Shown: positions 1-64,000 of the stretch, piece after piece
Layout of the letters: the number at the start of each line of letters is the position of its first letter
How positions within the stretch are numbered: the stretch's first letter is position 1
NCBI GenBank assembly: GCA_041650775.1
Contig: JBAZKO010000002.1
Coordinates: forward strand, 27,930 to 91,929
DNA length: 64,000 bases
From: Patescibacteria group bacterium
GTDB taxonomy: Bacteria > Patescibacteriota > Patescibacteriia > Patescibacteriales > UBA12465
Direction: 5' to 3'
The notes under the pieces: model-generated
Told to the model about the DNA's origin: nothing
The model's input: only the letters and a program-made list of their open reading frames with translations
Database searches by the model: none
Position numbers and translations under genes: made by a program

Positions 1-464
1 ACGAAGGATCGGAATCCCAAGCTTTTCCTAATTTCGGCGTGGAAAGAACCGGCGCCCCCATCCAATCTTTCGCCCGAATAAGCAACCAACCGATAGTCAC
101 TCGCGAACAAATTTACGCGCCGACCGTCTTGATAATCCAAGACGCAACCTTAATCGGTACGGTTGATGTTTTCAAAGGAACGGACAAAAATACAAAAATT
201 ATCATTAACTCTCCTAGAAATAACTGGCCGAATTTAAAATTAAAATCCCACCAGCTTTTCTTTTCGCCCGCCACGGAGATCGCTTTAAGAATTTTAGGAA
301 AAAATATCGTCAACACCGTAATCCTAGGCGCTTTCGCGAAATATACCGGTTTGGTTTCCCCGGCCTCGTTAAAAAAAGCCATCCGGGAAAAATTCGCCGG
401 CAAAGGCGAGGAAATAATCAAAAAAAATATTGCGGCCGTGGAAGAAGCTTACGGGATCGATTAA
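1..464 (+). CDS. porG: 2-oxoacid (pyruvate):ferredoxin oxidoreductase, gamma subunit; 5' end cut by window edge
   Basis: Frame 3 is open from nt 3 (EGSESQAFPNFGVERTGAPIQSFARIS...). This matches the conserved gamma-subunit core (F-G-x-E-R-x-G-A-P...R-I-S). The listed ORF 39..464 is only the part after an internal GTG. The delta, alpha and beta subunit genes follow directly. Confidence 0.85.
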   Translation, partial: EGSESQAFPNFGVERTGAPIQSFARISNQPIVTREQIYAPTVLIIQDATLIGTVDVFKGTDKNTKIIINSPRNNWPNLKLKSHQLFFSPATEIALRILGKNIVNTVILGAFAKYTGLVSPASLKKAIREKFAGKGEEIIKKNIAAVEEAYGID

Positions 465-469
465 ACTTT

Positions 470-754
470 ATGAAAAAAAACGCCAAAAAAATAAAGCTGA
501 TAACCGAAGCCGGGACTTCCCTGGCTAATAAAACCGGGCCTTGGCGGACACACCGGCCGGAAACCGATTACGAAGTCTGTATCGGCTGTTCTTTATGCTC
601 TAAAATCTGTCCGGAGGGTTGTATTGAAATGGTTAGCTGTCCGGAACGCGGCGGCAAACTGAAACCGGCGACCGATTATGATTACTGCAAGGGCTGTGCC
701 TTGTGCGTTCGGGAATGTCCGGTCAAAGCGATTAAAATGAAAAAAGATTATTAA
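470..754 (+). CDS. porD: 2-oxoacid:ferredoxin oxidoreductase, delta subunit (2x[4Fe-4S] ferredoxin)
   Basis: 94 aa with two CxxCxxCxxxCP motifs (CIGCSLCSKICP, CKGCALCVRECP). It starts 5 nt after porG. Confidence 0.85.
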   Translation: MKKNAKKIKLITEAGTSLANKTGPWRTHRPETDYEVCIGCSLCSKICPEGCIEMVSCPERGGKLKPATDYDYCKGCALCVRECPVKAIKMKKDY

Positions 755-783
755 ATCAACCGGCTAATAAAAGCGCGTCAATT

Positions 784-1965
784 ATGAAAAAGCAAAAACA
801 AATACTGGAAGGTTCGCAGGCCATCGCCTTAACCGTCAAGAATATCAATCCGGCGGTGGTTTCCGCCTATCCAATAACGCCGCAAACGCATATTGTCGAA
901 GATCTGGCGAAAATCAAGGCGGATGGAGAGGCTTCATACGAATATGTCCGGGCGGAAAGCGAATTCGCGGCCGCGTCCATTGTTTTGGGAGCGAGCGCGA
1001 CCGGTGTTCGGGTTTATAGCGCGACCAGTTCCCAGGGACTTTTACTGATGACCGAGGTTCTTTTTAATATCGCCGGGATGCGCCTGCCGGTCGTTATGAC
1101 CTGTGCTAATCGCTCCGTCTCGGCGCCGATAAATATCTGGAACGACCAGAGCGATGTGATGAGTATCCGCGACGCCGGCTGGGTTCAGTTATTCGCCGCC
1201 AATCATCAGGAAGCGGTCGACAGTCATATCCTGGCTTACAAAATTGCGGAAAAATTAAAATTGCCGGTGATGGTTAACGTTGACGGCTTCATCCTAACCC
1301 ATTCCTATGAACCGGTAGTAATTCCCGAAGCCGCTTTGATTAAAAAATATCTGTCGGATTACCGGCCGGAAACCGGAACCTATCTCGATCCAGAGAAACC
1401 CGTGACTCTCGGCGCTTTTTTCACGCCGGAATACTATTTGGAAACCCGAGAAGCGTTACATAATGATTTATTAAAAAGCCTAGCGATCATAAAAAAGGAA
1501 TATCGAGTGTGGCAAAAAATTTCCGGAATTAAAAATGGCGGCCGGGCGACAATCGATAACGGCTTAGTGGAATATTACGGTCCTAAAAAACCGGCGACAA
1601 TCTTAATCGCGCTCGGTTCGGTCGCCGGCACGATTTTAGAAACTATCAAGAATAACCAATTGGCCGGAAAAGTTGGACTCCTAAAAATAAAAGTTTATCG
1701 CCCTTTTCCCAGTGAAGAAATAATTAAAATAATCGGCCGAGTGAAGAATATCGCTGTCATCGAAAAAGCCATCAGTCTCGGGCAGGCTGGTCCGCTTTAC
1801 GGCGATTTAAAAACTGCCCTGAACGCCAACCTGTCCGGCCGGTTGAACATCAAAAATTATATCGTCGGCCTGGGCGGACGGGACGTCACGGAAAAAATGC
1901 TGGCCGATATAATCAAAGACGTTCCCCGAAAAAACAAGATTATAAAATTCCGCGGAAAAATATAA
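784..1965 (+). CDS. porA: 2-oxoacid:ferredoxin oxidoreductase, alpha subunit
   Basis: 393 aa. The N-terminus GSQAIALTVKNINPAVVSAYPITPQTHIVE and the later RAESEFAAAS..GAS..G.R..SATSSQGL are typical of POR/VOR alpha subunits. Operon context supports the call. Confidence 0.9.
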   Translation: MKKQKQILEGSQAIALTVKNINPAVVSAYPITPQTHIVEDLAKIKADGEASYEYVRAESEFAAASIVLGASATGVRVYSATSSQGLLLMTEVLFNIAGMRLPVVMTCANRSVSAPINIWNDQSDVMSIRDAGWVQLFAANHQEAVDSHILAYKIAEKLKLPVMVNVDGFILTHSYEPVVIPEAALIKKYLSDYRPETGTYLDPEKPVTLGAFFTPEYYLETREALHNDLLKSLAIIKKEYRVWQKISGIKNGGRATIDNGLVEYYGPKKPATILIALGSVAGTILETIKNNQLAGKVGLLKIKVYRPFPSEEIIKIIGRVKNIAVIEKAISLGQAGPLYGDLKTALNANLSGRLNIKNYIVGLGGRDVTEKMLADIIKDVPRKNKIIKFRGKI

Positions 1966-1977
1966 AGCGAAAAAAAT

Positions 1978-2862
1978 ATGAAGCTGTTTAACTTTTCGAA
2001 AATCGCCTTCGTCTTAATCTGCGTGTTCCAAATCGGCGGAGCTGTTGTTTTAAGCGGCGCGCCGACGCCCGTTTTCGCGGCCGAAAAGACCTTCGAAGCT
2101 CTAGAATTTACGCCTCAGGTTAAACTTCCCAATACCGACTTCGACGTCACCTCCCTGCCGACCGGCTCTTATAACCCCCAAACCGGCGCGATGACCAGCG
2201 ATTTACTAGCCAAATATATTCAAGCTTTTTACAGTTACGGCCTGGCGGTCGTGGGAATCTTGGCGGCGATAATCTTAATGGCCGGCGGCGTCCTGTGGCT
2301 CACTTCAGCCGGTAACGATTCCAAAATCGCCCAGGCTAAGGAGCTGATTACTGGTAGTATCGTCGGTTCCATCATCCTTTTCGGCTCCTGGATAATTTTA
2401 AATACCGTTAATCCGGATCTGTTGAAATTAAAAACGATTGACACGACGCTAATAGCAAAAACGCCGGTGGACTCCTGTTGCGAATATGATATTCAAACTG
2501 CTAAACAAACCATTTCCAAATACGAATGCGAAAAGGCCAAGGGAAAATATTATGCGAGAGCCAAATTGACAACCAAGACCGGCGGCCAGAGTTTCTGCGC
2601 CGATAGCGGCTGTTGCCGGTGTAAAATCGGCGGTACTTTTCGCACTCTCTTTATATCCAATACTAATTGCGCCGACGAAAACGACGGCAAAGGCAAAGTT
2701 CTACCGGAAACCTGCGAAGCCGCGTGTGCCACCGCCGGCAAAATATCCGGTGATTTAAGCTGGGAAACTTTATATGTCTGGGGGCAAGTATGCGATGCTG
2801 ACGGAGAATGTTCCCCGCGCGTCGGCGGCAAAGACTATGGCGGCGATGGCAATGATTTTTAA
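1978..2862 (+). CDS. exported membrane protein: signal peptide, TrbC/VirB2-like (T4SS-pilin-like) two-helix module, Cys-rich C-terminal domain
   Basis: N-terminal signal peptide (MKLFNFSKIAFVLICVFQIGGAVVLSGAPTPVFAAE). Residues ~79-153 form two TM helices around a short polar loop (GILAAIILMAGGVLWLTSAGNDSKIAQAKELITGSIVGSIILFGSWIIL). This pattern recalls the pilin-like family common in CPR genomes; that is family recognition from memory, not a search. The C-terminal ~130 aa contain 12 Cys. The gene sits 12 nt after porA and 4 nt before porB. Confidence 0.6.
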   Translation: MKLFNFSKIAFVLICVFQIGGAVVLSGAPTPVFAAEKTFEALEFTPQVKLPNTDFDVTSLPTGSYNPQTGAMTSDLLAKYIQAFYSYGLAVVGILAAIILMAGGVLWLTSAGNDSKIAQAKELITGSIVGSIILFGSWIILNTVNPDLLKLKTIDTTLIAKTPVDSCCEYDIQTAKQTISKYECEKAKGKYYARAKLTTKTGGQSFCADSGCCRCKIGGTFRTLFISNTNCADENDGKGKVLPETCEAACATAGKISGDLSWETLYVWGQVCDADGECSPRVGGKDYGGDGNDF

Positions 2863-2866
2863 ATAT

Positions 2867-3748
2867 ATGACACAAAACACTAAAACAAAATTTCTTTCTC
2901 CCGGACACAACGCCTGCGCCGGTTGCGGACAACTGTCCGCCGCGCAGTCCGTCATGCGGGGATTAAATAAAGATGTAATCATTGCTAACGCCACCGGTTG
3001 TCTAGAAGTGACGACGACCGCTTATCCGCAAAGCGCCTGGGGTCTTCCTTGGATTCATTCTTTGTTTGAAAACGCCGCCGCGGCCGCAACCGGCATTCGC
3101 ACCGCCCTTGACGCGAAGGGCGATAAGAAGACCAAAGTCGTCGTTCAAGCTGGCGACGGCGGAACCTACGATATCGGAATCGGACTGGTAAGCGGCCTAT
3201 GGGAACGCGGCGAAAATGTTTTATATATCTGTTATGATACCGAAGCTTATTCTAATACCGGTTATCAGGCTTCGGGCGCTACCCCTTACGGCGCTTCGAC
3301 TACGACCGCGCCCAGTGGCCGAGAGTCAATCGGTTCCACGCAAAGAAAAAAAGATATGCTGGCGATTGCTTTGGCGCACGGTCTTAAATATGTCGCGCAG
3401 ACAACTGCCGGTTTTCCCGATGATATTACTACCAAAGTAAAAAAAGCGTTAACCGTCGATGGTCCGAGCTATATCCAAATCCTCTGTCCCTGTATCCCTT
3501 ACTGGAAAATAAACAACGATGAGGCGGTAACGATGGGAAAACTGGCCGTCAAAACAGGATTATATCCGTTGTTGGAATATGTCGACGGACTTTTAACGGC
3601 TTCCAGCCTGGCCGTCGGCGCGACTAGCGAACCGGTCGAAGAATATCTGAAAGGACAAGGGCGCTTTAAGCATCTGAAACCGGAAACAATCGCGCTTATC
3701 CAAAAGCTGGCGGATGAGAACGCTAAAAAATATCGAATACAAAAATAA
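2867..3748 (+). CDS. porB: 2-oxoacid:ferredoxin oxidoreductase, beta subunit (TPP-binding)
   Basis: Contains the GHNACAGCG Cys motif and the TPP-binding GDGGTYDIG...Y.NTGYQ motif. I moved the start from the listed 2774 to ATG 2867. Region 2774-2866 overlaps the upstream gene in another frame, and MTQNTKTKFLSPGHNACAGCG is a normal PorB N-terminus. Confidence 0.9.
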   Translation: MTQNTKTKFLSPGHNACAGCGQLSAAQSVMRGLNKDVIIANATGCLEVTTTAYPQSAWGLPWIHSLFENAAAAATGIRTALDAKGDKKTKVVVQAGDGGTYDIGIGLVSGLWERGENVLYICYDTEAYSNTGYQASGATPYGASTTTAPSGRESIGSTQRKKDMLAIALAHGLKYVAQTTAGFPDDITTKVKKALTVDGPSYIQILCPCIPYWKINNDEAVTMGKLAVKTGLYPLLEYVDGLLTASSLAVGATSEPVEEYLKGQGRFKHLKPETIALIQKLADENAKKYRIQK

Positions 3749-4809
3749 TGTTTAAAAAAATTCTCTTAGCTTCAATTCTCTTATCTATTTTCTCCTGGGT
3801 CATCCCGACTCAGGCGGCAGAAACTTGTTATTGGCAAAAAGCAAACAAAGAAACCGGAACCGCGAATTACACCGCCGTTTGTAAAACAGGTTATTATATG
3901 ATTAGTGGCGGTCTGCCATATAATACCGGTTATCCCGGGAAGGAAGACAAATGTCTCGCTCAGAACATAAGCAAACCCGGAGATGGTGCTATTTATGCCT
4001 GTTGCTGTGGTACTGAAGCCGTTTCTCCCAGTGCCTCCGCTCCGGCGCCAAAATTTACTATTCCGGAATTTCAAATTCCCATTCCCACTATTGAACTGAG
4101 CGACCCTAAATGTACCGTCAACGACGACGGCAGTTATTATTGCGAGGTTCCTTGGATTGGAGAATATATCATCGGTCTTTATAATTACGGTCTTAGTATC
4201 GCCGGCATTTTAGCGGCGATTATGCTTATGGCCGGAGGAATTCTCTGGCTTATTTCCGGCGGCGACGCCTCCAAAGTCACTCAGGCCAAAGAACTGATAA
4301 TCGGCAGTGTTACTGGGCTTATCATTCTAGCTTCTTCCTATATTTTATTGACGCAAATTAATCCCGACCTGACGACCTTAAAGCCTATTTCTCTGGGAAC
4401 TATCAAAGCTAAAGATTACGAACCGGTATCGACCGAAGGGAATCCCGATAATAGCCAGGATTGCAATCAGTGTTCGACTCTGCCCACGCAAATACCGGCG
4501 AAAAATAGTCGCCAACTTAATCGCGATCTGGTCGCTAAAATAATTGAGGCCTGGGGAAACAGTTGCCAGGGTGGCTGTCTGGCTTGGCGGGTAACCGAAG
4601 CTTACCCGGCGACCAGCAAACATAATAGCACTTGCCATTATAACGGCCTGTGCGCCGATGTCGCTCTTACCGGCGATCAAAATTGCGCCGATGTTGCCCG
4701 ATTAACTACTATTTTACAAAACGCCGGTCTATCCGTCTTAAACGAATATACCGGCTGTAACGGCGTCAAAACCGCTAACACCACGGGCGGCCATCTCCAC
4801 GTCAAATAA
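3748..4809 (+). CDS. exported membrane protein: Cys-rich N-domain, TrbC/VirB2-like two-helix module, C-terminal LAS/M15-like zinc peptidase motif
   Basis: Signal peptide MFKKILLASILLSIFSWVIPTQAAE. Residues 139-213 (GILAAIMLMAGGILWLISGGDASKVTQAKELIIGSVTGLIILASSYILL) are paralogous to the 1978..2862 product, about 45 of 73 identical by eye. The C-terminus has H297-YNGLCA-D304 and H349-L-H351. The ATG overlaps the porB stop (TAATG at 3746-3750). Confidence 0.6.
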   Translation: MFKKILLASILLSIFSWVIPTQAAETCYWQKANKETGTANYTAVCKTGYYMISGGLPYNTGYPGKEDKCLAQNISKPGDGAIYACCCGTEAVSPSASAPAPKFTIPEFQIPIPTIELSDPKCTVNDDGSYYCEVPWIGEYIIGLYNYGLSIAGILAAIMLMAGGILWLISGGDASKVTQAKELIIGSVTGLIILASSYILLTQINPDLTTLKPISLGTIKAKDYEPVSTEGNPDNSQDCNQCSTLPTQIPAKNSRQLNRDLVAKIIEAWGNSCQGGCLAWRVTEAYPATSKHNSTCHYNGLCADVALTGDQNCADVARLTTILQNAGLSVLNEYTGCNGVKTANTTGGHLHVK

Positions 4810-4826
4810 CCGCCGCCGCGGATAAA

Positions 4827-5231
4827 TTATTTCCCCCGATCCATCGCTTCGTTGGCCAGGCGATCCGCTTCTTTATTTTTCTCCCGCGGAATATGAGTAT
4901 AAGTTAGATGATGAAAACTCAAACTTAAATTATGAATCTCCAAAAACAAAGGCGCTAGGTCTTTGTTTTTTACTTTGTATTCCCGTTTCAACTGTTTGAC
5001 AATCAATTCGCTGTCCAAGAAACATTCCAGGTCGGATCCGCCGAGCGCGGCGGCTTTTTTCAAAGCGGCGATTAACGCTTTATATTCGGCCTGATTATTA
5101 GTCGTCCGGCCGAGATATTCGGAAATCTCCGCGACGGGCTGCCGGTTCTCATCATAAATAACTGCGCCGATTCCTCCCGGACCGGGATTGCCGCGCGCGC
5201 CGCCATCGGTATAAATGATAAATTTTTTCAT
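4827..5231 (-). CDS. rnhA: ribonuclease H (type 1 fold)
   Basis: 134 aa with IYTDGGARGNPGPGG (catalytic Asp), NNQAEYKALI (Glu), DSELIV (Asp) and KNKEADRLAN (C-terminal Asp). Confidence 0.8.
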   Translation of the reverse strand: MKKFIIYTDGGARGNPGPGGIGAVIYDENRQPVAEISEYLGRTTNNQAEYKALIAALKKAAALGGSDLECFLDSELIVKQLKREYKVKNKDLAPLFLEIHNLSLSFHHLTYTHIPREKNKEADRLANEAMDRGK

Positions 5232-5241
5232 ATTTAAAATC

Positions 5242-7068
5242 TTAAATTTTACTCGGCCGGATATCGACTATTTTTAATTGCGGTTCTCTCTTGCCGTTGA
5301 ATTCGTTGACTTCCAGATAATAAACCAGATCAATCCGGTCGCCAATTTTAAATTCTTTGTAAGTCGCGGCCGCGCCGAAAGCCAGAGCCCAAAAAGAACC
5401 GGCGACTTTCGTCTCTTCGTCAAAAGACGACAGGCGCATCTTGATATGCTGGTTGTCAAAACCCATCGTTACAATATCGCCAATCCGCAAATCATAAGAA
5501 ACAAAACGAGGTTGAGGATTGTTCTGGCCGAAAGGCGCTAATAAGTTAACTTTATCGGCCAGATTTAAATCCAGAGCGGCTAATTTCAATTCCGCTTCAA
5601 CTTTTAATTTTGGAATCAACGCGGCTGCGTCTAAAGTCCTGGCCGCCAAAGATAAAATTTTTTCCCTGAACTCTCGCAGATTCTTTTCTTCTTTTATGGA
5701 AAAGCCGCAGGCCATCGGATGGCCGCCGTATTTATCGAGCAAAGCGGCGCAGTCTTCCACGGCGGCAATCAAATTAAATTCTTCCACCGACCGGCCCGAA
5801 CCCTTAAAGGATACTTTTTTGGGAACCAACTTTTTCGTTAACGGATCAAGCTCCGCTTCTTCTATCAGACGGGTAATAATCAGAGTCGGCCGATGATATT
5901 TTTCCGAAATTCGCCCGGCCACTAAACCGATAACGCCCTCGTTCCAAATCTGATCTTCGCCGGCCAAACCGATAATTATCAAAGGTAAATTGTTAACATC
6001 AATCTGCGCTTCAACCTGAGCGGTTATTTCTTCGGTAATCTGCTGACGGCTGATATTGCGTTGGTTAAGTTCTGCCGCCAGGTTTTTCGCTTCGGCCGCG
6101 TCGGTTACGGTTAAAAGAGCAAAGGCACTGTTGGCGTGGCCGATACGGCTGGCGGCATTAAGTCGCGGCCCGATTTGCCAGCCGATATTCCAGGCTTCCA
6201 ATTGGCGGCCGCCGTTTATTTTGGCGATTTTTATAAGTTCATTCAGACCGGAACGCTTATTCTGGTTAAGGATTTTTAAACCGCTTTTAACCAGCAAACG
6301 GTTTTCGCCTAACAGGCTGACCATATCCGCGACCGTACCGACCGCCACTAAATCCAGGCACTTTTCGGCAATCAATTTTTTCTGCTTATCATCCAGGCTC
6401 GCTTTGGTTAAAAGCGCGCAAACCAGCTTAAAAGCGACACCGACGCCAGCTAAAAAACGCCAGGGATAATTATCCCGCGAATCAGCTGGATCAATATACA
6501 GGCAATCCGGCAAATCTTCTTCCTTTTCCGGCAAGACATGATGGTCGGTAATTATAAGCTCCAAACCCCGGCGACGCGCGTAAGCGACTTCTTCTTTATT
6601 TCTGATCCCGTTATCAACGGTGATTATTAATTTAAACCCCTGTTCAACAATCTGATTAATGGCCGCTTTATTCAGACCGTAACCTTCGGAAACGCGATCC
6701 GGCAGATAGACTTCGGCTACGCCGCGCAAAATGTTTAAAGTCTCCAGCAAAATTACAGACGAAGTCACGCCGTCGGCATCATAATCGCCGTAAACGACAA
6801 TCTTCTCGCCCGCTTTGATATGTTTGATAATCAAATCAACGGCCGCGGCCATATTCTTGAACAGGAAAGGATCATGAAAAGCCGAAATCCCGGCAGGGTC
6901 GGATGATTGGAAAGAAAGCGGCTCAAGTTCATCGTTTAAAAACGTTTTAATCTCCGCTTCTTCTTTTAGGCCCCGGTTATAAAGCAATTGTAAAATGACC
7001 GGATCTATCTCCGGATAACGGGCGAGAAAATCGGCGGTAATTTTAGGCGAGAGACGCCATTCTTTCAT
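5242..7068 (-). CDS. recJ: single-stranded-DNA-specific exonuclease RecJ
   Basis: 608 aa. DHH-family motifs VVYGDYDADGVTS, ITVDNG and ITDHH, plus the DHHA1 motif GGHPMACG. Confidence 0.9.
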   Translation of the reverse strand: MKEWRLSPKITADFLARYPEIDPVILQLLYNRGLKEEAEIKTFLNDELEPLSFQSSDPAGISAFHDPFLFKNMAAAVDLIIKHIKAGEKIVVYGDYDADGVTSSVILLETLNILRGVAEVYLPDRVSEGYGLNKAAINQIVEQGFKLIITVDNGIRNKEEVAYARRRGLELIITDHHVLPEKEEDLPDCLYIDPADSRDNYPWRFLAGVGVAFKLVCALLTKASLDDKQKKLIAEKCLDLVAVGTVADMVSLLGENRLLVKSGLKILNQNKRSGLNELIKIAKINGGRQLEAWNIGWQIGPRLNAASRIGHANSAFALLTVTDAAEAKNLAAELNQRNISRQQITEEITAQVEAQIDVNNLPLIIIGLAGEDQIWNEGVIGLVAGRISEKYHRPTLIITRLIEEAELDPLTKKLVPKKVSFKGSGRSVEEFNLIAAVEDCAALLDKYGGHPMACGFSIKEEKNLREFREKILSLAARTLDAAALIPKLKVEAELKLAALDLNLADKVNLLAPFGQNNPQPRFVSYDLRIGDIVTMGFDNQHIKMRLSSFDEETKVAGSFWALAFGAAATYKEFKIGDRIDLVYYLEVNEFNGKREPQLKIVDIRPSKI

Positions 7069-7080
7069 TTTGATTGAAAA

Positions 7081-7176
7081 TTAAAATCCGAGCATCACTG
7101 TCCAGGCCACCATGGAAATCACGACGATAAAAGAAATCACGATCCACAAAGCTTTAATCACTTTTCGTTTTTTCAT
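7081..7176 (-). CDS. 31-aa single-TM mini-protein (not in ORF track; hypothetical)
   Basis: Translated by hand from ATG (7176-7174) to TAA (7083-7081): MKKRKVIKALWIVISFIVVISMVAWTVMLGF. It fills the lepA-recJ gap almost exactly, 10 nt after the lepA stop and 12 nt before the recJ start. Confidence 0.35.
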   Translation of the reverse strand: MKKRKVIKALWIVISFIVVISMVAWTVMLGF

Positions 7177-7186
7177 AAAATAATTA

Positions 7187-9016
7187 TTATCTTTTCAATA
7201 TTTTTACAAAAGTATCGGGCGGAATTTCCACACTGCCCTTGCCCGCGGCCATCATTTTTTTCTTTCCTTTCTTTTGTTTCTCCAATAATTTACGCTTGCG
7301 TGTCACGTCGCCGCCATATAGCTTGGCCGTAACGTCTTTGCGCATCGCCGATAATTTTTCGGAAGCGATGACTTTTCCTTGGATAGCCGCCTGGATCTTA
7401 ACGGCGAACATCTGCCGCGCCAAGTTATCTTTTAAAATGTCCACCACTTCCCGCCCTTGCCGAGAAGCATCGTCGCGATAAACGATTGTCGCTAAAGCCT
7501 CTACTGGTTCCTCGGCCACTAAAATATCCATCTTAACTACATCGGCCGGCCGATAATCCAGATATTCATAATTTATGGAAGCATAGCCGGCGGAGATACT
7601 TTTTATTTTATCATAAAAATCCGTTAAAATCGCCGCCATGGGAATTTCATAATGAAGCAGAACGCGATCGTTATCGTCGCCACTGGTGGAGATATATTCG
7701 GTATTTTTATAAATTCCTCTTTTTTCCTGAGACAGCTTGATGATATTTCCCAAATAAGCCTTAGGCGTAATGATATCCAATTTTACCCACGGTTCTTCGA
7801 TAATATCAATCTGCGTCGGATCGGGTAAACGTTGCGGCGAGCGGATGATCGTTTCCTCGCCGTTTGATTTTACGACTTTATAAGCGACACTCGGCATAGT
7901 CACTATCAAATCCAAATCATATTCCCGGCTCAGCCGTTCCTGAAAAACTTCCAAATGCAGGAGCCCCAAAAAACCGCAACGAAAACCGAACCCCAGAGCG
8001 TCCGATCTTTCCGGTTCATAGATAAGCGCGGCATCGTTTAATTTTAATTTTTCCATGGCTTCGCGCAATTCCTTAAAATCGTTGCCCTCGCGCGGAAAGA
8101 TACTGGCGAAAACCATCGGTCTTACTTCCTTATAACCCGAAAGCGGCTCGAGCGACGGAGAAGACGCTCCTTTGTTGGCGATGACGGTATCGCCGACGCG
8201 ACAATCGGCTACCTGCTTGAAACCGGTAACGACGTAGCCTATTTCACCCGCTTTTAACCCGCCGGTGGAAAAATAATCCGGTTTGAAGATACCGCAATCC
8301 AGAACTTCGCTTTCCGCTCTGGTGGCGAATAATTTTATTTTATCGCCCTTCTTCAGAGCGCCGTTAAAAACGCGGACGTAAGCGACCACGCCGCGATAAG
8401 TATCGTATTTCGAATCAAAAATCAAAGCCCGCAGGGCATCGCCGGGCTGGTTATCCATCTCCGGTTCGCGCGGCGGTAAGCCAACGGCAATCACCTGATC
8501 CAAAATTTCCGTTACCCCGGCACCGGTTTTGCCCGAGGCGGCCAGTATTTCTTCCTCCCGGCAACCTAAAAGTTCGACTATTTCCCTTTTTGTCTTAACG
8601 ACATCCGCCGCCGGCAAATCGATTTTATTGACGACCGGGATAATCGTCAGATTCTGCTCCAACGCCAAATACAGATTAGCCAGAGTTTGCGCCTGAATTC
8701 CCTGGGTTGAGTCCACGAGCAAAATCGCCGTTTCCACCGCGGCCAAAGAACGCGAAACCTCATAAGAAAAATCCACATGACCGGGCGTATCGATTAAATT
8801 AAACTGATAGCCTTTATAATCCATGGTGACCGGCTGTAATTTAATCGTAATCCCCCGTTCCCGTTCGATGTCCATACCGTCTAGGATCTGGTCTTTCATC
8901 TTGCGTTTTTCGACCGTGCCGGTAATTTCCAGCATCCGGTCGGCCAGCGTGGATTTCCCGTGATCAATATGGGCGATAATACAGAAATTCCTAATTTTAT
9001 TAGTTTCTTCAATCAT
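7187..9016 (-). CDS. lepA: translation elongation factor 4 (LepA)
   Basis: 609 aa. GTPase motifs AHIDHGKST, DTPGHVDF and NKID. The LepA-type C-terminal region ends in ...GKGSVEIPPDTFVKILKR. Confidence 0.95.
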   Translation of the reverse strand: MIEETNKIRNFCIIAHIDHGKSTLADRMLEITGTVEKRKMKDQILDGMDIERERGITIKLQPVTMDYKGYQFNLIDTPGHVDFSYEVSRSLAAVETAILLVDSTQGIQAQTLANLYLALEQNLTIIPVVNKIDLPAADVVKTKREIVELLGCREEEILAASGKTGAGVTEILDQVIAVGLPPREPEMDNQPGDALRALIFDSKYDTYRGVVAYVRVFNGALKKGDKIKLFATRAESEVLDCGIFKPDYFSTGGLKAGEIGYVVTGFKQVADCRVGDTVIANKGASSPSLEPLSGYKEVRPMVFASIFPREGNDFKELREAMEKLKLNDAALIYEPERSDALGFGFRCGFLGLLHLEVFQERLSREYDLDLIVTMPSVAYKVVKSNGEETIIRSPQRLPDPTQIDIIEEPWVKLDIITPKAYLGNIIKLSQEKRGIYKNTEYISTSGDDNDRVLLHYEIPMAAILTDFYDKIKSISAGYASINYEYLDYRPADVVKMDILVAEEPVEALATIVYRDDASRQGREVVDILKDNLARQMFAVKIQAAIQGKVIASEKLSAMRKDVTAKLYGGDVTRKRKLLEKQKKGKKKMMAAGKGSVEIPPDTFVKILKR

Positions 9017-9121
9017 TTGAAATATGGCTAAAATAAGCTTATTTTAATAAAGAAAGCGACATTTTATATCGCTAAGAGATAACTTTATTGTAATAGATTA
9101 GCAACTTAAGGTCAAATTAAA

Positions 9122-9148
9122 AAAGGTCGCTCTTTAGAAGCGACCTTT
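9122..9148 (-). terminator. rho-independent terminator after the ATP-grasp gene
   Basis: Stem aaaggtcgc (9122-9130) pairs with gcgaccttt (9140-9148) around a 9-nt loop. It lies 7 nt downstream of the stop at 9155. On the minus strand the sequence after the stem is T-rich (tttttaattt). Confidence 0.5.
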
Positions 9149-9154
9149 ATGTTC

Positions 9155-10174
9155 TTACCCGTAAAAATTATCCCCTAAAGCCTTTAATACTTGGAGATAT
9201 AAATCTTCCACGATTTTCTCCTGTTCGGCTCCGGTTTTGATATAATGATCCAATCCAGGTGCGGAATTGATTTCAATAATCCAATACTTTTTTGGCGGCA
9301 TGTTTATTTCACCGTCGACCATAAGGTCTACGCCGCACAAACGAAGCCCCATATCCCTGGTGAGTTTAACGGCTATTTCTTTAAACTTCGGATGAACTGT
9401 TTTGGTAACATCAAGGGAATCGCCGCCGCTAGAAAGATTGGCATTATCGAGTAAAAAAATTTTCTTCCCGAGGGGTAAGACGGATTTTAAATGTAATCCC
9501 TGCCGTTTCAGATTTTGAGAGACGCGCCAATCGTCAATTGCTATTTTCGCCGGACGATCTAAAATAATGAAAGCACGCAATTTTTTCTTGATAAGATTCT
9601 CCACGCGGCTGATTCCATCGCCAATAATATTAAATGGAACCCTTTGATAAGCAGAAATAACCTTGTCATCCAGAACGACAATACGATAATCATTGCCGCG
9701 AATAAATTTCTGCACCAGGGCGACTTTATCTTCGGAAAAAACGGAACGCAAAGATTTATAGAACTCGCGTTTGTTATAAACCTTATGGAAACTTTTCCCC
9801 TGACTACCGCTATTCGGTTTAACGACTACCGGGAAACCGATCTTCACGGCGTAATGATAAGCGGCTTCCAGACCCTTCTTTGATCCTATCGCTTTGCTCC
9901 AGCGAGGTGAGAAGAAAGCCTTACCCTTAATCGTCGGATAAGCCATTCGCTTCATAAAAAAATTAGCGTAATCTTTATCTTTGGCGATTTCCGAAGCACC
10001 TAAGGTATTAAGATCGAGACTAGAATAACGAAAATACCTTTTCCGACCGTTAGCGAATATTATCTGACCGACAAACCCCCATCTCGGCTCAATTATAACC
10101 TCAGCGCCTATTTTAGGCGCTATTTTCTTTAACAACTCTCCTAAAATTGGGGTGATTATTTTATTTTTTTTCAT
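9155..10174 (-). CDS. ATP-grasp family ligase (cyanophycin-synthetase-N-terminal/RimK-like; substrate unknown)
   Basis: 339 aa. ATP-grasp hallmarks are VVVKPNSGSQGKSF, RIVVLDDKV, and CGVDLMV...WIIEINSAPGL. Confidence 0.6.
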   Translation of the reverse strand: MKKNKIITPILGELLKKIAPKIGAEVIIEPRWGFVGQIIFANGRKRYFRYSSLDLNTLGASEIAKDKDYANFFMKRMAYPTIKGKAFFSPRWSKAIGSKKGLEAAYHYAVKIGFPVVVKPNSGSQGKSFHKVYNKREFYKSLRSVFSEDKVALVQKFIRGNDYRIVVLDDKVISAYQRVPFNIIGDGISRVENLIKKKLRAFIILDRPAKIAIDDWRVSQNLKRQGLHLKSVLPLGKKIFLLDNANLSSGGDSLDVTKTVHPKFKEIAVKLTRDMGLRLCGVDLMVDGEINMPPKKYWIIEINSAPGLDHYIKTGAEQEKIVEDLYLQVLKALGDNFYG

Positions 10175-10244
10175 ATTTATAACCCTTTCTTTAATTTATA
10201 AAAAGAACAAAATCATTTAAATATAGCAGACTAGCTAATAAAAA

Positions 10245-10964
10245 TCAACCCCGCCAGCCCTTTGTTCTTCCTGAAAATTTAAATATCGGCCCGTACATAT
10301 CATCCTGAATATTGATTTTTAGTTCCCTTTTATCCACTTTATTGGAAAAAACAACCGGTGCCTGTGCAATTATCGCCAAGGGGAGCCGCTCGTTGCCCTC
10401 CCCCATGCAAACAACCGCGGCGGCGGCCAGACTATCAACCACATTCACTCGAGAAAATTTAAAGGGACGTTTAAATATATCTCGCTCGCCACGATAATCT
10501 TTTAATCCCCGGAAACCGGCATAACCCAAAGCTACTCCAGTTATACCGGCTCTTAGCGGCAAACAACGACTATCCGTGATTATCACTCCTAGATTATTCA
10601 ATTTATTTTTAGTTCTGAAATATTCCCTTAGCCGCGCCGCTACTTTAAAGCTGTCCCGCGGCAAAAGAATAATTTTTCCGTCCGCGTTACTCTCGTCAAC
10701 CCCGGCGTTAGCCATTACCATGCCGTCTTTAATGGTCAAATAAACATGCTTGGTTGGTAAGACAAAGTCGCTCTCTGCTTCTATTATTTTTTTCTTAATC
10801 AAGGGATTTGTTCCGTCCGCTACTCTTCCCTCAGCCAAAGCGACGATTTTTGAAGTAACGACTAAAATACTGCCCTCTTTCAAAGATGATAAATAATGTT
10901 CCATAAAATCTTCCAAATTTTCGCTAAGCTTGAATATTTTAGTTTTGATCGTTTTTATTTCCAT
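10245..10964 (-). CDS. CofE-like (F420-0:gamma-glutamyl ligase family) protein
   Basis: 239 aa. LVVTSKIVALAEGRV, NAGVDESNA, GVIITDSRCLPLRAGITGVALGYAGF are the conserved blocks of the F420_ligase fold as I recall them. Confidence 0.65.
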   Translation of the reverse strand: MEIKTIKTKIFKLSENLEDFMEHYLSSLKEGSILVVTSKIVALAEGRVADGTNPLIKKKIIEAESDFVLPTKHVYLTIKDGMVMANAGVDESNADGKIILLPRDSFKVAARLREYFRTKNKLNNLGVIITDSRCLPLRAGITGVALGYAGFRGLKDYRGERDIFKRPFKFSRVNVVDSLAAAAVVCMGEGNERLPLAIIAQAPVVFSNKVDKRELKINIQDDMYGPIFKFSGRTKGWRG

Positions 10965-11586
10965 ATTTCAATAAATAAATACCTAAATAAGAAAGCGGGG
11001 TATAAAAAATACCCATAGTCACTTTATATAGCCACCAGGGGATACTCATCAAGATGATCGTTTTTATCGAATAAACACCCAGGAAAGCGATAAACATAAA
11101 AATCAAAGTATCAAGAAGTTGTGACCAAAGATTGGATAAATTTGATTGCAACCAAAAAGCTTTATCGCCTAATTTATTCTTAAAAAAGAAAAAAGCGATA
11201 ACATCCTGATATTCAGCAACAACAAAAGCCAATAAAGAAGCAAGGGACATCCTAAATGAAATACTAAAAATCGTATCATAAGATTCTTTTGCCCAAAGAC
11301 CGGATGGTGACCAGGGCAAAGGCAGTGATATTAAAGAATAAATTAAAAATAAACAAATGGAAATAAAACCGGCCCAAACAAAATTTTTAGCCATTTTTTT
11401 ACCGTACACCTGTCCAACGACATCAGTGGTCAAAAAGACAAAAGGAAAAAAGAATACCGATACCGACAAATGCGTGCCGAAGATAAAAGGCATAATTTTA
11501 AATCCCAGCGTATTGGCGGCGAACAAAGAAGTAATATACAGGGTTAGGGCGATAATTAGTCGGGAGTCTATTTTTTCTTTAAACAT
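10939..11586 (-). CDS. yhhQ: queuosine-precursor transporter family (YhhQ/VUT, DUF165) membrane protein
   Basis: 215 aa and about 6 TM helices. FFFPFVFLTTDVVGQVYGKKMAKNFVW resembles the YhhQ signature P..F...D...E.YG...A. Confidence 0.7.
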   Translation of the reverse strand: MFKEKIDSRLIIALTLYITSLFAANTLGFKIMPFIFGTHLSVSVFFFPFVFLTTDVVGQVYGKKMAKNFVWAGFISICLFLIYSLISLPLPWSPSGLWAKESYDTIFSISFRMSLASLLAFVVAEYQDVIAFFFFKNKLGDKAFWLQSNLSNLWSQLLDTLIFMFIAFLGVYSIKTIILMSIPWWLYKVTMGIFYTPLSYLGIYLLKYGNKNDQN

Positions 11587-11609
11587 AAATTTATAAAAAT
11601 TATCTTCTC

Positions 11610-13256
11610 TTAAACTTTCATCGCCTCGCTCTGATCGTCGACCTTGATTTTATTGAATGGCAAACGACGCCTTAAAGAAGCGAAAAGACCGAATAATTCC
11701 TCACTCTTGAAAAGATAGCAAAAGACGGCATAAACTAAAATACCGACCCCGCCCGCGGCCACCAGTTGCGTAAACACGCCGCTGAATTTAGTCATATCAA
11801 TAAGCGGCCAAACCGCGGCTTTCATTATCTGCGCCGCCCCGCCGGCGGCTGCGGCGCTGACCGTGAATTTTAGCGCGGCCACGAAAATATTACCCAAATC
11901 TAAAGAACCGACGGCAGGATACAGCCAAATCCATAATAAAATAAGGTTTAAAATACTGGCGAGAGAATAAGCCAAGGCTAAGCCGGCGACGCCCATTTTC
12001 GGTCCGAAGATTAAAGACAGAATAATATTAACCGCGACCGTCGCCAACCCCAGATAAAAAGGCGTAGCCGAGTTATGGCGCGCGTAAAAAACCCTAATCA
12101 GCAGAGGAATTGTCGCTTGGGCGAATAAGCTCAAGGCGAAAAAACCAAACGTGTCCATAGTCAGAATCGTATCGCGCCAATCGAAATTACCGGTACCGAG
12201 AACTACCCGGATAATCTGCGCCCGCAAAGCCACCATCAAAACCGTGGCCGGAATGACAAAAAATAATATTTGCCGGATAGTCTGGGAAAATTTTTCCGTT
12301 AAACGGATTCTATCAAAAGCGGTTTCGGCCAGTGTCGGAAAAGCGGCGATGGCGAAAGAAATTCCAAAAATCCCAATGGGAAAAGATTGCAGATTATTGG
12401 CAAAATTAAAAACCGTCAGCGAGCCGCTGGCCAAATTAGAAGCCAAAACCGTAATGACCAGCAGATTAATCTGAGAAATCGCCAGACTTAAAGTACGGGG
12501 GATCATCATTTTGCCGATGCGCCAAGTATTAATATCGCGCCAGATAATCTTAAAACGATAACGAAAACCCAAATGATAAACCGTGGGAATCTGGATAGCC
12601 AGATGCAGGGCCGCGCCCAAGACTACGCCCCAGGCCAATCCGTAAATTCCCCACCAATTAACGAAATATAAAGCGCCGATAATGATTCCTAAATTATAAA
12701 AAACTGGCGCGAGCGAATAAATCAAAAACCTTTTGAACGACTGTAAGATTCCGCCTAAAACACCGGAGATGCCCAAAAAAAGAGGCGATAAGAACATTAT
12801 GCGCGTCAAAGCCGCGGTGGTGGCCGATTCCGCCGGCGAAAAACCCGGAGTAATCAAGCGCGTCAAGGCCGGAGCGAAAATTATCCCGATTAAAGACAAT
12901 GAAACCAGGCCGAGGAACAATAAATTTAAAACATTATTCGCCAAAGCCCAGGCTTCTTTATTCTGCCGTTGTGGATCGCACTCCTTACCGGCCTCGCATT
13001 TAAAATCCTTTATCAAAGAGGAAAAAATCGGAATAAAACCGGCGGAAAGGGCGCCTAAAACGATTAAATTAAAAATCAAATCCGGAATCCGAAAGGCGGC
13101 ATAATAAATATCCAGAGTCGTTCCCGCCCCGAATTGGCCGGCTAAAATACGGTCGCGGATAATACCTAAAAAACGTGAAGCTAAAGACGACAAGGCAATG
13201 AGCGCCGCCGCGACGGTAATACTGTTAATTTGTCGTTTAAAGATTTTTTTAAACAT
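11610..13256 (-). CDS. murJ: lipid II flippase MurJ (MviN)
   Basis: 548 aa and polytopic. The N-terminus SRFLGIIRDRILAGQFGAGTTLDIYYAAFRIPDLIFNL is the classic MurJ start. Confidence 0.85.
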   Translation of the reverse strand: MFKKIFKRQINSITVAAALIALSSLASRFLGIIRDRILAGQFGAGTTLDIYYAAFRIPDLIFNLIVLGALSAGFIPIFSSLIKDFKCEAGKECDPQRQNKEAWALANNVLNLLFLGLVSLSLIGIIFAPALTRLITPGFSPAESATTAALTRIMFLSPLFLGISGVLGGILQSFKRFLIYSLAPVFYNLGIIIGALYFVNWWGIYGLAWGVVLGAALHLAIQIPTVYHLGFRYRFKIIWRDINTWRIGKMMIPRTLSLAISQINLLVITVLASNLASGSLTVFNFANNLQSFPIGIFGISFAIAAFPTLAETAFDRIRLTEKFSQTIRQILFFVIPATVLMVALRAQIIRVVLGTGNFDWRDTILTMDTFGFFALSLFAQATIPLLIRVFYARHNSATPFYLGLATVAVNIILSLIFGPKMGVAGLALAYSLASILNLILLWIWLYPAVGSLDLGNIFVAALKFTVSAAAAGGAAQIMKAAVWPLIDMTKFSGVFTQLVAAGGVGILVYAVFCYLFKSEELFGLFASLRRRLPFNKIKVDDQSEAMKV

Positions 13257-13292
13257 ATTTTCCCAATAAGCCGGAAATTCGACTGATTATAA

Positions 13293-15281
13293 TCAATTAA
13301 GAACTATCCGGACATCGCCGGCTCGGACTCCTTTTTCGAAAACGAATAACGGATTAATATCCAGTTCGGAAATCTCCGGATGCTCGCCAGCCAGACGGGA
13401 CAGATTAACTAAAATTTTAGCTAAGGATTTAAAATCATATTTTTTCTGACCGCGCGCTCCGTTTAAAATCGGAAAAATTTTCAGATTTTTGATAAGCGCC
13501 AAAGCTTCGTCGGAATTCAAATCGCCGGCCGCCAGTTTAAAATCCTTGAAGACTTCCGTATAAATCCCTCCCTGGCCGACCATCATAATCGGGCCGAAAG
13601 AAGCGTCTCGTTTAAAACCTAGAATAATTTCCTGAAATTTAGCGGCCTGTTCCTGAACGATCAGATAATTCAGCGGCCGGGCGAGAGCGGGGCGATTTTT
13701 CGCCTGCAAGCGCGACGCGGCGGCGGACAATTCCGCTTCCGTCTTTAAATTTACGATTACCCCTCCGGTATCGGACTTATGGAGAAAATCCGGACCGGTA
13801 ATTTTCAGGACAACCGGATATTTGTAAGCCGGAAGCGCCGCGGACGCGTAGCGGACGGTTTTGACCGCCGGTATCTTATATTTTTCCAGTAATTTCAAAG
13901 AAGCCAGATAATCACCGCTTTGAATTTTATTTTTAGCCGGTTTAAACGACGGCTGGTAAGGCCGCAGATTCTTAATCATTATCTTATAAGTAATCAACTT
14001 CTTGAGACTGCGCACCGCTTCTTCTGGATAATCAAAAGTCGGGATATTGTTTTTAGTCAGGAGTTCCCGCGCCGGCGCCACTTCTTTCCCGCCTACGAAA
14101 CTGGTCAAAATCAGCTTATGGGGATATTTTTTAGACACGGCAATTATCGCCTGAGCGGTCTTTAAAGGTTCGGTTGAAGTCTGCGGCGTCAAAAGAACCA
14201 ATAAATTATTAACTTTTTTATCCGCCAAAGTTTTTCGCAAAGCTTCTTCATAGCGCGCCGCGTCCGCATCGCCCAATAAGTCCTGGCTTCGACCGAAAGG
14301 CAAACCTTGGCGGCTGATTTCATCGACCGTTAAAACCGCAACCCCACCGGCGTTAGTAAGCACATATAATTCCTGCGGTCCGCGATTCTGCCAGGATTCT
14401 TTTCGAAACAGCAACAATAGATTAAATAATTCTTCCAGATTTTCCAGCCAAATCGCGCCTGCCCGTTCCAATCCGGTTTTAACGGCGGCGGCCGATCCCG
14501 CCATAGAACCGGTATGCGACAAAGCGAGACGGCCGCCGGCCGCGCTCGTTCCGGCTTTCAGGACGGCGACTGGTTTGCGTTTCGCCAGACGTGAAACCAA
14601 ACGCATAAAATCCCGACCGTCTTTAATTTCTTCCAAATAAGCGACAATCAAATCAATCCTCTTATCAGCCTCCAAGTGTTTAATAATCTCATTTTCCGAC
14701 AGGACGACTTTATTCCCCAAACTGATAAAATAACCGAAGTTAAAATTTTTAATCCGTAACCAATCCAGAGAGGCCGCCCCGATGGCGCCCGATTGCGACA
14801 ATAAAGCGCTATTGCCCGTTTCCGTATCGGCGGCCGCGAAAGTGGCGTTCAATTTATGCCAAGTATTGATCAGACCCAGACAATTCGGGCCGAGAATATT
14901 AAGTTCATATTTTTTAGCGATGGCCGCGATTTCTTCTTCCAACTCTTTTCCGGCCGCGCCTGATTCCTTGAAACCGGCGGTAATGATAACGATATTTTTA
15001 ATACCATTGGCCGCGCATTTTTTTATTTCGGCCGGCACAAAAGGCGCGGGAATGGCGATGACCGCCAAAAGCGAAGCTACTGACGCGGACGGCAGATCAT
15101 TCAGACTGGCATAAGCTTTCAAACCGGCGATAATTTTTTCCTTAAGATTAATCGGATAAATTTTCCCTTTAAATCCACCTTTGATAATATTATCCAAAAT
15201 TTGCCGGCCGAGTTTTTCCGGACTGTTGGAAGCGCCGACAACCGCCACCGAACGCGGGTTAAAAAAATAATTTAAAGACAT
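13293..15281 (-). CDS. acetyl-CoA synthetase (ADP-forming), fused alpha/beta (acetate--CoA ligase, NDP-forming)
   Basis: 662 aa. CoA-binding N-terminus FNPRSVAVVGASNSPEKLG, SQSGAIG and LSHTGSMAGS (phosphohistidine loop), and a C-terminal ATP-grasp region. Confidence 0.85.
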   Translation of the reverse strand: MSLNYFFNPRSVAVVGASNSPEKLGRQILDNIIKGGFKGKIYPINLKEKIIAGLKAYASLNDLPSASVASLLAVIAIPAPFVPAEIKKCAANGIKNIVIITAGFKESGAAGKELEEEIAAIAKKYELNILGPNCLGLINTWHKLNATFAAADTETGNSALLSQSGAIGAASLDWLRIKNFNFGYFISLGNKVVLSENEIIKHLEADKRIDLIVAYLEEIKDGRDFMRLVSRLAKRKPVAVLKAGTSAAGGRLALSHTGSMAGSAAAVKTGLERAGAIWLENLEELFNLLLLFRKESWQNRGPQELYVLTNAGGVAVLTVDEISRQGLPFGRSQDLLGDADAARYEEALRKTLADKKVNNLLVLLTPQTSTEPLKTAQAIIAVSKKYPHKLILTSFVGGKEVAPARELLTKNNIPTFDYPEEAVRSLKKLITYKIMIKNLRPYQPSFKPAKNKIQSGDYLASLKLLEKYKIPAVKTVRYASAALPAYKYPVVLKITGPDFLHKSDTGGVIVNLKTEAELSAAASRLQAKNRPALARPLNYLIVQEQAAKFQEIILGFKRDASFGPIMMVGQGGIYTEVFKDFKLAAGDLNSDEALALIKNLKIFPILNGARGQKKYDFKSLAKILVNLSRLAGEHPEISELDINPLFVFEKGVRAGDVRIVLN

Positions 15282-15302
15282 AATATTGATTAAAGTTAAA
15301 AT

Positions 15303-15506
15303 TTATAAAATTAAACCGAAAATCAGCCAAGGAATCAAAAGCCAATTCAAATTAAAATAAACCAAGATGATATTCGGCCAAATAATTTCCAGAATGATAA
15401 AAACGAGCAAAAGAACACTGAAAAAATAAAATATTTCCCGGCCGATGACCGAGCGGCCGGTTAAAGCCTCATTGCCCGCTTTATTTTTAAACTCAATCCC
15501 GAACAT
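15303..15506 (-). CDS. small membrane protein (hypothetical)
   Basis: 67 aa with two hydrophobic helices. It starts 5 nt after the upstream stop. No recognisable family. Confidence 0.4.
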   Translation of the reverse strand: MFGIEFKNKAGNEALTGRSVIGREIFYFFSVLLLVFIILEIIWPNIILVYFNLNWLLIPWLIFGLIL

Positions 15507-15511
15507 ATAAA

Positions 15512-17002
15512 TTAATTTATTCCGAACAATTTATCCCTCAGAGTCTTCCCCGTCAATTCTACCTCAATTTCCTTAATTTCCAAAAAGTCGTCCGTCCCGT
15601 CCTCGGCTTTTAAACCGGGCACGGAAATTAAGAAAGTATATTTGCCGTTCTCGCGATGGGCTTCTTTTAAATCAAATTCTGCCTCGGCGGTTTTCCAATC
15701 TTCATCGCCGAGCGGCCGTTGGTAGTCGGCGATAATATATCGAATGCCGTCTCCGGGCGAAAAATACCGATCGACTTTCTTAAAACCGGGATCGAATAAG
15801 CTGCCGCTGGCGAAACTAAAAACGCCATTGCCGGCTAAAATAATATCGTCCTTTTTTAATTTTATCTTATTAACCCCCGAACCGGCGACCAAATCAAACT
15901 GTTGATAAGTTTTGTCGAAGACAAAATCCTGGCCGCCAAAATTAATCGGTTCAAGACTGGCCGGCGAAAAAGTTTGCGCTTCCAAATTAGTGGCATCAGT
16001 AAAGATTGTTAAATTGCCGGCGCCGGAAACCGGCCAAATCCGGCTGATAAACGACAGCTTGTCGGACGAACTGTCTATCTTAGAAATAACAATATCATCG
16101 CTGGCTTTTATTTCCACTTTATAAACTCCGGCCGGGGCATCATCTCCTCGCAAGATCAATTCCCTTTCGGGCGATTTGCGGCCGGACGCCACCGGAGCGG
16201 CATCGACCAAAGATTGCGCGGCCACAACCTTATCGCCCGACATAACTCTGACCGTAATCGGATCGACCGCCGCATCCTGATCAAGATCGCTAAAATTAAA
16301 ACCCAAACGCCAGGAACCGTTAAGATAAATATAGAACTGGTGGGCGCCGCGTAAGGGCTGATTGATAGTCAACGGTTTGAGCGGCGAGTAATCGGGCAAA
16401 CGATAAGTGGCGGCTAAGGGATAATTATAAACCGCGACGCAGGCGGTCGGTTCTCCGGGCGGACAATCTTGTAAATTACCGGATATCAAATCGCGATCAA
16501 ATTCCGCCGGCGACGAATAATTCAGGGACGCCTGCAAAATTAGACGCTTATCCGTATCTTCCAGTCGCGGCCAGGAAAAACGCCAGTGATCCAAAACATT
16601 ATTTTGAAGCGGTTGAAAATCATAAGCGCCGGAAAGCTTATCCTCCAAAAGGCCGACTTCAATAATCGGCGTGACCGTTCCCAATCGGTCGCGATATTTT
16701 ATTTTCACGGTCGCGTGGTCAAAGCGGCGCGGGGTAAACAAAGAGAAATAAATCGGATCGGCGATAATCTTCAGACTGTCGACGACGGCAGAATCAATCC
16801 TCTCTGCCGGTTTAAAATCATAAAAAAATCCTTTACCGGAGGCCAAGCCACGCGGCCACTGGCGGCTATAGGTAATCCGGCCGAACGGCACGATTTTCAA
16901 ATATAAAAACCCCAGTACCAAGATTAAAATAATAAGCCCTAAAATAAGGCGCAATTTAAACAAAAATGACCTTTTTGTCAAAAAATATTTTAGCTTCTTC
17001 AT
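15512..17002 (-). CDS. TM-anchored exported protein, function unknown
   Basis: 496 aa. One N-terminal TM helix (LRLILGLIILILVLGFLYL) is followed by a long, probably beta-rich ectodomain. I recognise no motif. Confidence 0.6.
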   Translation of the reverse strand: MKKLKYFLTKRSFLFKLRLILGLIILILVLGFLYLKIVPFGRITYSRQWPRGLASGKGFFYDFKPAERIDSAVVDSLKIIADPIYFSLFTPRRFDHATVKIKYRDRLGTVTPIIEVGLLEDKLSGAYDFQPLQNNVLDHWRFSWPRLEDTDKRLILQASLNYSSPAEFDRDLISGNLQDCPPGEPTACVAVYNYPLAATYRLPDYSPLKPLTINQPLRGAHQFYIYLNGSWRLGFNFSDLDQDAAVDPITVRVMSGDKVVAAQSLVDAAPVASGRKSPERELILRGDDAPAGVYKVEIKASDDIVISKIDSSSDKLSFISRIWPVSGAGNLTIFTDATNLEAQTFSPASLEPINFGGQDFVFDKTYQQFDLVAGSGVNKIKLKKDDIILAGNGVFSFASGSLFDPGFKKVDRYFSPGDGIRYIIADYQRPLGDEDWKTAEAEFDLKEAHRENGKYTFLISVPGLKAEDGTDDFLEIKEIEVELTGKTLRDKLFGIN

Positions 17003-17089
17003 GCCTCTATTTTACTTTATTTTTAGTAATAAAAAAAGAGCGTTGGAATATCCCCGCCCCCGCCTAAAATCGCCCCTTAATAGAGCCCC

Positions 17090-17154
17090 AAAAAATAAAA
17101 AATCCCCCGGAATCCCAGAGCTTAGTTTTAGACTAAGTTCAAAGGATCCGAGGG
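17090..17154 (-). terminator. strong rho-independent terminator (compound hairpin + U-tract)
   Basis: On the minus strand, ccctcggatcc (17154-17144) pairs with ggattccggggg (17115-17104), with one bulged U. This encloses the inner hairpin cttagt/actaag (17121-17137). The tract attttttatttttt follows (17103-17090). The structure begins 36 nt after the TAG stop at 17190. Confidence 0.75.
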
Positions 17155-17189
17155 ACAAAGGGACCAGCCGCCTGCGGCGGACAAATGGT

Positions 17190-17882
17190 CTAAGTAACCG
17201 AGGGTATAAGTTGCGGGGAGACAACGCGATGACGATACTCGCCATACCAGACACTGACACACTCAAGGCGATACACGTAGACACGCAGACCGTCCGAACC
17301 CACGCGCACGCTGACCACGACCAAATTATCCTGCGGTTTATCTTCTTCGATTATTTTATTCTCATCTATCTTACAGAGAAACATTGTAGTATTCCCCTCT
17401 CGTCTTAACCAACTAGAGAATGTTTCACAAAATTCTATTACCTGGTCTTGCGAAAACCATTTCTGATTCCAGGTGCCAGGCAGAGCGCGAAAAATATCTA
17501 AAAACTTGCCGTCGCTAACTATTTCGTCTACTTTTACTAGAGTTTCCGGAGTAGCAATACCTGGTTTATTCAAACCCCAATTCTTGAAATCTTCATCAAT
17601 GAACGACCGAAAAGTCTTTTTGGCATCGTAGATATATGCCTTGCCGTCAGATGCTTCAATCATCAAATTTTCGTTGTTGGAGATGAGTTTGAGGAGTGAG
17701 GGCTGTGCTTCTAAATTTTCTGACGTCCGAAATTTACCCTCTACAATATCCTGAAGAGCGGAAATAACCGACTCCGGATTAAGAGGACTGCCGTTCTTAG
17801 AGTACAATTGGCGCTTGATATCAAACACCTTTTTGTCAACGCTGACATGCTGGTCGCCTGTGACACTAAATTTTGTTGCCAT
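17190..17882 (-). CDS. hypothetical protein (230 aa), no recognisable domain
   Basis: Intact ORF with its own consensus promoter and terminator. The C-terminal ~45 codons (DNLVVVSVRVGSDGLRVYVYRLECVSVWYGEYRHRVV) are visibly GC-richer than the rest. Confidence 0.6.
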   Translation of the reverse strand: MATKFSVTGDQHVSVDKKVFDIKRQLYSKNGSPLNPESVISALQDIVEGKFRTSENLEAQPSLLKLISNNENLMIEASDGKAYIYDAKKTFRSFIDEDFKNWGLNKPGIATPETLVKVDEIVSDGKFLDIFRALPGTWNQKWFSQDQVIEFCETFSSWLRREGNTTMFLCKIDENKIIEEDKPQDNLVVVSVRVGSDGLRVYVYRLECVSVWYGEYRHRVVSPQLIPSVT

Positions 17883-17968
17883 GACAATTTTATTTTTTTG
17901 TTAAAAATACATTTTCCGCATTTTACCCTGCGTTTTTAGGTAATACTCCATATTTTGAATATCAAATA

Positions 17969-17997
17969 ATTATATCATAAAAGTTATTTTGTGTCAA
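17969..17997 (-). promoter_or_regulatory. perfect consensus sigma70 promoter (TTGACA-17 nt-TATAAT) for 17190..17882
   Basis: On the minus strand, TTGACA is at 17997-17992 and TATAAT at 17974-17969, with exactly 17 nt between. The predicted 5' UTR is about 80 nt. Confidence 0.65.
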
Positions 17998-18000
17998 TAT

Positions 18001-18030
18001 TAAAAAAGAAGCCACTTCTAGGCCTCTTTT
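18001..18030 (-). terminator. rho-independent terminator downstream of rpoC
   Basis: On the minus strand, aagaggcc / ggcttctt (18028-18006) form 8 bp including one G-U, with a 7-nt loop, followed by ttttaat. The structure begins about 50 nt after the rpoC stop (18078). Confidence 0.65.
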
Positions 18031-18077
18031 TTGTCTTATACTGAGCAAATTTTAATCTACCTTACAAAACCCGCCCT

Positions 18078-21000
18078 TTACTTCCCGTAATCCATTCTTT
18101 TCTTCTTCTCTTTATAACCCGTTCCGGCCGGAATCAAACAACCGATAATAACATTCTCCTTCAGGCCTTCAAGATAATCGATCTTGCCGTTAACCGCGGC
18201 GTCAATCAGGACGCGGGAAGTTTCCTGAAAAGAAGCGGCCGACAAGAAACTGTCAGTCGTCAGGGACGCTTTCGTGATACCCAGTAATAATCTCTCCGCT
18301 TTCGCCCCTTTCTTCTGGCCCTTATTCGCCTGTTCCATCACCTCTTCTTCTACCGTTTCGCCCGGCAACAAATTAGTGTCGCCCGCTTCTTTAATCAAGT
18401 AGCGGGAGAACATTTGGCGCGCGATGATTTCCACATGCTTATCGTTCAAGGGCTGGCCCTGAGAACCATAAACGTATTGAATTTCCTTGATAATATATTT
18501 CTGGGTTTCCAGCCGGCCGTTCAATTTATATAATTCGCGCAGATCTAAACTGCCTTCGGTTAGTTGGGTTCCCCGGCTGATAGTTTCTCCATCTTTAACC
18601 ATTAACATCGTCCCTTTTAAGATAGGAAATTCCTTAACTTTTTCCACCTCTTTGGCGACGGAAATATATTTTTCCGTCACCGCGACGATACCGGCCTCTT
18701 TCGCCCGAACCACTTCGCCGCCAATCTTGAATAATTCAAAATTTTTCGCCGCTTTATCGCCGTCCTTGACCAAAACTTTTACTTCCAATTTCTTGGTGTC
18801 TTTGGAAGTTAGGCCGCCGGCTAATTTCAATTCGTTGATCTTTTCGGAGAAATAATATTTATCGTAATCTTTGCCCTGATAATAAATACTCAGAATCTTG
18901 GTTTGCGGATTATTAACGGAAATTTCTTTGCCGTCTTTATCTTTAATTATTTTCTGGGCGAAATCAATCTTCACTCGGCCGGCGACATCGGAAATCAGCG
19001 CTTTTTTCTTCGGACTGCGCGCTTCAAAAATTTCTTCGACGCGCGGCAAACCCTGGGTAATATCATCCTGGCCGGCGACGCCGCCCGTATGAAAAGTCCG
19101 CATCGTCAACTGCGTGCCCGGTTCGCCGATAGATTGCGCCGCGATAATACCGACAGTGGCGCCCATCTTCACCGGCTTATTATAAGCCAAATCCCAGCCA
19201 TAACATTTCGCGCAAATGCCTTTATGCATCCGACAGCTTAAAACCGAACGGACGCAAATATCGGCGATATCTTTGGTTTTCAATAATTTGATATTATCCT
19301 CGTCCAATAATTCTCCGGCCGGCAGGATCACTTTACCTTTTTTATCCAATAAATCCTTAGCCAGATAACGTCCGATAATCCGCTTGAAAAAGTCTTCGCC
19401 CGTCTTCTCGATTTCCGCCCGGTTCAAATCCATTCCGACTGTGTCGCCGCAATCGTCGTCGGAGATAATAATATCCTGAGAAACATCAACCAAACGACGA
19501 GTCAGATACCCCGCGTTAGCCGTTCTTAAAGCCGTATCGGACAAACCTTTGCGCACGCCGTGCGTGGAAATAAAATATTCCAAAACGCCGAAACCTTCTT
19601 TAAAGTTTCCCTTAACCGGCAATTCGATAATGGCGCCGGACGGCGAGGTCACTAAGCCTTTCATGCCCAAAATCTGTACCGGCTGAGCCCAGGAACCGCG
19701 CGCGCCGGAATCAATCATGGAATAAACCGGCAGAATATCCGTCAAACCCTTCTTACAGATATCGGCAATTTTATCTTTAGTATTCGTCCATTCTTCAATA
19801 ACTTTGGCATAGCGTTCACTTTCCGTCAGCAAGCCTTCTTCGTATTGTTCCTGGATGAGATCGACTTTCTTATTGGCTAATTCAATCAATTTATCCTTCT
19901 CCGGCAAAGTCGGCAAATCGCCAAAACCCCAGGAAAGTCCCGATTTGGTAATGAAAGCGAAACTGCGATTTTTCAGGCCGTCGATGAATTTGACAGTTTC
20001 TTCTTCGCCGTAAATCCTCAGACATTCCCGAATCAAATCTTTTAATTTGCCTTTTCCGACCACTTCATTAAGATAGCGTAATTTTTCCGGCAAAAGAGAA
20101 TTAAAAATCAGGCGGCCGACAGTTGTCTTAAGCATCGCACCGGCATATTTAACCCGGATCGCTTCATGCAAACCGATGCCTTTACTCTCATAAGCTAAAT
20201 AAGCCTCATCTTCATTATAAAAATAGTGCATTTCTTCGTCTTTCCTGTCGTTATAATCTTTTTCTACCAAAGTAATATAATAGGTACCCCAGACAATATC
20301 CTGCGCCGGAGCGACAATCGGATCGCCGGTCGCCGGTTTCAATAAATTATGAGTAGAAAGCATTAAAGTTTCCGCTTCGCGCCGCGCTTCTTTGGTCAGA
20401 GGAACATGAACGGCCATCTGATCGCCGTCAAAATCGGCGTTAAAGGCGGTACAAACGAGCGGATGAATCTGTAAAGCTTTACCCTCAATCAAAATCGGAC
20501 GAAAAGCCTGAATACCCAGACGGTGCAGGGTCGGAGCGCGATTCAATAAAACATAAGCACCATGGACAATTTCTTCTAAAATATCCCAGACTTCGTCGTG
20601 ACCCGCTTCAATATAACGTGAAGCGCTACGGACATTATGAACAATCTCCCTTTTAATTAACTGGGAAATAATGAAGGGTTTGAATAATTCCAGAGCCATG
20701 ATTTTTGGCAGACCGCATTGATCCAAATTTAATTTCGGATTGACGACAATCACGGAACGGCCGGAATAATCGACGCGTTTGCCCAATAAATTTTGGCGGA
20801 AGCGTCCTTGTTTACCCTTCAAAGTATCGGCTAAAGATTTCAACTGCCGTTTCTGCCCAGTCGAAGCGGTCACGGTTTTAGTATGCCGCGCGCTGTTGTC
20901 AATCAAAGCGTCCACCGCCTCCTGTAACATTCTTTTCTCGTTGCGGCAGATGACTTCCGGCGCGTTCAGATCAATCAACTGTTTCAAACGATTGTTGCGG

Positions 21001-22010
21001 TTGATGATGCGGCGATAAAGATCGTTCAGATCCGAAGCCGCGAACCGGCCGCCGTCGAGAGCGACCATCGGCCGCAAATCCGGAGGCACTACCGGCATTA
21101 CGGTCATAATCATCCATTCCGGCCGGATATTGTTGTTTCGGAAACTCTTTAATAATTTCAAACGCTTCACCAGCTTCTCTTTTTTAGAATCAACCGCGTC
21201 TTGTAGTTTCTCTTCCAGATTCTTGATGGTTTTTTCCAGATCGATTTTCGCCAAAAGTTTGCGAATCGCTTCCGCGCCGATAGAGGCTTCGAAAATATGT
21301 CCGAACTTCAAACTTAACTCTTGATATTGCTGTTCCGACAAGATTAAAAGCGGTTTCAATTCTTTTAACTCCTTCTGGACGACGGCGAAGTCTTCTTCCA
21401 GCCGCGCCAGTCTGACCGCTTTGGCTTTAAGCGCTTCTTTGACCGGCTTGCCATTTTCATCGGCCGAACCGGTTTCTTCTTTTATTTTCTTTATCTGGTT
21501 ATTATAATCATTATCGATATTCTTGATCTTGGATTTATACTCCGTCTTGATCGATTCAATAGTCACTGTCTTTAAATTTTCATCCACTTCGGTCACGATA
21601 AAACTGGCGTAATAAATAACTTTTTCCAGCGACTGGATGCCCAGATTCAAAAGCAAGCCGATTTTCGAAGACAAGCCACGCAAAAACCAAATATGAGAAA
21701 CCGGAACCTGTAAATTAATGTGCCCCAGACGCTCGCGGCGCACGACACTGCGCGTCACTTCCACGCCGCATTTATCGCAGATAATTCCTTTATAGCGAAT
21801 TTTCTTATATTTGCCGCAGGCACATTCCCAATCCTTGGTCGGACCGAAAATCTTTTCGCAAAATAAACCGTCCTTTTCCGGTTTCTGCGTCCGGTAATTG
21901 ATCGTTTCCGGTCGCGTTATTTCGCCGTGCGACCAATTCTGGATTTCTTCGGGGCTGGCTAGTTTGAGACGGATAGCCGCGAAATCGCTGGTTTTTATCG
22001 GATTTAACAT
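18078..22010 (-). CDS. rpoC: DNA-directed RNA polymerase subunit beta'
   Basis: 1310 aa. Contains the catalytic NADFDGDQM, the zinc-binding CACGKYKKIRYKGIICDKCGVEV, and trigger-loop and bridge-helix regions. Confidence 0.97.
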   Translation of the reverse strand: MLNPIKTSDFAAIRLKLASPEEIQNWSHGEITRPETINYRTQKPEKDGLFCEKIFGPTKDWECACGKYKKIRYKGIICDKCGVEVTRSVVRRERLGHINLQVPVSHIWFLRGLSSKIGLLLNLGIQSLEKVIYYASFIVTEVDENLKTVTIESIKTEYKSKIKNIDNDYNNQIKKIKEETGSADENGKPVKEALKAKAVRLARLEEDFAVVQKELKELKPLLILSEQQYQELSLKFGHIFEASIGAEAIRKLLAKIDLEKTIKNLEEKLQDAVDSKKEKLVKRLKLLKSFRNNNIRPEWMIMTVMPVVPPDLRPMVALDGGRFAASDLNDLYRRIINRNNRLKQLIDLNAPEVICRNEKRMLQEAVDALIDNSARHTKTVTASTGQKRQLKSLADTLKGKQGRFRQNLLGKRVDYSGRSVIVVNPKLNLDQCGLPKIMALELFKPFIISQLIKREIVHNVRSASRYIEAGHDEVWDILEEIVHGAYVLLNRAPTLHRLGIQAFRPILIEGKALQIHPLVCTAFNADFDGDQMAVHVPLTKEARREAETLMLSTHNLLKPATGDPIVAPAQDIVWGTYYITLVEKDYNDRKDEEMHYFYNEDEAYLAYESKGIGLHEAIRVKYAGAMLKTTVGRLIFNSLLPEKLRYLNEVVGKGKLKDLIRECLRIYGEEETVKFIDGLKNRSFAFITKSGLSWGFGDLPTLPEKDKLIELANKKVDLIQEQYEEGLLTESERYAKVIEEWTNTKDKIADICKKGLTDILPVYSMIDSGARGSWAQPVQILGMKGLVTSPSGAIIELPVKGNFKEGFGVLEYFISTHGVRKGLSDTALRTANAGYLTRRLVDVSQDIIISDDDCGDTVGMDLNRAEIEKTGEDFFKRIIGRYLAKDLLDKKGKVILPAGELLDEDNIKLLKTKDIADICVRSVLSCRMHKGICAKCYGWDLAYNKPVKMGATVGIIAAQSIGEPGTQLTMRTFHTGGVAGQDDITQGLPRVEEIFEARSPKKKALISDVAGRVKIDFAQKIIKDKDGKEISVNNPQTKILSIYYQGKDYDKYYFSEKINELKLAGGLTSKDTKKLEVKVLVKDGDKAAKNFELFKIGGEVVRAKEAGIVAVTEKYISVAKEVEKVKEFPILKGTMLMVKDGETISRGTQLTEGSLDLRELYKLNGRLETQKYIIKEIQYVYGSQGQPLNDKHVEIIARQMFSRYLIKEAGDTNLLPGETVEEEVMEQANKGQKKGAKAERLLLGITKASLTTDSFLSAASFQETSRVLIDAAVNGKIDYLEGLKENVIIGCLIPAGTGYKEKKKRMDYGK

Positions 22011-22047
22011 ATGTTAAAAGTTAAAAAGTTATAAAGTTTTGAAATTA

Positions 22048-25000
22048 TTATTCTTCGTTCTTATCGCCTTCTTTTAAATCAACGATTATTTCCGGTTTAT
22101 CATAAATTAATTTATCGTCCTTCTGGATTTCTTCGTCGATTTCCGTTACCACTTCCGAGGCCGGCTGATTACCCGAACCGCCTAATAATTCCACGTTCAG
22201 ACCCAAACCTTTTAATTCCCGGATCAAAACATTGAATGATTCCGGAACGTTTAATTTTTCAATCTCTTCGCCTTTAATTATAGACTCATAAGCCTTACTG
22301 CGTCCGGGCACATCATCCGATTTGATGGTCAGCATTTCCTGCAGGGTATGTGCCGCGCCGTAACCTTCCAGCGCCCAGACTTCCATTTCACCGAATCTCT
22401 GGCCGCCGAACTGCGCTTTGCCGCCTAAAGGCTGTTGCGTAATTAAAGAATAAGGGCCGATTGACCGCTGGTGAATCTTATCTTCCACCATGTGGTTCAA
22501 TTTCAAAATATATTTATAACCGACGGTAATTTTATGATCATAAGCGTCGCCGGTTTTTCCGTCGTATAAAAACACTTTACCGTCTTCTGGCAGGCCGGCG
22601 CTCCGTAATTCAGATTTGATCTGTTCTTCGGTAATACCATTTAGAGCCGGCGTGACCACCCGATAACCTAGTTTTTGAGCGGCAAAGCCCAAGTGAGTTT
22701 CCAGCAACTGGCCGAGGTTCATACGGGAGATGATGCCCAGAGGGGACAAGATAACATCAATAGGCGTACCGTCATTCATAAAGGGCATATCCTCGATCGG
22801 CACCACGCGGGAAATAACCCCTTTATTTCCGTGACGGCCGGACATCTTATCACCAACTTGAATTTTTCGGAGATTGGCGACCGCGACCTGGATGGATTGC
22901 AAAACACCGGCCGATAATTTATCGCCTTCTTCGCGGGAAAATATTTTAATGTCCACGACTTTACCGTGTTCACCATGTTCCAAATATAAGGAAGAGTCCC
23001 GGACGTCTTTGGCTTTTTCTCCGAAAATCGCGCGCAATAATTTCTCTTCCGCCGATAAGGTAGTTTCTCCTTTCGGCGTAATCTTGCCGACCAGAATATC
23101 GCCGGAAGACACTTCGGCGCCGATGCGAATAATTCCTTCTTCATCCAAATTCTTTAATTTCTCTTCGCTGATATTGGGAATGTCATTAGTAATTACTTCC
23201 GGACCGAGCTTCGTGTCGCGGACATCAATCGTATAATTTTCAATATGGATGGAGGAATAAATATCTTCCTTGACCAGGCGTTCGGAAATAATCACGGCGT
23301 CTTCGTAATTGAAACCTTCCCAGGTCATAAAAGCCACCAGGACATTACGGCCTAAAGATAATTCGCCGTTATCGATCGCCGGACCGTCCGACAGGATATC
23401 GCCTTTCTTTACCTTCTGGCCGACTTCCACCACCGGGTGCTGGTTGATACAGGTGGAAGAGTTGGAGCGTAAAAATTTATTTAAATGATAAGTGGTGATT
23501 TTTCCTTTTTTATCCGTCAATTCGATCGTCGCCGCTTCCGCTTTGGTAATGACGCCGTCATCGCCGGCAATTGCGACATGGCCGCTATCGCGGGCGGCGC
23601 GGGCTTCCACGCCGGTGCCGACTATGGGCGCTTCGCTCTTAATCAGAGGCACGGCTTGCCGTTGCATATTCGTGCCCATTAATGATCTCTGGCCGTCGTT
23701 ATGTTCCATGAAAGGAATTAAAGAAGTCGCAATGGAAATAATCTGATTGGCGGCTAAACCGACGAAATCGATCTTATCGACTTCGGACATGCCCGGTTGG
23801 CCGTTCTTTCTGACTTCGAACCGGTTAACTATAAAATAACCGTCTTTATCCATGGGAATAGTGGCGTCGGCGGTAATATATTTTTCTTCTTCAAAGGCGT
23901 CGAGATAAACCACTTCAGAGGTTACATGGCTGCCCTTTTTATCATGAATCACTTTGCGATAAGGAGTTTCTAAAAATCCGTAACTATTCAGCCGGGCGTA
24001 GCTCGCCAGGTGACCGACTAAACCAATATTCGGACCTTCGGGGGTCGCGATTGGGCAGATACGACCGTAGTGCGTCGTGTGCACATCACGGACATCGAAA
24101 CCGGCGCGTTCGCGCGTCAAACCGCCCGGACCCATGGCCGACAAACGGCGTTTATGTTCCAATTCCGCGAGCGGATTGGTTTGGTCCATAAACTGAGACA
24201 ACTGGGAAGACATGAAAAACTCCCGGACTACGCCGATAACCGGCCGGGCGTTGACTAATTTATTGGGAGTCAGAGAGGTAATCTCCGAAGTGGACATCCG
24301 ATCTTTTATGATGCGTTCCATGCGCGCCAAGCCGACGCGGAAACGATTTTGGATTAAACCGCCGATCGCCCGAATACGGCGATTACCCAAATGGTCGATA
24401 TCGTCTTCCGGTTCTTTGGTAATATTCAAACGGATAACTTCTTTTATGATCAAAACCAAATCTTCCTTGCGCAGAATTCTGTTTTCTTTCTTATTGGCCG
24501 CCAAATCCAAACTAAAACGCCGATTTAGTTTATAACGTCCGACCCGGCCGAAATCATAGCGATCAAAACGAAAAAACATGGAATGAACCAACTGCCGAGC
24601 GTTTTCTACCGAGGCTAAATCACCCGGCCGAATTCGGCGGTAAACTTCCTGCAAACCGTCGGCTTCGTTCTTAGCGGTGTCTTTCTCAATCGTCGCCTCA
24701 ATATAAGACTTCTCGTCTTTATTCTTGACCAGATCGACGCTCGCGAATAATTTTAAAATTTCGGCATCACTTTCATAACCGAAAGCGCGCAAGAGCGAAG
24801 TAATAGCCACCTTGCGTTTGCGATCAATACGCACCCAGATAACTTTGTTGGAGTCGGTCTCAATTTCTAACCAGGCGCCGCGATTAGGAATAATTTTCGC
24901 GCCATAGCATTTTTTGCCTTTGACGAATTCGGCGGTAAACATAACGCCGGCGCTTCGGATTAATTGGGAAACCACGACTCTTTCAATGCCATTAATGATA

Positions 25001-25347
25001 AATGTTCCCTTGTCGGTCATCAACGGAAAATCACCGAGAAAAACTTCCTGGTTCAAGGAGCGGCCACTTTTTTTATTGATCAGCCGCGTCTTAACGCGCA
25101 AAGGCGCTTCGTAAGTGATATTTTTTTCGCGGCTTTCCACTTCGGAAAATTTCGGTTCATCCAAATAATAATCTTCGAAATATAATTCCAGATCGCGGCC
25201 GATAAAATCACCGACCGGATTAATTTCGTCAAAAAGCTCGGCTAAGCCTTCTTTAAGAAACCAATTATAAGAGTCTTTCTGAATTTCAATCAAATCCGGC
25301 ATCGGTATTACTTCGGTAATCTCTGAAAATGATTTTCGTTTAGACAT
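22048..25347 (-). CDS. rpoB: DNA-directed RNA polymerase subunit beta
   Basis: 1099 aa. Conserved blocks are SQLSQFMDQTNPL, GTNMQRQAVP, NLGQLLETHLG and GGQRFGEMEVWALE. It lies 37 nt upstream of rpoC. Confidence 0.97.
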   Translation of the reverse strand: MSKRKSFSEITEVIPMPDLIEIQKDSYNWFLKEGLAELFDEINPVGDFIGRDLELYFEDYYLDEPKFSEVESREKNITYEAPLRVKTRLINKKSGRSLNQEVFLGDFPLMTDKGTFIINGIERVVVSQLIRSAGVMFTAEFVKGKKCYGAKIIPNRGAWLEIETDSNKVIWVRIDRKRKVAITSLLRAFGYESDAEILKLFASVDLVKNKDEKSYIEATIEKDTAKNEADGLQEVYRRIRPGDLASVENARQLVHSMFFRFDRYDFGRVGRYKLNRRFSLDLAANKKENRILRKEDLVLIIKEVIRLNITKEPEDDIDHLGNRRIRAIGGLIQNRFRVGLARMERIIKDRMSTSEITSLTPNKLVNARPVIGVVREFFMSSQLSQFMDQTNPLAELEHKRRLSAMGPGGLTRERAGFDVRDVHTTHYGRICPIATPEGPNIGLVGHLASYARLNSYGFLETPYRKVIHDKKGSHVTSEVVYLDAFEEEKYITADATIPMDKDGYFIVNRFEVRKNGQPGMSEVDKIDFVGLAANQIISIATSLIPFMEHNDGQRSLMGTNMQRQAVPLIKSEAPIVGTGVEARAARDSGHVAIAGDDGVITKAEAATIELTDKKGKITTYHLNKFLRSNSSTCINQHPVVEVGQKVKKGDILSDGPAIDNGELSLGRNVLVAFMTWEGFNYEDAVIISERLVKEDIYSSIHIENYTIDVRDTKLGPEVITNDIPNISEEKLKNLDEEGIIRIGAEVSSGDILVGKITPKGETTLSAEEKLLRAIFGEKAKDVRDSSLYLEHGEHGKVVDIKIFSREEGDKLSAGVLQSIQVAVANLRKIQVGDKMSGRHGNKGVISRVVPIEDMPFMNDGTPIDVILSPLGIISRMNLGQLLETHLGFAAQKLGYRVVTPALNGITEEQIKSELRSAGLPEDGKVFLYDGKTGDAYDHKITVGYKYILKLNHMVEDKIHQRSIGPYSLITQQPLGGKAQFGGQRFGEMEVWALEGYGAAHTLQEMLTIKSDDVPGRSKAYESIIKGEEIEKLNVPESFNVLIRELKGLGLNVELLGGSGNQPASEVVTEIDEEIQKDDKLIYDKPEIIVDLKEGDKNEE

Positions 25348-25420
25348 AAGGCGGCAAGTTAAAAATTATAAAGATGAAAATTATTATAAAAACTGCGGCA
25401 AGAGCAAACGAAACAATGTT

Positions 25421-25460
25421 CAAGACAAAACAAGGCTTAACAGGACAAAACAAGGCTTAA
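25421..25460. repeat. 20-bp tandem direct repeat x2 in the rpoB upstream region
   Basis: caagacaaaacaaggcttaa (25421-25440) is followed immediately by caggacaaaacaaggcttaa (25441-25460), 19 of 20 identical. The repeat lies 74-113 nt upstream of the rpoB ATG. Confidence 0.9.
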
Positions 25461-25611
25461 ATTAAAATCAGAACATCAAATATAACTGATTTTAACAAAA
25501 AAATCCCAATCCCAATTGGTTTGAGTTTCAGTTTATTTAATTAATTCTTTTTTTGATAAATCACTTTTTTAGATAAAAAAGTGTTAAGATATGCTTATAA
25601 TATTATATTTA

Positions 25612-27045
25612 TTATTTTTTGTCAATACACATTTTATCCACAATAGCCTCCTTCACCACTTCTCTCTCGTCCCAGGGCAACTTTCGTCCTTTTTCCAAAC
25701 AAATGGATTGCTCCGCTCCCTTCCCGGTAAAAAGCACCAAATCGCCCTCTTCGGCTAACATTAAAGCTTTTTTAATTGCCTCGCGCCGGTCTAGAATCTT
25801 AAATAAATTCTTATTTAATTGCGCCCCGAACATTTCTGCCCCGGCGGACACCTGGTTGATAATCGCCGCTGGATCCTCGTCATAAGGATCTTCGTTTGTG
25901 ATTATGATAAAATCAGCCTGTTCCGCCGCCAGTTTTCCTAAAAGCGGCCGGCGTGCCTTATCCCGTCCGCCGCCGGCGGAACCGAGGAGATGGATTATCT
26001 TATTATAAGGAAACAACTTAACCGTCGAATATAATTTTTCCAAAGCTCTGGGTTCGAAAGAATAATCGATGATAACCGTAAAATTCTGGCCGCAATCTAT
26101 TAATTCCATCTTCCCGGTCAGGTTATTGATTTCTTCCAAACCGGATTTTATTCTAACAACCGGTAAGTTCTGATTAAAACCAACCGCATAAGCGGCCAAA
26201 GCGTTTTGAGAATTAAAGCTACCCAGTAATTTCAAATGGATCTTTTCGCCGTCAGCCAAAAAAGTCGTTCCGGCCGTATCGGCTTCAATCATCGTTCCCT
26301 TAACCACGGTAAAATCTTTAACCGGATATTCGCTGTTTAATTTTTTAAGAAAAAAATCGTTAGTCGCCGCCGGATTAAACGAATAAACTATTTTCGCTTC
26401 GCTCCAAAAATTTCCAAAATATTCGGCATTATCGTCGTCGCCGTTGATAACCAGCGTTTTCAGCACGCGCTGTAAATCCAATTTTTTTAATTGGCTTCGC
26501 GGCTCGATAACCTGGCGCGCTTCATTTATATATTTAACCCGCCCTCTTTTCAAATGAGCGAAGAGCTTTCCTTTGGTTTCCCGATATTTAGCGAAACTAC
26601 CGTGCGCTTCAATGTGCTCCGGATAAAGACCGGTAAAAACGAGGGTGTCGTAATTGATGAAACGATGGCGGAATTGTTTAATCCCTTCGGAACTGGTTTC
26701 AATAACGGCGTAACAACAACGGTTCTTAACCATCTGGCGCAGGAAACGCTGAATGAAAAACCGGCCGGGCATGGTCATTTTCTTATCATTCAGACATTCT
26801 CCGGCGCCGCCATTAAAAACGGCCGTGGAAGTGAATCCTGTTTTATAGCCGGCGGCTTCAAGAGTTTTTGCTATCAAATAGACCGTCGAGGTCTTGCCAG
26901 CAGTACCCGTAACGCCGATGACTATTAATTTTCGACTCGGAAAACGATACCACAAAGCCGCCAAACCACTAAAAACAAAATGGTATAAAGGGCTTAAAAA
27001 TTTAAAAATTTTACGAGGAATTAATTTTTTGATAATTTCCAACAT
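25612..27045 (-). CDS. murE: Mur ligase family protein (UDP-N-acetylmuramoyl-tripeptide synthetase, MurE-like)
   Basis: 477 aa. P-loop VIGVTGTAGKTST, Mur ligase middle-domain blocks (TSSEGI..FRHRF, YPEHIEAHGS) and a C-terminal domain (LLGSAGGGRDK..RP). Amino-acid specificity cannot be read from the sequence. Confidence 0.75.
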   Translation of the reverse strand: MLEIIKKLIPRKIFKFLSPLYHFVFSGLAALWYRFPSRKLIVIGVTGTAGKTSTVYLIAKTLEAAGYKTGFTSTAVFNGGAGECLNDKKMTMPGRFFIQRFLRQMVKNRCCYAVIETSSEGIKQFRHRFINYDTLVFTGLYPEHIEAHGSFAKYRETKGKLFAHLKRGRVKYINEARQVIEPRSQLKKLDLQRVLKTLVINGDDDNAEYFGNFWSEAKIVYSFNPAATNDFFLKKLNSEYPVKDFTVVKGTMIEADTAGTTFLADGEKIHLKLLGSFNSQNALAAYAVGFNQNLPVVRIKSGLEEINNLTGKMELIDCGQNFTVIIDYSFEPRALEKLYSTVKLFPYNKIIHLLGSAGGGRDKARRPLLGKLAAEQADFIIITNEDPYDEDPAAIINQVSAGAEMFGAQLNKNLFKILDRREAIKKALMLAEEGDLVLFTGKGAEQSICLEKGRKLPWDEREVVKEAIVDKMCIDKK

Positions 27046-27068
27046 AATAATGATTATAGCAAGAATTT

Positions 27069-27101
27069 AAAAAAGGCGCATCTTCAAAATCGCGCCTTTT
27101 T
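27069..27101 (-). terminator. rho-independent terminator after ftsK (palindromic, could act in both directions)
   Basis: aaaaaaggcgc (27069-27079) pairs with gcgccttttt (27092-27101) around a 12-nt loop. It lies 11 nt downstream of the ftsK stop. Confidence 0.7.
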
Positions 27102-27111
27102 ATTCCCAATA

Positions 27112-29646
27112 TTATCGCGCAAAAAACATCTCATCGTCATCATCAAGCGGTGTCCGCTTTGCCGCCGGCTTCTCTTTATTCGTCTTGATGCCACTGTCTT
27201 CTCTTATCTCTTCCAAAATTTCTTCTTCGCCATTAACCGTCTTATCCTCCTCGTCCGGAGTAAGCACCAACTCCGCTTCCGCTTGGCTTTCCTCATCTTC
27301 TTCGGAATTTTCTTCGGGTTCGCTTTCTACTTCTGCTTCGCCGCCCTTAAACACCAAACCGGAGTCAGTTTCTTCTTCTCCCAAGTAATTATCCGGCGCT
27401 GACGCTTCCGCCCGATTATGAACTGGCAAAGCGCTGACCGCTCCGCCCATAGCTTCGTATTGTTCCCGACTAAGCATCACTTCCCGCGGCTTGGCACCGT
27501 TAGACGGACCGATAATCCCGGCTTCTTCCAACATATCTAAAATCTTGGCGGCCCGGCCGTAGCCGATGGACAAGCGGCGTTGGAGCATCGAGGTTGAAGC
27601 TTTCCCCGCCTTAATAATAATATCTTTCGCTTCTTCAAATAATTCGTCTTCGTCGCCATGATTTCCGTCCAGACCGACGCCGGCATTGCCGCCAACTTTC
27701 TGGCGGTCCGTCACGCCTTCCAGATATTCCGCCGGGCCGCTCTTGTCTTTTATGTAATTAACGACATCATTGATTTCGCTGTCGCTCAAATAAGCGCCCT
27801 GGATTCTTTTCGGTTTGGAAAATTCCGCGGTCATCAGTAACATATCGCCTTGACCCAATAATTTTTCCGCGCCCGATGAATCTAAAATAGTTTTGGAATC
27901 GACGAGCGAGGCGACGGAAAAGGCGATACGCGTCGGAACATTAGCTTTGATCAGGCCGGTAATGACGTCAACGCTCGGCCGCTGGGTTGCCAAAATCAGA
28001 TGGATGCCGATAGCCCGCGACATCTGGGCTAAACGAATAATCGCCGCTTCCATATCCTTGCCGCTGGTCATCATAAAATCGGCCAGTTCGTCGATAATAA
28101 AAACGATATAAGGCATTTTTTCCTTACTGGCGGCGTTGTAAGACTGGATATTTCTTTTGCCGGCTTTGTTAAGCAAATCATAGCGTCGTTCCATTTCATT
28201 CAAGCACCACTTCAAAGCGTTAATGGTTTTATTAACATCGGTGATAACCGGCGTCAGTAAATGCGGGATGCCATTATAAGTCGGCAGTTCCACCCGTTTT
28301 GGATCGACCATAATGAAACGCAGATCATCGGGATTATTCTGATATAACAAACTGACAATAATCGCGTTTAGACAGACGGATTTGCCGGAATTAGTCGCAC
28401 CGGCCACCAGTAAATGCGGCATACGCGTCAAATCGTATAGCCAAGCCGCGCCGGCGACATCTTTGCCGAGGGCGACATAAAGATTATTTTTGCGACTCTT
28501 AAAAGAATCACTCTCCAAGATTTCCCGCAAACCGACAATCGCTTTGGCTTTATTCGGCACTTCCACGCCGACCAAAGATTGTCCGGGAATCGGCGCCTCG
28601 ATTCTGATCGGATGCGCCGCGAGCGCCAAGCTCAAATCATTATTTAAAGTCGTGATCCGCGATAATTTAACGCCTTCAGCCGGCCGGAAAGTATATTGAG
28701 TGACGGTCGGCCCGACTTTAGTTTCTCCCATTTCCACATCGATCCCGAATTTTTCCAAAGTTTTTTTAATTTTTTGGGAATTCAATTCCGTATCGCCGCC
28801 AATAGCCTTACTGAATTTATTGTTCAACAACTCCAACGGCATGTCGATCTTGATTGACCGTTTCGGCCAGACGATTTTCTCCTGAACTTTAGGATTGGCG
28901 TTCGCGGCGCGAGTTTTCGCGGCGCGAGGGCTAAGCAATTCTTCCTCCTCTTCTTCCGATGCTTCCGCGGTCGGCGGTACCTCTTTCTTCTGCCAGGCGC
29001 TTAAAATTTCTTCCCGAGCTCCCGTGACGAATTGGCGGCCCTTATTATCTTCTTCAGCCTCGCCGGAAAACAAATTTTTAAAAAACAAAGCGAAAGGCCT
29101 GAATATTTTAGCCAATAAACTTTCGCGGCCGATAATCCGCGCCAAAGAAGTATTAAAAACTAAAACCAGAGAAATCAACAGCAAGGCGACCAAAACTAAA
29201 ACGCCGCCCCAAAAACCGAAGAGATAATGAAATAATTGGCTTAAATATAAACCGATATAACCACCGCCTTGGCCAGCCGCAACGGCCGCGACCCAGCCTT
29301 CTTTCTTGAAGAAAAAATGAAAAAGAGTCTGATAAGAAACAAATAGTGAAAAAAATCCTAAATAATCCGTAAATTTTAAAGAATTTCTGGTCTGACGGAT
29401 TAAGATTAGCGCCCAATATAATAAAATCAATGGAACAAGCCATTTGCCATAACCAAAAATGAGCGTCAGCCATTTAGAAATAAAAGCGCCGAAATGGCCG
29501 GAAAGATTAAAAAGTCCGAGCAGACTGACCAGTCCCAAAACCAAAATAATGACGATAATAATACTGCGCTTGGCTCGTTCGTCTAAATTAAATTCCGGCC
29601 AAGAAACATAATCAAACGGGTTAGCATTTTTTTTTCTTCTGCTCAT
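27112..29646 (-). CDS. ftsK: DNA translocase FtsK/SpoIIIE with acidic C-terminal tail
   Basis: 844 aa. N-terminal TM helices, Walker A VAGATNSGKSV, Walker B FIIDELAD, and the gamma winged helix STSMLQRRLSIGYGRAAKILDMLEEAGIIG. About 119 extra, mostly acidic residues follow. Confidence 0.9.
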   Translation of the reverse strand: MSRRKKNANPFDYVSWPEFNLDERAKRSIIIVIILVLGLVSLLGLFNLSGHFGAFISKWLTLIFGYGKWLVPLILLYWALILIRQTRNSLKFTDYLGFFSLFVSYQTLFHFFFKKEGWVAAVAAGQGGGYIGLYLSQLFHYLFGFWGGVLVLVALLLISLVLVFNTSLARIIGRESLLAKIFRPFALFFKNLFSGEAEEDNKGRQFVTGAREEILSAWQKKEVPPTAEASEEEEEELLSPRAAKTRAANANPKVQEKIVWPKRSIKIDMPLELLNNKFSKAIGGDTELNSQKIKKTLEKFGIDVEMGETKVGPTVTQYTFRPAEGVKLSRITTLNNDLSLALAAHPIRIEAPIPGQSLVGVEVPNKAKAIVGLREILESDSFKSRKNNLYVALGKDVAGAAWLYDLTRMPHLLVAGATNSGKSVCLNAIIVSLLYQNNPDDLRFIMVDPKRVELPTYNGIPHLLTPVITDVNKTINALKWCLNEMERRYDLLNKAGKRNIQSYNAASKEKMPYIVFIIDELADFMMTSGKDMEAAIIRLAQMSRAIGIHLILATQRPSVDVITGLIKANVPTRIAFSVASLVDSKTILDSSGAEKLLGQGDMLLMTAEFSKPKRIQGAYLSDSEINDVVNYIKDKSGPAEYLEGVTDRQKVGGNAGVGLDGNHGDEDELFEEAKDIIIKAGKASTSMLQRRLSIGYGRAAKILDMLEEAGIIGPSNGAKPREVMLSREQYEAMGGAVSALPVHNRAEASAPDNYLGEEETDSGLVFKGGEAEVESEPEENSEEDEESQAEAELVLTPDEEDKTVNGEEEILEEIREDSGIKTNKEKPAAKRTPLDDDDEMFFAR

Positions 29647-29743
29647 ATTTTGCTGGCTAAAAACGATAATTAAAAGATAAATACATTATATCACATCAGA
29701 AAAATAAGCTGAAAGTCCGAAAAGCGAACCGGCGCCGTTAATT

Positions 29744-30796
29744 TTAATTAATCTCGATATCAATAAACACCGCTTGCGGCACTTCCGCCCGAATTTTCTT
29801 CTCCAATTCGTCTATTTTCTGACCAACGAGACGCGGTACCCGATCCATGTAATCTACGGAAAATCTCATAAAATTTTCATAACTTTCCTTTACTTCTTCA
29901 TACTCATTCTCAAAAAAACGATGTTTGGCCAACCCCTTGATTAAGGCGGAAGCGTTAAACTCCACGTCGCACTTGATCAAATATTTATCAACATCTAAAA
30001 CCGCCGATTTAAAATCAAGAACTTTTTCCACTGTCGGATCGGCGTTTAAGATGTCTTTGACTATTTCCTCAATGTCGGCCGGGATTGATTTGGTAATCAG
30101 ATAATCTCGATTTTTGGCAATCAACATAATGGCGGCGACGCCCAGCAACAAGCCGATGATAATCGAACCGGCGGCGTCCCAATAAGTATTACCAGTCAGA
30201 TAAGACAAAATGATGCTGAAAAAAGCGATAAAAACGCCCAAAACCGCCAAACCGTCTTCATAAACGACCGCTAAAGTGGTCGGATCCGCTTCCGCTAAGA
30301 CTTTTTTTAATTTCGCGTTGGGGAAATGTTTTTTCAAGTCTTTAACCGCCAACCACCAAGTGAAAGACTCGATAAGCAAAGCGGCAGCCAGAATATATAG
30401 ATTTAAAGGACTAAAATGAATTTCCTGATGCTCCAATAAAGAGATCAAGCCGTGATAGATCGTAATGCCACAGCCGATGAAAAAAATACCGCAGGCGGAA
30501 ATCAAGGCGAAGATAAATCTCTCTTTGCCATGGCCGTAGGGATAGAGCCGATCCGGTTTTTTGATTGACTGGCGGACGCCGATAGCCAAAAGCGACTGAT
30601 TGGCGGTATCAGCCAAACTGTGAATCGCTTCGGAAAACATCGCCCCGGAGCCGGAGATGAGAAATCCGAAAAATTTGGCGGCACAAATGACGGCATTGCC
30701 GATCAGAGCGGCCAAAACCGGAAAAAAACCGGAAATTTTTGCGGGTCGGATATTTTGATTTTGGCTATATGGATCTAATTTGCCGGGATTAAGCAT
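29744..30796 (-). CDS. cation diffusion facilitator (CDF) family metal transporter
   Basis: 350 aa and 6 TM helices. HSLADTANQ in TM2 and the YPYGHGKERF loop are typical of the cation-efflux family. A cytoplasmic C-terminal domain is present. Confidence 0.8.
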   Translation of the reverse strand: MLNPGKLDPYSQNQNIRPAKISGFFPVLAALIGNAVICAAKFFGFLISGSGAMFSEAIHSLADTANQSLLAIGVRQSIKKPDRLYPYGHGKERFIFALISACGIFFIGCGITIYHGLISLLEHQEIHFSPLNLYILAAALLIESFTWWLAVKDLKKHFPNAKLKKVLAEADPTTLAVVYEDGLAVLGVFIAFFSIILSYLTGNTYWDAAGSIIIGLLLGVAAIMLIAKNRDYLITKSIPADIEEIVKDILNADPTVEKVLDFKSAVLDVDKYLIKCDVEFNASALIKGLAKHRFFENEYEEVKESYENFMRFSVDYMDRVPRLVGQKIDELEKKIRAEVPQAVFIDIEIN

Positions 30797-30826
30797 ATCT
30801 TAAGGGTTAGAAAATAAATAATTTGG

Positions 30827-31849
30827 TTATAATTTTAAATTTTCTTTGACTCTATTTAAAAGCTCTTCCGCTCGCTTCTCGTTATGGCCGAATTTCAAAA
30901 ACCAAAAAGTCGCGGTTCTGATCGCCGTCCAATTGTAATATAGGTCGATTCGCGCTTGTAAATCCGGAGTCAATTCCCGGCCGGAAACTTTCAAATATGC
31001 CGATAAAAATAATTCTTTCAATTTATCGGCATAAACCTGATCGCCGATCTTAATAATCACCTTATATTCCAACTGCTGTAAAAAAGAACCCAAATCTCGG
31101 GCGAAATCGCCTAAGCACAGATCCGTGAAATCAATCAGGCCGACGCGCCCGGGCGCCGTTTTAATAATGTTCTCCGGATGAGCATCGCCGTGAATCAGGA
31201 AGCGGCGGTCGGTCGCGCGGAAAAATTTTTCTTCCGCCGCGATCAGCCGATCATAAATCTTAACCAGATCGACGTTATATTTATTATCATAACGCGCGCC
31301 CATTTCCCGAAAAATCGCGGCCGTGCCGGGAATGACGGTTTCGATCCGCGAGCTTAAAGGATTAAAATCGGCCGCGGGCGTCGGCGGCAAGGAGTGCAGA
31401 CGGGCGAACAGGCCGGCGGCGGCCACGACGATCTCTTCCACCGTCGCCAAATCTTTATTCTTGATATAATACAATAAATTTTCGCCCTTCAGACCGCGAT
31501 AAAAAGTACCGCGAAAATAAGCGGAATAAAATAAAGGGTCGGGGAGATCGATGGTTGGAGTGGGGAATTTCTCCGCCCATAGATATTTGAGAGCTCGGTA
31601 AATATTTTCCCGGGGCTCGTCGCTATGCGCCGAACAGACAATCGGAATCTTCACTTCCTCCCCGTCAGCTTTAAGAAAATAAGTGTTAAAGCTGATAACG
31701 ACATGATAAGTCGTTTCCCAAATTAATTCTTTATAAGGCTTTATCTCCACGCGGCTAAGCGCGACAAAAGCCGGATAATGCGGCAGAACCTTCTCCCGGA
31801 ATAAATCCAAAACTAATTTTTCATCGAATAGCTGTAAAATTTTGTTCAT
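30827..31849 (-). CDS. APH/choline-kinase-fold phosphotransferase (substrate unknown; maltokinase-like role is only a hypothesis)
   Basis: Brenner motif LIHGDAHPENI and the metal-binding GLIDFTD. I chose the ATG at 31849 (M14 of the listed ORF) because it forms an ATGA overlap with the TGA stop of the upstream GH57 gene. Confidence 0.65.
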   Translation of the reverse strand: MNKILQLFDEKLVLDLFREKVLPHYPAFVALSRVEIKPYKELIWETTYHVVISFNTYFLKADGEEVKIPIVCSAHSDEPRENIYRALKYLWAEKFPTPTIDLPDPLFYSAYFRGTFYRGLKGENLLYYIKNKDLATVEEIVVAAAGLFARLHSLPPTPAADFNPLSSRIETVIPGTAAIFREMGARYDNKYNVDLVKIYDRLIAAEEKFFRATDRRFLIHGDAHPENIIKTAPGRVGLIDFTDLCLGDFARDLGSFLQQLEYKVIIKIGDQVYADKLKELFLSAYLKVSGRELTPDLQARIDLYYNWTAIRTATFWFLKFGHNEKRAEELLNRVKENLKL

Positions 31850-33054
31850 ACGGTTTTTCGCCAGTGTTTTTTCCAATGTTCTTCCCAAATTAACTTTTTA
31901 ATCTTCAAGTAGTATTTTTCCGCTTCCAGTTTTAATTTCTTGGTTTTTGGATCAAACAGAGAGCGGATGGAACGAACCAAATCTTCCAAACCGCGCTCAA
32001 TATCGTCCGGACTCCAGGCATAGGGTCCGAAAATCTTGGAAAAATCCCGGGCGCTGGCCCACCAAAAAGTACAGCTGGCCAAGCCGCGCACCAGATGCCA
32101 GCGATACCAATAGATATTCTTGTCACTTTTGAACTTTTCACCGGCGGCTAAAGATAAAGCGGCCAGTTTCCAAAGATTAACCTGAATTTTACTCTTCTTG
32201 TTCTGCCATAAATCAAAGGGCCGATCGTTTTTTACTTCCCCGGGGCTTGATTCCCAGGAAGAAGAAAACAAATTTATTTTTTCCGGTTTCTTTTTGCCTA
32301 AAAATTTAAGCCAGCGCGATAAAGTCATGGTCCGCAGTTCTTTAACCTTCACGATTTTTTCCAGTTCCGCCGTCGGATCTTCATGACGCAGGCCGTAAAG
32401 TTCGGCATCGGTGGCGGTTAAAAAAATTTCTTCTTTTTTTAGGGGCGACGTCCCGGAAGCGTTCGTTTTCCGAAAAATCGGCCAAAGTTTATCCGGCGGA
32501 TAGGCGTTTGAAAATTCTCGGTCCCGAAAAATCACGTTTAAACCGCTAGCCGCATCTAAATAAAGCCGAGTTTGATCAGGACGATGTCCGGCCAGACCGC
32601 CGCTGAAAGCAATTTCATCCGCAATCACCCAGGAATATCCCAAGCGCTTGATTATTCTCATAATCGCCGGAGTGTAAGCCATTTCCGGAGAAAAAAAACC
32701 GGCCGGTTTGAAATTCTTGCCAAAATATTTTTTTAAAATTTTCTCGTTGGTTCTTACCTGACGAATAACTTCTTTTTCCGGCAAAAGCGGCAAAAAACCG
32801 TGATAAGCGGCGGAACCGGTAAGCTCCACTCTCCCTTTTTTGACTAAAAATTTCAAACGATCGATAAAAGCCGTTTCTTTTTCTTCCGCCAGCCGCTCCA
32901 GCAGACAGCCGCTAATATTCAAGGTAAAACTTAAATTTGGCCGTTCCTCCAAAAGCCTGATCAAGCGCCAATAACTTTTGTCCAGCGCCTTGCGGATATT
33001 ATAAAAATCAACATTGGCCGGCTGATAAAGATGTAAAAAATTTAACCACAGCAT
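31846..33054 (-). CDS. glycoside hydrolase family 57-like protein
   Basis: 402 aa. The N-terminus LNFLHLYQPAN resembles the GH57 region-I H.HQP motif. It sits 3 nt downstream of glgA. Confidence 0.65.
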   Translation of the reverse strand: MLWLNFLHLYQPANVDFYNIRKALDKSYWRLIRLLEERPNLSFTLNISGCLLERLAEEKETAFIDRLKFLVKKGRVELTGSAAYHGFLPLLPEKEVIRQVRTNEKILKKYFGKNFKPAGFFSPEMAYTPAIMRIIKRLGYSWVIADEIAFSGGLAGHRPDQTRLYLDAASGLNVIFRDREFSNAYPPDKLWPIFRKTNASGTSPLKKEEIFLTATDAELYGLRHEDPTAELEKIVKVKELRTMTLSRWLKFLGKKKPEKINLFSSSWESSPGEVKNDRPFDLWQNKKSKIQVNLWKLAALSLAAGEKFKSDKNIYWYRWHLVRGLASCTFWWASARDFSKIFGPYAWSPDDIERGLEDLVRSIRSLFDPKTKKLKLEAEKYYLKIKKLIWEEHWKKHWRKTV

Positions 33055-33057
33055 AAA

Positions 33058-34539
33058 TTAATTTTTTAATCTTGAATCTTTAATTATTTTTTTATATAGC
33101 TCGACATATTTTTTCGCCGGGATTTCCCAACTGCTGGATTGTTTCATCGCCCGCTTGACCAGGTCGTTCCAAACATTCTTATGCTTATAATTCTCAAGCG
33201 CGCGGATAATCGCGGCGTAAAACATACTTTCATCTTCTTCTTTGAAAGTAAAGCCCGTTCCCCGTCCGGTTGTCGGCTCAAAATTTTCCACGGTATCATA
33301 CAAACCGCCGATTTCTCGGACAATCGGAATACAGCCGTAGCGCATGGCAATCAGCTGATTGATGCCGCAGGGTTCATGGACGGAAGGCAGGAGAAAAAAA
33401 TCTGCGCCGGCGTAAACGCTGGTTTCATATTTTTGATTAGCGGAGTGGGACGGAATAACGATAATCTTCGCCGGATACCGCTTGGCGATTTTTTGCAATT
33501 CTTTAATGTACTGTTTTTCCCCCGTGCCAATAATAATAAACTGCGCGGCTAATTTAACCAGCTGCGGAAAAAGCCGGATAATGAATTCAAACCCTTTTTG
33601 AAAAGTCACCCGGGAGGTAGTACAGAGAATCGGAATGGCGGCATCGACCGGCAAATTAAATTCTTTCTGCAACCAAATTTTATTGTCGGCTTTCGCCGCC
33701 GGATTAACCGCCGAATAACATTTGAACAAGCCCCGATCTCTCTGCGGATTATAGGCGTTATAATCAATTCCGTTGATAATGCCAAAAAGACGACTGGCGC
33801 GATTTTTTAAAATCCGATGCAAATCCTGACCAAATTTCTTGGTCATAATCTCTTCCCGATACTGTTCGCTGACGGTATTGACGGCATCGGCCGAGAGAAT
33901 CGCCCGTTTGGCGAAATTAATATTTTCCAGTTGCGGATCGGCCAAATGCGGCAGGCGCGTCCGTCCGTAGTCTTTATTCGCCGGCAAAATCTCCCACCAA
34001 TTATGGCCGAGCTGAAAAACCAAATTATGGATGGTAAAAATCGTCCGGGATTGTTTTAACGTTTTCGAATAACGAAAATCGGTTTTCAAATAATAAGGGA
34101 TCAGCCCCGTCTGCCAATCATGGCAATGGATAATATCCGCCGAAAACTTTAGCAGGGATAAGAGTTTGAGCGCCGCCACGTTAAAAACTAAAAAACGGGC
34201 GTTTTCTCGCGTCGAACCGTAAAGTTTTTTATGTTTGGAAAAAAACTGTTTACATTCTACGAAATAAACCGGCAAACCGGCCATCAGATACCCGCGCCAA
34301 TAATTGACCCGGATTTTTTCCTGACTATTGAGACGCAAATTAATATTCTCGAAAATCAATTTTAATTTATATTCTTTCTTATCGATTATCTGCCCGTAAA
34401 GCACGGTAATAATAATTACCTCTTGCCCCAGTCTTTTCAAAGCTTTGGGCAGACTGCGAACGACATCACCTAGTCCGCCGGTCTTGGAAAACGGCGCGAC
34501 TTCGGAAGAAATATGGACAATTTTTAATTTCTTGGACAT
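33058..34539 (-). CDS. glgA: glycogen (starch) synthase, GT5
   Basis: KIVHISSEVAPFSKTGGLGDV (KTGGL motif) and the C-terminal GT-B blocks PS..EPCG..Q. The start is probably the ATG at 34539 (MSKKLKIV...). The listed ORF begins at a TTG at 34560. Confidence 0.9.
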   Translation of the reverse strand: MSKKLKIVHISSEVAPFSKTGGLGDVVRSLPKALKRLGQEVIIITVLYGQIIDKKEYKLKLIFENINLRLNSQEKIRVNYWRGYLMAGLPVYFVECKQFFSKHKKLYGSTRENARFLVFNVAALKLLSLLKFSADIIHCHDWQTGLIPYYLKTDFRYSKTLKQSRTIFTIHNLVFQLGHNWWEILPANKDYGRTRLPHLADPQLENINFAKRAILSADAVNTVSEQYREEIMTKKFGQDLHRILKNRASRLFGIINGIDYNAYNPQRDRGLFKCYSAVNPAAKADNKIWLQKEFNLPVDAAIPILCTTSRVTFQKGFEFIIRLFPQLVKLAAQFIIIGTGEKQYIKELQKIAKRYPAKIIVIPSHSANQKYETSVYAGADFFLLPSVHEPCGINQLIAMRYGCIPIVREIGGLYDTVENFEPTTGRGTGFTFKEEDESMFYAAIIRALENYKHKNVWNDLVKRAMKQSSSWEIPAKKYVELYKKIIKDSRLKN

Positions 34540-35012
34540 AAACGCGAGTTTAGAGAGCAAATAGCAATCGCCAAAGCATCGGCGGCGTCGTCGGGACGAG
34601 GCAATTCTTTTAAATTAAGAATCAGTTTTACCATTTTTTGAACCTGTAATTTAGAAGCCTGCCCGTAGGCGGAAACCGCGCATTTTACCTGCGCCGGGGT
34701 AAATTCGAAGACCGGCAGTTTGTTTTGTTTAAGCGTCAAGAGCGCCACCCCGCGCGCCTGGCCGACGATCAAAGCGGTTCGGACGTTCTTATTGAAAAAT
34801 AATTGTTCGACCGCGGCCAGATCGGGCCGATATTTTTTTATTATCCTGTCCAATTCTTTATGTAACGTTTCCAAGCGGGTAATCAAATCCAGACCGGCTT
34901 TAGTTTTAACCGATCCATAAGCTAGGCAGGTTAATTTCGCGCCCTCTTCCTTGATAACACCGTAGCCAGTATCGGCGATGCCCGGATCGATGCCTAAAAT
35001 AATTTTGATCAT
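34524..35012 (-). CDS. ruvC: crossover junction endodeoxyribonuclease RuvC
   Basis: 162 aa. ILGIDPGIADTGYGVI (catalytic Asp), AVEQLFF (Glu) and DDAADALAIA (Asp pair). Confidence 0.9.
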   Translation of the reverse strand: MIKIILGIDPGIADTGYGVIKEEGAKLTCLAYGSVKTKAGLDLITRLETLHKELDRIIKKYRPDLAAVEQLFFNKNVRTALIVGQARGVALLTLKQNKLPVFEFTPAQVKCAVSAYGQASKLQVQKMVKLILNLKELPRPDDAADALAIAICSLNSRLCPRN

Positions 35013-35026
35013 AGATAAGAGCCGGC

Positions 35027-35746
35027 TTACGCTAAGTTAGTATAATAATCGCTGACATCTTCATTATCGTCTAACTCCTCAAAAAATTTCTCCATTTTTT
35101 CTTTTTCCGACTCCGGCAGTTCCATTTTTTCCTTAGCCACATATTCAATTTCGCCCGCTTCAATTTTTAAGCCTTTTTCCTCCAAAAAATCGCGAATTTT
35201 CTGCAAATCCTTAACTGCGGTATAAACGGTGATACCCTCCGCTTCTTTTTTAAAATCACTGGCACCCTGGTCTATCAGTTCCAATTCCAATTCCTCGTTA
35301 TTCATCTTTTTTTCTTTAATTTCGGCACCGGCTATTCTAATCACGCCCCATAAAGAAAAATTCCAGCTGACCGCGCTAAACGCGCCGCCGTTCTTGGTAA
35401 AAAGATGACGAATCGTCGAACCGCTTCGGTTCCGATTGTCGGTTAAGCATTTAACCATAATCTGGACTCCCGGCGGAACGATTCCTTCATAGAATAATTC
35501 TTCCACTTGTTCGCCGCCCAATTCACCGGTGCCTTTTTTAATCGCCCGGTCGATATTGTCTTTAGGCATGTTAACTTCCCGCGCTTTATCAATCGCGCTT
35601 CTTAAAGAAGGATTAGCGGCCGGATCGCCCCCTTTACGAGCCGCGATTGTGATGATGTTGGCGAATTTCGTAAAAATCGCGCCCCGCTTGGCGTCCACTA
35701 ATTCCTTCTGACGATGCGTTGTCGCCCATTTAGAGTGTCCGGACAT
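35027..35746 (-). CDS. yebC: YebC/PmpR family DNA-binding transcriptional regulator
   Basis: MSGHSKWATTHRQKELVDAKRG... is the invariant YebC N-terminus. I moved the start to the ATG at 35746; the listed ORF adds 15 hydrophobic codons. Confidence 0.9.
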   Translation of the reverse strand: MSGHSKWATTHRQKELVDAKRGAIFTKFANIITIAARKGGDPAANPSLRSAIDKAREVNMPKDNIDRAIKKGTGELGGEQVEELFYEGIVPPGVQIMVKCLTDNRNRSGSTIRHLFTKNGGAFSAVSWNFSLWGVIRIAGAEIKEKKMNNEELELELIDQGASDFKKEAEGITVYTAVKDLQKIRDFLEEKGLKIEAGEIEYVAKEKMELPESEKEKMEKFFEELDDNEDVSDYYTNLA

Positions 35747-35837
35747 AAAAGATAAAGATTGAAAAATTAAAATTAAAGGATAATAAAACAAAAACCCTTA
35801 AAAATTGCCGATTTGGCTACTTAGACTTTAGCCTAAA

Positions 35838-35866
35838 TTGAAATAAAAATCAATATCGGTTATAAT
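35838..35866 (+). promoter_or_regulatory. near-consensus sigma70 promoter (TTGAAA-17 nt-TATAAT)
   Basis: TTGAAA at 35838-35843 and TATAAT at 35861-35866, about 40 nt upstream of the ATG at 35907. Confidence 0.6.
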
Positions 35867-35906
35867 GAAAATATCCAATAAAATAAGGGAAAATGTTTAA
35901 GACTTT

Positions 35907-36836
35907 ATGCCCAATTTAAAACTTGATTGCCTCAATAAAACCGTACTGAAAGCCTTGGATTTCTTCATCGCTAACCCCCCGACAAAGCTGGATTTGAGCC
36001 GTTTTAAATTTCCCCTCGTCATCGGCAGTGTCAACGGTTACAATACCGCGAAAATCATCTTCGCCAATCAGGCCGCTTTTTTCGCCAACGAAAGTAATGT
36101 CAAAAAAATAATTAAAGAAGAAATACCGATAATCTTGGAAAAAAGGATGGCTAATGAGGTTATCGTTATTTCCGCCTCCGGCGAGAAAGATTCGGTCTGG
36201 GAACTAAAATTGGCAAAAAAATACGGACTAAAAGCTATTCTCTTCACTTGTTCGCCGGATTCCAGCGCCGCCAAGATCGCCGATGAAGTCTTCGTTTTTT
36301 ATAAACTGCCCGAACCTTATACCTATAATACCTCGACTTATCTGGGGATGATTTTAAGCGCTTTCGGCGAGAGTCCGGCTTTAATCCGAACTTTTCTCTC
36401 TCAAATAAATTCTAAAATTCCTAAAAATTTCCTACGCTATCAAAGTTATGCCTTTATTCTGCCGGATGAATTTTCCGCCGTCGCGCCAATGATCCGCACC
36501 AAACAGGACGAACTTTTCGGTCCGAAACTATCCATCCGCGCTTTCTCTTACGGCGAAGCGCGCCACGCCAAGTTCGTCGTTCGCGACCCGAAAGAATTGG
36601 TCGTCAGTCTGGGAGAAAATAAATATTTCGGTTGTCCGGAAAGCCGCTGGAAAATAAGCCTGCCGCCGACCGCCAATGCCGGGCTAATTATGTCTTTGAC
36701 TTATTATCTAATCGGCTTAATCCAGGACGGGCGGCCGGATTATTTCAAAAAAAATATCGCTAATTACTGTCTGGACTACGGTTATAAAGCTTACGGTCGC
36801 GAAAAACCTTTTGACATTATCGTGCCGGGAAATTAA
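35907..36836 (+). CDS. hypothetical protein, possibly SIS (sugar isomerase/phosphosugar-binding) fold
   Basis: 309 aa. VIVISASGEKDSVWELKLAKKYGLKAILFTCSPDSSAAKIADEV resembles the SIS pattern (S.SG.t.e......ak..g...i..T......la..ad). This is a weak, by-eye call. Confidence 0.4.
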   Translation: MPNLKLDCLNKTVLKALDFFIANPPTKLDLSRFKFPLVIGSVNGYNTAKIIFANQAAFFANESNVKKIIKEEIPIILEKRMANEVIVISASGEKDSVWELKLAKKYGLKAILFTCSPDSSAAKIADEVFVFYKLPEPYTYNTSTYLGMILSAFGESPALIRTFLSQINSKIPKNFLRYQSYAFILPDEFSAVAPMIRTKQDELFGPKLSIRAFSYGEARHAKFVVRDPKELVVSLGENKYFGCPESRWKISLPPTANAGLIMSLTYYLIGLIQDGRPDYFKKNIANYCLDYGYKAYGREKPFDIIVPGN

Positions 36837-36915
36837 TCTATTAATATAACAAGGGCGGCGGATTTTAAAAAACCGGCCGGTCTTAACAAAATTTAATAAT
36901 TTAAATTTTAAAAAC

Positions 36916-37308
36916 ATGAAAATCTTAATTATCGACAACGACATTAATACCGTTACCACGCTTAAAGCTCTGATTTTAAGCCGGGAGGCATTCGATATCG
37001 ATGTCGCCTACGGCGGAAAAGAGGGCTTGGAAAAAATGACCGCTAATCCAAATTATAACCTCCTGATTTTAGACATTATGATGCCGGGAGTAAGCGGCAT
37101 GGATGTCTGTCGGGCTATGAGCAAAGACGAGAAGATGAAAAACATCCCTGTTCTGTTAGTTTCCGCTCTCCCTATCGCTTCCAAAGAACTGCGGGAATTA
37201 TTGGATCAATTTAACGAAACGCATGTCGTCGGCGGCGTTCTGGAAAAACCGTTTGAAATTGAGAATCTACTGGGAGAAGTCCATCGCTTAGCCAAAGTCT
37301 CTTCTTAA
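36916..37308 (+). CDS. stand-alone response regulator receiver (CheY-like, no output domain)
   Basis: 130 aa. Acidic pocket IIDND, phospho-acceptor LLILDIMMPG, LVSAL, and a conserved Lys in LEKP. Confidence 0.85.
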   Translation: MKILIIDNDINTVTTLKALILSREAFDIDVAYGGKEGLEKMTANPNYNLLILDIMMPGVSGMDVCRAMSKDEKMKNIPVLLVSALPIASKELRELLDQFNETHVVGGVLEKPFEIENLLGEVHRLAKVSS

Positions 37309-37332
37309 AAAAACCGCTTCGGCCGGATAAAT

Positions 37333-38913
37333 ATGGAAAGCGTCAAGACAAAAATATTATCTTCATTCTTAATAGTCATCGGGATATTATTTATCTTTAA
37401 TGTCGTCTTTTTTGTCGCTCATTCCCTCATAATCAAAAAATATCAGGATATCGCCGGCAATATGATATCGGAATATAAATTAGCCCAGCTCTCTTCCGAC
37501 CTGATAAAGGCTTACGCTTCCCTCACCAAACCCGATGAACACGAAATAATTTTAAATGAATATCAGGCGATTCGCCGGGAGATTACCGATACCCTGGCTA
37601 AGCTTGATTCGGCCATTATCAGTGAAAACAGCCTGGCCGTTTACGCGGAGGTAAAAAACGATATTAACGAGGTGATTTCCGAAAGCGACGAGGGGTTGGC
37701 TCTTTTCCTGAAAGGAGAAGTCTCTTTGGCCGAAACCCGAATCGCCTCCGCCCAGCAAAAAAATGATTCCGTCCGGGAAGATTCCATTAAACTCGTCATA
37801 GAAGAGTTAAAATATACCGAAAAATTGCAAGTGCAAACTGACCGGATTCAATTATTAACCACCCTGATCGGCGGATTAATTTTACTGCTTATCAGCGCCG
37901 GCTGTATTATCTATGCTCTGGCCTTTTCCAAAAAATTAATTTCGCCGCTCACCAGTCTGACAAAAGTGGCTAAGCTGATCGAGGCGGGTGATCTTAACGT
38001 GAGTGTCGACCAGAATCTGTTGCATGTTTTCCAAAATCGCGGCGACTTGCTCCAGGGAAACGATGAGATCTCCAGTCTGGCCAATTCTTTCAACACGATG
38101 CTGTTTCACTTGCGGAATAACATCCAAAAACTGCAAGAATACAACGAACAGCTCATTAAAACCCGCCAACAAGTAACTAGCGGGGAATTAAAAATCAGCC
38201 AGTTGAAAGAACTCGACCGAATGAAGAATGAGATTATGAATATCGCCACGCACGAACTTAAAACACCACTGGTTTCTATCGTCGGTTTATCGGATGTTAT
38301 GTTGCAACCCAATAGTTCCCTGTCGCCCGATTTCAAAAAATATGTTTCCATTATTCATGACGAAGGAACAAAACTGACCGAGCTTATCAGGCGGATGCTT
38401 AAAACCATAAAAAATGAGAGCGGGCAGAATAGCCGGTTGGAAGTAGTAAAGAAGAAATTTAATTTAAGCGAGCTGGTTTCTTCCTTGGGAACTCCCCTGA
38501 ATATCATGGCCAAAAGAACTAATTCGCAAGTGGCCGTTACGGTCGCGGTGCCAGGTATCAATATTGAAAGCGACCAGGAAAAAATTTCTCAGGTAATTTA
38601 TAATTTTGTCGACAACGCCATTAAATACGGGCCGAACAGCCAGACTATCCGGGTTACTCTGGATAAAGCGGATGATAAATTCGTAAAAATAGAAGTGAGT
38701 AACGACGGACCGGGAATACCGGAGGAAAAACAAAAAAAATTATTTTTGAAGTTCTCTCAGCTTGAACCGTCCTTATCAAGATCCCAGGATGGCATCGGTT
38801 TAGGATTATATATTTGTAAACAAAGTGTCGAAAGCTTGGGCGGAAAAATCGGAGTAAACAGCCAACCCGGAAAAGGCGTAACCTTTTATTTTACTTTGCC
38901 CCTGGAGTCTTAG
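37333..38913 (+). CDS. sensor histidine kinase (2 TM, helical ectodomain, HAMP, HisKA, HATPase_c)
   Basis: 526 aa. H-box IATHELKTPLVSIVG, N-box YNFVDNAIKYG and G-boxes DGPGIP / GLGLYI. Confidence 0.85.
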   Translation: MESVKTKILSSFLIVIGILFIFNVVFFVAHSLIIKKYQDIAGNMISEYKLAQLSSDLIKAYASLTKPDEHEIILNEYQAIRREITDTLAKLDSAIISENSLAVYAEVKNDINEVISESDEGLALFLKGEVSLAETRIASAQQKNDSVREDSIKLVIEELKYTEKLQVQTDRIQLLTTLIGGLILLLISAGCIIYALAFSKKLISPLTSLTKVAKLIEAGDLNVSVDQNLLHVFQNRGDLLQGNDEISSLANSFNTMLFHLRNNIQKLQEYNEQLIKTRQQVTSGELKISQLKELDRMKNEIMNIATHELKTPLVSIVGLSDVMLQPNSSLSPDFKKYVSIIHDEGTKLTELIRRMLKTIKNESGQNSRLEVVKKKFNLSELVSSLGTPLNIMAKRTNSQVAVTVAVPGINIESDQEKISQVIYNFVDNAIKYGPNSQTIRVTLDKADDKFVKIEVSNDGPGIPEEKQKKLFLKFSQLEPSLSRSQDGIGLGLYICKQSVESLGGKIGVNSQPGKGVTFYFTLPLES

Positions 38914-39559
38914 TTTTTTCCACCGCCGCTTTCAATGTTCGCGCGTCAGCCAGATAATAATGCCTAAACGGTTTTAATTTTTCATCCAATTCGTAAACCA
39001 AGGGCAATCCGGTCGGAATATTCAATTCCGCTACGGCCGAAGCCGACAATTTATCCAGATATTTAACCAACGCCCGCAGACTATTGCCGGAAGCGGAAAT
39101 AATAACCCGCTTCCCTTTTTTAATTTGCGGGCTTATTTTCTCCTTCCAATAAGGCACCACCCGCCTTTCCACATCCTGTAAGCTCTCGCCGGCCGGCGGC
39201 CGGGTTGTATATCCTCGCCGCCAAAGGAAAACTTGGCGCTCACCGTATTTTTCAATCATCGCCTGTTTGCTCCGTCCCTGTAAATCGCCATAACGCCTTT
39301 CATTCAGTCGCCAATCGTTTTTGATCGGAATATCGGTGAGTTTCAACTCCTTAAGAACGAGATCCAAGGTTTTAATCGCTCTTTTTAAACGCGAAGTAAA
39401 AGCGTAATCGAAGATAAAACCTTTCCTTTTTAAACTTTTCCCCGCCGAACGCGCCTCTTCCCGTCCGTGAGCGCTTAAATCGACGTCAGTCCAGCCAGTA
39501 AACAAGCCTTTTTTATTCCAGGTGCTTTCTCCGTGGCGCAGTAAGACGATTTTATACAT
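38891..39559 (-). CDS. gpmA: 2,3-bisphosphoglycerate-dependent phosphoglycerate mutase
   Basis: 222 aa. LLRHGESTWNKKGLFTGWTDVDLS (catalytic His), ERRYGDLQG and SGNSLRALVKYL. Confidence 0.9.
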   Translation of the reverse strand: MYKIVLLRHGESTWNKKGLFTGWTDVDLSAHGREEARSAGKSLKRKGFIFDYAFTSRLKRAIKTLDLVLKELKLTDIPIKNDWRLNERRYGDLQGRSKQAMIEKYGERQVFLWRRGYTTRPPAGESLQDVERRVVPYWKEKISPQIKKGKRVIISASGNSLRALVKYLDKLSASAVAELNIPTGLPLVYELDEKLKPFRHYYLADARTLKAAVEKTKTPGAK

Positions 39560-39714
39560 AAAAATAGTTTTATATAATTTTATTTCGTTTATTTTTATAT
39601 TATAACATAAATTGACGATAAAAGTTCAAAAGTGATAGTATGGTATAGTCCGACTCGGAGTTTATTCCTAATCATATAAATCAACAAATTAAGCGACAAT
39701 TCAAAAGAATCGGG

Positions 39715-41049
39715 GTGGAAACAGGTTTATTAAGCCTTAAATTCTTACATTTATTGGCGCAGATTCTACCCCGATTATTCCGGATTATTTCCGGATTTTT
39801 TAGTTTACTATTTAAAGGTCTTTTTTCTAAAATATTAGTAAAAATATACTATAATTACTTTCGTTTGAGAAAAAAGGGCTTATCAGGAAAAAATATCGGC
39901 GGTTTGGTAATTAACCAATGCCTCTATCTTTTTATCTTTATCCTTATCGGCTTCCTGTTTTTTTCCAATCTAACCAGCCAAAATAAAACCAGCGCCCTAG
40001 AGACCAGAATCTCCAAGACAGTAATGGCCAGCCTAGTTCCGGCGGAATTTGGCAGTCTCCCGGACGAAGAATTGATTGAAGAAACGGCGACGCCGGGAAA
40101 TATTTTGACCGCCGGCCAAGAAAAATATCTGGACAGCTCCTGCACTTTAGATAAACAAAGCGGCCTGATTACGGAAGAAAACACCGAGACGGAAGAATTT
40201 ATTTCTTTTAGCAACGAGGGCGACTCCGTTTTTAAACCGCGCTCGACGACCAGCGGCAACGCCGGCGATGTCGTCCCGCAACGCACGGAAATCAGCTATT
40301 ATACCGTTCAAAATGGCGATACTATCAGCACTATCGCCCGACGTTTTGGTCTGACCGTTAATACTGTTCTGTGGGCCAATAATTTAACGGCTTTCAGCCT
40401 GATTCGGCCGGGAGACAGCTTGACTATCCTGCCTTATAGCGGAATCATTTACACCGTTAAAACCGGCGACAACTTAAGCAAGATAGCGAATAAATACGGA
40501 ATAGACGGCGATAAGATTGCAAGTTGCAATGATTTAAGCGCCGGTTTGAAGGCCGGACAAAAAATTATCTTGCCGGGAGCGAAAAAGATTACCGAGGCAA
40601 CCGCAGTCGCCAAAACCAGCAACAATTATACCGGTTTGTCAGCCATTCGCGATTTGATAAAAGCGCCGGCGGCGAAAACCAGCGGTAATAAAATGTCCTG
40701 GCCGACGGTTGGTTACCGAATCACCCAATATTTCTCTTGGCGGCATAACGGCGTCGATATCGGAAACAAAATCGGAACGGCTATTTATGCCGCCGATTCC
40801 GGCGTCGTAGAAATCGCCCAAGGCGGCTGGAACGGCGGTTACGGCAATACGATTGTCATTAACCACGGCGGCGGCAAAAAAACCCGCTATGGACATCTTT
40901 CTAAACTTTTTGTTAAAGTGGGAGATGAGGTGGGGAAAGGAGAAAATATCGGCGCGATGGGTTCGACCGGACGTTCCACCGGGCCGCATCTGCATTTCGA
41001 AGTATTGATTAACGGAACAAGATATAATCCTCTTAATTACGTAAAATAA
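39715..41049 (+). CDS. LysM-domain M23 (lysostaphin-type) peptidoglycan endopeptidase
   Basis: N-terminal TM region. Two LysM repeats ([30 protein letters not shown]; [29 protein letters not shown]). M23 motifs HNGVDI and [15 protein letters not shown]. The exact start is uncertain; the listed ORF begins at a GTG. Confidence 0.85.
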
Positions 41050-41053
41050 AGCT

Positions 41054-41302
41054 ATGTCCATTTTCATCGGCTTGTTAATTCTGGTTGGCGGCGCCTTCCT
41101 GACCGTCCGGACGGAATGGATGGTGAATAATTTCGGACGAATCGCCTGGTTCGAAGAAAAATTGGGGAGTGAAGGCGGATCACGTTTGGGTTATAAATTA
41201 ATCGGCCTAATCGGAATTTTTATCGGTATCGTGGTTATGACCGGCAGTGGCGATGATTTGATGCGCTGGCTTTTAGGGCCAATTTTAAAATATAACCAAT
41301 AA
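41054..41302 (+). CDS. small 2-TM membrane protein (hypothetical)
   Basis: 82 aa with two hydrophobic helices. It starts 4 nt after the upstream stop. Confidence 0.45.
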   Translation: MSIFIGLLILVGGAFLTVRTEWMVNNFGRIAWFEEKLGSEGGSRLGYKLIGLIGIFIGIVVMTGSGDDLMRWLLGPILKYNQ

Positions 41303-41306
41303 AAAA

Positions 41307-41380
41307 GGGCCCTTAGCTCAGCTGGCTAGAGCGCCTGCTTTGCAAGCAGGAAGTCATCGGTTCAAATCCGATAGGGTCCA
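41307..41380 (+). tRNA. tRNA-Ala (UGC)
   Basis: Hand-folded cloverleaf. Acceptor gggccct/agggtcc with G3:U70. Anticodon stem cctgc/gcagg with loop tttgcaa. T-arm atcgg-ttcaaat-ccgat. No encoded CCA. Confidence 0.95.
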
Positions 41381-41388
41381 CTAAAAAA

Positions 41389-41418
41389 TAGCTCCGTGAA
41401 TGCGGAGCTATTTTATTT
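41389..41418. terminator. bidirectional rho-independent terminator (tRNA-Ala / convergent kinase gene)
   Basis: tagctccg (41389-41396) pairs with cggagcta (41403-41410) around a 6-nt loop. The stem is flanked by aaaaaa upstream and ttttattt downstream. Confidence 0.7.
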
Positions 41419-41441
41419 AAACAAAAATCCCTAAGACACTT

Positions 41442-43523
41442 TTACTCAATCGGCAGGGAAAAATTAAAAACTGCGCCTGACTCATTATTTTCTTCAAACC
41501 AAATTCGCCCGCCGTGCAATTCGATGAAAGCCCGAGCGATAAAAAGGCTAAGCCCGAAACCGTTCGGCGATATCTTTTTCGCCTCTTCGCCGCGAAAAAA
41601 TTTTTGAAAAACAAATTTTTTATTCTCGTTCGGAATACCGATTCCTGGATTCTTAATGGAAAACAAAAATTCCGGCGGAACGGATTTTTTAATCGCGGCG
41701 CTGGAAATCTCCACTCGGGAACCGGCCGGAGAATATTCCAAGGCGTTAGTCAAAAGAGCTTCCACTACGCCCAAAATTTTATGCCGATCTAATTTTAAAA
41801 TTCCTTTGAACGTTAATTTCTTAATAATCTTAATATTCCGGGCTTTGATATTACCCTTTAAAGACGCTAAAACTTCCTTTAAAATATCCTGCTCAAAATC
41901 AACTCGATCATATCTTAATGTTATTTTTTTCTCTTCGATTTCTAGAGCCAGCATTAAGTTATTCAAACCGCGATTGAGATCCATCAGCGCCTTGTAAGTA
42001 TCTTTGGTAATATTTTTCACTTTCGGCGCCAAATGACCGAAAGCGCCTTCAAGAATCAACTCAAAATTCCAGCGAGCGACTGAAAGCGGAGTGCGAAGCT
42101 GATGGGAAACGACGGTGATAAATTCCGATTTCAGATCGTCCAGTTGAATCAACTGTTCGACACTTAAAGCATTGCTAATCGCCACCGCCGCTGACGGCGC
42201 GAAAACCTCAAATAAACGAATATCCCGATTGGAGTAGGGGTTCCCCGACTTTTTCTCGCCAAAAATCAGAATGTCGTCATGTTCCTCTCTAGTTCGCAGG
42301 GGAACGATTAACCGTATCCCCGACTTACGCATAATTTTCTTCAAAGCGTTCTCCGGTAATTCATCAAAAACAGTGGCTACGGCCGGCTTGATAAGCTCCC
42401 TTAAATCCCCATCAGCAAAACTGGGCGGCGAATCATATTTTTCGCAAATCAAATGAGATACTTTTCCATTGTCCACCAGAACGAAAGCGCCCCGGCTGAT
42501 ATTCATGTCCGTTAAAATCTTAAACAATAATTTCCGGCTCAGATCGTTGAGACGCAGGCTGGAAGAGGCGATTAAGGCCAAATTATAAAGCAGGCGGTTA
42601 GCGTCGTAATGATGCTGATAAAAAATCCGATTGGTAATTTTTTCGAAGAAAGACCGCAGAGGCTGGAAAGAAAAAGCGATAATCAGCACTAAAACCGTAG
42701 AAGTCAGGATATCGGTCTTAAAAACGAATCCGCTATGCAAAAATAGGCCCGCCAAAAAGAAACCGAGACTACAAATGACTCCGAGCGTTAAGACCAAAAC
42801 AGAATAGCTGATAGAGCGCGCCACCACCAGACGAATATCCATCAGTCGATGCCTGATAATGGAATAGGCGACGGCGATGCTAAAAATAAAACTAACCGTG
42901 GCGCTGATAAAAAAATAACGGGTGTCGTTAAAAAAAATCGGAATTATCACGTCCGGAATCTGAACGCTGATGGCCAAAATTATAAAGGAAACAAAAAAAT
43001 ATTGTAATTGCAATTTTTGTAAACCGGAGGCGTGGCGGCATTTGATGATAAAATTAACAAATATCCAAATCATGTTTACCCAGAGGAGAGCCAACCACCA
43101 AAAATAACCTTCTCCCCAAATAGTCTGCAGGCCTTTCCGGGGATCAACAACCACGTCAATTATCCAGAGCGGCGTAAAATACAAAAGCCAAGCCGTCAGC
43201 ACCAAGAAAATAAAGGAAAAAATACCGCCCCAAACCCAGGCGCGGCGATGGATAGCTGAAGGAAAAACAAAAGAAAAGGCGAGAATGGCGACCACGTATA
43301 AAGAAGCGGCCAAATAAGTCGCCTTAATCCAAAAAAGACTGGAGAAGATAACGGGAAACTGATAAAAAATAAGGGCAAGGCCCCAACACCCTAAAAATAT
43401 ACTAGCCAATAAAAAAACAATATTAATCTTATTCCGGGGATTGTTTTTTAAAACCACCGTCCCGATAAAAAAATTAGCTAGTGAAGCCAAGGCGATTACG
43501 CCTATTTTAATATATTCTAGCAT
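41442..43523 (-). CDS. sensor histidine kinase with large polytopic N-terminal membrane domain
   Basis: 693 aa. About 8 TM helices in the first ~290 aa, then a GAF/PAS-like linker. H-box VVSHQLRTPLSVARW, N-box LLTNALEYS and G-box GFGLSLFIA. Confidence 0.85.
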   Translation of the reverse strand: MLEYIKIGVIALASLANFFIGTVVLKNNPRNKINIVFLLASIFLGCWGLALIFYQFPVIFSSLFWIKATYLAASLYVVAILAFSFVFPSAIHRRAWVWGGIFSFIFLVLTAWLLYFTPLWIIDVVVDPRKGLQTIWGEGYFWWLALLWVNMIWIFVNFIIKCRHASGLQKLQLQYFFVSFIILAISVQIPDVIIPIFFNDTRYFFISATVSFIFSIAVAYSIIRHRLMDIRLVVARSISYSVLVLTLGVICSLGFFLAGLFLHSGFVFKTDILTSTVLVLIIAFSFQPLRSFFEKITNRIFYQHHYDANRLLYNLALIASSSLRLNDLSRKLLFKILTDMNISRGAFVLVDNGKVSHLICEKYDSPPSFADGDLRELIKPAVATVFDELPENALKKIMRKSGIRLIVPLRTREEHDDILIFGEKKSGNPYSNRDIRLFEVFAPSAAVAISNALSVEQLIQLDDLKSEFITVVSHQLRTPLSVARWNFELILEGAFGHLAPKVKNITKDTYKALMDLNRGLNNLMLALEIEEKKITLRYDRVDFEQDILKEVLASLKGNIKARNIKIIKKLTFKGILKLDRHKILGVVEALLTNALEYSPAGSRVEISSAAIKKSVPPEFLFSIKNPGIGIPNENKKFVFQKFFRGEEAKKISPNGFGLSLFIARAFIELHGGRIWFEENNESGAVFNFSLPIE

Positions 43524-43550
43524 TAGAGATAGAACTTAGTTATTATATTA

Positions 43551-43560
43551 ATTATAGCAC
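43551..43560 (-). promoter_or_regulatory. extended -10 promoter (TGcTATAAT) for the 41442..43523 kinase
   Basis: The minus strand reads gTGcTATAAT (43560-43551), about 28 nt upstream of the ATG at 43523. Confidence 0.5.
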
Positions 43561-43569
43561 AAAATAAAT

Positions 43570-43607
43570 TTAAAATAAAAAATGCGCGGTGTTTATAGCC
43601 GCGCATT
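43570..43607 (-). terminator. rho-independent terminator
   Basis: aatgcgcgg (43581-43589) pairs with ccgcgcatt (43599-43607), 9 bp. The minus strand continues ttttttatttt. It lies 19 nt after the TAG stop at 43626. Confidence 0.75.
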
Positions 43608-43625
43608 ATCCTCCCGATTAAATTT

Positions 43626-44795
43626 CTATTCTTTTCTAAATACTACCCCGATAACCTCAGGAAAATTAACGGCCAGATTACCCTTCTTAAAGTGTTCGCT
43701 GGTGACGATCAAATCGACTTCTTCTCCTTTGTCCCAAGCCCATTCCGCCATATCCTTGAATCGCTTGGACATTTCCGGATTAGTTGCTTGCCATACCTGC
43801 GCTTGGTATGTCAGAACGGAAGCTAAAGTAACGACGACATAGCGCATCCCGATAAGGATATCACTTTTATAATCGATTTTCTGAGACGTCAGATTAATCT
43901 CTAAACCCGGCTGAATAACCAGATCCTTGGCAAACTTTAAAATATCACCAATAAACTCATCCCGGTCGTTCCAGGCATGTCCGCCGTTAGGACCCCAGCC
44001 TAAATTCAAAAAACTCAAACTGTTGCCGGTGCCGTCACCTTGGAAATAATCCTGTACCGTTTTCTTCATTTTTTTGGTCAACGGATCATTTTCGCCGCTG
44101 GTAAAACCCAACTGGCCAAGCATCATTTCATTAACTTTCGCCAATCCTCCCCTATTTAACGAAGCTGGCATCGCCCGGCAAAAATCGCCGAAGTCATCCC
44201 CTCTTAAATGTTGGATAAGAAACTGCGATTCAATGAAATCGAAGCCCCCGCTTTGTGCCGCCACCTCCGGCAAAGTCTTAGCGGCGTTACCCGGATGAAA
44301 AAAAATTTTCCGGTCGAATGTTTCCGCCAGCCCGATTTCTTCCAAAAAACGCTTAGCATCATTGATTTTAGTCGGCAACTCGAAAATATGAATTTCCGTT
44401 TCTTCCGGCAACAAATAAAAAGCGCTGATCACCTGGTCGGCGGTCGTTCCCGAACCGACATTAGCATACCTTTTAATGTTAATCCCGGATAATTCTATCT
44501 GCCATTGCAATTGTTCCGCGTGCCAATCGCTGAAACTATAAGAACCGCGATTATTCATATCAAACTGTCGCACTCTTTCCAGCAGACCGTCGCTGAAAAC
44601 GTAATCAGTATTAAGCACCCGGTCTTCACCCGCCCCCCGGATACGATAAAAAGATTTAATAAGTTCATCATGTACTGCCGGGTCTAGGCTAATAACGATT
44701 TCTTTATCCGAAAATGGTAATTTGATACTATCCCAGGCCCAAGGTCGACGCTGGCCGGGAATAAAATTTCTTAGCATTTCTTCTTTCTTTTTCAT
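43626..44795 (-). CDS. hypothetical protein with class I SAM-methyltransferase-like motifs
   Basis: 389 aa. YANVGSGTT (motif I-like), IHIFEL (acidic end of beta2) and FDFIESQFLIQHL (motif IV/V-like). This is a by-eye call with no search. Confidence 0.4.
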   Translation of the reverse strand: MKKKEEMLRNFIPGQRRPWAWDSIKLPFSDKEIVISLDPAVHDELIKSFYRIRGAGEDRVLNTDYVFSDGLLERVRQFDMNNRGSYSFSDWHAEQLQWQIELSGINIKRYANVGSGTTADQVISAFYLLPEETEIHIFELPTKINDAKRFLEEIGLAETFDRKIFFHPGNAAKTLPEVAAQSGGFDFIESQFLIQHLRGDDFGDFCRAMPASLNRGGLAKVNEMMLGQLGFTSGENDPLTKKMKKTVQDYFQGDGTGNSLSFLNLGWGPNGGHAWNDRDEFIGDILKFAKDLVIQPGLEINLTSQKIDYKSDILIGMRYVVVTLASVLTYQAQVWQATNPEMSKRFKDMAEWAWDKGEEVDLIVTSEHFKKGNLAVNFPEVIGVVFRKE

Positions 44796-44882
44796 TACGA
44801 TCTCTCCTATATTTATCGATTAATAATAAAAAACACTCTTGTAAAAAGTGATTCCCTTTTTCTTATTTTATAAAAGGACAAT

Positions 44883-44910
44883 AAAAGGGTAGGAATTAAC
44901 CCGCCCTTTT
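44883..44910 (-). terminator. probable rho-independent terminator at end of the 7-gene sensory operon
   Basis: aaaagggtagg (44883-44893) pairs with cccgccctttt (44900-44910), with one G-U and one mismatch. It lies 27 nt after the stop at 44937. Confidence 0.45.
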
Positions 44911-44936
44911 ACCGTACTTCCATAAAAAATTGCTAT

Positions 44937-45338
44937 TTAAAGAAATTTTCTGACTTTTTCGACGATTTCGTTAATCTTAACATTAGCCTTAACGACGTAA
45001 TCGACTACTCCCATAGCCTTGCCGCGTTCGATATCGTTAGTCTGGCCCAGATTGCTTAAGATGATAACTGGCACTTCCTTCCATTTTTCATTTTTCCGGA
45101 TCTCTTCCAAAACCGTAAAGCCGCTGATACCCGGCAACATTAAATCCAGAAGAACGACGCCCGGTGGTTCCTTATCCAAAAAGGCCAAAGCCTCCCGACC
45201 GTCGAACGCCACCTGCGCGTCTATTCCTTCTTTTTTAAATTTAATCTGATAAGCCTGAACCAAAAGAACATCATCTTCAATGATTAAAACGCTTTTCTTC
45301 TGGCCGTCTTCTTTTTTATTCAATTTGCTAGCAGGCAT
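44937..45338 (-). CDS. stand-alone response regulator receiver (REC-C)
   Basis: 133 aa. IIEDD, VVLLDLMLPG, ILSNL and DYVVKA. No output domain. Confidence 0.85.
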   Translation of the reverse strand: MPASKLNKKEDGQKKSVLIIEDDVLLVQAYQIKFKKEGIDAQVAFDGREALAFLDKEPPGVVLLDLMLPGISGFTVLEEIRKNEKWKEVPVIILSNLGQTNDIERGKAMGVVDYVVKANVKINEIVEKVRKFL

Positions 45339-45389
45339 AATAATGACGTCTTAATTATTTTTTTAAGCGGTTATTTTATGGCTATTTTT

Positions 45390-45794
45390 TTAAACTTTAG
45401 CCAAATCTTTTAAAATATTTTTCACTTTTTTAACGGCATTCTCTATAGTATATTCACTTTTCACCAAGTAGTCAATAACACCCAACGCAAAGGCTTGCTT
45501 GATTTTTTCCTGACCGCTGGAAACGCTCAGGACGATAACCGGTAATTTTTCCGTCGCGGCGGTGGCGCGCACCCGGCGTAAAAATTCCAGACCGTTCATC
45601 CCCGGCAATAAGATATCCAACCAAATCAAATCGGGTTTAATTTTTTTTAAAATATCCAATCCTTCCTCGCCGCTCCCGACCGTGAAAACTTTTACGCCCT
45701 CTTTTTCCAATTTTAATTTGGCCGCTTCCTGCAAAGCGACTTCATCTTCCACGATTAGGACCGTCTTTTTAATTTCGTTTTTAATTTCGTTCAT
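45390..45794 (-). CDS. stand-alone response regulator receiver (REC-B)
   Basis: Start moved to the ATG at 45794 (MNEIKNEIKKTVLIVEDE...). The listed 183-aa ORF adds 49 codons that overlap the upstream gene. Motifs are LIWLDILLPG, VLSVS and DYLVKS. Confidence 0.85.
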   Translation of the reverse strand: MNEIKNEIKKTVLIVEDEVALQEAAKLKLEKEGVKVFTVGSGEEGLDILKKIKPDLIWLDILLPGMNGLEFLRRVRATAATEKLPVIVLSVSSGQEKIKQAFALGVIDYLVKSEYTIENAVKKVKNILKDLAKV

Positions 45795-46212
45795 ATGATT
45801 GGCCGCTGGGGCTTTTAACGATGAATCCTCTGATTCTTTTAATAATATCATCGAGTTTATAATGACTTTTAACCAAATAATCGAAGACATTAAGTTCGAA
45901 AGCGCGCCGGATCTTTTCCGGGCTGGCCGAAACCGAAACAATCACCACCGGCAAATCGCGGTAAGCGGGATTCTGGCGGATTTTCTCCAAAAAAGCAAAG
46001 CCGCCCATGCCCGGCATTAAAAGGTCAAGCCAAATTAAATCCGGTTTTTCTTTTTCCAATATCGTCAAGGCCTCTTCGGCGGTGGTGGCTGGCAGATAAC
46101 GGAATCTTTCGCGTTGTAATTTAAGCTTAATGGCGTCCTGAAGCGGCGCTTCATCTTCTACCACTAAAATCGTCTTTTTGACGGGTATTTTCTTCTTGAT
46201 TTCGCTAGTCAT
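45781..46212 (-). CDS. stand-alone response regulator receiver (REC-A)
   Basis: 143 aa. VVEDE, LIWLDLLMPG, IVSVS and DYLVKS. It is a close paralog of REC-B. Confidence 0.85.
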   Translation of the reverse strand: MTSEIKKKIPVKKTILVVEDEAPLQDAIKLKLQRERFRYLPATTAEEALTILEKEKPDLIWLDLLMPGMGGFAFLEKIRQNPAYRDLPVVIVSVSASPEKIRRAFELNVFDYLVKSHYKLDDIIKRIRGFIVKSPSGQSYERN

Positions 46213-46286
46213 ATTTTAATTATACTCAATACTTATAAACTAGGCAATAAATAAAACTCGGGAAATTAAGTCGAGCGGCCGCGAAT

Positions 46287-52623: not shown

Positions 52624-55455
52624 ATGTCCAAAACCAAACCCAAATTAATAATCATCGATGGCAACGCCCTGATTCATCGCAGTTTTCACGCTCTCCCGCC
52701 GACGCTCCGCACTACCGGCGGCCAGATCGTTAACGCCGTTTATGGTTTTACTTCTTTTCTCCTGAAAGCCTTGAATGAATTCCACCCGGAATATGTCGTT
52801 CTGACTTTAGACAAGAAGGGTCCGACTTTCCGCCATGAGGCCTATGCCGACTATAAAGCGACTCGCGTCAAAGCGCCAGACGAATTATATGAGCAGATTC
52901 CGCTGGTTAAAAAAGTGGCCGAGGCGTTTAATATTCCGATTTTCGAATTAAGCGGCTATGAAGCCGATGATTTGATCGGTACGATTTGCGCGCAGACGGG
53001 TCGGGAAAAAAATCTGGAAAAAATAATCATTACCGGCGATCTTGATACCTTACAGCTCATCAACGACAAAACTAAAGTCTATACTATGAGCCGCGGTTTG
53101 TCCGATAGCGTTCTTTATGGCGCCGAGCAAGTTAAAGATCGTTACGGCTTAAGACCGGATCAAATTATAGATTATAAAGCTTTGCGCGGCGATCCGAGCG
53201 ATAATATCCCCGGTGTCAGAGGTATCGGCGAAAAAACCGCCGCCGATCTGATAAGCGAATTCAAAAATTTAGACGGCGTTTACGAGGCCGTAAAAAAAAA
53301 TAACTCAAAAATAAAACCACGGATAAACGAATTGTTAAAAACCAACAAAGAAAACGCCTACCTCAGCCAAAAGCTGGCGACCATTGATCTTAAAGTTCCG
53401 TTAAAATTTTCTTTAAGCGATGTCCGATTCTCATCGTTCCTTTTAGAAAAAGTCCTGAGCGTCTTTAGCGAATTGGAATTTAAATCTCTGCTGAATAAAG
53501 TAAAGGATTTAAGAGATAATATTAATAAAGCGCACGGGCAAAATAGCGGCGCGGGGAAAGGAACCGTTGAAAATCCAGCCGGCAATAGAGCCCCGGGCGC
53601 CAGCCGGGAAGAAAAATTATCGGCCGCTGAGGAAGAGCGCGGCTCGGGCGCGGCGAAATTCGCCCGCAACGCGAAAAAATTTAACTACCAGCTGATAGAC
53701 GACGCTAAAAGTTTCGGCCTTTTCTTTAAAAAACTAAAAACGCAAACTGCCTTCACGATAGATACAGAAACTTCCGGCCTGGATCCGATTACTGCCGAAC
53801 TTTTAGGCGTCAGTTTTTCTTGGAAAGAAGGTGAGGCTTATTTTATCCGGATAATCAAAGAACGTCTGGCCGCCTTAAAACCGATTTTGGAAAACGCTAA
53901 AGTTAAAAAATATGGCCATAATCTAAAATTTGATTGGCGCGTCTTGCGCCATCAAGGCGTGGCTTTAAACGGCCTGGCTTTTGATACGATGATCGCTTCT
54001 TATCTGTTGAATCCGGGAAATCGCCAGCATAATTTAGACTCGCTGGTTTTTACCGAATTGGGTTTTGAAAAAATCAGCAAAGCTAATCTGGCCGCGACGC
54101 AACCGGAACAGCTGACCATTGATTTTAAATCTTTGGATCCGGAGAAATTAAGCTTATACTCCTGCGAAGACGCCGATTTCACCAATCGGCTCGTCGCTAT
54201 TTTAGATAAGCGCCTCAAAGAAGAAACTTTGGAAAACCTGTTTCATAAAATAGAAATGCCGCTAATTTCGGTGCTGGGCGAAATGGAAGATAATGGGATA
54301 AAGATGGAAACCGCCCCTTTAGAAAAATTAAACAAAGAAGTCGGCGCTAAATTGGCTAAGCTAGAAAAAGCTATCCATCAGCAGGCAAAAAGCCAATTCA
54401 ATATCAACTCCACCAAGCAGTTGAAAGAAATCCTATTTGAGAAATTAGCGATTCCGACCGCTGGTTTGAAAAAAACCAAAACCGGTTTTTCCACGGCCGA
54501 AGATGAGCTGGAAAAGATGCATGACCTGCATCCGATTATTCCGCTTATCCAGGATTACCGCGAACTCAATAAACTGCAGACGACTTATATCAATTCCCTT
54601 CCGGAATTAATCAACAAAAAAACCGGCCGCATCCATACCAGTTTCAACCAAACGATTACGGCGACTGGCCGCCTGTCTTCGACCGATCCGAATCTACAAA
54701 ATATCCCGACGCGCACCGAAGAGGGGCAAAAAATCCGTCGCGCTTTCGTCGCGGCCAAAGGCTCTAAACTCCTCAGCTTCGATTATTCGCAGATTGAGCT
54801 ACGCCTGGCCGCTCATATTTCCGGCGATAAAAAAATGATCAAGGCTTTTCAAGACGGCGAAGATATCCATACCGCGACCGCCGCGGAAATAAACGGCGTC
54901 GCCCTGAATGAAGTGACGAAGAATATGCGCCGCGAAGCGAAAGCCGTAAACTTCGGCATATTATATGGCCAGGGTCCGCACGGCCTGGCGCAAGGCGCCG
55001 GTATTCCATATTATCAGGCAAACGAATTCATTAAAAAATATTTTGCCGCTTATCCGAATTTTAAAAAAATGATGGATGGCTTTATCGCCGAGGCACGGAC
55101 GAAAGGCTATGCTCAGACCCTTTTCGGCCGTCGCCGTCCCCTGCCGGAAATTAATTCCACGATTCCCATGGTCAGGAAAAGCGCCGAACGCATGGCCATC
55201 AATACGCCGATCCAGGGTACGGCGGCCGATATTATCAAATCGGCAATGGTGAGCATCGGCGGGCTGATTGCCGAACACGATGACGAAATCCGGATGTTGC
55301 TCCAGGTCCACGATGAGTTGATTTTTGAAGTAAAAGAAGATAAGATTGAAAACTACGCGCCAAAAATTGAAAAACTATTGACCGGCGTCCTGAAACTGGC
55401 CGTGCCGATTACCGTCGAACGGAATGTCGGAAATAATTGGGGGGAGTTGAAATAA
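52624..55455 (+). CDS. polA: DNA polymerase I (5' nuclease + 3'-5' exonuclease + polymerase)
   Basis: 943 aa. 5'-nuclease N-terminus LIIIDGNALIHRSFHA. Exo motifs FTIDTETSGLD, NLKFDW and YSCEDAD. Pol motif A LLSFDYSQIELRLAAH, motif B RREAKAVNFGILYG and motif C LLQVHDELIFE. Confidence 0.95.
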   Translation: MSKTKPKLIIIDGNALIHRSFHALPPTLRTTGGQIVNAVYGFTSFLLKALNEFHPEYVVLTLDKKGPTFRHEAYADYKATRVKAPDELYEQIPLVKKVAEAFNIPIFELSGYEADDLIGTICAQTGREKNLEKIIITGDLDTLQLINDKTKVYTMSRGLSDSVLYGAEQVKDRYGLRPDQIIDYKALRGDPSDNIPGVRGIGEKTAADLISEFKNLDGVYEAVKKNNSKIKPRINELLKTNKENAYLSQKLATIDLKVPLKFSLSDVRFSSFLLEKVLSVFSELEFKSLLNKVKDLRDNINKAHGQNSGAGKGTVENPAGNRAPGASREEKLSAAEEERGSGAAKFARNAKKFNYQLIDDAKSFGLFFKKLKTQTAFTIDTETSGLDPITAELLGVSFSWKEGEAYFIRIIKERLAALKPILENAKVKKYGHNLKFDWRVLRHQGVALNGLAFDTMIASYLLNPGNRQHNLDSLVFTELGFEKISKANLAATQPEQLTIDFKSLDPEKLSLYSCEDADFTNRLVAILDKRLKEETLENLFHKIEMPLISVLGEMEDNGIKMETAPLEKLNKEVGAKLAKLEKAIHQQAKSQFNINSTKQLKEILFEKLAIPTAGLKKTKTGFSTAEDELEKMHDLHPIIPLIQDYRELNKLQTTYINSLPELINKKTGRIHTSFNQTITATGRLSSTDPNLQNIPTRTEEGQKIRRAFVAAKGSKLLSFDYSQIELRLAAHISGDKKMIKAFQDGEDIHTATAAEINGVALNEVTKNMRREAKAVNFGILYGQGPHGLAQGAGIPYYQANEFIKKYFAAYPNFKKMMDGFIAEARTKGYAQTLFGRRRPLPEINSTIPMVRKSAERMAINTPIQGTAADIIKSAMVSIGGLIAEHDDEIRMLLQVHDELIFEVKEDKIENYAPKIEKLLTGVLKLAVPITVERNVGNNWGELK

Positions 55456-55469
55456 AAAATTTTCATAAA

Positions 55470-56783
55470 ATGTTGCTAAAAAATCTTAATTATCAAAAAA
55501 TTGCTCTACTCGGTTTCGGTCTGGATAACCAGGCGCTTTTAGCGTTGCTCGACGCCGCGTCTGTGAGCGCCGAAATTACGATCTGCGACGCGCGAACTAG
55601 CGATGCCTGGCCGAAACCAAAACTCAAGAACTTAAAAGTAAAATATCAGCTCGGCCTCAGCTTCAACAAAAATTTAGACAAATTCGATATCCTTTTTCGT
55701 TCGCCCGGCTGGCCGATGACCTGCCCCGGCATCCGCGCCGCGAAGAAAGGCGGGCAGACGGAAATTACCAGTCCGCTAAATCTTTTTTTCGCGCTTGCCC
55801 CGACTAAAAATATCATTGGCGTCACCGGCACGAAAGGCAAAGGCACGACCGCGACCCTGATCTATAATATCCTGCGCGCAAACGGCCAGCGGGTTTGGCT
55901 CGGCGGCAATATCGGCGTCGCGCCGCTGTCTTTTATAAATAAAATCCGGCCGACTGATTATGTTATTTTAGAATTATCTAGTTTCCAACTTGAAGACCTA
56001 AAGTATTCCCCGCGCATCGCGATCATCACTAATTTATTCAAAGAACATCTCGCTCCGGCCGACCCGAATAATCCGAATTTCCATTCCTCCCTCGCCGCCT
56101 ACTGGCAAGCGAAATTAAATATCGCCCGCGGCGCGCAGAATAAATATCTAATTGCTAACCCGGACTTAAAAAACCGAATCAAAACGGCTAAGTTAAAGAC
56201 GCAGACGATTTATTTTTCTCCCAGTTCCCTGCCGTCGAAACTGGTCGGCGATTTTAATCGGCAAAATATCGGTGCGGCCGTCGCGGTCGCAAAAATATTA
56301 AAAATCAAACCGGCCGTCTACGCGCCAGCTATCGCCGGCTTTAAAAATCTGGAACATCGTCTGGAATTCGTCGCGAAAATCAAGGGCGTCCGATATTTTG
56401 ACAACAGTTTTTCCACCACGCCGGAAAGCACGGTTTTAGATTTAAAATCTTTTTCCGAACCGCTTATCCAAATCGCCGGTGGCGCGGATAAAGGCGCGAA
56501 TTTCCGACCGCTGGCGCAAACGATTAAGAGAAAAGTAAAATTCTTAATATTATTACCCGGCGCCGGTACCAAACGAATAAAAAAAGAACTATTAGCTCTT
56601 AAATTCCCTTTAAAAAAATTAACAGAGATAAATAGTATGGAAAAAGCGCTTATTGCCGCTCGCGCTCGCGCGCAAGTCGGCGATGTCGTTCTGCTCTCGA
56701 CCGCCTGTGCCAGTTTCGGCCTATTTAAAAATTACAAAGAACGCGGTAATCTGTTTAAGAAATATGTCAAATCCGAAAAATAA
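55470..56783 (+). CDS. murD: UDP-N-acetylmuramoylalanine--D-glutamate ligase
   Basis: IALLGFGLDNQAL (Rossmann-like N-domain) and P-loop IIGVTGTKGKGTTATL. It is followed by murI. The start is taken at ATG 55470; the listed 55437 start overlaps the polA end. Confidence 0.85.
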   Translation: MLLKNLNYQKIALLGFGLDNQALLALLDAASVSAEITICDARTSDAWPKPKLKNLKVKYQLGLSFNKNLDKFDILFRSPGWPMTCPGIRAAKKGGQTEITSPLNLFFALAPTKNIIGVTGTKGKGTTATLIYNILRANGQRVWLGGNIGVAPLSFINKIRPTDYVILELSSFQLEDLKYSPRIAIITNLFKEHLAPADPNNPNFHSSLAAYWQAKLNIARGAQNKYLIANPDLKNRIKTAKLKTQTIYFSPSSLPSKLVGDFNRQNIGAAVAVAKILKIKPAVYAPAIAGFKNLEHRLEFVAKIKGVRYFDNSFSTTPESTVLDLKSFSEPLIQIAGGADKGANFRPLAQTIKRKVKFLILLPGAGTKRIKKELLALKFPLKKLTEINSMEKALIAARARAQVGDVVLLSTACASFGLFKNYKERGNLFKKYVKSEK

Positions 56784-57648
56784 CAATCAGTCCGGCGCCG
56801 ACAATCTGCCGGCCAATCAAGTCGCCAAGAATATCATCGGTGTTTTTGATTCTGGGCTCGGCGGCCTGACAATTTTCCAGCATTTCTTAAAAAAATTGCC
56901 GGATTACAATTATCTCTACTTGGGCGACAACGCCCGGCTTCCTTACGGCGAAAAATCGCCGGAAACCATTTATAATTACACCCGCGAAGCCGTGGACTGG
57001 TTGTTTAAAGCCGGCTGTAATCTGGTTATCATCGCCTGCAATACTGCTTCCGCTCAGGCGCTGAGACGCTTACAGCAAGAATATCTTCCGAATAACTACC
57101 CCGCCCGCCGGATTCTGGGAGTAATCAGGCCGCTGGCGGAAACCGTCGCCGCTAACAAAAAAATCCGGACAGTCGGCGTTATCGGTACTAAAGCAACGAT
57201 TAACTCCGATGCTTATCGGCTTGAACTGCAAAAATTGAAACCGGAACTGAATGTCGAACAACTGGCCGCGCCGCTTCTGGTTCCTTTAATCGAAGAAGGC
57301 TGGGCGGAAAAACCGGAAACAAAAATGATTTTAAAAAAATATTTGCGGCCGCTAAAAGTCAAGAAGATTGACGCTCTGATTCTGGGCTGTACTCATTATC
57401 CTTTCTTGTATAAGGCCATTAAAAAAATCATGGGGCGACGGATAATCGTTCCTCATCCGGGGGAAGTAATTGCCGCCAGTCTTAAAGACTATCTGGTTCG
57501 CCACCCGGAACTGGGAATTAAACCGGTTGGTCAGCCGACAACTAAATATTATACGACCGATAATCCAAAACTATTTAAAAAACTGGGTGAAAAATTTTTA
57601 GAACAAAAAATCGCCGATTTAGAACAAGTAAAGATTACCGAATTATAA
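56764..57648 (+). CDS. murI: glutamate racemase
   Basis: IGVFDSGLGGLT, IIACNTASA (Cys 1) and LILGCTHYP (Cys 2). The start is taken at ATG 56764, a 20-nt overlap with murD. The listed ORF has a 37-codon N-terminal extension inside murD. Confidence 0.9.
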   Translation: MSNPKNNNQSGADNLPANQVAKNIIGVFDSGLGGLTIFQHFLKKLPDYNYLYLGDNARLPYGEKSPETIYNYTREAVDWLFKAGCNLVIIACNTASAQALRRLQQEYLPNNYPARRILGVIRPLAETVAANKKIRTVGVIGTKATINSDAYRLELQKLKPELNVEQLAAPLLVPLIEEGWAEKPETKMILKKYLRPLKVKKIDALILGCTHYPFLYKAIKKIMGRRIIVPHPGEVIAASLKDYLVRHPELGIKPVGQPTTKYYTTDNPKLFKKLGEKFLEQKIADLEQVKITEL

Positions 57649-57650
57649 TT

Positions 57651-58616
57651 ATGATTATTTTTATCTACGGCGCCGACACTTTTCGCTCGCGCCGCTTCCG
57701 GCAAGAACTGAAAAATAAATTCCGGCGCGAGGTTGATCCCGAATCCGGCAGTTTAAGCGTCATCGACGGACAAACAGCGACTCTGAAAGAAATCGGCGAA
57801 AAAATAAATACCGGTTCCCTCTTCGTAAAAAAAAGGCTAGTGGTGATTGAGAATATTTTTAAAAATAAAAAAGAAAAAATTTTTGCGGAACTGGCCGACT
57901 ATTTGAAAAAATACAGCGGCGGCGAAGACAACGTCCTTATTTTTCGCGATGAGGAGCTAGATACGCGAGAAAAGCCTTTGAAGTCGGCGGCCAAAAAATT
58001 ATTTTCTTTTCTGGCCAAACAGCCCTACGCCCAAAAATTCGACCCCTTGAATGACGGCCAACTAAAATCTTTCTTAAAAAAAGAGCTGGAAAGCTACGGC
58101 AAAGAAATAGACGCGTCGGCCGCCGCTCTCTTAATTGACCTAGTAGGAAATGATCTTTGGACAATTTCCAAAGAATTAAAAAAACTAGCTGACTACGCCG
58201 AAAATAAAATAACGACGGAAGAGGTACGAAAGATGGTGGTCGGAGCGTTCAACGAAAATATTTTCGGTCTGACCGACGCCCTGAGCGCCAGGAATAAAAA
58301 ATTAGCCCTGGATCTTTTAGCCAATCAATATGCCGCCGGCTCCAGCGATGAATATCTGATTACGATGCTTATCCGTCAGTTTAAAATTCTCCGCCAAATC
58401 CGCGCCGCTATCGACAATCAACTCAATCCGGCAGAAATTTCCGCCCAGGTAAAACTTCATCCCTTCGTCGTAAAAAAAGGAATCGCCCAGGCTAAAAATT
58501 TTTCCGATGAGGCGCTAAAAAATTACCTGAATCGCCTGATTCATCTGGATTTTTTAAACAAAACCGGCCAGGGAGACATAAAAACTGAGCTAACTCTGCT
58601 TATTTCCGGCTTATAA
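57651..58616 (+). CDS. holA: DNA polymerase III, delta subunit
   Basis: 321 aa. The N-terminus IIFIYGADTFRSRRF, and the size and helical C-terminal half, are typical of HolA in small genomes. This is a by-eye call. Confidence 0.7.
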   Translation: MIIFIYGADTFRSRRFRQELKNKFRREVDPESGSLSVIDGQTATLKEIGEKINTGSLFVKKRLVVIENIFKNKKEKIFAELADYLKKYSGGEDNVLIFRDEELDTREKPLKSAAKKLFSFLAKQPYAQKFDPLNDGQLKSFLKKELESYGKEIDASAAALLIDLVGNDLWTISKELKKLADYAENKITTEEVRKMVVGAFNENIFGLTDALSARNKKLALDLLANQYAAGSSDEYLITMLIRQFKILRQIRAAIDNQLNPAEISAQVKLHPFVVKKGIAQAKNFSDEALKNYLNRLIHLDFLNKTGQGDIKTELTLLISGL

Positions 58617-58650
58617 GCCAAAAAATACCGTGCCCGCACCGGCCGGCGGC

Positions 58651-58679
58651 TTGCCTTTTCATTTTTTATTTGTTATAGT
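58651..58679 (+). promoter_or_regulatory. candidate promoter (TTGCCT-17 nt-TATAGT) for the tRNA cluster
   Basis: TTGCCT at 58651-58656 and TATAGT at 58674-58679, 50 nt upstream of tRNA-Ile. Confidence 0.45.
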
Positions 58680-58728
58680 CTTTTCAGAATTTTTATTTTC
58701 AAGCAGGGCAAATTCTTATCTAAAAATC

Positions 58729-58802
58729 GGGCAATTAGCTCAGTTGGTTAGAGCGCAACACTGATAATGTTGAGGTCGGAGGTTCGAATCCTCCATTGCC
58801 CA
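58729..58802 (+). tRNA. tRNA-Ile (GAU)
   Basis: Hand-folded. Acceptor gggcaat/attgccc. Anticodon stem caaca/tgttg with loop ctgataa. T-arm ggagg-ttcgaat-cctcc. No encoded CCA. Confidence 0.95.
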
Positions 58803-58812
58803 CTTTGATTAT

Positions 58813-58885
58813 AGCGGGGTAGAGCAGTTGGCAGCTCGCTAGGCCCATAACCTAGAGGTCGTCGGTTCGAGTCCGACCCCCGCAA
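58813..58885 (+). tRNA. tRNA-Met (CAU), initiator type
   Basis: Close to E. coli tRNA-fMet as I recall it (GCGGGGU.GAGCAG...GCUCG...GGUCGUCGGUUC.A.UCCG.CCCCCGCAA). It has an A11:U24 pair, a 1:72 mismatch (A1/A72) and anticodon loop cccataa. No encoded CCA. Confidence 0.85.
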
Positions 58886-58902
58886 CATTAACAATTAAAT
58901 AT

Positions 58903-58974
58903 GCCTCGGTAGCTCAGTGGTAGAGCAAAGGACTGAAAATCCTTGTGTCGTCAGTTCAATTCTGACCCGGGGCA
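58903..58974 (+). tRNA. tRNA-Phe (GAA)
   Basis: Hand-folded. Acceptor gcctcgg/ccggggc. Anticodon stem aagga/tcctt with loop ctgaaaa. T-arm gtcag-ttcaatt-ctgac. Confidence 0.95.
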
Positions 58975-59036
58975 CTTATAGACAAAAAATGAGCCCATGC
59001 TATATTTATTATTGGGTTTATTTTTTTAGGAAGAAG

Positions 59037-59107
59037 CGGGGCGTCGTATACCGGTAGTACGCATGCTTTGGGAGCATGTTGACTGGGTTCAATTCCCAGC
59101 GCCCCGA
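59037..59107 (+). tRNA. tRNA-Pro (UGG)
   Basis: Hand-folded. Acceptor cggggcg/cgccccg (C1:G72). Anticodon stem catgc/gcatg with loop tttggga. T-arm ctggg-ttcaatt-cccag. 4-nt variable loop. Confidence 0.85.
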
Positions 59108-59113
59108 CATTTT

Positions 59114-59524
59114 ATGAAATATTTCCGCTTTGCCAAATTGGTGCGTGATAATATCCTCGACCATATCCAGACTGACGACCAAACCCCTTACGGCGTCAGG
59201 CATTTAGACGACGCCGAATTAACTAAAGAACTGGCAAAAAAAGTCCGGGAAGAAGCTGACGAGCTGGTAGCTGCCGTTGAAACAGAGGAATTTAAAAAAG
59301 AGCTAGCCGATGTCCAAGAAATCCTTGATCATCTCAAGAAATCACTAAAAATGACCGATAAAGAAGTAAAAAAGTATCAAGAACAAAAAATTATGAAAGC
59401 CGGCGGCTTTGCCAAAAGGATCTATATCGAAAGCGTCGGTTTAAAAGACGATGATAAATGGCTTAGCCATTATCAGGCACATCCTGACAAATATCCGGAA
59501 ATATCCGAATCGGAAACAAAATAA
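59114..59524 (+). CDS. all-alpha NTP pyrophosphohydrolase (MazG/HisE-like) family protein, predicted
   Basis: 136 aa starting from ATG 59114. MKYFRFAKLVRDNILDHI... and the EE..E / acidic helices (KVREEADELVAAVE, ELADVQEIL) resemble the KLVRDKIPEII-type MazG-like family. The listed ORF start (59063) lies inside tRNA-Pro. Confidence 0.5.
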   Translation: MKYFRFAKLVRDNILDHIQTDDQTPYGVRHLDDAELTKELAKKVREEADELVAAVETEEFKKELADVQEILDHLKKSLKMTDKEVKKYQEQKIMKAGGFAKRIYIESVGLKDDDKWLSHYQAHPDKYPEISESETK

Positions 59525-59539
59525 TCATCCGACATAAAA

Positions 59540-59570
59540 ATCAGAAGCCTTATCGGCCTCTGATTTTTTT
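59540..59570. terminator. bidirectional rho-independent terminator between convergent genes
   Basis: atcagaagcc (59540-59549) pairs with ggcctctgat (59555-59564), 10 bp with one mismatch. The flanks are aaaaa upstream and ttttttt downstream. Confidence 0.7.
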
Positions 59571-59591
59571 ATACATCCAGTTTAATTAATT

Positions 59592-60710
59592 TTATTTCTT
59601 CTCCTCTCCGCCCGCTATCGTCTTCTTCCGACTTAATAGTCCAATAACCTTCTGCCCCAAAAAGCCGACGCCGATAAACAACGCGAGATATAAAATCGTC
59701 GCCAGCCAGGCCGGAAGCCAGGAATAAAATATATCGTAGCGGTACATAAGCGGCCAATGCCAGAGATATATTTCATACGAATAAATGCCGAACAAAGTGA
59801 ACAGCCGGAATTCAATCCGCTTAAACGCGAAAGCTAAACAAATCGCCAATACCGCGAGAATACTCATCAATTCTTCCATCTGCGGACTCTGACCGACGCC
59901 AGAATGGACATTCGCGTAAATAAAAACCGCGAGTAATCCGGCGATTACGAGCCAGCGCGCCGCCTGTCTCCAGCCCAACGACCATTTTTCCGCTATGACC
60001 GCGGCGGAGGGTAGCTTCATCACGAACCAGGCGGCCAAAACTCCCAAAGGGAAAGCGATGATATGGATACGATACAAATGTATGACATTATCAAGCACGG
60101 CCGGCGACCAGCAATAAACCAGTCCGTAGCCGAGAGCGTAAAGGATAATCGCCGATAGCCACGACCGTTTCCGGCAAAAAACCCAAGGGAACAAGAGATA
60201 ATAGCCGATAATAAAAGTGAAATACCAGAAAGGCGAATTGAAATCTTGATATAAATCGGCGTGAGTAAAAATTCCCACGACCGCTTTCACCAAAAAGTCC
60301 CAGGAATAATTCATCTTTAAAACAAAAACATCCAACGCCAAAATTATAATCAGCACCAGCCAAAACGGCCGGAATAATTTTCCAAAACGCTTTTTATAAA
60401 ATTGCCACGGGCTCATTTCCGCGCGTTGTGAACCGACTGCCAGGCCGTAACCCGATAAAAATAGAAACAGGTTGACGCCTACGCCGGCGGCGACCGATAA
60501 GGGCCACAAGAAACGGTGGTCGTTGACCAAAAAATAACCAATATGCGACAAGACAATCATCACGATTGCCAGCCCCTTCAACTCGGTCGTCAAAGAAATT
60601 GGAAACCACTCGGTAATTTTTCGGCGACGCGCCGAAAATAACAAAACCGCGAAAAAAATTACACCAAAAATCCAGGTTTGCGCAATGGGGTTATTTATTG
60701 ATATCAGCAT
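59592..60710 (-). CDS. acyltransferase family 3 (OafA/YrhL-type) integral membrane O-acyltransferase
   Basis: 372 aa and about 10 TM helices. LKGLAIVMIVLSHIGYF (conserved His) is typical of AT3. Confidence 0.8.
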   Translation of the reverse strand: MLISINNPIAQTWIFGVIFFAVLLFSARRRKITEWFPISLTTELKGLAIVMIVLSHIGYFLVNDHRFLWPLSVAAGVGVNLFLFLSGYGLAVGSQRAEMSPWQFYKKRFGKLFRPFWLVLIIILALDVFVLKMNYSWDFLVKAVVGIFTHADLYQDFNSPFWYFTFIIGYYLLFPWVFCRKRSWLSAIILYALGYGLVYCWSPAVLDNVIHLYRIHIIAFPLGVLAAWFVMKLPSAAVIAEKWSLGWRQAARWLVIAGLLAVFIYANVHSGVGQSPQMEELMSILAVLAICLAFAFKRIEFRLFTLFGIYSYEIYLWHWPLMYRYDIFYSWLPAWLATILYLALFIGVGFLGQKVIGLLSRKKTIAGGEEKK

Positions 60711-61455
60711 AAATTATGTCCGCCCAGATTTTATAACCGCTGGCGGAAGGATGAAATAAATCAATCGAATAATGATCACCCGACTGACGTAACAAACTGA
60801 AAGTCGACGTATAGAGATCAACGTAACCAGCCGAATACTTTGCGGCGAGTTCTTTAATAATTTCATTATATTTGTTAATTTTCTGTTTGAAATAAAAACG
60901 GTAAGGCTGGCCGATCAATTCATCGGCGCCGATAAAAGGGATGTTAATCACATAAACTTTCGCCTTTGTTTCTGCGGTCAATCGACTTAAGATCGTTTCA
61001 TAATTATTCCGGAAATCAGCCGGGGAAACAAAATCGTGGATATCATTGATACCTATTAAGACAGTTACAATCTCCGGGTTGTCCTTAATCGCCAGCGGCA
61101 AAAAACTGACGACTAGGTCTTCGGTTTTCGCCCCCGGGACAGAATAATTCTTTAAAATTATTTTCTTGTCAGGCCCCCCGAAATTCTGCGCCAATAAATA
61201 AGGAAGGTATTCTTCGGGTTTATCCGCTCCCGCGCCAGCCGTTAAACTGTCGCCCAAAGCGGCGTAAACCAAGCTGTTTTCGGTTATCATATTATTGATG
61301 ACATAAGCCTCTCCTCCGGCTACCGGTTTTAAATCGGCCGCGCCGATTACCTGATAGATATGAGAATAAACGCGATTTAAATAGACGGTTGCGATAATCG
61401 CCAGAATCACGATAATGATTAACCACCGCTTTTTTCGGGGAAGATTAATTCTCAT
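60691..61455 (-). CDS. SGNH/GDSL hydrolase-type esterase (exported, TM-anchored)
   Basis: 254 aa. Block I ALGDSLTAGAG, block III LIGINDI and block V DLFHPS (D..H). Confidence 0.8.
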   Translation of the reverse strand: MRINLPRKKRWLIIIVILAIIATVYLNRVYSHIYQVIGAADLKPVAGGEAYVINNMITENSLVYAALGDSLTAGAGADKPEEYLPYLLAQNFGGPDKKIILKNYSVPGAKTEDLVVSFLPLAIKDNPEIVTVLIGINDIHDFVSPADFRNNYETILSRLTAETKAKVYVINIPFIGADELIGQPYRFYFKQKINKYNEIIKELAAKYSAGYVDLYTSTFSLLRQSGDHYSIDLFHPSASGYKIWADIIYADINK

Positions 61456-61520
61456 AATATATGATAGTAATATACTATAGTATATAACAAAATCAAAAAT
61501 TACGCATATAAAAGGCGCTC

Positions 61521-61549
61521 TTGATTTTTCTTTGCTCTTATGTTATCAT
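61521..61549 (+). promoter_or_regulatory. candidate promoter (TTGATT-17 nt-TATCAT) for rpsT
   Basis: TTGATT at 61521-61526 and TATCAT at 61544-61549, 41 nt upstream of the rpsT ATG. Confidence 0.5.
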
Positions 61550-61589
61550 CAAATTACTTTTAATTAACTAATTATTTAGAAAATTCCGT

Positions 61590-61850
61590 ATGCCAAACAA
61601 GAAATCGGCGGAAAAAGAACTGCGCAAGGCCGTTAAAAGAAATGCCGCCAACAAAAAAGTAGCTGAAAAGCTTAAAGATTTGGTTAAAATAAACCTCAAG
61701 CAGATTAAAGCAAATGATAAAAAAGTTAAGGAAGATTACACTAAAACTATTAAAGCGATCGATAAAGCGGTTAAAAAAGGCGTAATCAAGAAAAATACCG
61801 CCGCTCGAAAGAAATCGCGCCTGATGAAAAAAATCAACACGCTTAAATAA
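61590..61850 (+). CDS. rpsT: 30S ribosomal protein S20
   Basis: 86 aa, very basic. MPNKKSAEKELRKAVKRNAANKK... is the standard S20 N-terminus. Confidence 0.9.
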   Translation: MPNKKSAEKELRKAVKRNAANKKVAEKLKDLVKINLKQIKANDKKVKEDYTKTIKAIDKAVKKGVIKKNTAARKKSRLMKKINTLK

Positions 61851-61871
61851 GCGTTCTTAATAATTAATGTA

Positions 61872-61927
61872 CTCTTTCTGGGATGCGGCCGCCGGGAATC
61901 AAGCCCGAAGCCCCTTCTCGGATAGAG
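61872..61927 (+). promoter_or_regulatory. GC-rich structured leader upstream of rpsO (candidate S15 autoregulatory element)
   Basis: ctctttctgggatg (61872-61885) pairs with cttctcggatagag (61914-61927): 10 Watson-Crick pairs, 2 G-U and 2 mismatches. This encloses gcggccgc and the hairpin cggg-aatcaag-cccg. The structure ends 10 nt before the ATG. The flanks are AT-rich. Confidence 0.35.
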
Positions 61928-61937
61928 CGCCAAAACC

Positions 61938-62315
61938 ATGTTAGACAAAAAGAGCAAAGAAAGGATTATTAAAAAATTCCGGGTACACGACACCGACACC
62001 GGCTCCCCGCAAGTTCAGATTGCCATCCTGACCGAAGAAATCAAGGAACTGACCGAACATTTAAAAAATCACAAGCATGATTTCTCTTCCCGCCGTGGCT
62101 TATTGAAAAAAGTCGGGGAAAGACGGAAATTACTGAAATACCTGCAAAAAGAAAATGTCGAGGAATTCAAAAATTTGACCGAAAAATTAAAATTAAAAAT
62201 CGCTCAAAAACTGGAAGAAGAAGAGGAAGAGGAAAAGAAAAAAGAGAAAAAATATATCAATCCAGAAGAAGAAGCCGCCGAAATTAAGGAAGGCGTGGTG
62301 GAAGATGAAAAATAA
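61938..62315 (+). CDS. rpsO: 30S ribosomal protein S15 with ~38-aa acidic C-terminal extension
   Basis: [49 protein letters not shown] is the S15 core. Residues 88-125 ([38 protein letters not shown]) are extra. Confidence 0.9.
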
Positions 62316-62323
62316 TTATCATT

Positions 62324-62824
62324 ATGATCAAACATAAAGAACAACGGGTGGGAATTCTGGTCGATGTCTCGAATATGTATCATTCGGCTAAGAATTTATA
62401 CAGCAAAAAAGTCAACTTCAAGGAGATATTAGTCAAAGCAGTGGCCGGCCGGAAACTTATCCGGGCCACTGCTTATGCTATTCGGACCGAAAATAAGGAA
62501 GAAACGCCTTTTGTCGAAGCGCTAGAACAACAAGGTTTCGAAGTTAAAATGAAAGACCTGCAAATTTTCGCCGGCGGAGCGAAAAAGGCGGATTGGGATG
62601 TTGGTATCGCAATTGATGCGATTAAATTAGCCGACAAACTGGACGTTATCGTGATTGTCTCCGGCGACGGCGATTATTTACCCCTGGTTTCCTATCTGCA
62701 GAACAACAAAGGCTGTCTAGTAGAAATCATGGCTTTCCGCAAGACTTGCTCTTCCAAACTGGTTGAAGAAGCTGATGACTTTACGGATTTGGGAAGTAAT
62801 AAAAAATTTTTAATTTATAATTAG
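62324..62824 (+). CDS. NYN/LabA-like (PIN-related) domain protein
   Basis: 166 aa. VGILVDVSNMYHSA, ADWDVGIAIDAI and VIVSGDGDYLPLV are the conserved acidic blocks of the NYN (LabA/DUF88) fold. Confidence 0.8.
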   Translation: MIKHKEQRVGILVDVSNMYHSAKNLYSKKVNFKEILVKAVAGRKLIRATAYAIRTENKEETPFVEALEQQGFEVKMKDLQIFAGGAKKADWDVGIAIDAIKLADKLDVIVIVSGDGDYLPLVSYLQNNKGCLVEIMAFRKTCSSKLVEEADDFTDLGSNKKFLIYN

Positions 62825-62834
62825 AAGCTAAAAT

Positions 62835-62893
62835 TCTGACCGTTAAATAGATAGCGCTGTATACTAATACAGTTCTGTAATTTAGCGGCCAGA
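62835..62893 (+). promoter_or_regulatory. long stem-loop in the pnp leader (candidate processing/autoregulation site)
   Basis: tctgaccgttaaat (62835-62848) pairs with atttagcggccaga (62880-62893), 14 positions with one mismatch and one G-U. This encloses the hairpin ctgtat-acta-atacag (62857-62872). The 3' arm ends 9 nt before the pnp ATG. Confidence 0.4.
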
Positions 62894-62902
62894 CACAAAA
62901 TT

Positions 62903-64000
62903 ATGGAAAAAGTATTCACTGGCGAGTGGCTTGGCCGCCCTCTCACTATTAAAACTGGTAAAATTGCCCTGCAGGCCGATGCGGCCGTTTGGGTTCAGTA
63001 CGGAGAAACTGTCGTGCAAGCGACGGTTGTTCAGGCTAGAACCGAACGCGAAGGAATTGATTTCTTTCCGTTAATGGTGGAATTCGAAGAAAAATTATAT
63101 GCCGCCGGTATTATCAAAGGCTCACGTTGGATTAAACGCGAAGGACGTCCGACTGATCAGTCGATTCTGGCCGGCCGAATGATTGATCGTTCCATTCGCC
63201 CCCTATTCGCCACCGGCGATAACCGCGATGTCCAAGTCATTATCACGACTTTGGCGGTTGATCAGGAAAACGATCATGATATCGTCGCCCTAATCGCCGC
63301 TTCCGCGGTTTTGTCCATTTCCGGTTTGAATTGGAACGGGCCGATTGGCGGCGTTCGCGTCGGTCTGATTGAAGATAAGTTTGTTTTTAATCCGACTTAC
63401 GAAGAGCAGGCCAAGAGCTCTCTGGATTTAATTGTCGCCGGTACCGATAAAAAAGTTATTATGATCGAAGCGGGCGCGAACGAAGTGCCGGAGAATCTGA
63501 TGTTAAAAGCGATTATGGCCGGCCAGAAAGAAATGCAACCGGCGATTGACCTTATTAAGGAGTTAAAGAAATCGGTCGCGCCGAAAAGAACGGCGACAGT
63601 GACGGAAAAGAACGGCACGGAAGAAGAAAAGAAAGCGGCCTTGGAAAAAACCGAGTTATTAAAAATCGGCGAAGTCTGGCTGAGAGACAATATCAAAAAA
63701 ATCTTGTTCGACAAAATCTACTATACTAAAGGCGAGCGTAAATTGGCGGTCAGCGCTATCAAGGAACGGCTGGAAGAATATCTGACGACCCAGGGGCTGA
63801 ACGGCGACAGCCGCCGCTACATCGGTAAAAAATTAGTGGAAAAAATGATTGATGCTGAAGTGACAAAAGCGATTATCGAAGAAAAAAAACGGGTTGACGG
63901 CCGATCCTTGGACGAAATCCGACCGCTGGCCGCCGAAGTCGCTATCCTTCCCCGCGATCACGGAACTTCCCTGTTTTCCCGCGGCGAAACCCAAGTTATG
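62903..64000 (+). CDS. pnp: polyribonucleotide nucleotidyltransferase (PNPase), 3' end beyond window
   Basis: The frame is open from ATG 62903 to the window end (366 codons). It is not in the ORF track because it has no stop. MEKVFTGEWLGRPLTIKTGKIALQADAAVWVQYGETVV...FFPLMVEFEEKLYAAGIIKGSRWIKREGRPTDQSILAGRMIDRSIRPLF is the classic PNPase N-terminus. Confidence 0.95.
   Translation, partial: MEKVFTGEWLGRPLTIKTGKIALQADAAVWVQYGETVVQATVVQARTEREGIDFFPLMVEFEEKLYAAGIIKGSRWIKREGRPTDQSILAGRMIDRSIRPLFATGDNRDVQVIITTLAVDQENDHDIVALIAASAVLSISGLNWNGPIGGVRVGLIEDKFVFNPTYEEQAKSSLDLIVAGTDKKVIMIEAGANEVPENLMLKAIMAGQKEMQPAIDLIKELKKSVAPKRTATVTEKNGTEEEKKAALEKTELLKIGEVWLRDNIKKILFDKIYYTKGERKLAVSAIKERLEEYLTTQGLNGDSRRYIGKKLVEKMIDAEVTKAIIEEKKRVDGRSLDEIRPLAAEVAILPRDHGTSLFSRGETQVM

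Follow-up and report, generated by a model that had tools for sequence, protein, structure and literature searches.

Fusion of a VirB2-like pilin hairpin to a predicted Hedgehog/DD-peptidase-like domain in a large family of Patescibacteria proteins

Physical contact with host cells is indispensable to Patescibacteria. Their VirB2-like pilins carry the PF18895 hairpin and are encoded by divergent genes that stand in tandem or one non-pilin gene apart, in arrays some of which adjoin virB4 and dnaA (PMC12102498; PMC10633639). Epibiotic growth requires their unusual type IV secretion system (T4SS) with its pilin arrays (PMC10633639), and the majority of Patescibacteria genomes with VirB2 lack a recognisable VirB1 (PMC12102498). 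The pilins are treated as small subunits in both accounts (Quinonero-Coronel et al. 2025, PMC12102498; Wang et al. 2023, PMC10633639), and no C-terminal enzymatic domain on a pilin is described in the text and supplements of these papers that were searched. In the Tn-seq tables of Wang et al. 2023 (PMC10633639) one protein of the T4SS cluster of Ca. Southlakia epibionticum, SEML1_0007, is scored as essential; structure-based annotation assigns it a C-terminal ECOD 'Hedgehog/DD-peptidase' domain (PMC10633639 supplement). T4SS-associated wall hydrolases (VirB1, PrgK, TraG of pIP501) cleave peptidoglycan locally for a type IV secretion apparatus, and VirB1-type enzymes are lytic transglycosylases or CHAP amidases that occur as separate soluble or single-anchor proteins.

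We know of no demonstrated peptidase substrate for Hedgehog itself. Hedgehog-like domains in bacteria are taken to be M15A peptidoglycan peptidases (PMC6027127, PMC8052667); the BacHh proteins, presumed peptidoglycan peptidases from about a dozen known bacteria (Rhizobium, Bradyrhizobium, Mesorhizobium), share >50% identity with ShhN, retain its Ca2+ site and begin with a three-TM region (Roelink 2018, PMC6027127; PMC8052667). In these proteins a C-terminal Hh/DD-peptidase domain is part of a larger membrane protein and lies outside the membrane, as is predicted for the one analysed here. However, the present family is far more divergent from ShhN and much larger, and its domain sits on a T4SS_pilin hairpin. 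A literature search turned up no account of a pilin fused to a Hedgehog or M15 domain, in line with the original prediction, in which the architecture was not recognised as a described one. It recurs throughout a large family, as set out below.

The window (the whole stretch of DNA analysed, 64 kb) contains near its start a gene whose 353-aa product is identical to NCBI MFA5109141.1, 'MAG: pilin [Patescibacteria group bacterium]'; in the databases the proteins of this family are named just 'pilin' or 'hypothetical protein'. The original prediction had placed a LAS-type zinc-peptidase domain at 4510-4809 of this gene, fused to a pilin-like membrane anchor. The open reading frame and the C-terminus that it gave (...SKHNSTCH(297)YNGLCAD(304)VAL...TTGGH(349)LH(351)VK-stop, with H297-x6-D304 and H349-x-H351) agree exactly with the translation. 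The domain is indeed C-terminal, but it begins earlier, at about aa 236 (nt ~4453), where it opens with a conserved CxxC (C239, C242); the protein stops two residues past H351 and thus carries no Hint/Hog autoprocessing domain. The anchor is recognised by Pfam (PF18895 T4SS_pilin, E 2.2e-6, 28.1 bits against a cut-off of 26.6 bits), and hydropathy resolves two hydrophobic helices (TM1, 141-170; TM2, 182-202) joined by the basic loop GGDASKVTQAKE and followed by an INPDL motif. The N-terminal ectodomain differs in length between relatives. A 353-aa 'pilin' with two ectodomains may be too bulky to polymerise in the manner of VirB2. Coordinates of all features are collected in Table 1.

Table 1. 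Features of the pilin-Hedgehog gene and of the operon that it closes (positions in the window).
Feature	Position	Strand	Basis or remark
porG	39-464	+	pyruvate:ferredoxin oxidoreductase
porD	470-754	+	pyruvate:ferredoxin oxidoreductase
porA	784-1965	+	pyruvate:ferredoxin oxidoreductase
Partner VirB2-like pilin gene, 294 aa	1978..2862	+	same operon; Cys-rich C-terminal region, without Hedgehog-like domain
porB, probably	2867-3748	+	pyruvate:ferredoxin oxidoreductase
Pilin-Hedgehog gene, whole	3748..4809	+	signal peptide, Cys-rich N-terminal ectodomain, VirB2-like two-helix hairpin, linker, C-terminal Hedgehog/DD-peptidase-like domain
Predicted Sec signal peptide, aa 1-24	3748..3819	+	hydropathy; cleavage site, between MFKKILLASILLSIFSWVIPTQA and A, inferred
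N-terminal ectodomain, aa 25-135, 8 Cys	3820..4152	+	no family match in Pfam/NCBIfam
T4SS_pilin (VirB2-like) hairpin, aa 141-201	4168..4350	+	Pfam PF18895, hydropathy, family pilin HMM
Linker from TM2 to C-terminal domain, aa 203-235	4354..4452	+	low conservation; column occupancy and conservation
Hedgehog/DD-peptidase-fold (LAS) domain, aa 236-353 (118 residues)	4453..4806	+	profile, hhalign, AF2, Foldseek
E284 in 'RVTEAY' motif	4597..4599	+	aligns with Shh E127; kept in 149/152 relatives
H292-x4-H297-x6-D304 (HNSTCHYNGLCAD)	4621..4659	+	alignment, profile, hhalign, Cys co-occurrence
H292 codon	4621-4623	+	
H297 codon	4636-4638	+	
D304 codon	4657-4659	+	
E333, putative general base, equivalent to Shh E177	4744..4746	+	hmmsearch and hhalign; 150/150
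H349-L-H351, last beta-strand	4792..4800	+	strand position, conservation
H349 codon	4792-4794	+	
H351 codon	4798-4800	+	

The product is probably a Sec-exported membrane protein held by the VirB2-like hairpin. Its C-terminal domain is predicted to be extracytoplasmic, as originally proposed, because of the signal peptide, the basic-loop hairpin, the even numbers of Cys residues and the co-occurring Cys pairs. Within the domain C296 and C302 co-occur across the family, and disulfides C296-C302 and C313-C337 are likely.

Searches with the sequence of the single protein give little purchase on the C-terminal region. With the tail, searches of Pfam, NCBIfam and the PDB (phmmer) return noise only (paramyxovirus HN matches at E ~1 were dismissed as chance); hmmscan of the protein gives no match to HH_signal (PF01085) at E <= 10 and none to the M15 families in Pfam or NCBIfam, and an AF2 model from single sequence reaches a pLDDT of 39.5. 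The absence of single-sequence matches and the poor model would be expected if the histidine motif had arisen by chance in a tail that is no domain, a reading that is refuted and hardly credible in view of 550 homologous clusters, invariant motif residues, a confident model once the alignment is supplied, and significant profile and fold matches. An exhaustive HMMER search with the domain (~236-353), which was previously unannotated, yields these 550 clusters at 50% identity; a word-indexed homologue search finds one relative from the domain sequence by itself and ten from the alignment, all ten unnamed or 'hypothetical'. Genome loci were retrieved with a 10-sequence alignment, and all of them (18/18) are Patescibacteria MAGs or syntenic with them. 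No homologues were found in phage and plasmid collections by tblastn, or in IMG/VR with two narrow patterns.

When the family profile is searched against the PDB (hmmsearch), the sole matches are Hedgehog N-domains (Shh, 2.4e-7; Ihh, 1.4e-6; Dhh, 6e-5; fly Hh, 2e-3), and no M15 chain appears at E <= 10. Profile-profile comparison by hhalign gives 92.8% probability (E 3.9e-7) and pairs E284/H292/H297/D304/E333 with Shh E127/H135/H141/D148/E177 (Shh numbering after PMC6027127 and PMC8052667). The Pfam HH_signal model is matched by 13/63 domain sequences at E <= 1 (best 1.7e-5) and by 3/146 full-length proteins at E <= 0.01; M15_3, M15_4 and VanY are each touched by 1/63 relatives, at E 0.06-0.11. 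The homology that had been expected to M15 families runs instead via Hedgehog, whose N-domains (ShhN, IhhN, DhhN; PF01085) are the closest solved relatives both by profile and by fold (TM ~0.69).

The fold prediction points the same way. Supplied with the alignment, AF2 returns a model of the C-terminal domain with a pLDDT of 94.3 and a pTM of 0.88, which has the central antiparallel sheet with helices on one face that characterises the LAS fold and superposes on solved members; strand 303-307 contains D304 and the final strand, 350-352, contains H351, an arrangement like that of LAS enzymes. The top 38 Foldseek matches in the PDB are all Hedgehog N-domains (probability 1.0, TM 0.62-0.70, rmsd 3.2-3.7), followed by VanXYc (4oak), LdcB (4mph), MepA (1tzp) and Ply500 (2vo9) at E 0.03-0.15; in BFVD the model finds weak matches to phage M15 peptidases. 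On the strength of model and profiles together, aa 236-353 is assigned the fold of a Hedgehog/DD-peptidase (LAS) domain, and the LAS assignment of the original prediction is upheld.

The protein contains four His residues only (292, 297, 349, 351), all in its final 62 residues, and three of them belong to H297-x6-D304 and H349-x-H351. The pattern H-x6-D-x(20-80)-H-x-H occurs in 69 of 200,000 shuffles of the same protein (~3.5e-4). This rarity, together with conservation across 152 aligned relatives, argues that the motif is not chance: D304 is kept in 152/152, H297 in 151/152, H292 in 152/152 and E333 in 150/150, and the H-x-H pair in fewer (H351 in 122/150, H349 in 118/150). The combination taken to mark LAS membership, H-x(3-6)-D plus H-x-H conserved in homologues, is thus found here. 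H297 and D304 would be Zn ligands equivalent to Shh H141 and D148, and H292, which corresponds to Shh H135 by hhalign, is one of the two stacking His residues as defined in PMC8052667. A 12-residue insertion between the Glu and H-x-H, absent from Hedgehog, breaks the sequence alignment, and it is therefore by strand position that H351 may be identified as the third Zn ligand (Shh H183) and H349 as a stacking His (Shh H181). HMMER does pair the family's GHLH with the His-tag of 4c4m, but this is an artefact, the true Shh H-I-H being printed as an insertion; the assignment accordingly rests on strand position and not on that alignment. So assigned, the domain appears to carry the complete LAS active-site set, comprising its Zn ligands, a catalytic Glu and two stacking histidines.

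Family and Hedgehog N-domain share the motif RVTE-x7-H-x4/5-HY-x-G-x2-xD ... AG-x5-E ... H-x-H at ~22% identity. They differ in that the family domain has extra disulfides, is bacterial, is fused to a pilin hairpin, and has neither the N-terminal Ptch-binding/lipidated peptide nor the C-terminal Hint domain. It also lacks the Ca2+ site: of the Shh centre (E90, E91, D96, E127, D130, D132) only E127 has an equivalent, E284, since by hhalign D130 aligns with P287 and D132 with T289, and the upstream Ca2+ triad is not alignable. With the M15/M74 wall peptidases (VanXYc, LdcB, Ply500, MepA) the family shares the superfold and the H-x6-D ... H zinc site, but it has no sequence-level PDB match among them. 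In M15B/C enzymes a conserved Arg in an 'SGYR'-type motif binds the substrate carboxylate. The equivalent stretch is V-T-E-A-Y-P-A in this protein and VTEAYPP in the family consensus, without Arg, and substrate specificity is therefore not transferable from M15.

Conservation of the site also bears on whether the domain is an enzyme. In one alternative it is a non-catalytic module whose zinc cleft serves as a 'pseudo-active site' that binds a host-surface glycan, peptide or protein, which would make the protein a pilin-borne adhesin. Among solved structures its nearest relatives are signalling ligands with a cleft for partners such as Hhip and Ptch (PMC6027127), Patescibacteria pilin arrays are highly variable, which fits surface recognition (PMC12102498), and ~40% of the family has HxS or NxH in place of H-x-H, with one His lost; catalysis may therefore not be universal. 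However, the full set E284, H292, H297, D304, E333, H349 and H351 is kept in 88/152 relatives, this protein among them; the invariant E333 and H292 would be superfluous for binding alone; and fly Hedgehog, a pure ligand, has lost these residues (PMC6027127). A purely adhesive role is considered rather unlikely.

The pilin hairpin accompanies the domain in 120/146 representatives by Pfam T4SS_pilin and in 137/152 by a pilin HMM made for the family, and fusion is thus the rule for a large Patescibacteria family and not a one-off. Stand-alone copies of the domain with a simple N-terminal hydrophobic segment, taken as an anchor, exist as a minority; of the extra domains seen in the family, one member has Glucosaminidase and one has 3D. 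TrbC-type pilins (RP4 TrbC) have C-terminal extensions that are removed in maturation. By analogy the domain might be cut from its hairpin during pilin maturation, and either be released as a soluble enzyme or act in cis as a maturation protease; the occurrence of versions without pilin, and a poorly conserved linker directly after the conserved INPDL motif, are in keeping with this. The linker nevertheless contains no conserved cleavage motif, and the domain always forms the very C-terminus, no processing module coming after it, so that release appears distinctly improbable.

The reading preferred here, at a probability of roughly 0.6, is that the product is a LAS-type peptidoglycan peptidase tethered to the surface by a VirB2-like hairpin. 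Because the domain is real and is carried by hundreds of related pilins of ultrasmall bacteria, these cells probably display a wall-cutting enzyme on a secretion-system pilin scaffold. At the cell surface the C-terminal domain would most likely act as a zinc peptidase on the stem peptides or cross-links of peptidoglycan. It would thereby clear a way through the wall for the type IV secretion/pilus apparatus of Patescibacteria, or work alongside that apparatus; the wall could belong to the cell itself or to a host cell in contact with it. Counting against this reading are the single-sequence hmmscan without M15 or HH_signal matches, the replaced 'SGYR'-type Arg, the loss of one H-x-H histidine in part of the family, and the fact that Hedgehog is not known to have a peptidase substrate. 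The proposed job is that of VirB1-type hydrolases, which are not homologous to this family and are not fused to a pilin.

Genomic context bears on the link to secretion. A por operon (39..3748) is interleaved with two pilin genes, of which the fusion gene is the operon's last, its ATG overlapping the stop of porB (TAATG); unlike the described arrays, then, the hairpin bears a 118-aa peptidase-like domain and the genes lie in a por operon. The same setting recurs in eight related loci (L001-L008); the gene of P0101, from another lineage, lies in a ribosomal-protein operon and that of L016 after nrdAB. Neither VirB4 nor any other T4SS gene is found within the 64-kb window. The orthologous fusions of L017 (Saccharibacteria) and of L018 (Parcubacteria) are each clustered with a VirB4-like ATPase near dnaA, and in L013 a Peptidase_M23 gene lies directly upstream of the fusion gene, a layout shared by L009, L011 and L012. 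By annotation SEML1_0007 is likened to the pilin-Hedgehog proteins, with its place in a T4SS cluster and its Hedgehog/DD-peptidase C-terminus. Two members of ~1100 aa, P0101 and P0127, were considered as its orthologues; P0101 has both pilin hairpin and domain, and its link to SEML1_0007 is unproven because its gene belongs to a ribosomal-protein operon instead of a T4SS cluster. The por and ribosomal-protein settings, and a window free of T4SS genes, are at odds with a T4SS-linked reading; the VirB4 clusters of L017 and L018 favour it.

These core-operon settings (por, ribosomal proteins, nrdAB) and the lack of T4SS genes in the window would suit a housekeeping enzyme of wall maturation, in which the hairpin is a mere anchor, unpolymerised and unrelated to T4SS, and the domain serves to trim the peptidoglycan of the growing cell itself; the organism does build its own wall, Mur ligases and MurJ being present. 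However, a generic anchor would not be expected to be one pilin-type hairpin in 137/152 members, the simple-anchor copies are the minority, and L017 and L018 have the gene within a VirB4 cluster. We are doubtful of a housekeeping role. A more far-reaching form of the peptidase reading, put forward only tentatively and unlikely on present evidence, is that the pilus or T4SS pilin platform is itself the wall-cutting tool: peptidase-bearing VirB2-like subunits would assemble at or along the filament, the hairpin polymerising as in a pilus, and would digest host peptidoglycan at the point of contact, replacing the missing VirB1 and opening the conduit needed for episymbiosis.

If a pilin-borne zinc peptidase is indeed what these genes encode, it would supply the wall-hydrolase activity that is missing with VirB1. 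Pilin-Hedgehog proteins thus offer a concrete, testable candidate for how Patescibacteria breach the wall, whether their own or the host's. The family is apparently undescribed, forms a very large bacterial group, and has animal Hedgehog ligands as its nearest solved relatives; its domain merits a family model of its own. With catalytic residues kept and the calcium site absent, it provides comparative material on two debated questions, whether the zinc site of Hedgehog is a real peptidase and what the origin of the fold is, and, should the pilin platform prove to be the cutting tool, Patescibacteria would have in this family a deep bacterial reservoir for the fold of Hedgehog ligands.

The protein considered here (pilin-Hh; see table) ends, as the original prediction had stated, in a zinc-ligand motif, the ORF listing and its translation giving ...SKHNSTCH297YNGLCAD304VAL...TTGGH349LH351VK-stop. 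The protein contains four histidines only (292, 297, 349 and 351), all within its final 62 residues, and shuffling its sequence 200,000 times reproduced the composite zinc pattern 69 times. Single-sequence searches with the tail gave no credible match in Pfam, NCBIfam or the PDB, and the M15-family match that had been anticipated was thus not obtained from Pfam or NCBIfam in this way; predicted without an alignment, the tail folded poorly (pLDDT 39.5), and a word-indexed homologue search returned one relative, a fragment of the same architecture. An exhaustive HMMER search using the tail and this relative as query found 550 cluster representatives at E <= 1e-3 (100 of them at <= 1e-10), with matches nearly always at the very C-terminus of 250-500-aa proteins.

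Sixty-three trimmed domains were combined into a profile (A3); among all PDB sequences it matched only Hedgehog N-terminal domains (Shh, 2.4e-7; Ihh, 1.4e-6; Dhh, 6e-5; fly Hh, 2e-3), with no chain of M15, VanX or VanY among the matches even when E was allowed to reach 10. Alignment of A3 with an Shh fragment by hhalign gave 92.8% probability (E 3.9e-7). Pfam HH_signal was matched by 13 of the 63 members (best 1.7e-5), and M15_4, VanY and M15_3 by one member each, weakly (E 0.06-0.11). With the alignment supplied, AlphaFold2 produced a model of pLDDT 94.3 and pTM 0.88. The structural comparison called for earlier could then be made: the first 38 PDB chains returned by Foldseek are Hedgehog N-domains (probability 1.0, TM 0.62-0.70, rmsd 3.2-3.7 A over ~120 aligned columns), followed by VanXYc, LdcB, MepA and Ply500 at E 0.03-0.15. 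A structure search of BFVD gave solely weak matches, to phage M15-type peptidases. Because of the A3 profile, hhalign and AlphaFold2/Foldseek results, the proposed LAS fold stands as correct; its nearest known kin are Hedgehog domains, not M15 enzymes. A chance motif in the tail is refuted by the 550 homologous clusters, the invariant residues, the high-confidence model and the Hedgehog profile and fold matches.

The hhalign alignment pairs 'WRVTEAYPATSKHNS-TCHYNGLCADV' of the window with a 27-letter Shh stretch, and 'AGLS-VLNEY' with Shh 'AGFDWVYYES'. With Shh residues numbered as in the mouse protein (PMC6027127, PMC8052667), E284 corresponds to E127, H292 to H135, H297 to H141, D304 to D148 and E333 to E177. 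A 12-residue insertion separates E333 from the H-x-H and interrupts the sequence alignment; the probable equivalence of H351 to Shh H183 (a ligand) and of H349 to H181 (the stacking His) therefore rests on the position of the last beta-strand, at 350-352 in the model. The HMMER pairing of the family G-H-L-H with the His-tag of PDB 4c4m was rejected as an alignment artefact, the genuine Shh H-I-H being printed as an insertion.

Across 152 domains aligned with MAFFT, C239, C242, W280, T283, P287, P288, C296, G300, C302 and G327 are invariant or nearly so, and E284 (149/152), H292 (152/152), H297 (151/152), D304 (152/152) and E333 (150/150) are almost universally kept. H349 and H351 occur in 118 and 122 of 150; the final motif is HxH in 90 members, HxS ('HFSVY') in 28 and [N/S/C/D/A]xH in 32, with at least one of its two histidines retained in every complete member. 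The full set of all seven residues is found in 88 of the 152, pilin-Hh included, which tells against a non-catalytic adhesin, an unlikely reading. C296 and C302 are both present in 130 members and both missing from 21 (one discordant); C313 with C337 and C239 with C242 also co-occur strongly, a pattern that fits disulfide bonding in an exported domain. Pilin-Hh gains one more Cys pair from a CQGGC insertion, specific to its lineage, in the loop that precedes W280 (window 4564-4578, aa 273-277).

Unlike Hedgehog and bacterial Hedgehog-like proteins (BacHh), pilin-Hh does not conserve the calcium site: D130 and D132 are replaced by P287 and T289, and E284 (window 4597-4599), aligned with the Ca2+ ligand E127, is the sole remainder. 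The Hint domain is absent; that the C-terminal domain is cleaved off or self-processing is quite improbable. The domain also lacks the M15 arginine motif (that of M15B/C), and does not reach the curated cut-offs of either HH_signal or the M15 families. It belongs to the Hedgehog/DD-peptidase (LAS) superfold, within which it is best regarded as a new family.

The predicted pilin-like anchor was recovered as Pfam T4SS_pilin (PF18895) at aa 141-201 (28.1 bits against a cut-off of 26.6). Hydropathy indicates a signal peptide (1-24) and hydrophobic helices at 141-170 and 182-202 separated by a basic loop, GGDASKVTQAKE. If the positive-inside rule applies and the topology resembles that of VirB2, the two regions flanking the hairpin, N-terminal (aa 25-135) and C-terminal, each with 8 Cys, would lie outside the membrane. 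NCBI records the protein as MFA5109141.1, 'MAG: pilin [Patescibacteria group bacterium]'; other family members are 'hypothetical protein' or unnamed. T4SS_pilin is matched in 120 of 146 family representatives and TrbC/VirB2 in 6, and a family-specific pilin HMM detects the hairpin in 137 of 152; the 15 others comprise 13 short fragments or stand-alone copies (<= 209 aa) and two proteins of ~350 aa. The hairpin-then-domain order is retained even in members of 500-1100 aa. T4SS-associated wall hydrolases and Hedgehog-like bacterial peptidases are already known; the novelty lies in a Hedgehog-like domain joined covalently to VirB2-like pilins, in a large Patescibacteria family. The fusion was not found described in the searchable literature, in keeping with the earlier remark that the architecture was unfamiliar.

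A one-genome-per-species scan gave 18 loci, 12 titled as Patescibacteria, Parcubacteria, Moraniibacteriota, Doudnabacteria or Saccharibacteria MAGs, three merely 'bacterium' and four 'uncultured Gammaproteobacteria' (L005, L006, L007, L008). The last four are probably mislabelled bins, since they show exact synteny with the window and, where the contig extends to lepA (L005, L006, L008), LepA is 78-84% identical to the window's. Searches of phage and plasmid collections by tblastn, and of IMG/VR with two narrow patterns, gave no homologues.

Gene order in the window is porG, porD, porA, pilin (1978-2862), porB, pilin-Hh, tightly packed, with convergent rnhA, recJ, lepA and murJ downstream; two VirB2-like pilin genes are thus interleaved with porA and porB of a four-subunit pyruvate:ferredoxin oxidoreductase (PFOR) operon (39-4809). 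Among related loci L001-L008 the full order is conserved in seven and, in the eighth, which ends at a contig edge, from porB onward; two of the related por loci carry a third pilin gene. In the partner pilin (294 aa), the Cys-rich C-terminal ~140 aa match no family, the sole hit being CEMIP_X (E 0.12). As listed, porB (2774-3748) overlaps this pilin by 89 nt; its true start is likely Met32 at 2867, 4 nt past the pilin stop. The TAA that ends porB runs into the ATG of pilin-Hh at 3748 (TAATG), an arrangement suggestive of translational coupling.

Coordinates of pilin-Hh and of other features in the window
Feature	Coordinates	Strand	Remarks
pilin-Hh	3748..4809	+	353 aa
RimK-like ATP-grasp protein	9155-10174		
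CofE-like F420-0:gamma-glutamyl ligase homologue	10245-10964		
ADP-forming acetyl-CoA synthetase-type protein	13293-15281		CoA_binding, Succ_CoA_lig, ATP-grasp_5; near PFOR operon
LysM-LysM-Peptidase_M23 protein	39715-41049		separate gene
Isolated tRNA gene	41307-41380		
Four-tRNA gene cluster	58729-59107		

The acetyl-CoA synthetase-type gene is consistent with fermentative ATP generation, and M23 represents the other branch of LAS enzymes. Elsewhere, family members lie after nrdAB (L016, and L014 with the same layout) or in a ribosomal-protein operon (L020-L022; member P0101), which suggests that these genes hitch-hike on highly expressed core operons. L013 (3347-6255) contains in order a Peptidase_M23 gene, the fusion and a stand-alone Hedgehog-like protein (~175 aa, N-terminal hydrophobic segment), a layout shared by L009, L011 and L012 that resembles a small group of wall-enzyme genes in which the Hedgehog-like domain has been duplicated. 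No T4SS machinery genes occur within the 64-kb window; a housekeeping wall enzyme, the hairpin being a mere anchor, is nevertheless improbable. A VirB4-like ATPase (TraG P-loop/AAA_10) accompanies the fusion in a conserved cluster near dnaA and dnaN in both L017 (Saccharibacteria) and L018 (Parcubacteria).

With the fold, the homology, the full conserved catalytic set, the regular attachment to a VirB2-like hairpin and, in some lineages, the VirB4 linkage all observed, an active surface-tethered wall peptidase associated with a pilin/T4SS system is given a probability of roughly 60%. In such a peptidase, Sec export and insertion of the hairpin would display the Hedgehog-like domain outside the membrane, where H297, D304 and H351 would bind Zn2+, E333 would activate water, and H292 and H349 would stabilise the transition state; by analogy with M15/M74 enzymes and BacHh, regarded as M15A peptidoglycan peptidases (PMC6027127, PMC8052667), the substrate would be a peptide bond in peptidoglycan, of either the cell itself or its host. 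VirB1 is missing from most Patescibacteria genomes having VirB2 (PMC12102498), and SEML1_0007, a gene in the T4SS cluster of Ca. Southlakia epibionticum that adjoins VirB4 and a lysozyme/CHAP protein, is essential per Tn-seq tables and carries, by structure-based annotation, a C-terminal 'Hedgehog/DD-peptidase' domain (PMC10633639 supplements). The mostly missing VirB1 and the essential SEML1_0007 make a T4SS-linked role in opening the wall attractive, by analogy, for the pilin-Hedgehog family.
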